In this document: piece by piece, positions 1 to 64,000 of the stretch
Position numbering within the stretch: the stretch's first letter is position 1
Layout: each line of letters starts with the position of its first letter
NCBI GenBank assembly: GCA_002104945.1
Contig: MCFH01000011.1
Coordinates: forward strand, 620,001 to 684,000
Source: Piromyces finnis finn
Lineage: Eukaryota > Fungi > Neocallimastigomycota
Direction of reading: 5' to 3'
Length of the DNA: 64,000 bases
Notes under the pieces: generated by a model
The model's database searches: none
Seen by the model: only the letters and a program-made list of their open reading frames with translations
What the model was told of the DNA's origin: nothing
Made by a program: the position numbers and the translations under genes

Positions 1-10
1 ATGTATTGTA

Positions 11-1366
11 GGAAGAATTAAAAGAACAAGAAAAAGCTATTAAAAAAGATAAAGAAGAAAAAGAAAAGAAAAAAATAGAAGAATTAAAAGAAAAAGAAAA
101 ACAAAAGGTTTTATATGAGAATTTTAAGCAGAAGGAAATAGAAAATAGAATGAAAAAAGACAGAATGAAATTAATAGAAGAAGAAACATTGAATGAAATT
201 AATCAATATATTGAAAAGAAAAAATTACAAGATGAATTACGCCAACAACGTGAAATTGAATTAAGAAATAAAAACAACCCAAACAAAGAATATATATATA
301 AATTATTAGAAAATGATAATATAAAGAAAAAGAAAGCAATAGAAGACTTTCAAACAAAATGGCTTAATGTTGAAGATATGCAAACTAAAAGTGAAAGAGA
401 AAGAGAAAGAAAAGATGCTCAATTTAAAAAAGAATTATATAATGCATATTTGGAGAAAGTAATACCATTTATTAAATAAGAATATTTACAACATTTAGTT
501 TTATTTAAAAATTAAAAACTATTATTATATTAATAATCAATATATTATTATATATTATTAAATATATTAAATTAAAAAAAAAAAAAAAGATGGAAGAAAA
601 AAGAAAGAAAAAGGAACTTCAAGAGAAAAAGAGTTTAGAAATAAGTAAAATATTAAAAGAATATGATGAATGTACAAAAAAAATGGAACAATATAAAAAT
701 GATCAAAAAAAACTAGAAATAGAACAATTAGCTAAATTAAATAAAATTCTAAAAGTAATATAAATTTCTAATTACAGTATTTATGTATATAATTAAAATA
801 ATAACTATAGATAGGATTTTAAAATATGACTTAAATGTATATATATATTATTGTTATTTTTAAAATATTATATGGTACATAAAGGAGGAACAATCAGAAA
901 GAAAAAAAAAATATAAAGAAGATAGAAATGCTTGGAGACAGTTAATTAAAGAAAATCAAGATCAAGAAAGAAAAGATTATGAGGAATATATTAAAAGTAT
1001 TGGTAATTTAAGTTGGGCAAAAGAGAATGAACCACTTCAACGTTATATTAAAGATCAATTAGATAATGAAGTATCAACATCAGGATCTAGACGTTATATG
1101 TATGGAAATATTAATACAATAGTGAGTATAAACTTTAAATATTATATAAAATTAAAAAATAGAATAAATAATAATTATATTAATATCACTTTTATATTAA
1201 TAATAAATAGAATAATACTTGGGAAAGACTTGGATTTACAGATAAACTTAAAACAAGCGATATGAAATTATCAAGTCAGACTGTTGGCTCACATGAAGAA
1301 TATTTAAAAAATATAGAGAATAAAAAATATATTCCAATTAATTATGAATCAAAAGATTTCCATTAA
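11..1366 (+). CDS. 3' part of a multi-exon K/E-rich coiled-coil protein, probably a trichohyalin-plectin-homology axonemal protein (CFAP210/CCDC173-like); 5' end lies outside the window
   Basis: Exons about 11-458, 590-754, 885-1121, 1211-1366 with GT-AG boundaries. Long charged coiled coil. The last exon begins NNTWERLGFT, resembling the RLGF C-terminal motif I recall for CCDC173/CFAP210. The family assignment is tentative. Confidence 0.6.
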
Positions 1367-1896
1367 AAATATTATGATAACACTCTTTTAATTATTAGAT
1401 ATTTCCAATAATATCATGTAAATCAAATATATTTAATATTATATAAATCTCAACATATTTTAAATTTATTTTAATAAGACTTTTAAACACAATAATTTAC
1501 CATTATATATATCAATTTTATTTCAACACATAAAAAAAGATCATTTCAATTTTTTTTTATTTTTTTTAGAGCAATTCAGTTCAATCATATATTAGTTATA
1601 TCATTTTGCATTTTTTTTTTTTTTTTATAATTTCATTTTTACAAAAATCTTAAGCATTTATATATTAACAACAACACTTGCATCTTTCATTTTCATTCCA
1701 TTTATATTAATATAAAATTTTAATTATTAATAATTAACTTTTATTTTTTTTTCTTAATATATATTACATATTAACTGCATTGTATTATCTATCATGATAA
1801 TTAAAAACCCTTTTTTTTTTTTTTTAAAAAATAGGGGAAAATTAATAGAAATAAATAAATAAATAAATAAATAAAGAAGTAAAATATATAAAAGAT

Positions 1897-4800
1897 TTAA
1901 GAATTATTTATCATTTCGTATATTAACTCCGCATAATTCATTTCTTCAATATAAATAGAATAAATATCAACATTTACTTTTTTTGCAATTTTTTTTGTAT
2001 CGTTAAACTTATCAATACTAATCTTTAAACTTTCTGCTTTATATTTTTCAACAATCTTATCAAATATATTGTTTGTATTATCTTTAACCATTTTATTATC
2101 ATTATTATATCGAATCCTTTTGTTATATTCATTATTATAAGAACCCGTTCTCCTTCCATAGACAATTATTTGTCTTAATAAAGATGGCGTTATAAAAAGA
2201 TATTTAATTTTTTCAAAGGTTTCTTTTTCATTCATAGTTTCAATTGTATATTTATTTTCATTAGTTAAATTGTACTTTTTATTCTTTATTTCTTTAGTTC
2301 TATTGTCTTTATACAGGTGAAAAGTACCTTTCTGACAAATATAATTTTCAAATTCCTTACAGGTAATATGAGAGGTTTTATGTTTTATTTGTAATAAAAC
2401 ATATATTACGTCTACATTATTAATTTCCAAATTAGCAAGAGCTGTACCATCTTCAACAATACATTTTAAATAGGCTTCAACCATACCGTATTTACAATAG
2501 TTACATTTTTTTGAAAACATATTAATTGAAGCTTCCTTATTTTCTTGAAGGGGTTCATACATTGATTCAAATTTTCTTTTGTGATTATATTGATTCATTT
2601 TAAAATTTGATTGATAATGGTGCTGACCTTGATTTGGACATTTTCCATTATATACAACTGAATGACAAAACTCACATTTATGAACAAAATATATTTCTGA
2701 AATTTCTAAAATTTCACATATATATTTTGAATAGAACGAGAAAGAAACAGTAGTATCATACAAATTAGCTAGATGATTTCTATTTACGTTTCTGAGTAAT
2801 GGTTTTGAAATTTTTTCTGACGTTAGTATAGGTTGATGATTGCTTTTTTGATTAATAGAATGGGGTGTCGATTTGATTAAAGTATTAATATTATCTTGAT
2901 TACTTGAAAAGCAAGTAATTTTTGTTTTTTTAAAACTTTCAAAATAAATATTTGGTTCATGATTAAGACTATTTTTGGAATAAATTAAAAAGATATTATC
3001 AAATCGTATAATATTCCCTATATGCAATCCAAAGGGGTATTCAACACCATTTAAATCAAGAAAAACCTTAACAATATCTGGAGTATATAAGTCTCTTATT
3101 TCCAATATTAGTATAACAGAAAGATTTCCTAAACCATTTTTTATAAATAGTTTTTCCTCAGAATTAATTAATGCGCTTTTATTAATAGTATTATAAATAT
3201 TACTTGGATTATCATTATAGCTTACACGAATCCCAACAATAATTCCAACAAATGATATAATTTTTCTATCACTTTCATTTGATTTGTTGTAAGATTTTAC
3301 ATCATCTTTTAAAATATCACTAACATTCATTAATAATGGATATTGTTTAATATGCAAATGAAATGGAATTAAATTTAAAAAATATTTATCAATATTACTT
3401 AATATGGATGAAAATTTTGAGGATAAAAAATTGTATAATGAATTTGTTTCATCATTGTCTTTACAAAGTAAGTTCTTAATTGAGACATATTGTAGAGTAT
3501 CATTATCAGAATTCTTATTAATAAAAAAAGATCGATACTTTTCTGGAATAAGAGGTTCAAATATTATGATAGGATTATATATTGAAGTAGGAAAAACATT
3601 TTTTATTTTATATGATTCTGTTTTCGATACAAACATTGATTTATTAAAGTTTTTACAATTATATTCATTTTGATAGATAAATAAACTGACTTCATCTAGT
3701 ACAGGTTTGTCTAGTTGAATTAGGTTTTCTTTTTCTATATCTGAAAAATCTCCTCCAATTTTAAAATATTTATTATTTGTTAAATATGGATATATTCTTA
3801 ATGCATTGGAAGAAAGTTCTATTGTTTTGTTTTCTACTTTTAAAACATTATAAAATGGCAAACATTTTGGATTATCTTTTGAAAAATTTGGAATTGCAAA
3901 ACTTTTTTGTAAAATAATTACTAACCCAAATAGTTTTGAAGTAATTTTTATGTCTAGTTTATCTTTTGTTATATGAACTGGTCCTTTATGAATTATTTTA
4001 AATATTGCAATGCAATTATTATTACTTTGTATGAATGATTCATTACCATTATCTTTAGAAAAAATCTTTTGTATAAGTTCTAAAAGATGGGTAATAAAAT
4101 TGGGTATATGATATGAAAAATCATGATAATGATAATATGATACAAGTGTATTAGGATTTATTGGGTATAGAGGTGAATTTAAAATTTCTTTGTCATTATA
4201 AAAATAAATATCATTTAATGAAACAGAGATATAAACTTTAAAACGGTTTAATATTGCATAATCATATTCATCAAGGTATTCACTTGAAACGTTATTACTA
4301 AAAAAGTTAATTAAAATTAATCTCTTTTTCAATAAAATATTAGTATCCTCTTGGAAAACTGTATTAACTGAATTTTTTATTTGAGAAGACCTAGAAAAAG
4401 AATCGGAAGAAGAAAATGTCTGATCGTTACTTAAGAAATTCATACAAACTTTAAATTTTTTAATTATGACAGGTTTGTTATTATGATACGAGAATAAAGG
4501 GGTTTCATTTTCGCAATTGACACAATCTTCAATTTGAAGGTACATAAAATTATTTACATCACTAATTTTTAATTGACCTGTACTAGTACTGTCTAATATT
4601 CCGATAATCCATGAATTAGACATACTAATTTCTTCTTGAGTGAATTCATGAGAATAATAATAATTCAGAGATAAAGAGTTTAATTTATCAAAAAGAAAAT
4701 TATTTATATAAGAATTAATTAAAATAGTTTTTATATTAATGAGGTGTGGTAACGAATATCGTTTCAATGCAATATTACAATAATTTTCATGATATAATAT

Positions 4801-5363
4801 TTCGTTAATAGCATCCTGATATTGGTATGGCTTAAATCCTGAATGGTATAATACTTGATGTGAAAAAATATTCAAAAGAGTATTATGATTTATGAAATCT
4901 TTAGGAAAAATATAATATTTTAACCATTCCATAATATATATTTTATAAATAATATCAATTGAATTATAGCGAGAAACATCATTTTTAATAATTATAGATT
5001 TTCTTAATATATCTGGAGAAGGGTTATTTGAAAAGGATTTTATTTCTATTGAACTATGCTTACAAGCTATAAAACATAGTTTTATATTTTTAACAAATTC
5101 TCTTATTGAAAAAATATGAACATTATGAAGAATTAATTTAGTACCAGTTCTTAATGAACAACAATGAATATCAATAGGATAATGACTTAAACATAACAAA
5201 TAATGATGATCTATTTCATAAAGAGCATAATTATTATTTATAATTTTTGTAATATATCCAGTATATGAGATTATTTTCCTATGACAATCGTAAATATTCA
5301 ATGGTATTTCTTTATAAATATATTTTAAATAAAAATTACAAGAGTTATGTTAATACATAAATA

Positions 5364-5450
<87 letters not shown>

Positions 5451-6459
5451 TTTTTCTATTTAAGTTATATTATTATGTTATACCTTTTTTTACATTAATA
5501 TCAAATTCAAATACAGTATCATCGTCCTGAATTATATCATTAATACATGAGCCTAAGAAAGTACTTGGTAATGAATTATTTTCATATGACTGTACAAAAC
5601 ATCGCTGAATATATGATTTATTTGGAATAAATTTAAAAATATTATTTGATACTATTTCTTTTTGTCTTTTTATTTTCAAGGTATGTAAAAATAAATTTTG
5701 AAATATAAATTTATGTTTAACTAGTAACATATGATAATATTGCATTAGCTTATTTGCTTCTGGAGTTTGAAATATTACAAAGGTTGTTGTAAAATTGTCA
5801 TTTACACCTTGTACTATATTACTATTGCTTGCATTTTCAATTTTTAACTCAATTATAAAAATAAAAAAGGTTTCATTTCCCTTTTTTATAACTTGTATAC
5901 AACTCTTTGATTTTATTGTACTAACAATTGTAATACCATTTTGGAAATTTTTTAAAAATGTGTTATTTGAAACAAATGTTTTACTCAATAAAGGTTGAAT
6001 TTCTGTTTCAAATTCTCTAATAATTAATGCTTGATTTCCAGCTCTTTTAATTAAAGACTTCACCCTGATATTTTTATAGAGTATACTTAAATTTTCCTTA
6101 TATTTATTTTCATATAATTTCTTTAAATTAGGATTTTTGTCTAATATTGAAAAAAAATCAATTTCTAAATAAAACAAACCATTTCTATATTGGATTAGAG
6201 TCCATTTTTCAACATATAATACATTACTTAGCCAATTTTCGTTAAAATTTAATAATTGACATCTTATATAATTAGTATTATCATTAAAACAAAAATATGG
6301 GACGGCATTTGAATTTGTCTTTACTTCCAAATAACCTATTAGTATTTCTTTACATCCTTTTAATGTTTTCGAACTTTTTTTTATTACTCCATTATTTTGT
6401 ATTTTATTTGACTTAATCAATTTATCTAAAAATACAATTTCATACATTGTAAAATTCAT
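1897..6459 (-). CDS. CTC1: CST complex large subunit CTC1 (telomere C-strand fill-in, multiple OB folds), about 1462 aa, 2 exons
   Basis: Exons 6459-5484 and 5309-1897 join in phase 1 (KKE-IPLNIY). The N-terminal FNDNTNYIRCQLLNFNENWLSNVLYVEKWTLI, the central ISYTGYITKIINNNYALYEIDHHYLLCLSH...GTKLILHNVH, the CEFC...GKCP zinc ribbon and CIVEDGTALA each match human/plant CTC1 motifs as I recall them (YVRDNTGVLSCEL...WLG...FPRWSYL; YSGVVT...GLYELD...LCLAY; LLVEDGTAEA). Confidence 0.85.
5366..5450. repeat. (TAA)n microsatellite inside the CTC1 intron
   Basis: About 28 perfect TAA units read directly. Confidence 0.95.
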
Positions 6460-7447
6460 TTTATATATAGTACTTTATTAAATTATTAATATTGTTACAA
6501 TAAATAATAATTAAATGAAGTAGGTAAATTTGAAATCTTAAAAGAAGTCATTAGTGATAATAATAATAATAATAAAACAAATTAACAATAGTTAAAATTA
6601 AAATTTAAAATTATTTTTTAACAATTATTAAAAAAAAAAAAAAAAAGATAGTTCAAAAAAAAAAAAAAATTTTTTTTAATATATTTTAAATTTGTTTTGC
6701 AATTTAAAATTATATAAAATATGTAAATATATATTTTATATATATTTTAATACACATTATTCATTATTAAAATGAACTATAAAAATAAAAATAATTAATA
6801 CTTTTTTATTTTTTTAAAAGTTATTTAATATATTTTCTTTTTATTATAGATTTTTAGTCCTGTTAGATATCTTACTAAACCTATCAAAAAATAGCTTTAT
6901 ATTTCATGGAACCTCCAATGATAAAGTTTAGTAGAAAAGTGATGAGACCTTTATATATGGATCATAGAACTAATGAACTACATTACTATTCATTCAAATG
7001 TCTTTGCTTCATTTACCTACGTAAAATATGAGTTTTTGAATTTTCATATTTTTAAAACAATTTAATGTTTATATTGTAAAAAACAATATTGTTATAAAAA
7101 AATTATAAAATCTTTAAAGATTTTCTTACACATGATAAAAAGCTATTTTATTGATTTTATTTATTTATTTATTTATTTATTATGATATATGAAATGGAGA
7201 AAATAAATAAATTTATATTTTAATAGTTTTTTTTTTTTTTTTTTTTTTTAAATTGTTAATATTTTTTATTTTTTTATTTTTATTTTTTTTTATTTTTTTT
7301 TTATATTTTTTTTATTTTATCTTTTTATCATTTTAAATAAATACTAAAATTAATGCTTTTACCGATTTCTTTTTATTAATAAAAAAAAAAAGTGTGTGAA
7401 AGAGAATGTGAGAAATTTTTCCCCCCAAAAAATAAATAAAAGTTTAC

Positions 7448-8348
7448 TTAAAATCCACTGTTTTTCATACGACGTAAAATCTTTCTCTTTTGATCTTCTA
7501 ATTCGTATTTATTTGGTAAGTGTGGCTTTAATAATTTACCAGTGTTTGGATCTCTAGCTTCTAATTCTTCTTTTCTCTTAATATCCCATTCAGTATCCAT
7601 GTAATCATCTGGTCCACTTTCTTCTTCTTTAACTTCTATTTCCTTACCACGAACACTCTTGAAGGATTTACCATAGGAAATTGTAATTTCTTCATTAACT
7701 TGAATATCACGTTTAGCAACAAAAATAACGTTCCACATATTGTCATGTGGGACATAGATAGCTTCACAATTTGGATTAGGATCGTGATTAACAAATCTTA
7801 ATTGATTACCTATTTAAAATTTTTAAAATTAGTAAATCCATTATTTTATAATACAAGAATACAAGCCTATACTGAAATGTTGTAATATTATATGTTTTTA
7901 TTATATTTATTTAAAAATTTAATTACCAGCAACACGTGCATCAATGTATAAATCAGCCTTAGCACCAGTATATGGATGTTTAACTGATGTGATATGGAAT
8001 AAATATCTAGAATCGAATAACTTTTTACCGAGTTCCATTGAAATTAAACCTTTATATATATATATAATTTAGTTATGTATTTTTATTTTTATTTTATTGT
8101 CATTTATTTTTGTTATTGTTATTGACAATATTTAATATCACATTTTTATATTTTTATATTTTTATTTATTATTATTATATTTACCAGTGTAAATACCAAT
8201 AACATCATTTTGCTTTATTGATTTAGAAGCGAAAAGACCGAAACCTTTATGTTGATCAACAAACTATATATAATGTTAAACAGTTTCCCCATATAATAAA
8301 TTATTAATTATTCTATGCTTTAAGAAACATAAATAAATTTACAGAATG

Positions 8349-8380
<32 letters not shown>

Positions 8381-9219
8381 TTTTCCTTACTTGAATGTAG
8401 AATCTATCATCGTTCTTAAAGTAATCTTTTTCAAAATATTTTCCGTACATGACACTATTAACTTTATATTCTTCTGGATGTTCCTTCATTTTTTCATCAT
8501 TTTCAATTTCGTAGTCTTTTAAAGCACGTTTCATGAAATAACTTTCTGGTTCAATTTCGTGAATAAGATCAACAGTAAAGTATTTACTAATTTCGTCTTG
8601 TCTAAACTTTCTAAAACGATTGTTTTCAATTGGTGCTTTTTCTTTTGGAACTTCTTTTGTTTCAGTTGATGAATTTGTAGCTTCTTCTTTAGCTAATTTA
8701 TCAAAACCAAGTTCATAATACTTAGCTTCGATATCCTTCCATAATTGCTTATTTAATTTTTCTTCATTGTTAATCTAGTATATAAGAATGAAACAAGTAA
8801 CATTATATAGGTGATAAAATGGTATATATATTATATGTTAAAATAAAATAGATATATTATATATATGTAATAACAATATAACAGTAATAATAAACATTGT
8901 ATAGAAATTAAGAAAAGAAATTAAATATATTATTTACATAATATTTAATTATAATTTTAAAATATTTATATATATATTTATTTATTATTCTCTTATTTTC
9001 TTTTTTATATGTTCATTTTCATATTAAAAAATATGTTATTACTTGTCTTATTTTTATTAAAAATAATTAAAAATAGTTTTTTATTTAATCAATAATACTA
9101 ACTCCAATTATTAAACAAGCTGTTGGAATAAGTAGTACTATTAAAATGGCAATTTTTACTCCAAGAGATAATCCCTTTTTTTCGGTTTTTTTACTTTCAA
9201 CCTTTTCTTCTTTGGCCAT
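7448..9219 (-). CDS. SET-domain protein-lysine methyltransferase with an N-terminal transmembrane anchor, about 354 aa, 5 exons
   Basis: Exons 9219-9103, 8774-8391, 8263-8185, 8049-7927, 7809-7448 total 1065 nt and stay in frame. SET motifs KGFGLFA, RFVNHDPNPN and EEITISYG are present. The N-terminus is MAKEEKVESKKTEKKGLSLGVKIAILIVLLIPTACLIIG. Confidence 0.88.
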
Positions 9220-10922
9220 TGGTTTTAATAAATCTCCAATACTGAAAAAAAAAAAAAAAAAAAACTTTATTTTCTTTCTTTTATTTAATCTTCCTTTATT
9301 TTATTAAGATTTTTTTTTTATTATTAAAGTTTATTTTATTATTAATTTTAAAATGGTTATTTTATTTTTTTAAAGTGTTTTTTGTTTTTTTTATATTTTA
9401 TTTATCCTTTATAAAAAAACAAAATCAGTATAATTTTATATATTAAACAATTTTAAAAAATAGTAATTAAAAAACAAATCATCTAATTAAAAGTAATATT
9501 TTATAAAATAATCATAATTAAAAATAATAATAAATTACTTTGTATTCTACAATACCATTTTATATTAAATAATATGTAACAAATAGTAAATATTATATAT
9601 GAAATATATATTATCCATTTAATGAATGAAAAAGTAAATTATTTTTGAATTAAGTTTATAGTCTACATTTATTTATGTCATATTAACATATATCAATGCG
9701 TTTAACATATATTAATGTAAACCACATAGATCAATGTATAAATAATATACTCAAATAACATTAATAACGTGATGATAATAATATAATAAAAGTTTAATAA
9801 TGGATATAGTGTTAATTGTGATATTTCATTTACTTAAACAATGTTTAGAGATCAATAAATATAATACCAAAATTTCTATTATTACAATATCAATTCAAAT
9901 ATATTACAATTAATAATTAGCATAACCATCACAATAATTTTTAAATGTATATTCTTTTCTAATAAATAAGGAGTTCTACAACTTAAATTACTAATATGAT
10001 CCAATAAGGATTTATGTCCTATATTCTATATTATCATCATCAGCATCTGTAAAAAAAAAAAAAAAAAAGGATACTTCAACTTAAATTGTCAATATTTTTT
10101 TGTAATATTTATATAAAAATAAAATATAATTATAACAATTTTGTGATATAATCCAAATTTAATATAATTTATTATTTTTTTTATTGTTAAAATAAATGAT
10201 CTATTAAATAGTAGTTATAAAATACTATTGATTCTTGTTAGTGTATTTAAATGATTTATGATCATTGATATAAAATAAAGAAGATTGATTGTTATTATTT
10301 GATATTATTTTAGTTAGGCTAGAAGTTACTTAAAAATTTTTTATGAAATACCTTCTTTTATTATTTTAGTTTTATTCTTTAAAATATACTCTAGGTATAT
10401 TAATTACTTTTGTACATTAATGTTAATACGTAATTTCCTTAGCCACATTTATCGATTGCGGTATATAGTGTATAGAGATAGTATAAATAAACTCTTACTA
10501 ACTTTAACTATTAATAAATTATGTTTATTCAATAATCTAGAAATTTAAATGAATCAACTTTAATAATTACATTTATTAATTTTTGTACTACATTACCAAT
10601 GAAATTTTTATGTTAAATTAAAAATTAATAAATATATTATAATATTAATAATATTAATATAAATATATTAATATATATTTACAATATACACTGTTTAATA
10701 CAATAAATTTAAGTAAATTATATTTAAAATAGAAATAATTAAATTATTAATAGAATAATCATATTATATATTCTTCAATAAAATTGTAAATATATTAATA
10801 TACAAAAAAATAATAGAGATAGAGTAATAGAATTTAAAAAGTTTATATATTTTTGCAATTTTAGTAATAAATAAAGTTGATTACTAATAATTATAATTAA
10901 ATGAAAATATTTTATATTAAAC

Positions 10923-11298
<376 letters not shown>

Positions 11299-12493
11299 TA
11301 AATGTATTAATAAATTTTTATCAATTAATATTTGAAGTGGTGTTGCCTCGCATTATAATTATTTATCAAAAAAAATACCCAAAAAAAGAAGATAGAATCC
11401 AAAAAAAAAATTAATATATTATTAATATATTTAATTAATATATATTTCATATTTATATTCATAAAATCTTTTCTTTTATTTTTTTTTTTTTTATTTTTTT
11501 TTTTTTTTATTTTTTATTTTTTTTAATAGAAGTTCAAAAAAGATAAAAATTTAAAATATATGATTAAATATTTAAAAAGAAAATTCATTTATATTGGAAT
11601 AAAGTAAATAATATATAGTAAAAGCGAAGTGCATATCAATTATTAAAGAAACATTTATAAGTAAAAAAAAAGTCTAAAAAAAAACATAACAAAATTGTAA
11701 TTTTTGAATTATAGAATGTTAATGTTTTTTTTCTAAGCCTTTAAATCATTAAAACTTTACATTAAAAAAAAAAAAGATATAAAGTTTTTTTTTATTAAAG
11801 TTCTTCACATTTATTTAAAACAATACTAATATTGATATTATAAAATACAATGATAATATAATTATCAAAGTAATAATATAAAACAATTTTTAATGTGTGA
11901 AAATATCATTCATATTCACCGTAAAACTCTTATCAGCACTTTTTTTTTTAAATTATGAAAAAAGTAAATTGTATAGTAAAAAATAATTAATAATTAAAAT
12001 ATATATAAATATATATTTTTTAAAATAATAAAATAAAGAATTTTATTTAAATTTCCAAAAATCTTTAAAAGATATTGTAAATATATTTATGCAATACTTA
12101 TCAGTATTATCAAATATATGAATTAATAGATATAATGCAATAATTATTGATTCATATATTTCCATAAGAAAGTTATAAAATCTAATAAAAAAGATTTAAT
12201 AATGAAAATTGATATTTTATTAAACCATATATTTTGAAAAATAGTTTCTTACTAAACATAATTATTATTTTTTAAAAATAATAGTGAAACTTATACCTTT
12301 TATAAATAATAATATATACCTTAAAATACATTTTATAATATCTGAAAGACTATCCTATAACGAACAGAAGAATTTTTATTTTTTTAATTTCTATTTTAAT
12401 TGTATTAGAACATCACTTATAAATATATAATATATAATATTAAGTACTTTTATTAAATTGTCGAATACCCTATATACTTTATAAGAATAAACA

Positions 12494-14400
12494 ATGTCAC
12501 AACCTTACAATCAAAGACAACAAAAACAAAGTCAACCAAAAAAAATGGGTGGCTGTTTTTGGTGTTTCCATTCAGCTGACTGGAAAAGAGAAGAAATTTT
12601 AGATCATAGTTTCAGTTTAATTAATGTCAATGATTATACGGACAGGAGTACATTAATGCATATAAAGTATCTTTGGATATTTTTTGTTGTATTTAGAACT
12701 ATATTAGTGTACTTATTTGATCTTTATTTACTCTATCAACAAGGTGGTGAAAAGTTTTTTCCAAAAAATTTTAAAGGAGGAAAAGCTATTCAAGTAAATA
12801 AAGATTGTGAAGAAAAGCTTAAATTTGGTGGAAAGTTTGCTAACTTATCAATTGTATGTAAGTGGATGGAAAACGATGTAGTTGAATTTTTAACAAATAA
12901 CATGTTTTGGTTATTATTGTTTTCCATCGTAATTGCTTCTATATTGTCATATATGGAATTTAAAAAGGCACAGAGAGTTATAAAATCTCAAGATATTTCT
13001 TTTGCATTTACAAATCTTGTTGCATATCGTTATTACTGTATTAAGTCTTATGCCTATTATTGTTTCTTCCAATTGATTCAAAATCATACAAAAAGAAGTG
13101 ATGAAATTGCCTTTTTTATTTTCTTTACATTTAAAGGTATATAATATAAATTATGAATTTTTTTAAAAAAAAAAAAAAACAAATTTGTTTTTTGTAAATA
13201 ATATATATAGCAATTTATTAATTATATATTATTAATTTGTATATATTTTTAATAGGTTGGAAGAGATTTGTTTTCGCAGATACTTTAAGACGTGTTCTTA
13301 ATCTTACTCTTTTTATAAATAATATGATTGCATTAAAAGATAATAGTTGGGCATGGAAAGATAATGAAAAAGAATGGTTTAAAGTTATGACTTCAGGTTT
13401 CATTCTTTTCTCATGGTTAATGACTGGTATTAAATTATTAATTGCTTTTATTCTTTATATTCCATTATTATCTATTATTCAAGGTAACTTAAAAGAATAT
13501 TGTTGCCACAAAATTGATAAAAGAATTGGTGAAATTATTAATTCAAAGACCCAGCAAAAAATTAAAAAGATTCAAAAAATAGAAAAAGCAAAAATCGAAG
13601 CAGCTAAAAAGTTAGGAGTTAAACCAAATCAACTTCATTTAGATGAATCAGCATTAAAAAAAGGATATGATATTGAATTATTACCAGATCCAACACTTCC
13701 ACAAATTGATGTAGATTTAAATGATGTTGGAGCTGTAACGAATAATGGTAATTATTATAATCAATATAATAACAATAATCAATATGGTAATAATCCATAC
13801 AATAATCAATATGGAGGTCAGTATGGTGTTAATAATTTTGGTGAACCACCAAGAACACAATATCAAGGTAGTGTTGTAGCCTATAGTGATTATAGTGATA
13901 GTTTAAATAGACCAAATTATGAAGGTTCAAATGATAGTGGAAGTCGTACAGGTTCCTTACCATACAATGCTAGAAATGGCTATAATCAAACCCAAACTCA
14001 ACAACCTCAACCACAATATATGAATTCACCTCATAATAATGTCTTAGCTAATGGAGCTAAACAATCCCCATATACAAATAATTACAGAGGACCAAACAAA
14101 GGTACTCAACAATGGAATGTTGGTTCAAACATTTCACCACCATCAAGAAATCAAGGATGGAATGATCAAATGAGTAATTCCTCTTCAAATTTCAGTAATG
14201 GTTTCAGAAGAAATGGAAATAGACCATCATATGATGCTGTAAGTGTCAGTTCAGAAGAACCATTAATTACTCCTCCACCACATTCATCGAATCCTCGTCC
14301 AATAAATCCTCGTTCACAGTATCCATCAAATTCACGTCCACAATACCCATCAAATTCACGTCAAAACCCACCAAATTCACATCCAATGATGCGTAAATAA
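12494..14400 (+). CDS. KCH1: Fungal low-affinity K+ transporter, Kch1/Prm6 family, with an N/Q/P-rich disordered tail, about 595 aa, 2 exons
   Basis: Exons 12494-13136 and 13256-14400 stay in frame (1788 nt). AYRYYCIKSYAYYCFF, FFTFKGWKRFVFAD..RRVLN and LKEYCCHKIDKRI are characteristic of the Kch family. Several hydrophobic helices. Confidence 0.82.
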
Positions 14401-16885
14401 GAAATACAAAAAATAATAGCAATAAAAGCAATTAACAATTTCATCGCTTTAGTTTTCAAATTTTTTTTTTCTTTTTTTCTTTTAAAAAAAATTAAAAAGA
14501 AAATATATAATAATTTTGTATTTTTAGTATTATATTTATGATAATTAAAAATACATTATAAAACAATAACCACACAATTTAAATTATTATGTATTTTAAA
14601 GTTAATATATATGTATATATATTATTCCTTTTTTTTTTTTTTAATTTTTTTTAAAAAAAAGAAAAAAAAAATAGAAAATATAAAGACGTACAAATTTAAA
14701 TTATTTATATTTATATAGCAGAATGTAATTATAATTATAATAATAGGAATCTAATATTTTTTTTTTTTAAGAAAAAATGAAGAAAAGATATTTATTTAAA
14801 TATAAAAACCAAATTTTTTCATTGCACATTTTGATCAAAAAAAAAAAAAAAAAATAGTAATAATAAATACATATATTAAAATTATACTTCTATTTTTATA
14901 TAATTTATATTGATGTGAATTATTGGAAAGAAAAAATATATATTTATAAAAATATTTATGCATTAAAAAGAAGTAAAATGAAAGATGGATAAAATCAATG
15001 TTGAATGGATGAATGATATTCGTGGAAATAATGGAGGAGTAGATAATGAAAAAAAAAAAAAAGTTTTTAATATAATATAATAGAAAAATACACAAACAAC
15101 CATATATTAATTAATTTATTTATATATTACTATCTTTTATTAATTTATCATAAATTCATAAATAGAGAAAACCTCAACAAGGCAAAAATTAAATAAAAAG
15201 CAAACACAAACATATAAACGTAAAGATTTCCTATAATACTAGAAAAAACCAAATCAATAATAATTATTAAAAGTAGGATTTTGTAAAGACTATTCTTTTA
15301 GCTTAAAAAAAAAAAAAAAAAGAAAATAAAAAACATTTTTTTTTTATACTTTTCAAAAAACTAGATTTTTTATTTTTATTTATTATTTATTTTTTTTATT
15401 ATTATTTTTTTTTTATTAATAATGATTAATCCCTTTAAAAGTTTATTAATAAACTTTTTTTTTAAAAAAAAATAAAATAAAATAAAAGTGTAAAGAAAAA
15501 ACTATTTATATTAATTTCAATCTCTTTTTTTAAACGATTCTTAATTGATATATTATTTCTTTACAAAGATGAAGTAAATTTTTAATCATGAATAAAATTC
15601 CCATAGTTATTATTAATAACTATTTTAATAATAATTATGATTTACTTTGTGGCTTGAATTGTTAATGTATGAATTGGAAAATAACAATAAGAAATAATAA
15701 AAAATTTTTAATTAAAATTGATAAATACTTAGTATTGTATTTTTGGTATTTGGCGGTAATTTTTTAAAAAGAAAATTAAAGGTATATAATAAGGAAAAAT
15801 TTGTTTCTGTTGTTGGTTGATAAATGAGGTTTTTCTTTTTCTTTTTTTTTTTAAAAAAATATTTGATTGCCTATTTAATTTTTTTTACTTCTTTAATTAC
15901 AAAGGTATTCTGAATTGTTATATATTAAGAGTCAAGAAGTATAAATAAAATAAAAAAGACTCAATAAGAATGTTAAAATGGAATTTTAAATTTTTTATAA
16001 TCTTTTTTTCTTTTTATCTTTACTTTTAAAATATATAGAGATTAGTGAATAGGAAGGGAGAAAAAAAATTTTTTAAATATTTATTGGGATAAACTGAAGG
16101 AGGAATTAATGGAGAATTAAAAAAAACTTTTATAATGAAGGAAGGAATAGTACCGTATCATTTAATCATTTATCATTGAAATATTCTAGTTCTATTATGA
16201 TTGCTCAATAATATAATATCATTTTTAAATTCTGTATAAAATAACTACATTAATATTCCAAAGAATGTTATAAGATACTTATCTATTTTCTTTTAAAATT
16301 AAGCATCAATAATTAGCATTTTTTTTTTTTATTTAATTTGTGACATTTTATTATTATTTTTTTTTTCGTATAATTAATATTTTTTTTTAATTAAAATTTA
16401 ATTTGAAAAGAATGAATAAATTAAAAAAAAAAAAAAAAAAAAACTAATTATTAATTTTTTTAATATAAGGAATTTTAAATTGAAATTTTAATTATGGTTC
16501 AAACACATGTCTAATTCAATAATGGTATAGTTACAAGAATTGTAGATGATGGTAATTATGATGTGTGAAAGATGAAAAATGTTTTTTTTTTAAAAGAAAA
16601 ATGAAATTATTTGCATTTAAGAAATAAATAAATAACTAAATACGAGAGACAATACTTTTCATACATTATATACATAAAACTTTTATAAATGTCTTTAATG
16701 ACAAATTCATTCTTAAAATATCTATTTTTTTTTAAAAAAATATATTTAATAATAACTTTTTTGTTTTTTGTATAACCATAAATATATAAATATGTTATTA
16801 ATAATTTATAACAATAAAGTATCTTCATAATTATTATTTTTTTTAGTATTATTAAAAATAAAATTTATTAAATTGTTAATTAGAT

Positions 16886-16887
<2 letters not shown>

Positions 16888-16957
<70 letters not shown>

Positions 16958-16958
16958 A
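16888..16958. repeat. (AAAT)n microsatellite
   Basis: Read directly, about 17 units. Confidence 0.9.
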
Positions 16959-17942
16959 ATTCATTACCAAAACTTTTTTTTATATTAATAACTTTTCAAT
17001 CACTTTTTTTTTTTTTTTTTTTTTTGTTAAATTATATATATTATAATAAATTACATATAATGAAACTTTAATAAAAAAAAAAGTTAATAATTATTTAAAT
17101 AGAAAAAAAAAAAACACCATCTGTAAAATAATAGTTTATAATCTTAAAAATATATAAAAAAAACATTTATATTTTTTTAAATCAACAATTTCTACTATAT
17201 ACTTATTAGTAAAGAAAGAAATTAAATAATTATTTTAAAGATAGATAATATATATAGATAATATATATAAACACAATATAATATATATAAAAATAAATAT
17301 ATATAAATGTAATAGTTATTTCAAAGTTTTTTTTATTTTTAAGAAATTCGAGTATTTTAAAATAATAAAAAGAAAAATAATTAATTTGAAATTCAATTTT
17401 GAAAACTGATGTAATATAATACAAAATATTTATAAAAGACAATTTTTTTCAATTTATCATTTATATATTTTTATTATTTTATACCAATAACAAAAACAAT
17501 AACAATAATAAAAAAAAAAAAAAGAAAAAAGAAAATTAAAGTCAGTAATAATAACAATAAAATTTCTTTTCCTAAAGAAATAATATACTAAAAAAAAAAA
17601 AAAAAAGATTCCTTAATAAATAAATATATATATATATATTTTTTGAAAAAAAACTATTAATTTTAGTATAAAAAATAAAAACGTTAAATATTAAGGTGTC
17701 ATAAAATATATATATATATATATATAAAAGAAATAGAAAAGAAAAATTCTTTTAATAATATTAATTAAAAATTTTATAAAAAATTATATATTTTGGTGAT
17801 ATAGTCTTGTAGTGCTTTCTTAGTATCATATAATAATTGTATTATAAACATTACATTTAAGGAAAAATAATATTATATATCTTATTCAATAAGAAAAGAA
17901 AAGAAAAACTCATTATAAGCAATAATAGTATAGCATAGCATA

Positions 17943-20722
17943 ATGTCACAATATAATAATATGGAATATGCACAGACGGAGTATCAACAATGTAATAATA
18001 TAAAATATAATGATAATTATTATAATGGAGGAATAAACAATTATGATAACTACGATAATTATGATAATTATTATGACCAAGGAAATAGAGCAATAAATAA
18101 TGCACCCCCAGTTATTCCACAACGCGAAAGAATTGCAGTTGCTCATCCTTCAACTAGAAGACCACCTCCAACAGTAAATAATACACAAAATATGATGGGT
18201 CAAATGACACCAAGACCCTCTCCTCAGGTAAGACCAATTAGTTCTAATAATACTTTAAGACAATCACCTCAAGTTAGACCAATAAATAATGTTAATGCCA
18301 TTAGACAATCACCTCAGATAAGACCAATGAATTCAATAAATTCAGTAAGAAATTCACCTCAAATGAGACCTATTAGTTTAAATTCAACACCACAAATGAG
18401 ACCTGTCGGTTCTAATTCAACACCACAAGTGAGACCAATAAGCTCAATGAGCTCTATTAGGAATTCACCATCAATTCGTCCTGTTAATTCTAGACCAATT
18501 CCAACACGAAAATCAACAGAAATAATGCAACAAGCAAGACCTATGGCTCCAAGACCATTAAATAATATGATGGGTACTGCTCCTAGATCTTCACCACAAC
18601 TTAATCCTATCAACAATAATTTACAAAATATACCAGCAAGACCACTTCCTCCATCTATTCAACAACGTTCTGCTTCATCTCCACAAATTAGAAATAATAC
18701 CACTTATGAACATTCTACAAATTCCCCAAAATTACCATTAAGAAGTCAATCGTCTTTATCTAATCTCCAAAAACAAAAAATAAGACAACCTTTAAGTCAT
18801 AGTAATCTTGCCAATTCAAATACTTTAGATGATGATGAAATATTTGAACCACCTATTCCACCAAGAACTAGACAACATAGACATTCTTCTATATCATCTC
18901 AAGGTTCCAATGATAGCATGGGTCTTTCTCAAAGAAAATTTTCTTTGAGTAATGAATCAAATCCAAATACTTCCAATCCTTCTTCAAGAAAGTATTCGTT
19001 TGAATCAAATTCATCAAATAGAAAATATTCATTTGGTAATGATTCATCAAATCATTCATCAAGAAAGCAATCATTGAATCATGAGCAAGATATAAATAAT
19101 GGTAATAATTATATATATGATAATACTCAAACCAATCAAAATAATAAGAATATTAATTATTATGATCAACCCAACGATTATAATAACTCTCATATGAATT
19201 ATTCAAAACCTCCAGCACCAGCACCGGTACCAACTCCTCAATATAATAATTCAAATATACCAAGTCAAAATGGAAATTATTACAACGGCGGATATAACAA
19301 CAATAATCAACCTCTATCAAATAATGTTCCACAAGGTCAACAGAATTATAATTATAATAACCAACCAGTGGATTTCCATCCACAAGCCATGCATAATACA
19401 ATTGGTAATCAGTATAGGCCACCACCACCACAAAAACCTCAAATAGATTCAAATGGTGGAAGAATACAAATGACTTCTTTAGGAGGTCAACCAATGCCAT
19501 ATGGTCAATCATTAGAAATGTATCGTCAAAATGCAAAAAAGAGTAATGATCCCCAAGTTCAACTAGAATTTGCTAAATACTTGGTTGCTATGGCTGATGG
19601 TAAGAATTATCTACTAACGTTGTATTCAATTTATATTTACAATATTTAATTTATTAGTTATGATATCAATAATAAAAATACTTATTCTAAATATCGTAAT
19701 TATTATATATTTGCTTATTATTATTTTAATTTTTCCTTTTAAAAATAGCTGCCTTGGATTCGGATCCAGATCAAAAGATTGCTCAAAGAAATCAAGAAAT
19801 ATTATATAATGAAGGTTTGAAATGGATTAAAAGATTGGCAAACCAAGGTGGAGGTTTAGGTAATAAATATATATATATATAAAGTTAATTTTTATTTTCC
19901 AATTAGTATGCTAAAAAAGTTTTTTTTTTTTTTAAAATATAAATAATAATTATTATTTATTAAAAAAAAAGGTAAAACACCATATGCTGAAGCTCAATTC
20001 TTCTTAGCTGAATGTTATGGAAATGGTTCTATTGGCTTACAGATTGATCACGAAAAAGCTTTTTCATACTATTTGCAAGCTAGTAAGCAAAGTCATCCAC
20101 CATCTACTTACAGAGCCGCTGTTTGCTATGAACATGGTGCTGGTACTAAAAAAGATTTCCAACGTTCAGGTAATATAAATATTAAATCATTATAAGCAAA
20201 AATATCATATTATTATTATTGAATAAAAAATATTATTTATTATCTGTCATTAAAATAATACTTTTATTTATTTATTATTATTTTTTTTATAAATAAATTA
20301 TAAATAAATAGTTCAATTTTATAGAAAAGCTGCCGCTTTGGGTGATGTATTATCAATGTATAAATTAGGTACTATTTTATTAAATGGTACTCTTAATCAA
20401 GATAAAAATCCAAGAGAAGGTTTAACATGGTTAAAGAGAGCTGCTGCTCAAGTAAGAAAATTTAATAATTTATAAAGATTCAATATTTTTAACCTATAAT
20501 AAATATATTTAATGATAATATATATCATATGTAATGCATTTATTAATACAATTATTCTTTATATTTTATGTATTAGGCTGATCAAAATTGTCCTCATGCA
20601 TTACATGAACTAGGAATGATATATGAAGGAAAGAATCCTGAAACTAATGGTTTAATTATACCAGTAAGTTGAATAAACATTCCTTTAAATAATAACGCTT
20701 ATTATTATTATTATTATTATTA

Positions 20723-20821
<99 letters not shown>

Positions 20822-21391
20822 TTTTTATATAATATATAATATTGATATATTAATCTTTGTAAATGTATTTTCTCAAAAATATAGGATCCAAACTATTCAC
20901 AAGAATTATATCTTAAGGCTGCACAATTTGGATATTCCCCTTCACAATATAAGTTAGGTTTATGCTATGAATATGGTTTATTGAATTTACCAATTGATTC
21001 AAGACGTTCAATTGCTTGGTATTCCAAAGCTGCTGAACAAGGTGATCCAGAAGCAGAACTAGCATTGTCTGGTTGGTATTTAACTGGTGCTGATAATGTA
21101 TTGAAACAATCAGATAAAGAGGCATTTTTGTGGGCACGTAAAGCAGCTAATAAAGGTCTTGCAAAGGCAGAATATGCTGTTGGTTATTATTATGAGTATG
21201 GTATTGGTGTAAAAAAGGATTTAGAAGAAGCCAAAAGATCATATTTAAGTGCTGCTAGTCAAAATAATAAACGTGCTTTAATTCGTCTTAAGGAAATGAA
21301 AGCTGGTTATGCTGGTCATGGTCCAATATATGGTTGGAGAGAACAATCAAGGGGAACAGGTGCAGCTAGTGAAGATTGCGTTATTTCATAA
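17943..21391 (+). CDS. SKT5: Chitin synthase activator Skt5/Chs4 (Sel1-like repeats, C-terminal CaaX), about 899 aa, 6 exons
   Basis: Exons 17943-19599, 19749-19859, 19972-20169, 20312-20451, 20577-20663, 20885-21391 total 2700 nt. SLEMYRQNAKKSNDPQVQLEFAKYL, several SEL1 repeats (e.g. AEQGDPEAELALSGWYLTG) and the terminal CVIS prenylation motif match yeast Chs4 (CVIM). Confidence 0.88.
20701..20817. repeat. (TTA)n microsatellite in a SKT5 intron
   Basis: Read directly, with two interruptions. Confidence 0.9.
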
Positions 21392-21887
21392 ATTTTATCT
21401 TTATTTATTTATTTTTATATTATTTAAAAAGATTGAAAAAAAAAACAAAAAAAAAAAAAAAAAACAAAAAAAAAAAAAATAATAATAAGAAAAACAAAAA
21501 AGCAAAAACACTATTAAATAAAACACTATTATATAAATTATAATAAAATAAAATACAACAAAGTAAAACAAATAAAACGAGATAATATAAAATAAAATAT
21601 TATAAATATCATAATATGGCTACTTTTTTTTAGTATAAAATTTTTTTTCAATATATTAGTGAATTATTATTAATATCTTTTTTTATTTTTGTTCCTTTTA
21701 AAAATTGATAAAGTTTATTAATTGGGAAAGAAAGTTTAAAGATAAACCTGTTATGCAATTTAAATTTTATTAATATTTATACATTTTAATTTTAAGTATT
21801 TTTTTTTTTATTTTATTTTATTTTATAAATATGTACATTATTACACCAAATTAATTATTTAAATTTAAAAAATAAAAAAAGAATGTC

Positions 21888-21892
<5 letters not shown>

Positions 21893-21970
<78 letters not shown>
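21893..21970. repeat. (TTA)n microsatellite, intergenic
   Basis: Read directly, about 26 units. Confidence 0.9.
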
Positions 21971-22608
21971 TAAAAAAAATTTTTTTTATAATGAAATCTA
22001 TTGTATTGTGTATTATTTTAATACACAATACTATGGAATAATATAAAAGAAAAGAAAAAAAAACTAATTTTCATATATTTATATAAAAGTGATTGCTATA
22101 ATTTTATAACTAAAATATTTTATAAAGGTTCATTTTATTTATTAATGTTAGTATTTATAACTAACATATAAATAGTGTATGATAAAACGGATTATTTTTA
22201 AAATTTAAATAAATTATATATTAAAAGGCATGTAATAATAAATACAATTGTTTAATATAGTATGCAAATTTCAATTTTTTTTTTAAAAAAATTTTTTATA
22301 TCTATTTTATAAAATAATTATAAATTATTATTAATAGTATTGTTTTATATAAATCGACTACTGTTACTTCTACTGTATGTTTTATTGTTAAAAGATTTTT
22401 GGAAATATTCATTATCTATATCGCTTTTTTTCTTATTTAAGAGAAAGAGATCCCTTTTTTTTTATTGAAAATATTAATAGATTAATTAAAGTTTATAAAA
22501 AAATATAAAAATATTATATAGAAAAATTAATTATTAATATTATCATATAATTATAAAATTAAATATTTATAATACTAAATGTAAAGTGAACAATATATAA
22601 TTATTTTG

Positions 22609-24297
<1,689 letters not shown>

Positions 24298-26184
24298 TTT
24301 TGTTTTAGTATGATTTTCAATTCTATTAACCAATATATATATTTATATCTGTGTATATGTATTATTAATGAATAAAAAAATATAATGGATGATAAATATA
24401 AAAATTAAAAGACAGTGCTGGATTTTTATTAAAATTAACTATAATAACAAAAAATAAAGTATATATATATTTAAAATAACAAAAATTTGAAAGTTTATTG
24501 AAAAAATATTTTTTAATTAAAGTATAAACTTTAATTTTTTATTGATAAATCTTAATAATTTTTTTATATAAATTTAACAGTAGTAGAAACTAGGTTTAAT
24601 AATGTCAAAAAGAATCATTCATAATAATAAATTGTTAAATGAATAAATCATTTATTTATTAAAATAATTATACAACTAAATATCATTTTAATAATTAGAT
24701 AAAACAATAAAAAACATTATTAGTAATATTAATAATAAATATCATATAATTAAAAAGGTGAATAAAATATTATGATAATATCTTTTATTGCGATAGTATA
24801 AAGTATAAAATTTATACAGAGGATTTGTAAATAGTAAAAAAATATAGCTACAATTATATGAAAAACTTTTAGTAAAACTTAAAATTTTTTTTTTAATATT
24901 TATTGTTATAACTTTTTTTTTTTCATTGTCCTTATTAATATATATAAATATCTTACAGTTATACAAAGTTACTTAATTATATTTTTGAATTGTTTCTCAA
25001 TTGTAAATTTTAGATTTTTTATGTTGAGATTATAAAGAAATATATATATTTTAAGGTTAATTTATTTCTTAAAATTGATTCACAAATTAATATTTCTTTA
25101 CTTATTTCATTTACAATAGGTGTTGTTATTATTTTATTTTTATATTATATAAAAAAAAAAGGAAAAAAAAAAAAACTACTTTTGTAAAAATTGAAAAGAT
25201 GAAATTAATACTAATAAAAAAGTAAATTATTATTCGAAAATTCAAATTCATTTTTTAAATTTGAAATGAAGTATATCAACATTTTTATATTTTCTTTTTT
25301 TTTTAAATAAATATTTATAAAGTTATTAGTCTAAATAATTATAAAATATTGAGGATAATTTTAGTCAAATACATTTATTTATTATTAATAAAATTTAATA
25401 ATCGACAATTAATTTAATTATTTATAACTTGTTCGTTTTTTTAGTTTAATATTTTTATTTTTAAAGAAATGCAAGAGATTAAATAGATATTATAATTTAG
25501 AGTTTTTTATTTTTTTATTTTAATTATTATTATTATTTTTTTTTAACAATAATTCCCCATTAAATTTTAACATATATACTAAAATATTTCTAAAAAAAAA
25601 AAAAAAAAAAATAACAATTATATTAGAATTTTTTATTTTATTTTTAAATTAAATCAAAGTAAAAACCAAAAAAGGAAAAGATAAACTAAATAAAGTTTTA
25701 TAATAATTAAAAAAATATTGTATAAGTATTGATTTATTTTATTTTTATTTTTTTTTTATTTGATTTCCTTTCCTTTTTAAATTTTATATAAAATTAATTT
25801 TTGTACTATTAAAAATAAATTATTATTTTATTTTTAATAACATTTTTTTTTTTAAATAAACTTCTTTATTAAACTGAAGCTGCTAGTACCGATGATAATT
25901 TAAATAATACTAAATAACAAATAACAAATAATATACATAATATCAAAACTATCATTTTCTTTATATCTTATATGTTTCATATATTTTTCTATTGATAATA
26001 AAGTTGTAAAAAAAAAAAAAAAAATAAATATTTTTTTCCTCATTTGATTATATCTTACAATTTTTATGTGTAAAAAAGAAAAATAAAATCACCTATATAA
26101 TAATAATAAGACGATAACAATACTATTAAATATATATTAGAAATAATATTTAAAATTTAAAAAGACATAAATAATATATCAAAA

Positions 26185-29100
26185 ATGCCAATGACAATAG
26201 CCTCGAGAAATGGATACATGTATTCATATAAAAGTAAGCCAGAAAAAATAAAAAATGAAAGATATAATACCGATGTAGTAGAACCTTATATTCAAGAATT
26301 CATTAAAGGTTAAATATTATTTAAAATATTTTTAAAATAAATTATATAATATGTATGATATGAAAAATACAAATATATTTAATTTTTAATTATTTCTTAT
26401 ATTCAAAATATAATTATTGAATATTAAACTGAAACTATATATGAAATTAAATCATTTTTATTTTTAAAGATAAATTATATTTAACATGGACAAATAAACC
26501 AATTACTGTGTCTGCAAAATCCATTATTCATTATTTTACTATCGATGATAAATTAAGATATATTAGTTTTTTCGCTGATTTTGGACCTTTTAACATTGCT
26601 CAAGTTATTAAATTTTGTAATTTACTTAATTCAAAATTTAAGGTTAATAATTATATTCTATTTATTTAAATTAAATATTATAGTCATTGAGATATATAAA
26701 TTCATAGTTTAAATATGAATTTTCTATGATACATAACATAGAAATATAAAGAAAATCAATAAAACAAAAAGATTAATATTAAAATAAAAAGCAATTTCAT
26801 TATAGATAATATAACTAACATTTTTAATAATATTTAATGTATGAAATAGAGTGATGAATTAAAAAATAAAAAATTCGTACTTGTATCTGGTCCTGATAAT
26901 GACAGAAGAGCAAATTCCGCATTTTTAATGTGCGCTTATATGGTAAAATAATATATAAAATTATAAATAAAAATTGAATATATATATTATTAAGTTGTTA
27001 AAGAAATAAAAATATTAACAACATATTCTATATACTACAATATTTAAAATAATAATGATAAACGATAAATTATTGGAATTATTTTTTTGTTATTTAATTT
27101 TTTTTTTAAAATTAAAAATGATAAACTTATTAATAGTTATTAGCATTTAATTTAACACCAGAAGAAGCTTATCGTCCAATTGCTGATATAGCATATACCT
27201 TTGAACCATATCGTGATGCTGGTTATGGTCCAGCAACTTATTTTATTACAATTAAACATTGTTTACAAGGTTTATATAAAGCTATTAAGACAGGATTATT
27301 GGATATTGAATCATTGGATATAGAAGAATATGAATATTATGAAAAAGTAGAACATGGTGATTTAAATTGGATTACAAAAAAATTTATTGCATTTGCTTCA
27401 CCAAAGGAACGTCCAACAACACATAATATGTATCCATATGATAATCAAGGAAATATGGGAAATCTTTTACAATCTGATATAAATACTGTCTCCCAACAAT
27501 GGTTTAGAAATAGTAATGATGTAAAAATGGGAAATAATAAATTATTATATCCTGCAAATACAGTTGATGGAATTGTTAAATATTTTAAAGAAAATGGTGT
27601 TACTAGTGTTGTTCGTCTCAACAATAAACTTTATGATAATCGTAAATTTTTGGAAGCTGGAATAAATCATTATGAATTTTACTTCCCAGATGGTACAATT
27701 CCTCCAGACAATATATTGTTCAAGTTCTTTGATCTATGCGAAACAAATCCAGGTAAAAATAAATAAAAATAAGATAAAATAATAATATTTATATTTTCTT
27801 TTAAAACATTTATATTTTTATATTAATTATTATTATTAAATATATAGGAAGTATTGCCATTCATTGTAAGGCTGGATTAGGCAGAACAGGAACTTTAATA
27901 GGGGCTTATTTAATGAAAACATATAAATTCTTAGCAGCAGAAGTTATTGCTTTTTTAAGATTAATGCGTCCTGGTTGTGTTGTAGGTCCACAACAAAATT
28001 ATTTACAAAGGTAAAAATTAAACTTTAAAGAATAAAAATTAAATGAAAATAATATTTATATAGATAGATAGATAGAGATAGATAGATAGATAAAAAATGC
28101 ACATCTATTTTTATTTTTTATTTTTTTTAGTTATTAATAATAATTATTTTATTAAATATTAAATAAAAATAGTATTGAACAAAAATTATTAAGAATGAAG
28201 GTAACACCATTGCCATATCAAATATCATTAGTAAAAGCACCAACTTCAAATATTATTAAAAGATTTATAATTGATCAACCATTTGCAAATGATATAAATA
28301 AAAATGGTTTATACAAAACCAAAAGTCAAAATCAGAGTCAAGTTCAATTGAGAAGTAAAAATATACATTCAATTTATATTATACATTATTAATGTATACT
28401 CATAATTTAATTTGAATTAACGAGAAATAATAATATACATATTAATTATATATATTTATTAACTAGATAAGACAATAGATAATAGTTATTCAGAAGATAT
28501 AATAGCCCGAACTTATGAAAATAATAAAAAGAAAAATATGTACATTCCAGCACAAATGAAACCTACATCTGCGGCATCAGTATTTAATAAAAATGAATTT
28601 TCCATCCCGGTACAACCACGTAAAACAATGGATAATCAAAATAGTAGTTTAAAAAATGTGACTAATGAAAATATTATTGATAATTCAACATTAAGACAAG
28701 AGTCTAATGAATTAAGGGTAAAAAGAAAAAAATTTTAATTATTACTTTTGTGTTTAGTTTAATAGTTTATAAAAATGTTTTTCTAATAAATAATAAGATA
28801 TTTAAAAACATTTAATAAAAAATTCACTAAATGTTAAAATATCATCCATATATACATCATAGAATGTCAAAAATCAAATTTTGTAGTTATTTAAATATAT
28901 AATAATAATATTAATAAAAAATAACTATTATGATTAATATATAATGACATATTATTTTAAATTCTTTAATTATTTTAACAAAAAATATATATAATTCTCT
29001 TTTTTTTCCTATCCATAATATAATGAATTATATACAAATTTGTTATATCTTTTAAATAAACTCATAATATATACATATATATGTATATAATTGAATTAAT

Positions 29101-30129
29101 AAAATTATACAATACTCTCTATAATTCTAAATATTGAAATTCCTAAAAAAAAATATTATAAATAAAATATTTGGGAAAATAATTTAGACTATAAGTCAAG
29201 ATAGTAAAGATTTTAGACAAAAACAAAAACCATTAAAAACTAATAATGAAAATATGAGAAATCTAATTAATATTAATGGAAGAAATTTATCTGATAATTA
29301 TTCTTCATCAATTCAACAATCTTCGAAATTTAATAAAAAGAATTCATTAAATGATATAAGAGAGCCAAATAATTATCATTTAAAAACTAAAAATGAAAAT
29401 CAAGCATTTCAAAAATTTTATAATTCCAATTCATCTACAAAAAATATATTAAATTCATCATCCACAACTTCCAAAGTAAAAAAAACACTTATTTCACCAC
29501 ATAATTATTCAACACCAATTCTACCACAAACAAGACCATACAATACAAGTAACTGTAGTGGCAATAAATCATATAGTTCCTTCTCCAGACAGAATTCTGA
29601 TTTTTCTAATAGTATGAATGGTATATCCAATATTACATCAACTCCTAACTTTTTAAAAAAAAGTAATTCTATTAGTAGTGGAAATGGATTCCATCATATA
29701 AACCATAATAATAGCTATCTAAGTGGTAATCATCTTCAAGAATAACTATATAATATATATGTTTTATTTTAAATTTTCAATATTATTATAAAAATATAAA
29801 ATTTTTCAAATAATTTCTTCCAAATTTAATTCTTGAAATATATTTTAACATAATAAAAAATTATTAATAGCTGAACCAACGAGAGCTAACTATTATAGTA
29901 CAAATGATATTGATATAGATGTTAATTATCAAGATAATAAAAGAAAACAAAATTATAATGGAAAGACTTTTCATGAAAATGTTTATTCAAATATAACAAG
30001 AAAGAAAGATAATAGTTATATGAAAACAAGATATAGTAAGTATATAAAAGCCATTAACATAATAACTAATGTATTAAATTAATCATATATTAACTATATA
30101 TTATATATAAAGATAAGAAAAATAATTAA
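26185..30129 (+). CDS. CDC14: Dual-specificity phosphatase Cdc14 with a long S/N-rich C-terminal tail; 3' exon structure less certain
   Basis: Exons 26185-26308, 26470-26642, 26850-26942, 27137-27752, 27848-28010, then further exons to about 30129. Motifs [35 protein letters not shown], catalytic [10 protein letters not shown] (Cys codon 27865-27867) and [11 protein letters not shown] are present. Confidence 0.93.
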
Positions 30130-30660
30130 ATGGTGTATCTAATTATTGCAAAAGTAAACCAAATTTGAAAAATAATCTTGTAAAAATAATTATTGTTAAT
30201 TTTAAAATATTATATATAATTTATATATATATTATTTATAAAAAATATTAAAGCATATAAAATGATATCAAAAAAATTATAAAAAAATAAAAACTATCTA
30301 CTTTTTTTAATACTATTCTCAAATTTAATAATTAAAGTTTAAATATTGTTAAAAATTACAAAAGTGCATATTGTGCGATAATTAATGTTATTTTTTTTGT
30401 CATTAAGCATCTTTGATCTTTTGCAATGTTTTTACAAAGTAGATAAATAATGTTAAATATTTAATATATGTTATAAATATAATTAGCGTGTTATTAAAAA
30501 GTAAAATGCATAAACTTGCAATATATCTTTATATTTTTTACTCTATGTGTAATAAAAGTTTTTTTTTAATATTAATAACTGTTCCTTTTATTATTATATT
30601 TATTAAAATAATTATCTATATGTTACATTAATATATTGATAATAAATATTCTATTTTTAT

Positions 30661-33600
30661 TTATTTTTCATTATGAGATTTAGATTTGTATGTTTTTAAA
30701 CTATTATAAAGATTTTGCAATAAATTTAATTTATTTTCAACAATAAATTCCATTCTATTAACATAGACTATTATTATTATCATAGAAGTTATATATATGT
30801 CGGAAATATATAATTTTCAATAATTATATTAAAAATAATAATATAAAGAAAACCATAATAAATTAATTTATATTTCATGTATTATTAGTATTATTAATAT
30901 AATATACTTACAATCTATATCAAAGTCATTTTTAGCAACTTTTTTTAATAAATAATTTTCTTCTTCTTCATATTCCAAACACTTCTTTAAAGTATATGAA
31001 TGATTTTTTATCAAAGAATCTTCTTCCTGTAATTTATTATTTATTTCTTTATGCAACGAATAGAGTTCATCACAATCCATATAAATATTACTGTGTCCTT
31101 TATTATCTATTTAAAGAATTTATATAAAAAATAAAATAATTTAAATATTTATAGTTATAAAATAAAAAGTATATCTATCGAAAATATATAAATTATAAAT
31201 TTTTTAAAATTTACGCATTTTAATGACAGATTTTTTATTTTCATTTTTTTTTGATTCTTTATGGATATCATGTTCAATATTCATTGTATTTTCATCTATA
31301 TCAGAAGTAGAATTATTCGATATTGATTTATGTTCATAATATTCTTCATCATTAGAATCAGAATTTGTTTTATAATTTTCTTTTACTGGTGAATGTTTAA
31401 ATAGTGAATTTGGTTTAGAATCTTCTTTTACAAGTGAGTTTGAACTTGAACTTGTTGATATATTTGAACCTTTACTATTTAATGATGAAGTAGAAGTTTT
31501 ATTTTGTTTTAATTTCATATTACTATCTGAAGATTTTGATTTCAAAGGAGTATTTGCTTTACATCTAGAAGATGTCAAACTATTATTACTAGTATCTAAT
31601 TTTGAAATGGATGAAGTGAGTGCTTTAGAATTTATAGGCTTTGATGTATATGATTTAGATGAAGAACTAATTCTACTTGTACTACCACTAAGATTTTCTC
31701 TAGATTTTTTCTCTATTAATGATTTTAACTGTTTAGAGTTTGATATATTAATACTTTTGTCTTTAAAATAAATTATAATATTTATATTAAAGATCAATAT
31801 TTAAATATATTTTAAAAATTAGTTTATAATTAAAGAATTAATAATTTCGATATTTAGAATAGTCAATTAATTGTTATTACCACTAACGGTTTTAACACTT
31901 TTATAAGATTTAATTCTATTAGCATATCTAAGAGTATTGAGTGAATGATCACAAGATTTAGAACTTGGACTAATAGTAGCAACCATAACACTTTTACAAT
32001 TTTTACCGACTAAAGAATCTCTTAAAATTTGTGTTAATTTACTACCACGGAATGGAACATGATTAACATTGTCTGATTTTCTTGCCATATGAAGAGCGCG
32101 AATACATTCCTTAAGAGCTAATAAACTTTTATTAATTTCAGCACCTTCAATTCTAGCTTGTCTTGAAATATTACCGGTATCTTCACCTCTTTCAGAACCT
32201 GCTAAATCAATTAAAAGGAATCTTCCATGAATATTTAATCCAAAATCATTATTAGTTGAACCACCAATACCAACATGTTGTTGTTGTTGTAATAAAAATG
32301 TTGGATCACTATATTTTGAATCAGTATTTCCTTTTGGATAGGTGTATAAAGTCATTTGAAAAATTGCATGAGATCTTGAGGAGTCTGGATTGGCTTCAGT
32401 AGAACCAGTAGTTCTTACTTGACTACCTAAAATAAGCAATTTTTGTAAATCATCATATGATTCCACGGGTATTTCTTTTAATCCTAAGATTTGCATATCA
32501 CCATTTTTATCTTCCAGCATAGAAACTTTGTTTCTTTTATTAAATAAATCATACACTTTTCCACCATATATTTCAAAAAAGCATAAACTTAAAAGATATT
32601 GAGTGTCAGTATTATCTTCAAATTTTTCCTCAATCTTTTTGAAAACATCTTTACAAGCATATTCATATATACCTTTATCATAATTATCACTTGTACTATC
32701 TTTCACCTCATTTGATAATTTACCTCCAGATGGTCCAAATATTGTGTGTGTTTTTCCTGAACCGGTTTGACCATAAGCAAAAAAAGTTACCTTTCCCCCA
32801 TCAAAAAAATTTTCTACTAATGGTTTAGCAATATCTAAATAAATCATTTTATTTGTGGAATATTCATCATAAACATGATCAAAATAAAACTCGTGATTTT
32901 CAATCGTTTTGCTCATACTAACACTAGTTTTTGGTTCATGTAGATATAATTGAGAATTTGGATACTGTCCAGTTTTCGTAGTGATAATATCAAAAGTTTT
33001 TAATGATTTTTCTTTTATTTTTTAAATATTTTATATAATAAAATTAATGACAAATAATTGCTTAAAATAATTGAACTAATACAATAATATATACCCTTTT
33101 CATTTAATGGTCTTTTTCTTACACATATTTGTATAGTACTATCATCATTTATTTCTTGATTCGATTCTGATGATTCTATATAAAATGATTCGATTCGTAT
33201 TGTTATTAAAATGATTAAAATTGAGATTTATAGATATATTAAAATATTTAGTTTTTTAATAAACTATATAATAAAAATTCATTCAATATATAAAAATTTT
33301 ATATAAAAAAGAGTTCATCTATTTATATATTTTTATTTATATATGGAAATATACATTACCTACTTTATTATAAAAATCACATCTAAATTGCTCGATTAAT
33401 TGATGATATATAAAATTAGCTCGATCAGTTTCATTAAGTTCATCTAATAGTTTTCTATCTTCTGCTTGTTTTTGTCTTCTTTCTTCTCTAGCTTGCTTTA
33501 ATTTTTCAATTTCCATTAATGTTTTAGATGTTGATACAATATGTCCACTTTTTTGTGGTGTTGAATTTGATTCTAAATTTGAATTAATACTGGAGGTTGA

Positions 33601-34194
33601 TTTTTTAACATTTTTTGTTTTTAAATCTTTTTTTATATATTGAAGTTTTTAAAATTTTAGATAAAATTAATTATTTCATAAATAAAAACATATTTATATA
33701 ATAAAATTTAATAATTTCACTTAAAGAAAAAAATGCATTGTACTTTTTTTAGTTTTTTTTTTTTTTTTTTTTTTATTTATTTTTATTACTTCAATAAATT
33801 ATTAAAAATTATATATTATATAAAATAAAAAATAAATAATGGTAAAAATTAATACCAATACTTGATTTCGATTTATTAGTTGACTGGTGTTTATTATTAC
33901 TACTAATATGAAGACTTTCATTAGAACTTTCATTTCGTTTTTGTTGCATGTCTTTGATTTTTGATTGACGTGCTAGCGATGCCTTTAATTTATTGATTAA
34001 CAGATAATATAGAAAATAATATAAAAAAGAAAAATCATTTATATTTTTTTCTTATACTTTTTATTAATTTTATTTATTTATTTATTTATTTTTAATACAA
34101 GCTATCTATAATATATAATATTTACTTGTATAAGATGAGCTGGCGGTTTAAACCCACCTTTTGATTTTATATCAAAGTCCCCTGAATCACTCAT
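30661..34194 (-). CDS. Kinesin-13 family protein (KIF2/MCAK-like, internal motor domain), multi-exon
   Basis: Starts MSDSGDF at 34194. Neck LMEIEKLKQAREERRQKQ...ANFIYHQLIEQFR; ICVRKRPLNEK; P-loop GQTGSGKT; switch I NPDSSRSHAI; switch II LIDLAGSERG; HVPFRGSKLTQILRDS. The C-terminal coiled coil FYVNRMEFIVENKLNLLQNL resembles the KIF2 tail; stop at 30661-30663. Confidence 0.9.
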
Positions 34195-34344
34195 ACTTTT
34201 TAATAGCAATTGACTTTTTCTATATTCACTTAATTATTAATATGTAACACTAGATTCTATATTTTGCCAATCTATATTAATGTGATTAAACAAAATCTTA
34301 TAATAATGAAAGGTGATAAAAAAATAAAAATATTGTTATGCTTT

Positions 34345-34380
<36 letters not shown>

Positions 34381-35084
34381 AAGTTATTTAATGATATTAT
34401 AAAAAAATTCCAAACTTTAATTTATAATGTTTATAGTAAACCTAATTAACAACTTTTTTTTTTTTTTTTTTTCACAGTAATAATAAAATGAAATAAAAAT
34501 ATTATTTATACTATTCTCTAAATATAAGAAATAATTATTCAATATATATGTTTTTTTTTCATTTGGTTATAATATTTTTTCATTATTATTTCTTTATTCT
34601 TATATTTATCTATATTTAGTTAATATCAATAAAATAGTTTTTTTAATATTTAATTTTTAACTTAAAATATGATCAATTTCATAATTACATATAAAAGTTT
34701 AATTATTTTAAAAACTTTTTCTTCCTTTATATATTTCAAATTACTGCTTTTTTTTTTTTTTTTTTTCAATATTTATATAATAGAATAATTAAGAAAAAAT
34801 TATTTTATGTTATTTTATTTTATTTTATTTTACTTTATATTTAATTATTTATTTACTTATTATTGTTACATAGAAATATGGTAACTAATTTCTTAATAAG
34901 GTGATGTAGTAATAAGCTTCGACACACCTTAATTACTACATATAATAATATTATATTAATCAAACCTATGATTTATTTCTATAATAAATTCTTTTAAAAA
35001 TAAATTGTAAAAAGGTTTTTTTTTTTTTTTCTTTCTTTTCTTTCTTTTCATTTTTGATATTTATACTTCGTATTTTAATGCTTT

Positions 35085-35115
<31 letters not shown>

Positions 35116-35859
35116 TTTATTTATTAATAAATATCTTTAAAAATAATTAATGAAAAAACAAGCAAACAAATAAATATATAAAAATGTTGTTTAAAGAAAA
35201 TATTAAAAAATTAAATAAATAATAATAATAAAAAATTGATAAATTAATTATTAATATTTTAATTACTATTTACATTGTTTTTACCAAAATAAAAAAATAT
35301 TTAAAAAAAAAAATGTTTATGTTTATATGAAACTTTTATACTTGAATAAAAAATTATGCATGTATAAATATTCAAAAATGTAAAAAGAAAGGAATGAAAA
35401 TAGAATAAAAAATTGTTGATAATATTATATTCTTTCCGTTTTTTACCTTGTTATTTTCTTTTACTGTCTTTCTTTCTTATATGATAAAATGATCATTGCA
35501 TTTAAAAAAAAAAAAAAAAATTAATTTAATAATTTGGTTTCAATTTTTTATAGGTAAAAATAAACAAAGTATAATACTGAAAATCATCGAATTAAAAATA
35601 ATAATAATAAAATATACATATTTATATATATATTATAATTAATTTTCTCCAAAAGGTATATTAATAATTTTTATTCTGTTTTTTATATAAAAAGTGTATT
35701 GTTGAATTATTTTATATTTATTAATTAATTTAAAATAAGTGTGTCATTTATGAATTACTATTGGATTATATTAAATATTGCAATTAGCAAAAGGTATATT
35801 TTGTCTTTATTGAGAATATTTTGATTAAATAAAAATATATATATATGTAAAATTTCATC

Positions 35860-38800
35860 TTAATTTGAAAAATTGTTAGTGGGTATGGTATCATTTGAAT
35901 CAACTGCCATTAACGATTCAAAACTTAAAGTTGATTGCTGTTGAGGTTGATTTTTTAAAATATTAATTTCATCTTCGTTACGACTATTAGTTAATCCTGC
36001 ATTGTTTAATGAATTTTCATTAAGATTTGAACATGAACAAGCATCATCGTCCATATTCATATTATCTATACTATTTTTATTCTTTATTTGAAGAGTATCA
36101 CTAAACTCTTTTGCTTTGCTTAGTATCTCTTCTGTATCTTCTTCTATATCTTCAAAATCTTTATCATTAAGAATATCAAGACCACTTCCAAAATCTAATA
36201 CTTCAAACCATGTACGCCCACCTTCTCTTTGAACAGCACAAACTAATCTTCTTTCATCCATTCGTACTCTCCAAACACCTTGTACACCACGTATTAACTC
36301 TCTTACATATTTACCATAAGTCACATTTTTACTTATTCCTGTGCGTGTATCAGATAACAATTTATTTGATTTTGAAGGTCCAGTGGAACACAATTCCCAT
36401 AATTTTACACCACCATCACTACCAGATACAATTCTATTCAATTTTGGATCATGATGGAAACATGAAATTGCAGCTTGATGTCCATTTAATACTGACATAC
36501 ATTGACCAGTTTCTGCAGACCAAATTCTAAGTGTTGAATCAGCAGCACCAGATATTATATAGTTTGGCGATATTTCTAACAAACCAACCAATGAACTATG
36601 ACCTTCCAAATTAAAAAGACATTCACCAGAAGTAGTACTCCAAACACGGACATTAAAATCCATACTACCACTTGCAGCTTTTTGAAGTTCAGGAGAATAA
36701 CCAATACTGTATACTTTTTCACGATGACCTCTTAAAATAAATGTATTATCACCCGAAGATATATTCCATATTCTAACTGTATGATCATAACTACCACTTA
36801 CTAATACATTACCACTACCTGCTATTGCTCTTACAGAATCTGTATGACCATTTAATAATTTTAAAAAGTATGGATTATTACTATTTGATCCATTACCATA
36901 ATCGCTTGAATTATATGGAGGATCTTTCTTAATGTCTGGTAATTTCCATATTCTAAGATTTGAATCTCTTGAACCAGTAATAATAACTGGGAATTCTGGT
37001 TCAACATTATGTGTTATTGGGTTTTCAGTTGGTGTTACAATAATTAAACATCTTACTGTACTTGTATGACCATGAAATTTATGGGTACAACGACCTTCCT
37101 CAATATCCCATACACGTACTGTACGATCAGTACTTCCACTAACAAGAGTATTTTTCCAGTATTGTAATGCCCATACACCACCATTATGACCTTCCAATTT
37201 TTTAAGTAATTGTCCAGTTTTAGTATCATAAACGTTAATAGTTTGATCATCAGATCCCGATATAATCCTATCTGAGTCAAACTGCAAACATGTAACTACA
37301 TTTTGCTCATGACCTGAAAATGATATTTGATGGCATCGACCATGTTGCCAATTATGGTTCAAAAGATAATTACGACGATATAAACGTTTGTAAAAATTTT
37401 GAGGGCAATTCTTTATAAATTCATATTCTGATGAATTTATAACTTCAAATATATATATATATATAAAACAATATAGTAAAAATATATATATTAGTGAAAA
37501 ATAAATTTAATTTATTCTATTTATAAATGCTTATTAAAATTAAATAAAGTATCGATTTATTAATGATAATTCTATTCATAAAATAATTATATATTTATAT
37601 AATACCTTGCATATCATTTGCTAATTTATAATTTAAATTATTAAATGATTGTGATGAAGGGTAGGATAAATTATTATTTTGGCCATCTCCTAAAGAATTA
37701 TTTATTGGTATAGTAGGATTATTCATGGCTGTAATATTTTGATTTGGAGATACAGTGAATGAGGATGAAGATGAATATGATGTTGAAGAATTTGAACTAG
37801 ATGCGGACAAAGCATCCATTAAAAATTCAGAATTTGGATGTTTTAGTAATAATAATTGTGAAGCCTTTTTAGCTTTGGCTTTTAATTTTCTTTGTTTATA
37901 CTCTGTTAAAATGGCACGAATTTTTTCTTCATCATACCATTGTTTTTCTATTAGTTTCTGCTTCCATATAGCTAATTCTGCACCTGGTGAATCAATAATC
38001 TTCTTCCAGGAATGGCATACCATCATACAATGATAAATATCTTCAATGTCTAAATAGTTTAAAATTTTATAAGTTAATTCCACAGGAAGTAATGAAATAA
38101 TATCATATTTCAGTACTGGAAGAATTAATGATGATACAAATTGAAGAGTAGACACTGGGCATCTTTTTAAAAGACGCAATAAAACAAGACTTTGAGTATT
38201 TGAATTTAATTCATCATACATAGTTACAATATTTGGAACATCTGAGAGTGCTGTTGGTGGAGAACTTCCACTATATGGAGATAGCGGATCTTGATTACCC
38301 TGATTATGAGATCTTTTCCCATATTGACTATAATCATCATACATTTCTTGATCGGAACAAGTTTCACATTTACCACAAGTACATTGATTATAATAATCAT
38401 GTGAGGATTTTAATGCATCTGGATTTTGATTATTATTATTATTATTATTAGTTGTAATGATAGGATTTAAATATGTAGATGGATAGCTTGATGATAATTT
38501 ACTATCTAAAGATTTATACTTCTCCATTGAAGAATAATATTGACGATCAAACATTTTTCCCTCTCCTACTAATTCATCATCTTCTTCCTCTTCTTCAAAT
38601 AAACTTTCTTCTTCATCAGTATCTTCTTCTGTAAATCCTCTAAAATTATTTTTATTATACACTGTTTTCCTTGAGTAGGATCCATTAATTTCAATATTTT
38701 CATTGTCATCCAATTCCAAAACTTCATCATCACCTAATCCGCCCTTTTGTTTATGACTATTTGGTTTATTAATATGAGATGGAGATTTCTCTTGTGAATT

Positions 38801-39591
38801 AATTACATTGTTTTGTCTATTTTTATGATGATGATCATCATGGCTACTTACACTTGCATCTCTTGTTGCCATAACTTCATCACCATCAATCTCATTATTT
38901 GGTATATTGATTGAATGATTAGAATTTTCAACTGGTGATGATAAAAATTGACGCGACTCATTAATAGGGGTTGGAGATAATGTTGGGCTAGGTAAATTTT
39001 TAATATTTGTACTTGAACTTGCTGAGGTATCTATTTTTTTATAAAACAAAAAATACAATAATCAAATAAATTTATTAATCTTTAAATTTAAAAAAAAAAA
39101 TTAATATATTTATTTACCATGTCTATTCTTCTTTTTCAATAATGTTTTTTCATCATTGGCTTCATTCATTAAAGAAGTATCATTCTTTTATAGAAAAGAT
39201 AATTATATATATTAATTAGTTTGTAAACTTTTAACAGCTTTAAATTTATAAACTTTTATATTTAAAATAAATAAATTACTATTTTTTTATAAGTAGGAAC
39301 ACCATTATTATCATAACAAAAACGCTTCAAGGATGTTTGTAAATTTGCCAAAGGGTATTCAGATGGATCTAATTTACTGGGTAAATGGGTATTTGATAAT
39401 AACAATGGTGGTTCTGTTGAGGTTTTTGTTACAACTGTTGTAACACATTTTGGAGCAAGAGAAAATCTTCCATATGTAGATCTTCTTGACATATTATTGT
39501 GTTTATTATGACTATTGGCTTTTAATCCATAGTTATGATAGGATTGGTTTGGATTAGGGGGTTGTTGATGACTAATTTTATTTGATTTCAT
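35860..39591 (-). CDS. CDC4: F-box/WD40 SCF substrate receptor Cdc4 (Fbxw7 family), 4 exons
   Basis: Exons 39591-39280, 39184-39118, 39030-37606, 37442-35860. Fungal Cdc4 N-terminal TTVVTKT...PPLL...LDPSEYPLA motif, dimerisation helix LLRLLKRCPVSTLQFV, F-box DIISLLPVELTYKILNYLD, and a WD40 propeller (VVTCLQFD, GHNGGVWAL, GHTSTVRC, GHTDSVRA). Confidence 0.92.
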
Positions 39592-41905
39592 CTTTTACTT
39601 TGTAAATATAAATATTTCAATATTTATATTTTTATGAATAAAGTTGTATTTAAATTACTGCTGAATATTAATTTATGAATAAAGTATTATTATATATTAA
39701 TAACTGTCTGGAAAATATTAAATGAATATAACAAATATCTTTTTAAAACATTTTTAATTTGAAATTAAAAAATATTTTATTAATATTTGAAAATTTTTAA
39801 ATTTATAGGTAAAATTTAAAAAATATTTAGAAGTTTAGGTAATAATTCTCTTTGTTGTTGTTTTTGTTGTTGTTGTTTTAGTAGAATGATTCGTTTTTAA
39901 AATTTATATTTTTTACTTTATTTACTTTTTTTTTTTATTTTTGAGTATCAAATTTAATTTTTCCTTTTTATTTATTAGTTTTTTTTTTTAGTTATTTCTT
40001 TTGACTTTTAAATTTTATAATATTATACTCTTAAAAAAAAGAAAAAAATACATTTTAATAAAATGAAAAAAAAAAGTATATTTAGATATAATTATTAAAT
40101 GTAATTGTTCCAAATAAATATGTTTCTTAATTTATTGAGTTGATAGTCAGATATATTAAAATATTATTTTGAACTTTTCAGTTTGTTACTAAAAATTAAA
40201 AGTATTCAATTGGTTTTTATGTTGTATTATTTTTTATGATTATTACAAAAAAACACTTGGATTATTATAATGTATATAAATAATATTTTTTTTCGTTTTT
40301 TAATAATATTAAAATAAAATAAAATAAGAAACTTTTTTTTAATCAATAAATCAAATTAATTTATAGTTTAACTAAAATGGAATGAAATTTAATAACAACA
40401 ATTTAGTTTAATATTAATAAAAATATATAAACTAAATTGGTTTCAAAAATTATATTTTGTTTTAGTAATTAAATTTTTTTTTTTTAAAAAAAAAAAAAAG
40501 AGAGAGAGTATAAGTTAATTATTTTTAAAGAAGCAAGCAAAATATAATAACTATTATTTCTTTAAATTTTAATAGTCATAATATGCTTTTTCTTTTTTTT
40601 TTTTTTAAGATCAACAAAAATAAATACTAGAAAAAAAAAAAAAGGAACTTTTTAATAAAAGAAAAATATTAATAAAATAATTTTTTAATAATAATTTTAT
40701 TAATAATTTTTATTTATTTAATATTAATTAATAATTTTTTATTTATTCTTTATATATTCAAAATATAATAAATATTAATTATTATTTCTCCTATTTATTT
40801 ATTTATTTATTTATTAGAATTTCATATAAATTTATTTAATTATTATTCATTTATTCATTCATTAAAACCAATTAATATTAGAAAATAAAATTTATTTAGT
40901 TAATAATTATTTATTCATTCATTAAAATTAATAATTTTTATATATAAAAAAAAAGGAGATAAATTAAAAGAAAAAAATAAACTAAAAATCACAAGTTCAG
41001 TTTTTATTTTTTGATTGTAATAATGGATAAATAAGACTATTTCTTTTCTTTATTACATTTTTATCATAATAAAGAAAGGTAATAATGTTATAAATGAGAA
41101 AATAGATATAACCAATACTTATTTATTATTTATATTAACAATTAATAAGATTACTTTTTATACTTTCAATAAAATTCTAAAAATAATGAAGATGTTTATA
41201 AAAATCTTTCTTCAATAATTATTTTTTTTTATTTAGATAAAGTTTTTATTATGTTTTTTGTTTTATTCTATTTGTTTTTTAATCTACTTTTACTTTATAT
41301 TAATTATAAAATATTAAATAAGAATTAAATATATGTAATTAATATATATTATTAAAAAAACGTTTTATATTTTTATTTTAAAACTTTAAATATTTAAAAT
41401 TAACTCACACAATTTTAAAATTTGAAATTTTAATAGTATTATTTTAATAAAAAAAAAAAAAATAAAAATAAAAAACTATATTTAAAAATGGATTAGTCAT
41501 ACCAATAAAGAAGAAAAGAAATATTATTAATAGCAAAGAACATTTTATATATTATCATAATATTTATGTACCAGAATATCTTTAAAATAAGATTTAATAG
41601 AAAAAAACTTAATATTTTTAAAATTTTATTTATTATATCTTCCATTTCTTTACTTTTCTTTTCCCAGTATAATATAAAATAAATATTAATAATAGATCTT
41701 TTTATTTTTTATGAAATTTTATTATATATAAAATAAAATAAAACTATTATATGTAATAATTATTTTATTATTCTATCTACAACATACTAAATTCTATAAT
41801 CAAAAATATTAATATTATTTATAAAAATTATATATTCATTTAAATAATATAAATATATATTATATTTTTAATATAAAGTTCTCATTCGAAATTTAATATA
41901 AAGTC

Positions 41906-42762
41906 TTAGTAGCAAAGTTCAGTTTCAACAGTATTAACATTGTAACAAATATTTCTATATTCTATAAAATATTAAATATATAATAATTAATATTAAATGT
42001 TAATTTTAGTATTATAATATATGATGTTTTAAACTTACTGCTACCACTGGCATACATAAATTGATTTATACTACGACGATGACGAATATGAGTACTAGAA
42101 AGCTTAGTAGGTTGAGAACTGTCATCATTATCGAGAGAATTAATAATAACAATCTTATTACGAAGAAGATCAACAAAATTAGCTGATGGACCTCTAGTAA
42201 GTAAATTTCTAAGGTAATCAGACATTTCACCAGTTTCATCTGGTGAATTTCCACTCTCCATGGTTACACTACGTTTTTGACGTTGTTTTAATTCATCATT
42301 ATCAGTACTCTTTTTTACTTCATCCTTTTCATTTTCATTATTAATTTCATCATTAATATTTTTTGGTGGAACCTGAGCATTTCCATTCATATCGACATAA
42401 ACTTCGTTTAATCTTTCTACATCTTCTTTAGAAAATTCAAAGTCATCTTTTTTATCAACAGGAATTGGATTTCTAAGGTTATTCATATCAATTCCATTTC
42501 CAGAAAATTGACTATTACGTTGAAGGGCATTATCAGCTTTTCCTGTATGTCTTTTATAAATATAATTACCCATAATTATTGCATATATTATTCCAAGGAA
42601 TAAAATGACGAGGCCTAAAAGAGCACCATATTTATTAGTAGAAAAGGAAGTACTATTAACTTCATTTTCTATAATTTTCATTTGTTTTTTTGTTTTTCCA
42701 ATTACGTTTTCATTTTTAGATTCATTAACAGCTGAAGAATTTTTTCTATTTTTTACTGCCAT
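41906..42762 (-). CDS. Orphan single-pass type II membrane protein with two R-x-K/R-R sites, about 259 aa, 2 exons
   Basis: The ORF track start at 42780 is a GTG; the likelier start is ATG at 42762 (aaaaATGG). Exon 42762-42039, a GTAAGT...TAG intron of 77 bp, exon 41961-41906; 780 nt in frame. One hydrophobic helix YGALLGLVILFLGIIYAIIMG. Confidence 0.75.
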
Positions 42763-44762
42763 TTTTAATGATTCAAACACTATTTTATATTATAATTTAA
42801 AAACCTATTATATAATATGTAAAATATTTTATTAAAAATTTTTTCGAAAAAGTTTATTAATACTAATATATATTACTACACAATATATTTAACTATTGAA
42901 AAGGATTTTCTTCTCATTAACTTTTTTTTTTTTTTTTTTAATATATTTGTAAATATATCAATATATCAATTATAATTTTATTACTATTCTATTTTGATTA
43001 AAATATTTTTAATTTATTATATCTATTATAAAATTATATTCAATATATTCAATTAAGTTTAATTTTAATGTCTTTTTATTTACTAAGAGCCTTATTTCTT
43101 ACATTTAATTACTGTTTTTCTTTTAATATATTATTTTATATAAATCTTTAGTAACAGTTATATATCGACTTTTATTTTTTATTTTTTTTAGTAAATACCA
43201 TATAACTTTTCTTTTATATTATTTTTAAATACGCATATTTTTCAATTTTATTTATTCTTGTTTTTTAATAATAAAAATTAAAGTATTACAATTATCTGCT
43301 TTTTTTTTCCGGTTTATTTTTATTATTTTTTTTTTATTTAATAATGTTAGGTATATAAAAAATTAATTTTTAAAGAAAAGAAAAAGGTATTTTTTATCTT
43401 ATTTATAGTTAATACCTTTTTTATTTTTATATAATTGCTTTAATTATACATTAACAAGTGATATACAATTCACGTCAATAAACCTATAAATGAGGAGAAT
43501 TTATAAAAAAAAGAATTTTCATTTTACATTTTATGTTAATAATTACTATACCTAATTTATTAAATAAGCATTAATTAAAAGTAATTTTATTGTAATAAAA
43601 ATCTTCTATTATTAATTTTATTTATTAATATTAATATCTTCTTTAATAATATAATTAAAATAAAATAAAATGAATGATTATTTGTATTTGCAATTATGAA
43701 TAATATATTATATATATATTCTTTGGAATATGATAGAGTAAATTGAGGTAACTATTTTTACTTTTTTTACTCAATTCATCCATTAAAATAATAAATTCAT
43801 AATTAATTCGGCAATCTAATTTCATTATTATAAAATATAATTTTAATTAAAAAATTATATTTATTATACCTATACTTTAATTAAATGTTACTATAAATAT
43901 ATTTAAGATAGAATTTTAAATATTAATAAAATATAGGATTTTAATAAAAATGATGTTTGGTAATAGGTTAGAAATTATGAAGAATTATAAATATTATTTT
44001 TACTTGAAAATCCATAAAAAAGTAAAAACTTTTTTTTTTTATAAAGATTGTTTATAATTAATAAACTAAAAAAATGAATAATAAATCTTATTAACGAAAT
44101 AAATCTATTTATTAATCATTTTTAATATTCCTTTAAAAATTACTAAAATTTATTTTAGTAAATAGATTCTACTATAAACTATTAAACTATTAAAGAAAAT
44201 ATTAATCTTGCCTTAACATATATTTTAAAATTTTATAACACTTAATGATTATCAAAAAAATTTCTTTTATTGTTAGTTTTTTTTTTTTTTTTTTTTTTTT
44301 CATTTATTAAACTAAATAGGTTAACACAATTGTGTGTTAATTATATGTTCAATAGAAAATTAACATATTATTCTTTTATAATAAAGTGCTAAATAACTTT
44401 ATGTTTATTAGTATATTTAAAATTTATAATATTCTAATAATTTTCTTATAATTAGTATTTTTTTTTTTTATTATATTATTAAGTATATCTTTTCATAATG
44501 TTTCAATTTAAGTTTATTAAAGGTTATAACAGTAAACATTATACAAGTAATAAATATATATAAGCTCATTTTTAATATAAAATATACTATTATAATATTT
44601 ATTCTTGTAATTATTTTGTTATATTTTGTTATTTTATTATTATTTTATTGTATATATTATGTGAATTATGTAAATAAATGTATATATGAAGATATTAAGG
44701 AACAATATATACTTTATTATATTATTCCTACAAAAAAATTTATATTTCTATAATTAACAATA

Positions 44763-44793
<31 letters not shown>

Positions 44794-45154
44794 GTTGTTA
44801 TTGTTATTATTAATTCCTATGTAATATTATTTATTTATTGATATGAAATAACACTTTTTTTTATTATTTTTTATTATTTGCTTGTTTATTATATTAAATA
44901 TATATATATATTTTTGAAAACAAAATTATTTTAGTATTTTGCAATAGTTTTTTATAAAGATAGAACAGCTTAATCACTATTATTCTCTTTTAAAAAGTTG
45001 TCTATTTCCATAATCTATATATATATATATTTAAATAAAAAGGGAAATTAATAATAAAAGTTTTGATAAGCTTTAGTATATGTTTTTATTATAAATACTA
45101 TTTCTATTATATACCATATTTGAACTGTCTTGTAAATCGACATTTTTATCATCC

Positions 45155-45156
<2 letters not shown>

Positions 45157-45194
<38 letters not shown>

Positions 45195-45216
45195 TTTTTG
45201 TTTTTGTTTTTGTTTT
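45157..45216. repeat. Poly-T run of about 37 nt followed by (TTTTTG)n
   Basis: Read directly. Confidence 0.85.
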
Positions 45217-45485
45217 AATAATAGTAATAATTATGAATATAATTAATACATGTTAAATATTTATTATTAGCATAAATTTAACATAAAAGTTTGGCTTTAT
45301 CAGAAAAAAAAAATTTTTTTTATTAAATACCTCAGAAATTGTTTTCTCTACTTCATTATTATTTGAAATATTTTCAGCTATAATTATATTTATTAATGTT
45401 TTAAATTTTGATTATTTAAATAAAGATAAAAAAATATTTAAATAGTTAATAATTTATACTTAGGAATTGAAATAAAAAAATAAAA

Positions 45486-46015
45486 TTAATGAAAAATACT
45501 TATTAAAGAATCTTCTTTGTTTAATCGTTTTTGTTTTAGTTTTTCAATAATAATAGTATATCTATCATTTAAGGCTAATATTTGATCTTTATTATCATCA
45601 TTATGATTATAAAAAATATAAAATTTTTATTATTTAATTTTTTTAATTTAATATTATATTTTGAATATTAAATATTATTTTATATAACTAACTTACTTGA
45701 TAATACTTCATTTTTAATAGATTCATCTACAATGCGTTCAACTAATTCTTTACAATCTTTTTCACATTCACTTAAAACAATCTATAGTTTATTTTTAATG
45801 GAAATTGTATTATTAACTTAACATTATTGCTATAAGGTTTAAAATTAAATAATAATTAAATTATATTTACATTTTGTGTTTCTTTTTCACTATCGTCTGA
45901 ATTAATCATTTGTTCTAATAATTTTATATTATTTTCTAGAGACTCAGTCTTTTCTATTAATTTACGTTCTTCCTCTTCTTTTTTTGATAGTTTTATTGCA
46001 AGTTCGGTGTCATGC

Positions 46016-46047
<32 letters not shown>

Positions 46048-49000
46048 TATTTAATATTTGTTAAAATTAGGTTTAATATCAACTACTTTTTTTTATAAAT
46101 CATCATTATCATAATTAATAATTTTGAAATAATTATTCTTACCTTAAGTTGCTCATCTTCACCCATATCAATATTATTATCCATACTACTATTAGAATGA
46201 TTATCGGTAGAATCTTGAAATTGATATATTGGTGGTGCTAAAGATCCACTTCTATTATTGTTAGAAATACGGTTCTGACTATGTGTATTACTATTTAGAC
46301 TATTTCTATTACTACTGGGCAACGCAGAACTTATTGTACTACTACTTGATCTTTTCATTAATTTTTTTGGTGTATTCAATAATTTTTGATAGAAATTATC
46401 ATTTGGTTCGATTGGTGAAGTACATTGATTTATATCAAATTCCTTAAATTCATTGGTGTCGGCTGTTTCTATATATGGATTTAATGTCATATTTCTACTA
46501 CATGATATTAATATATCAGATAGAATACGTTGGAATTCTGGTTCTATTTCATTATCTATTTCATTTTGTATTACGAATTGGGAGAGTTGTAAACTTGTAA
46601 TAGTATTATTTAACTTTAATGATACTGATAATGCAACAACACCTGCAATATCTATTGGATTTAATCTTAAATTAAGAACACGAAGTGCTTTATTTAATGG
46701 GAAGATTTCGGCAATAGTAATAGCACCTACAATTTTTGAAAAAAAAAAAAAATTAAAGTTATAAATATAAATATATATAAAAAATAATTGTTATATATAT
46801 TATTTACAAATTATTTTGCATTTATATTATATTTTCCCTTTTATTTACCTTCTGAATTTAATCCAGTTTGAGCCATATTTAATTCCATTAATGTTTTATT
46901 GGCAATTAAAGCATTTTTTAATTGTATTATTTGATCTAATTCTGAACATAATTTCTTATTTTTACTAATATCAATGGTTTGCAATACATCATTTTGAATC
47001 TACAATAATAGCAGCAAAGAAAATTACCATTTAATAGATAGAAAATTAAAAAATGTGATGCCTATAATACATAAAAAGATATATATATATGATGAAATGA
47101 ATATTATAATAATGTTTAACTATAGATACCAAAATCTCAGATAATATTGCCAATTCTGGTGCTTCCAAATTATTATTTCTAATAATTAAATGTTTTAAAT
47201 ATGGATTATTAATTAAACCCTTTGAAAATGAAAAGAAGCATGGCTATATTATTTTATCATTAACAATATTTAGTATCAATTATAAAAAAAGTATATTAGC
47301 AGATGTATAATTATAATAAAATTCTTGTTTTTTAAATAATTTTAAAATATTTCTAATACGATTAAAAATGAATGACTATTACCTTTAATTTACTATTACT
47401 TAAATTAATATAGGTTAATCCATTTAAACTTGTCATATCTTGTTTTTTGAATAATGGTATAGATGGATTAATCAAATGGGCTAACATTTCCCCACAATCA
47501 CTGTTGAATTTATTATTTTTGAGAGAAAGATATTTTAAATTGGATTTATGAACACCCTTAGCTTATGTATTATCAGATTAAATAGAATTTTTTATTTTAA
47601 TATTAAAATATATAATATATATAATAAATTTATATTTAAGTAATTTCTATTATATAGATATTTACCAAACATTTTTAAGAAATCATGGTAGTTTACTTGA
47701 CAGCCATCCATAATCAAAAGTTTTAAAGAAGTATCACTTTCCAATGCAATAGATAAATAACTAATTAATTCCCAATTAAAGAAAAGTTTCGATATGTTTA
47801 AACTACAAAGTTTTTTATGCTAAAGTAAATAATTTACATGAAAACATTATATTATTATATGAAAATTAAAAATATTTTTACATAATCTTTAATACACAAT
47901 GCATTTTTTAACTTCAATAATAATAATAATAATAATAATAATTATAATACCTTTCTTATAAAGGAAGAAATATATTTAACTCCTTCACTACTTTTTGAAT
48001 TGTTTGCAATATTTAAATGTCTAAGAGTTTTTATTTGAAGTAAACTATTTAATATTACTTTCATTTCCTGTTATATTTTTTTTTTTTAAAAAAAAATAAT
48101 AATAAAATGTTTGTATATTTATCATAAAGTATTATTAAATCATTTAATTTTAATAGGATAATATATATTATATTTAATTATAATAAAAATGATAATGATT
48201 ATTAAAAAAAATTACATCATTAACAATCCCTGTATTTTCTAGATTTAAAGTTTCTAAACCAAATCTAATAGCTAATAAATCAGATAAAGAAATAACAGAT
48301 GATTTTGTGATTGAAACATCTTTGGTATATAAAATAATTAACAATAAAAATATTTAAATAGGTAAGCAAAAAAATAAGAAAACATAAATGTATACATATA
48401 TATATTATATCTTTAATTAATTAATAAGATTTTTAACGCTACCATGTATATCAATGACTGGTACTATTCTTTCACCATCATTTATTTTTTTTCTTAGCAT
48501 TGAAATAATTGGTATAATTGGTTTTTCATTTCTTCTTTTCCATTCAATTTCATATGCCTTTAAAATTTGTATTGGAGTTAATGGATACTTTTCTTTTGGA
48601 TTTGTCAATGGCTTTTCAATTTCCTCTTCTTCCTCCTCTTCTTTCTCTTCATCATACAATTCATCAAGATTTACTATATCTCCTTCTTTAATTCCTTCAA
48701 CCTCAACTAAATTTTCATCGCTTTTATTATCTTTGACTTCATTTGAAGGATTAGTTTGATCATTTAATAAATAATTTAAATTGGTATCTTCTGTTATTGG
48801 AGTTTCATTAGTAATTGTATTTAAATTTACATTATTCTGAGTTTCTGATATTATATTTCCTTCGCTATTATTATTATTATTTTGAGAAGGATCAATATTT
48901 GTTGGGGTTGTTGGGGTTGATGGAATCGGACCTGGCGAAGTTGGTGTAGGGTTAATATTTTTTATAGAATGACCATGATTTAAACTATCTTTTCTTTGTG

Positions 49001-50247
49001 CTACAGAAATAGGTCTATTTCTTAGTTTTTCTTGTTGTTCTTGAATTTTTTGAAGTTGTACCTGATAATAAGAAAGGCGATTTTCATCATTTGCTAATGC
49101 TGTTGAAATATCTTCAAATGAAAAACGAACACGTTTTGGTATATCATGTAAAAATAAATCCATACTATCACATATATCTTTTTTCTCTTGTTCTGGATTT
49201 ATACGAGTGGTTTCGTCGATAGCCGTAGTATTTCCAATAGCATCATTATAATAATTATTAAGGTAAATGGAATCATTGCTTTTTGATTTCCAAGTACCTT
49301 GACCATTTGTTAAACTTGTAAATTGACGTTCAATAACCATATTTGCATTATTTGAAAAAGATTTAAATGCACTGGAAATAGTATTACCTGATGTACCAAA
49401 TTTTTCTTTGAACCAATCTTTTTTAAATAAGTTATTCTTTTGTGGTTGAACATTTGTTACCTTTAAAATACTTTTGGAAGGTTTATGGAATTTTAGGTTT
49501 TGAATAGGATCTTTTTTATATATAATTTTTAAATTATTAGTAAGCAATTTTATTATTACAAAAAAATATTTTTGCCGTTGTATATTATAATATTTTTTGT
49601 TTATATGTATATTATTATAATTTTGTAAAATTATATATTATATTAAATATAAGATTTCATATTTAAATTTTAAAGTTTAAATTTTAAAATTTTAAATTAG
49701 AATTACATTTTTATTATTTATTATTTAAATTATTGTATTTAATAAGTTATTAAAATTGAATTTAAAATAAAAGATTTTATAAATATAGAATGTGATACAT
49801 TAAGATTTTTAAAAATATTTTATTTTATTTGTTAATAATTATGAGATTATATAAAATTTGATTTCTTATCTAAAATATATATATATATATAATACCTTTA
49901 TTATTAGATTCTATTTTTTTATATAAAATGAAATTGGATTTTGGGTTACTTTCTTCATTATCATCATCACTAATAATATTGTCAGTATCATCAAAATTTG
50001 GAACTATACTGCCATTAGCATCTACATCTGAATAAATATCACTGCTATCAATAGCTGGATTTATTGAAGAAGGACTTTGTGGTGAATTCAAGTTCATTTT
50101 ATTTAAATTTAATTGAATAATGGAATTATCAGATTGTTCATTTATTTTCATATTTTCATTATTATTTATGACAACTTGTAAAGATGATTGAATATTGTTA
50201 TTATTATTTTCATTATTGCTTATAAAAGTATCATCCTTATTTTCCAT
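45486..50247 (-). CDS. RNI-like leucine-rich-repeat PP1 regulator (PPP1R37/LRRC68 or yeast Mhp1-like), at least 12 exons; the 3' end may extend about 250 bp further
   Basis: Exons 50247-49896 and 49510-48443 are followed by many short LRR exons. RVxF PP1-docking motif KRVRF at about 49122-49137. ILKAYEIEWKRRNEKPIIPIISML parallels PPP1R37 (VIGAYKQACQKLNCRQIPKLL). RNI-type repeats such as GAITIAEIFPLNKALRVLNLRLNPIDIAGVVALSVSLKLNNTITSL. Confidence 0.75.
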
Positions 50248-52749
50248 TTCTATATATTTTTAAGGTATATAAATAACAAAAATAATAAATAATATTAAAT
50301 TAATTGATATAATATTTTAAATGTTCATTTATTCTGAAAAAAAAAATATATATATATAATGCTTCGGGTATTAATATGAATTTATAATTGATTTTATATA
50401 ATTATAAAAAGTTTACTATTTTATTATTTTTTTTTTTTTTGTTAATGATAATGATAACAATAACAATAATAATAAAAGCATATATTTATAAATAATTTTA
50501 ATTTTCAGTTATTATATATTTTTTTCTATTATTACTTTTACTTTTACTTTTTAATTATCTTTTCTTTTTAAGATTCATATATATATATATAATTTTTATT
50601 ACTAATTTAAAAAATAATTTTTTTTTAGTTTTATTATTTTTTTTCATTTATAGCAGTTATACCACTATAAAAGAATATTTATTTTTTTGTTAATTTCTTT
50701 CTTTCTTTTTTTTTTTTTTTTTATAATAAAAATAATTATTATATAGCTACTTGCCTCTGACTTTGATTTGTTTCTTTATTTATATTTTATATAAAATTTA
50801 TATTGTTAATTGAAAATATAAATGTGAAATAATATATGAACAATTGAAAAGTATATTTTAATAAAAAAAATGGTCAGTTTTGTTTATTATTTATTTTAAA
50901 ATTCTTTTGTGCTAATATGTTTATTTGAAATGTGGTGTAAATCGTATTAAATATGGATGGTATAATAGGTATAATAGATTTACCTATTTTTATTTTGATA
51001 TTATTTGTTATTTTATTAACTATTTTTGTTTATGATTATAATAAAATTTATTATTTATTATTGGTGAATGATAATTACTTTTAGTAAATAATTTACTATT
51101 AATTATTTATTATAAAATATTAATGAAAATAGTTTTTAAAATATTAATTATTAAAATTTCAATTATACTATTAATTCAGTTATTAAATTATCAAATATAT
51201 AAAAATATATTTTTATATATGGTATAATAAATTTTAAAGAAAATAAATTGGAATCAGCAGTTTTAATATAAATTAAAAATGGAAAAATTATATATATAAA
51301 TATTATTGACAGAAAAGGAGAAAAAAAGAAAAAGTTTGAAAGAAAAAAGAGAATATATATATTAAAGGTAACAAAATAATATATAGTTTTTAATTTCTTT
51401 TTTTTTTTTTGTAAATATATCATTTGAAAAAAAAAACTATATATAATAAAAGAAAATCCTTTAATCACTTAAAATTAAAAGTTATTTATTAACTTGAATA
51501 TTATTGGACAATAAAGTATGATCAAACTTGACTTAACTTTGTTATATAATTTATAATTTATAATAAAAAAAATTTATTATACTCTGACCTTATTACATTA
51601 TTATTTTTACTTTTTTCACTTATATCGACATTTTTAATGATGATAATTTAAAATTATTTGGAATTTATCATTGTTACTTAATAAGAACAATAGGATTAAT
51701 TTTAGAAAAAATTATTACAATTTTTTTTTGATCTTCTCAAGAGTCCTTACCAGAATATTACACTATAGAAAATCAAGGATTTTTGGGAAGAGTACAAGTT
51801 TAGTAAATCATTAATAAAGATAAATGATTTTTAATTTTCTTTTTTTTTTTTTTGGACAATTATTAAACCTTTTTATTCTTTTTATATTTGTACAACTATT
51901 ATATTTATTTTATTATATACATATTAATCAGTATAGGTTTATTTAAAATATTATTTCCAACACAAAATTTTATATACTAATAAAACTCAATTTTCATTTA
52001 ATAAAAATATATAAATACACTATATATATATATTTATTATATCTTTAGTAATATTATTCATGATAAATAGATATCTCCAATATCTTTAATACATATTCAT
52101 AAAATTTTATTTTTCTATAATAAACATCTTTATTATTAAAGTTTAAAAATAATTTCATGATAATAATGTATACTGAAGAAATAAAAAATTATGATAAACA
52201 ATTTAATAGAAATAGAAATATATATATTTTCTTGATAAATTATACTATAAAATATTTATATATAAGAAAAAAAAAATTCATTTTTTTAAATGTAGTGTTT
52301 AAATAATTAAGCATATATATATATATAAAATAAAAAATGATTTTTAATTTTTTTAATGAGAAAAATGATATATAGTATATTAAAAGAGAAAAAACATTGT
52401 TTTGTTTTTAGTATTTAAATTATTAAAATTAATATTATATGAATACTTTTTTTTCTTTAAAAATTTGTTTTAATAGGTTGGATATATTAATATTAAAATA
52501 TAAACTTTTTTTTTTACTATTAACAATAAAAAAAAATATTTTTTTAATATATTTATAATATTTAAAAGAGCTATTATTAGTTCTTTAAGTGTCACCAATT
52601 TTTTCTTTTTTCTTTTTTTTTTTTTTTTTTTTTTTGTATTATATTCTAATACAGAAATTAAAAATTCTTTATTTTTTTTCTTGATATTTTACTTAATCCA
52701 AGTAAAATTGTTAAGAATGTATAACGAAAGGATTTATTGTTTATTTAAT

Positions 52750-55417
52750 TTAAAATATATTTTCCATCATTTTCATCATTTCTAAAACATCTGGAGGAAT
52801 ATTATTTTTATTTTTAATAAAGATGTCAAAGGCTTGAGTAATAGAATTATCTTCAGGATCTATTGGTGAACTATTAGCACTGTTGGAAGCAATAAATGTC
52901 ATCTTTACCTTAAAACTGACATTATCACCAACTTTCATATTATTAATATGAGAAACTTCAACATCTGAATATGAGAAATACACTAAGTAAGATTTAATTA
53001 ATTCAAAACTTTTTCCTTCATTTCGTGTATCATTTAATAATACAGAAATAACTTCATCGCTAAGTTGAATGTAACCGGAATTATTTAAAGAATCTAATTT
53101 ATAAATCTTTCCATTGTATTGAACATTATTTTGGAAAAATACTTGTTGTTTTTGATAATCTTTTTCGAAAGTTGGAGAATTAAAAAGAGATGAGGTATCG
53201 ATACCACTATTAACACTATTACCTGAATGAATAGTTGGTGATGTAATTTCTGTAGAATATTGAGTAGTTTGAGTGGGATTAATAAGGGATTGGTTTTGAG
53301 ATTGTGCTGAGGATGGTGATAAAGAGGTATTTGAAGAAATATTGAAAACACTATTAAAATTATTTAATGGATTCATAAAGGAAGGTATTTGATTTATTGT
53401 TGAACTATTGTTATTTATGTCAAGTGAAGAATGACTTGTATTGTTAATATTTAATGCTAATGGTGAGGTAACTGGTGAAGGAATATTAGGCTTGTTATTT
53501 ATTATTTCTATATATGAAAATATTAGAATATAATTATAATATATTAAAATTATTTTTTTTAGTTCGTTTGTTTGCTTTTTAGTTTAATAAATATAATTAT
53601 TTCATTAATTTTTCTTATATGTATTATATTTATCATAAAAATATAATAAATAACATATACAATATAATATATAAAATATCTATAATCTATAATATTATCA
53701 ATATTACCTGTATCTGTTGAAGTAGTAAAAGACTTTCTATTATTATCTATTGGGTAATGATTATTTTTATTTCCGTAGTTGTTGTTTTTATGTTGGCTAC
53801 CTTCATTATACATTATATTATTGTTTTTATTATTATTTATATTGGTGGTATTGATTTTGTTGTTGTATATGTTATTGTGATTATAGTGGAAATTACTATT
53901 AGATTTTCTATTAAATTTATTCTTATCCTTTTTAGTTGAGTTTTGATAATTCTTATTATAATGTTTATTATGTTTATTTTTAATATCCGTATTATTCTTG
54001 TTATTAGTATTATTATTTCTTGCACCGTTACTATTATTATTGTTGTTATTAAACTTTTTAAAGTTTCTAAATCTTTTTTTAACAATAAAGTTGGAATTAT
54101 TCTTTTTTCGGTCATTTTCAAAACGATTATATATATAATTTGCTGTCTTTTCGGAATCAAATTCTAACAAAATATAAGCTATGGAATCCATTGGTTCAAA
54201 TATGTCTTTACATAAATCTTCTGGTTTATAAAACATGTTTCTGTAATCTCTAGGATTTTCAATATAAGCAATATGAACAGAATGCTGAATAAATAAGGGC
54301 AGCATTGAGTTTTCTTTATTATTTTTTATTTAATAGTAAAATTTTATAACAGCAATGATAATAATGATGCCAATATTATTTTTTTTTAATAAATTAATAA
54401 TTAAAATATAATATAAAAAATGTATTAATAAATTATATTGTTGAATAATACACTGCTATTATCAATAGTTTATAATTAATTATGAAATATTAAATTTAAA
54501 GATTTTATAATATTTATACCTTTTGAATTTGGATTTATTCCAATATTTGTTGAATTTAAGTTAAATCCATTATTACTATGATACGATATTTCGTTAAATT
54601 CCTTTCTTTTTAATTCTTCTTCTTCTTCTAATTCTTTAAGGTAACAACGACATTGATTCAAAATATCTTGTTGCTTTTGAGTTTGAGTACTATCAATGTT
54701 TAAAGCAACCAAAGTACGTTTTGCTGTTGGCACTAAATTTTCAATAAGTTCTTCTAAAGGTAATGCGGTTCCTTGGCCCTTACGTTTAACATGAGTACGT
54801 TCTGGATTTAATTCTAATTGGTTAGAATAAGTTTCAATGGAATTTGCTAAATATTCTAAATTATTTTGGCAATATTTCGAAATATCTGAATATGCTGTCA
54901 AATGTAAAAGAGGTATATAACCATTGGTATAAGAATTAATTCTTGATAAAAATATTTTATCATGTTGAAGGTGATTTTCTGTAAAACGATCTTCAATTGC
55001 CTTTACAAGTTTTAATGATTGTTCAATTTCAGATTTTTTGGTTTGAAAAGCTGATTCATCACTTGTGGATACTACTAATTCACTCATAATATTTTTAGGA
55101 CGTTGACTTTGAATTGGTGTAGAAGAAAGAGTTGTAATATTAGTGGTATTTGAAGAAGAGATAGTAGATGATAAACTTAGTTTTTCCGCTATAGTCATTT
55201 GTGTTGAAATGGAATCTAAGGTTTGTGTTGGGCCTTGGTATATTTGATATGTAGGTGGTGCATCTGGATTTGATTTATCTTGTAGAGTATAATACGGTTG
55301 TTTTGTATGGAAGAATAATTTTTGGTGTGAATTAAATGAAGGTTGCTTTTGTAAAATCCCACTTATACGATTTTCTCTTTTGACATTATCTTTTTTATAA
55401 TAATTTCTTTTAGACAT
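52750..55417 (-). CDS. La-related RNA-binding protein: divergent La motif, RRM, N-rich linker, C-terminal cold-shock-like domain; 3 exons
   Basis: Exons 55417-54520, 54313-53708, 53507-52750 join in phase 1. La motif KLVKAIEDRFTENHLQHDKIF...NGYIPL...ELNPERTHVKRK; RRM strands KRTLVALNI and YILLEFDSEKTAN; CSD-like NGKIYKLDSLNNSGYIQ...LVYFSYSDV...MKVGDNVSFKV. Confidence 0.72.
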
Positions 55418-57366
55418 TGTGCTTTATTATATATGTGTAATTATTTAATGAAATCTTTATTAATATTTTAAAAATAATTATTATAATTTTTATATTATTT
55501 TTAGTTTAATTGTTGCAGTTATTGTAATAGCGATAGTTTTATTTATAATTAATGATCATCTGAATATATTTCTTAAAAATAACTAAACACTAATTAATCA
55601 TAAATATTAACTGGAAGATTGACTTTTTTTTTTTGATTTTATTGTTATATATGTTATTTAAAATATATAGATAAGTAATTTTATTTAGTATAAATATAAA
55701 ATTAATAAATTAACATTTTAATATAATATCTATTAAATATATTGAATTGATTTTTTTTTTTTTTTTTTTTATATATATTTATATATATTTATTTTTCTTA
55801 TTAATATTATTATTTATATAAAGATATTCGTTCAAATAAAATTTAATTAAAGGGGATTGTTTGTTATATTGTAATTTTAATTTTATAAATATAATTCACT
55901 TTATTAATAAATAATATTATTTAATATTAATTATTACCTTTTATTACTCTTTTGCTTTTCAAATAGTATAAAATTTATTTAATTTTTTTAATTTTATATT
56001 AAATAAAAAATAAAACATTAAGTCTTTATTTTAAGATTTGAGATTGATAAAATTAAATGAAATGCTAATTACTTTCATTTATATAAATTAACCTTTTACT
56101 TAATAAAATGCATTTATATTCTGAATTACTTTTAAGATACTTTTAATATCTATTAAAAAAAGCAAATGTTTATTATATTTATATTTATGTATATTTTTAT
56201 TTTTTTATAAATTTAAAATTAACGAAAAAAAAAAAAAAGGTACTTTCAAAATATTGTTTTTTGTTCTTATTTTTAATATTATTTTTTTTCTAATTTAAAT
56301 ACTTTAGTATTTAAAGTTTATATCATAATATTACAATATATTAGATTCAATTAATTATATGGAATATACAATTGATTTAATAAATAATATATGATAAATA
56401 TATTCTTTACAATAAAATAAAAAGTATGAATTATATTCTTCTTTTTCAAATAATTATGGTATAAAAAAATAAATTCTTTTAATATCTCACATATAATATT
56501 TATATTAATTATTTATCATAAAATAAAATAGTTTAGTTTATTAAAACTTATTTTTTAAATATTTATTATTTATTATTAATACTAAAAATATAAACAGCAA
56601 TATTATCATTACCACACACTTTTTTCTCTTTTAAAGTATTAATGTAGTTTTTACATATAAGTTGTTATAATATCATATGATTTTCACATTGAAAATATAA
56701 AAGACCTCTATTTATGTTACACAGATTTTCAAAAAAGTGTGTAACATGAAATGAATGAAATATAAAAGAAAAAATTAAAATGCCTTTTATTATTGGGGAA
56801 AAAAAATAAAAAAGAAAAGAAAAAATAATGAGCTTTTATAATAATGCTATAATAAAGGTAAAAGATAAAAATAATTTAGTAATAATTACTTTATGTATTA
56901 CTAGTATCCTTTAACTTTATTTATATAATTAAAAATTCATTTATAAAAAAACATACAGATGAATAAAAAAAATAATAATAAAGTTTTATAATAATTTATT
57001 ATTTAAAATAATTTTTAATAAATTTTTATGTAATGTAATAAAATGTATTATGAAATATGTAACATATAATATAAAGTGTGCTTTTAACTTCAAGGTATAT
57101 GAAAATGTTGAATGAAGATTTTTAAATGTCGATTTATTCTATAAGTATACCCAAATAAAATTTCTTGGAAAAAATAATTAATTAATTTATTAATATATAA
57201 AAATAAAAAATAAATTATAGAAATAAATTTATCAAAAAGAAGCATAATAAATTTAAAAAAAAAAAAATGAATTCACTATTACAAATACCTAACATTATAA
57301 ATTACAGTTTTCAATATAAAAGGTAACTTTGATATGAAAAAAATATTATTAATTTTATTACTATTA

Positions 57367-59216
57367 ATGAAAGTTTTATATTTTAAATCATAGTAATGTA
57401 TATTTTTAAAGCAAAATCTAATAATAAAAAATAATTATATAATTAAATGTATTATTATATGTATGTCTTTATGAAATATTAAAATATTTTTTTTAATACA
57501 TTATAATTTAAATTTAAAATGCAAAAGCTTAATTTCAAATCTTTCTCAAAAGAGAAGTGTAACAAATATTAGAGAAAGTATGTATAAATAAAAATAAATA
57601 TAAAAAAATTTAAGTTATGTTTTTACTAAATTCTTTTAATAATTAATAATAATTAAATTTATATAAAATATTAATTATAGTTCAAACACGATTAAAATCT
57701 ATACAAAATACAAAAAAGATTACAGATTCGATGAAATTAATTGCATCGAATAAAATTGAAAATGCAGAAAAATCTTTAAATGTTGCAAGGAAAATGGGAG
57801 ATTCAATCAATAGTACATATTAATTTATAAATATAATTATTGTTATTTCAATATGTTCATAATTTTTATATAATTTAAATATTATAACATTTCATTAAAG
57901 TGATATGGTATTATTAATTATTTTAAATTAACTTTTTTATACTAATATACTTAGGCTTTTTTAAAAACATAAAAACTTCAAAACAAATATATGATAGAAA
58001 TGTTATTATAGCAATTGGTTCAGATAAAGGTTTATGTGGAGGTATTAATACCTCTGTTTCCAGAGCCTTAAAATATCTTGTGAAAGAAGAAAATGGAAGA
58101 AAAAATTCTGATGAAAATAGTAATAAATCAAAAGTATTAAAAAAGTTAAAATCATCTTCTATAAATAATGACAATAATGAAGAGTCTCAGCAACATCATG
58201 TATTTATTATTGGAGAAAAAGTAAAATCTCAAGTTGCCAAAGATATTCCATCCCACATTGAAATGATATATAGTGGTATTGGTGGTAAGAAACAATCAGG
58301 GCCTTCCTTTTATGAAGTATGTTTAATATGTGATGATATTAATTATGTTATGCAAGAAAATTTATTAAACTCTGATATCAATGAAGATAATTCATATAAT
58401 GAGGTTTTTGATTCAGGATTTATTCTTTATAATAAATACATAAATTCAGTTTCATATGAAATTTCTACTATACCTATTTATTCTAGAGAAGCTATTATAA
58501 ATTCACGTAGGCAATCTAAAATTCATAATTTTAACATTTCATAATAGTTTTTTTTTTATTTTTATTTTATTTTATTTTATTTTATTTTTTGACATTTTTA
58601 TAATTTTCATTCACATATAATAATGTTAAATTAAAACCTTTATATATATATATATATATCATTTTCAAATTATTTAATTTTTTAAAATGTATATAATAAA
58701 TAGCAAATTTATTATCATATAAATATGATGAAGATATATTTGATGAGTTACAGGAATTTTCATTTGCTATCAATTTATATTTGGCACTTTGTGAAGGATA
58801 TATGTCTGAATTGAGTTCTAAAAAGTACGCTATGGAAAATTCTAGTAGAAATGCAAGTATGTTTAATTATATTTTGTTATAGTTAATTTTGCAACATGAA
58901 ACTTTTTTATAATAAATATTTTAAAGATGAATTGTTATAGAATCTAAAATATGTTTTTCATTTTTTATTTATTTTATATAATTAAATCTATATAAAAGAG
59001 GAAATAATTAATAATTTAGTTAAATCAATTAATTATTCAAGACAAACTCATATCACAAACGAATTGATTGATATTTCAACAGTAATTTGAGATATATATA
59101 ATTTAAAAAAAAAAAAAAAAAAAAATAGGATAACAAAATCATACTAATACTGTTTAATGTTTAATATATATATTTGATTCTATGATATATAGGGAGCAAA
59201 TAATTATAAAAAATAA
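57367..59216 (+). CDS. ATP3: F1-ATPase (ATP synthase) gamma subunit, divergent, with a putative organellar presequence, about 339 aa, 7 exons (the first two exons are tentative)
   Basis: Exons 57367-57392, 57528-57577, 57681-57812, 57955-58506, 58704-58856, 58999-59081, 59193-59216 total 1020 nt with all phases consistent. Gamma hallmarks: IREIQTRLKSIQNTKKITDSMKLIAS, SDKGLCGGIN, IIGEK, YNKYINSVSY, SELSSKKYAMENSSRNA and RQTHITNELIDISTGA. The ORF track shows only a fragment of this gene. Confidence 0.9.
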
Positions 59217-62200
59217 TAATTATTTGAAAATAAAAAAAAAATTAAAAATAATAACAGCAAAAAAAATCTTTTAGATGTAAAATAAAATATAATATAATTC
59301 ACAATAAATATTAACAAAATAATAAAAATAGATAATTTAGATTTACTTATTAATTTATTATTATCAATTTTATTAGAAAATAAAAAGATATATAATATAT
59401 ATATAAAGATAAAGATTTAAACAAGAAAGATAAATTTGAAAAAAAAAAATAGATTTTATATATTATTTTTTCTAAAAACTTTTAATCATTAAAAACCTTG
59501 TAAATTATAAATAATATTTCCCTAAACTGCACCTAAAATATTAATAATTCATAATGAAAATAAAGCTTTTTTAAAAATCAATAATATATATTTCAATAAT
59601 TCCTTTTTTCCTTTTTAGTTTCAAGTTGAAATGACAAAATCATAAATAAATAATCCATTAATTTATTAGGTAAATTTGGAATTTTAAATTATTAAATAAG
59701 CTACTACCAACTTTAATAATTATTAATTGATAGGAAATTTTTATTATTTTTTACTACTGTTAAAACAAAAAATTTTGGATGAAGGTGAAACAATAATATA
59801 TTAAATTAAATGAATAAAGTTTATTTAATTTAAAATATTAGGATTGATACATGTGTATTTTTACATATATTTATGTTTCAAATGAATAATTATATCATTT
59901 TAGTGTAACACAATAAATCATAAGATATTCTATTTTTATTGGAGATTTTTTTGATGGTATCAAAGTATATATTCTAAAGTCTGAATCATTATAAATAAAT
60001 GATATATAAAATGGAAATTGTTTTTCTCTGTTTTTTTATATTTAAATAATTATAAATAAATTATATTTTAATATAATTTATTTAATAGAAAATATATTAT
60101 TATACAAATGAAAGAGCAATTACCATCTAATTGAAATAGTATACTTATCTTCTTTTTTCTTTATTTTTTTTGAATGGAAATTTTGTGGTTTTTTTTTTTA
60201 CATTAATACTAAAATGGAAATTTAAAAGAAAGAAATTTTAAACTTTAATCTATATATATTTAATTTTGTAACATGGTATGTTTCCCATGATGAAAAAAAA
60301 TTTTTTTAATAATAATTTTAAAAAAAAAAATTCCTTTTATATACATATTAAATAATATTTTTAAAATATTTCATTCAGCAAATAAAAAATACTAAAGAAA
60401 ATTGGCACTTTTAAAACGTTGAAAGTAATAATAATTTTATCAATTAAGTATTATTATTTTAATATTAATTTACATTTCTATTATAGGTGAGATTTATTAA
60501 AAATAATAAAATAATAATATTATTATATTATTTTTAAATTCGTAAGAAATGCATAACTTTTAAAATTGTTAAGGAATACAAATAGCATAATTTTACACAA
60601 TTTTTAAATTAAAAAATACCAATAAATATTATCACGCAATATGTTTTTCTGTCACTTTTTAAACTTTATGCTAATTAAATAAGATCTATTGGTAGTTATT
60701 TTATTTAAAAAAAAAAGTAAATATAAAAAAAAAAGGAATTTCATAATTATAAATAAATTCTTTCTTTTTAGTAAATAAAAAGGTGGTCTACCGCAAAATT
60801 TACCATAGTTTAAACTATATTTTTCTTCAATATTTAAAGAAAATTTTATAATTAATCAATATTTATTAATTAAATTACTTTACAACAACTGGTGAAGATC
60901 AATTCAAGAAGAAAAAAAAAGGATTTATAAAGGAATATAAATATATAAATAAATAAATTCTAATTTTATCATTTATATAAAATATATATAATCTAAAATA
61001 TATTATTTCAACATATAATATAAAAAAATAATTTGTATATAGTCGTAGAATTACTATACAAACTATATTGATAAAATATATTAAATTTCAATATATATAA
61101 AAAAAAGTTAATGTATCACTTATATAATTTATTCTTATTAATAATATTTAATAAATATATTGGTTTAATATATAATAATAAATAAGTTATATATTAAAAT
61201 ATAAACCTATAGTATTATTTTATAAATCTCCTTTTGTAAATTAATATTATCATTTATCATTTAATATAAATTCTCCTTTCATTTATTACAATATAAAAAA
61301 AAAGGAATAAATAATTAGGATAAAGAATTTAAATAATATAGAAAATGAATGTAAAATAGAACTTAACTGGTGATAAATGAACTTTATAAACTATAATTCT
61401 TATAAAGTAACAAATTATTAATGCATTTTTTTAGTGACTAAAATAAATGTTTTATATATATTATTCTTTAAAAAAAATAAATATATAATATTAATTATTT
61501 TATTTATAGCTTTAATAATAGTACATTAATAAGATTTAGAATATTAAAATAATATATTAAATTTAAATGTTTTAGTTTTTCATTTGGGTTAAAATGTTTC
61601 ATATATTTATAATATATTAAATTACATATAATTCCATATAAATTATATTTATATATACTATAATGTATTACTAATTTAAATTTTCAAATTAAGATTTATT
61701 ATATTATTTAAATTTCATTTGTTAATTCAAAAATAATAAATAACTTTTAAATATATTATATATAATTAAAGTTTGTTTCTTTACAAACTTTATTGTTAAT
61801 AAATATATTATAGATTTAAATCTTATTTATTATTTATTTATATTGATTTATCATAAGATTATTAAATTTAAAACATTAATAAAATCCTAAAACTCGTTTT
61901 TTCTATTTATCTTACTATTATTAATAAATAAATTTAATTAATAAAGTTTCAGATTTGTCTAACCAATAAAAGTTATAAATTTCAATAATATTTTTTTTTA
62001 TGACTAAATGATATACTAGTTAGAATAATTTTATTATAAATAGAGTTTACCATAAAATAGAAAAAAATGTTTCAAATATAAATAGAATAATTTTTCTCTG
62101 TTTTTACTTATTATTTAATTTTTTTATTTTCCTTTTTATTTAAAAAATCAAAATAAAATAAATTATATTTATACTGCTTACTGGATAAGCTAGAATAGAA

Positions 62201-62437
62201 TAATTTATAAGATTATTAAAAATAATTAAAAACGAAAACAAAAAAAAACTTCCCTCAAATAAAAATAACATATTTAAACAAAAAAGCACAAAGTCTTTTT
62301 TAATTAAAGTAAAAATCAATTTGTAAATAAAAATTAAATTCAAAAATTATTACCAGAAAACAAGAACATAATATTAATTTTAATATATATAATATATATT
62401 CGAATACAGTAAACCAAAAAAAAATCATACATACAAA

Positions 62438-64000
62438 ATGGTTTTCAAGAAGATTATTTCTGTTGCTATGATGTCTTTCATAGGAAAGGCCGTAGCTGAC
62501 TGCTCAAGTTCTTTCAAAAATCAAGGTTATTCCTGTTGTAAGGGTTGCTCAGTTGTCGACACTGATGCAACTGGTGACTGGGGTGTTGAAAACGGCCAAT
62601 GGTGTGGTATCGATACCCAAGCTTGGTAAGTTTTAGTTAATAAATATCAATATTATTATTTAATAGTATATAAAATATCTAAATATTATGTTATTAAATT
62701 TAATAAATAAAATAATATATGAAATAAATAGTAAGCAACAAAATTCTTCAGTAAGTATATAAATATTATAAAAACTATTTATATTTAAACTATATATAAA
62801 ATTATTATAATATTAATATTAATAATATATTTATTATGATAAAAAGTGCTGGGCCGCTGCTGAAGGTTATGCTTGTTGTAGCTCAGGAACTCCAGTTACT
62901 CTTACTGATAGCAAGGGTAAGTGGGGTATTGAAAACGGTCAATGGTGTGGTATAGTTAACGAACCAGTTTCTGACCCATCATGTTGGGCCTCTTCTGAAG
63001 GTTACAAATGCTGTCAAAACACTTGTGATGCTATTTACTCTGAAGGTAGCAAGAAGTGGGGTTTCGAAAATGGTGACTGGTGTGGTATTGTTGATAACAG
63101 ATGCATTAGTGTCCCAACTAACATCCCAACTCAAAGTCAACCATCTCAACCAACTGGTAATGCTGGTGCTGATGGTTCTTGTACTAAGGGTCCATGCACT
63201 CAAACTGCTCCAGGTTGGACTCCAGGTAATGATTCAGTCTTACCAGGTTATCTCTCAACCAAGGGTAAGTACATCGTTGATGAAAAGGGCCGTAAAGTTA
63301 TTTTAGGTGGTCTCTCATGGTTCGGTGGTGAAACTACTAACCTTTCTCCACACGGTTTATGGGCTAACTCTTTAGAAAACTTCATTAAGATCGTTAAGGA
63401 TCACGGTTACAATCACCTTCGTTACCCATGGACTAACGAAATGTTATTCCCAGGTGCCGAAACTCAATCTGTTGACCAAGTTAACAACCCAGATCTTGCT
63501 AACCTCAGTCCATTAGAAGTTATGGATGCCGTTATTGATGCTTGTGGTAAGGCCGGTTTAAAGGTTTACCTTGATCGTCACAGACCACTTTCTGGTGGAC
63601 AAAGTGAATTATGGTACATTCCAGAAGTTCCAGAAGAACAATGGATTGAAGACTGGCAATTCCTTGCTAAGCGTTACAAGGGTAACCCAACCGTTATTGG
63701 TGCTGATCTTCACAACGAACCACACAGTTCTGCCTGCTGGGGTTGTGGTGAAATCGAACGTGATTGGAGACTTGCTGCTGAAAGATGTGGTAACGCTATT
63801 CACGAAGTTAACCCAGACTGGCTTATTATTGTTGAAGGTAACGATCACTATGGTGAAGAAGGTTGGCAAAAGGGTGAATCATACTGGTGGGGTGGTATGT
63901 TAAAGGGAGCTAAGGAATTCCCAGTTAGATTAAACGTTCCAAATAAGCTTGTTTACTCCGCTCACGATTATGATAAGAATGTCCACATGCAAGATTGGTT
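62438..64000 (+). CDS. Secreted cellulosomal endoglucanase: signal peptide, three fungal dockerins (CBM10-like NCDD), P/T/Q linker and GH5 domain (subfamily 1-like); truncated by the window end
   Basis: Exons 62438-62625, 62732-62750 (19-nt microexon) and 62847 to beyond 64000. Three CC...WGxENGxWCGI dockerin motifs. GH5 motifs [24 protein letters not shown] (acid/base Glu codon 63717-63719), WLIIVEG, WWGG and KLVYSAHDY resemble bacterial E1/EngXCA-type GH5_1 enzymes. Confidence 0.93.

Follow-up and report, generated by a model that had tools for sequence, protein, structure and literature searches.

The Piromyces finnis window, by which we mean the whole stretch of 64,000 nucleotides that was analysed (G+C 19%), contains an intact, seven-exon gene encoding the gamma subunit of F1-ATPase, and we consider the identity of this gene, its intactness and the purifying selection acting on it to be virtually certain. 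Our best explanation of the whole, in which we place somewhat less than even confidence, is that gamma may serve as the rotor of a hydrogenosomal F1 that works as an ATP hydrolase and energises the membrane. The gene matters for the question of how hydrogenosomes that lack a genome maintain the membrane potential needed for protein import, and for a puzzle set out in PMC8561657, the retention by gut fungi of exactly the F1 half of the ATP synthase. For gamma, the present analysis removes the option of a decaying relic and identifies the rotor helices as the most constrained part of the protein; the corrected P. finnis gene model, with its true first and last exons, is needed for anyone wishing to express or tag the subunit.

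The gene is already annotated at NCBI under a gamma-subunit name. Its exon 4 is 100% identical to the 350-aa entry P0003, 'F1 complex, gamma subunit of ATPase [Piromyces finnis]', for which PF00231 is recorded, and the corrected protein (349 aa, versus 339 in the preliminary description) agrees with that entry at every position from residue 1 to 342, diverging only past residue 342. Translated singly, exons 3-6 match PF00231 (ATP synthase gamma) in colinear order, which, together with the identity of exon 4 to the public entry, bears out the original recognition of this locus as an intact gamma-subunit gene. The exons and associated features are collected in Table 1.

Table 1. Exons, insertions and discarded segments of the P. 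finnis gamma gene, in positions of the window.
Feature	Positions	Strand	Remarks
Coding exon 1 (true)	57267..57322	+	ATG at 57267; holds 18 codons and 2 nt; followed by the GT donor at 57323
Exon 1 as proposed earlier (MKVLYFKSY)	57367..57392	+	Inside intron 1 (57323-57527); non-exonic
Exon 2	57528..57577	+	End of leader and start of mature protein; 50 nt
Exon 3	57681..57812	+	N-terminal rotor helix; PF00231 6-47, E 2e-9
Exon 4	57955..58506	+	Rossmann-like foot, SDKGLCG, both low-complexity insertions; PF00231 72-188, E 4e-15
Insertion 1	58089..58196	+	About residues 125-160; low-complexity; length varies between species
Insertion 2	58356..58406	+	About residues 214-230; 17-column gap in yeast gamma
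Exon 5	58704..58856	+	Start of C-terminal rotor helix; PF00231 206-252, E 4e-7; 92% identical in L020
Exon 6	58999..59081	+	C-terminal helix, RQ..ITNEL catch motif; PF00231 254-279, E 3.5e-4
Exon 7	59193..59216	+	GANNYKK and TAA stop; C-terminus shared with orthologues
Last exon of P0003 (FQVEMTKS)	59620..59645	+	Probably a mis-annotation; no orthologue ends in this way

The preliminary description had joined seven exons, free of stops and with GT..AG at all junctions, into a 339-aa protein; this architecture stands except at its 5' end, where the proposed first exon is unconserved and intronic. The true exon 1 ends in the donor AAAAG/GTAACT and joins the acceptor at 57528 in the same phase as the exon proposed earlier and, since the two candidates share both acceptor and phase, the sequence of the locus alone is unable to separate them. 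For comparison we used orthologues from Anaeromyces robustus (P0005) and Neocallimastix lanati (P0007) and two more, P0004 and P0006, all four read from cDNA contigs, together with the genomic contig of the closest relative, L020, which is 89% identical to P. finnis in exon 4. Residues 1-18 of P0003 match 57267-57322, and the N-termini of the orthologues and of the public P. finnis model alike derive from an MNS/MNT/MSS-type exon. In L020, the segment corresponding to 57255-57326 is kept at 80% identity and codes for MNSLYQ..., while the exon 2 counterpart codes for LIGNLSQKRKITSIRE. The segment 57367-57392, by contrast, has no match in L020 by blastn or tblastn and no counterpart in the orthologue proteins or cDNAs; being unconserved in L020, it sits within intron 1, and we also rejected it as an alternative first exon because it is unconserved and lacks a cDNA counterpart.

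Exon sizes tell the same story in other genera. The corrected P. finnis series of 56/50/132/x/153/83/24 nt, where x is exon 4, recurs in N. lanati: placed on the genome of that species, the cDNA falls into exons of 56, 132, 618, 153, 83 and 24 nt and leaves a gap of 50 nt at the expected exon 2. The A. robustus cDNA, when placed on its genome, likewise begins with a coding exon of 56 nt. Because in-frame stops precede the ATG in every orthologue cDNA, no part of the leader is missing. At the 3' end, the last exon of the preliminary description is upheld: the proteins read from the cDNAs of A. robustus and N. lanati end in GANNYKK, which L020 also encodes, and exon 7 matches all orthologues and L020, unlike the public model, whose final exon at 59620-59645 is unsupported and probably mis-annotated.

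By sequence, the top solved relatives of the protein are the gammas of Pichia angusta (5lqx_G, 8e-41), Yarrowia (5fl7_G) and yeast (2hld_G, 2e-36), with weaker matches to bovine gamma (about 1e-29) and to bacterial gammas (1e-18 or worse). Because the closest solved relatives are fungal mitochondrial gammas, the gene is one of mitochondrial, vertical descent, and a bacterial, horizontally acquired origin was rejected on the same ground. An AlphaFold2 model of residues 1-342 (pLDDT 77) consists of helices at 33-84 and 273-341 and an alpha/beta foot, and its top Foldseek matches are F1 gamma chains only (TM 0.76-0.84 by target), yeast F1 gamma scoring 0.80-0.84 and its chains 2wpd_G and 2hld_G 0.80-0.82 by target. 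The model is disordered at residues 1-29 (the leader), 133-156 (insertion 1, which is missing from yeast gammas) and 225-229 (insertion 2), with pLDDT <50 in the latter two segments. All five orthologues retain RLKSI, KIT, SDKGLCG and RQ..ITNEL, and the rotor-stator columns, comprising RLKSI..KIT..MK at the N-terminus and the RQ..IT.EL catch at the C-terminus, are invariant in a 39-sequence alignment that includes all the gut fungi.

Outside these motifs, the gut-fungal gammas have moved far from those of yeasts. We took as a baseline the 144 columns that are >=85% conserved in 115 other gammas, a mostly budding-yeast set in which 'conserved' is thereby over-counted: all five gut fungi retain 67 of the 144, whereas the other 77 are changed, nearly always to one replacement residue common to the five. 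Replacements shared by all five orthologues point to an old change followed by conservation. Several radical replacements fall in the C-terminal helix at yeast-invariant positions, some of which we take to be invariant in bovine gamma too; measured against the same yeast-heavy baseline, this helix is not enriched for stem-lineage changes (about 49% there versus 53% overall). The yeast gamma mgi mutation I270T (PMC4894397) offers a specific point of reference. The mgi-type substitution at this position is absent from the gut fungi, which keep the residue as I340, and the counterpart of yeast I271 is Ser in all five. Taken from the alignment, the fixed changes in gamma appear compatible with adaptation to life without Fo.

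Selection was measured by the Nei-Gojobori method (NG86) on a codon alignment in which P. finnis is represented by its corrected CDS and each of the other four orthologues by a cDNA contig. Whole-gene dN/dS is 0.12-0.21 among the five; the unsaturated pair P0004/P0006 gives 0.13 at a dS of 0.30, and P. finnis against L020, over exons 3-5, gives 0.08 (dN 0.060, dS 0.77). By region, pN/pS is lowest in the C-terminal helix (0.06), with 0.15 in the N-terminal helix and 0.10-0.21 in the foot domain; insertion 2 has 0.29, and constraint is relaxed in the leader (0.70) and in insertion 1 (0.78).

Intron-free contigs of 1.2-1.5 kb that code for exactly the orthologue proteins occur in four relatives: they come from ten runs for P0004, from a single run for A. 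robustus, from four runs as well as a JGI contig for N. lanati, and from one JGI contig for P0006. At least four relatives therefore transcribe the gamma gene and splice its transcript. The evidence for its expression in P. finnis itself is indirect: four P. finnis runs contain 21-43% of the sampled words of 57200-59700, which comes near the roughly 42% of this region that is exon, and the exact exon 2/3 junction of a spliced P. finnis transcript was not found in JGI metagenome contigs.

These results bear directly on the idea that gamma is an evolutionary relic, decaying since the loss of oxidative phosphorylation. Such decay could be read into the 77 of 144 altered columns, the two low-complexity insertions and the low expression in N. 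lanati (PMC8561657), but the alterations are fixed and identical across five orthologues, the seven-exon frame is intact in three genera, and spliced transcripts are present in many runs. The preliminary description had named a dN/dS near 1 across gut-fungal orthologues, or the lack of a transcript, as signs of a relic; the ratios are instead 0.08-0.21, and spliced transcripts are present in the four relatives. With dN/dS well under 1 and intact orthologues, a relic or pseudogene is ruled out for practical purposes, and we give this reading almost no credence.

The P. finnis protein begins with a leader of 30 aa that has three basic residues, no acidic ones and an Arg that is conserved. Ahead of the position where the aligned mature yeast protein begins, all five orthologues have 30-32 aa, and these leaders carry 3-5 Lys/Arg, 0 Asp/Glu and 13-20% Ser/Thr, versus 12-14% Asp/Glu in the remainder of the protein; the chance of 30 aa without Asp/Glu is about 0.01 per sequence. 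Arg28 is conserved within Q-[KT]-R-[SN]-[IV]-[TA], three residues before the point aligned with the yeast mature N-terminus. The presequence proposed in the preliminary description was thus partly right: LISNLSQKRSV, from exon 2, is real and the acid-free composition holds, but the first 18 residues differ. The N. lanati gamma has been assigned to the mitochondrion by DeepLoc (PMC8561657). In composition the leader is presequence-like, resembling a matrix-targeting signal, and we regard it as a putative presequence. We infer, with good though not full confidence, that gamma is targeted to the hydrogenosome.

Gut-fungal hydrogenosomes have neither a genome nor a respiratory chain, and they gain ATP by substrate-level phosphorylation and then export it. 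ATP synthase alpha, beta, gamma and delta, each of them predicted mitochondrial, are listed by Wilken et al. (2021) for six gut fungi, N. lanati among them (PMC8561657, Table 3), so that the alpha and beta partners for which the preliminary description had suggested a search are on record, along with delta, in six gut fungi. In N. lanati the F1 transcripts stand at 1-26 TPM, versus >1000 for succinyl-CoA synthetase, and the authors describe the function of the soluble subunits as unknown and their location as open (PMC8561657). The persistence of F1 genes in gut fungi without known membrane subunits is therefore already published and is not new here. A mechanism in which F1 works together with the ADP/ATP carrier has been described for trypanosomes without kinetoplast DNA (PMC13035230) and for mgi yeasts (PMC4415626), and a version that relies on the carrier only has been put forward for the hydrogenosome of a ciliate (PMC6993867). 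In the literature searched, we found no paper applying the F1 and carrier mechanism to gut fungi.

The orthologue alignment contains a near-invariant foot loop, SYKYDEDIFDELQEF, which aligns with what we take to be the c-ring-contacting loop of E. coli gamma. With the foot near-invariant among gut fungi, it must still bind some partner, and this partner could be delta alone. The strong conservation of the foot, including the presumed c-ring-contacting loop, also suits a cryptic or conventional F1Fo in which highly diverged, nuclear-encoded Fo and stator subunits have escaped homology searches, and which would pump protons with matrix ATP from substrate-level phosphorylation, or use a gradient to synthesise ATP. 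An ATP-driven proton pump would fit the energetics of an ATP-producing organelle in need of an inside-negative potential better. On the other hand, the gene for subunit a lies in the mtDNA of fungi, and an organelle that is genome-less would require nuclear genes for both a and c; the reported set is F1 only (alpha, beta, gamma, delta). Homologues of the membrane subunits, even of the well-conserved subunit c, were not found in gut-fungal genomes. JC-1 staining indicated a gradient, and Wilken et al. themselves left the cryptic-Fo option open (PMC8561657). There is also precedent among apicomplexans and ciliates, in that Fo subunits missed by homology were later found via proteomics in Toxoplasma (PMC6059495, PMC6133553) and Tetrahymena (PMC2903591). 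Weighing these points, we consider an F1Fo of this kind unlikely, and the literature leads us to lean modestly towards a real absence of Fo in gut fungi. The sequence of gamma would fit an Fo-less F1 and an F1Fo with unrecognised Fo equally well, and nothing in it decides between the two.

We return to the reading that we prefer, namely a hydrogenosomal F1 hydrolase with gamma as its rotor. The nuclear gene encodes gamma, the rotor of a mitochondrial-type F1-ATPase, with a leader of 30 residues that would direct it into the hydrogenosome for assembly with alpha, beta and delta into a working rotary F1 (alpha3-beta3-gamma-delta). Because there is no organelle genome, no respiratory chain and no known Fo or proton-motive source, this F1 would most likely run as an ATP hydrolase rather than as a synthase, and its most likely use would be in helping to keep the inner membrane energised so that proteins and metabolites can be transported. 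One possible route is through the ADP/ATP carrier and its electrogenic exchange of ATP4- for ADP3-, the mechanism of rho0 yeast and dyskinetoplastic trypanosomes.

The carrier step poses a difficulty. For a cycle of F1 and carrier to make the inside negative, ATP4- has to come in and ADP3- has to go out, and in an ATP-exporting hydrogenosome the carrier would move net negative charge out, which is the wrong direction for such a potential. Considering the export of ATP and the rarity of F1 relative to succinyl-CoA synthetase, the cycle would be workable only in states in which the organelle consumes ATP. Two side observations speak against the preferred reading as well: the F1 transcript levels of N. 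lanati are low and, to our knowledge, Trichomonas hydrogenosomes import proteins without any F1. For gut fungi we judge the F1/carrier hypothesis plausible in outline, with an energetic weakness, and a membrane-potential role of F1 together with the carrier possible but rather doubtful.

The same energetic objection to an F1/carrier cycle in an ATP-exporting organelle would favour keeping F1, or a sub-complex of it, for a role other than energising the membrane, such as control over the ratio of adenylates in the matrix, a function in structure or in assembly, or work in another compartment. This would also sit well with the very low transcript levels and with a subunit location that Wilken et al. 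called open (PMC8561657). We nonetheless hold a non-energising role to be quite improbable, as constraint in gamma is highest (pN/pS 0.06-0.15) in its rotor helices and catch residues, parts of importance to rotary catalysis, the leaders of all five orthologues have the composition of a presequence, and four F1 subunits are kept together in six species (PMC8561657).

Set beside known systems, the P. finnis protein is like fungal mitochondrial gamma (yeast ATP3; 2HLD/2WPD chain G; 5LQX chain G) in its PF00231 domain and its coiled coil with a Rossmann-like foot, and like yeast ATP3 in the motifs RLKSI, KIT, SDKGLCG and RQ..ITNEL and in having an N-terminal leader of similar length. It differs from ATP3-type gammas in being about 30-38% identical to them and in its two lineage-specific low-complexity insertions, and its host, unlike that of ATP3, lacks both an organelle genome and any reported Fo. 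Among annotated gut-fungal gammas, it is the same gene as P0003 and is 73-79% identical to those of other genera (P0005, P0007); unlike P0003, which ends in an unsupported exon, the corrected model ends in GANNYKK.

The closest functional parallels may lie in cells that have lost the organelle genome. One may ask whether gut fungi are the natural equivalent, tens of millions of years old, of petite yeasts and dyskinetoplastic trypanosomes, with an Fo-less F1 and the carrier energising the hydrogenosome; we put this forward as a speculative reading that we judge possible but rather doubtful. After loss of the organelle genome, the rotor-stator interface would have undergone a single remodelling in the stem lineage and been held unchanged since, and energising by F1 and carrier would perhaps be confined to stages or conditions in which the organelle is a net consumer of ATP. 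Hydrogenosomes export ATP, unlike the organelles of rho0 yeast and dyskinetoplastic trypanosomes, into which glycolytic ATP is imported. Unlike the yeast gamma-I270 mutants of the mgi type, P. finnis leaves I340 unchanged and has only the neighbour I271 replaced by Ser. The likenesses are that, as in rho0 (mgi) yeast and dyskinetoplastic trypanosomes, there is no organelle genome to encode subunit a, F1 has been kept and, according to the literature, an ADP/ATP carrier is present, and that gamma carries many fixed replacements in its C-terminal helix, where the mutations of mgi yeasts and trypanosomes map (PMC4415626, PMC13035230).

The last exon of the gamma gene lies at 59193-59216, where it encodes GANNYKK and the stop codon, and the final exon of P0003, the public P. 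finnis gamma protein model, is probably a mis-annotation. The FQVEMTKS terminus of that model has no counterpart in any of the orthologues or cDNAs compared.

The ENA metagenome contig L020:1-3499 carries a complete gamma gene from a species closely related to P. finnis but not itself sampled; its exon plan is identical to that of P. finnis, and exon 4 shows 89% identity. The automatic gene calls on this contig consist of exon fragments only. The gamma introns contain simple repeats (see table), and the lists of blastn matches against L020 are inflated because the intronic poly-A run cross-matches A/T runs throughout the contig. Positions 57191-57228, within the presumed 5' flank, were excluded from all later searches.

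Features in and around the gamma gene (window positions)
Feature	Position	Strand	Remarks
Part of the presumed 5' flank	57191-57228		Upstream of gamma start codon
Simple repeats in gamma introns	58546-58590, 58648-58660, 59097-59126		(ATTTT)n, (TA)n, long poly-A run
Last exon of P0003	59620-59645	+	Public P. finnis gamma model; encodes FQVEMTKS

Elsewhere in the window, three large ORFs of 208, 248, and 313 aa occupy 52750-55417 on the minus strand, and the G+C content appears to rise from ~63 kb onward. In the ORF at 62438-62629 (+), the N-terminus resembles a signal peptide, and the Cys-rich motif YSCC..C..WGVENG.WCGI comes after it. Its similarity to a fungal dockerin (CBM10) would mark the ORF as the beginning of a cellulosome-type secreted protein.
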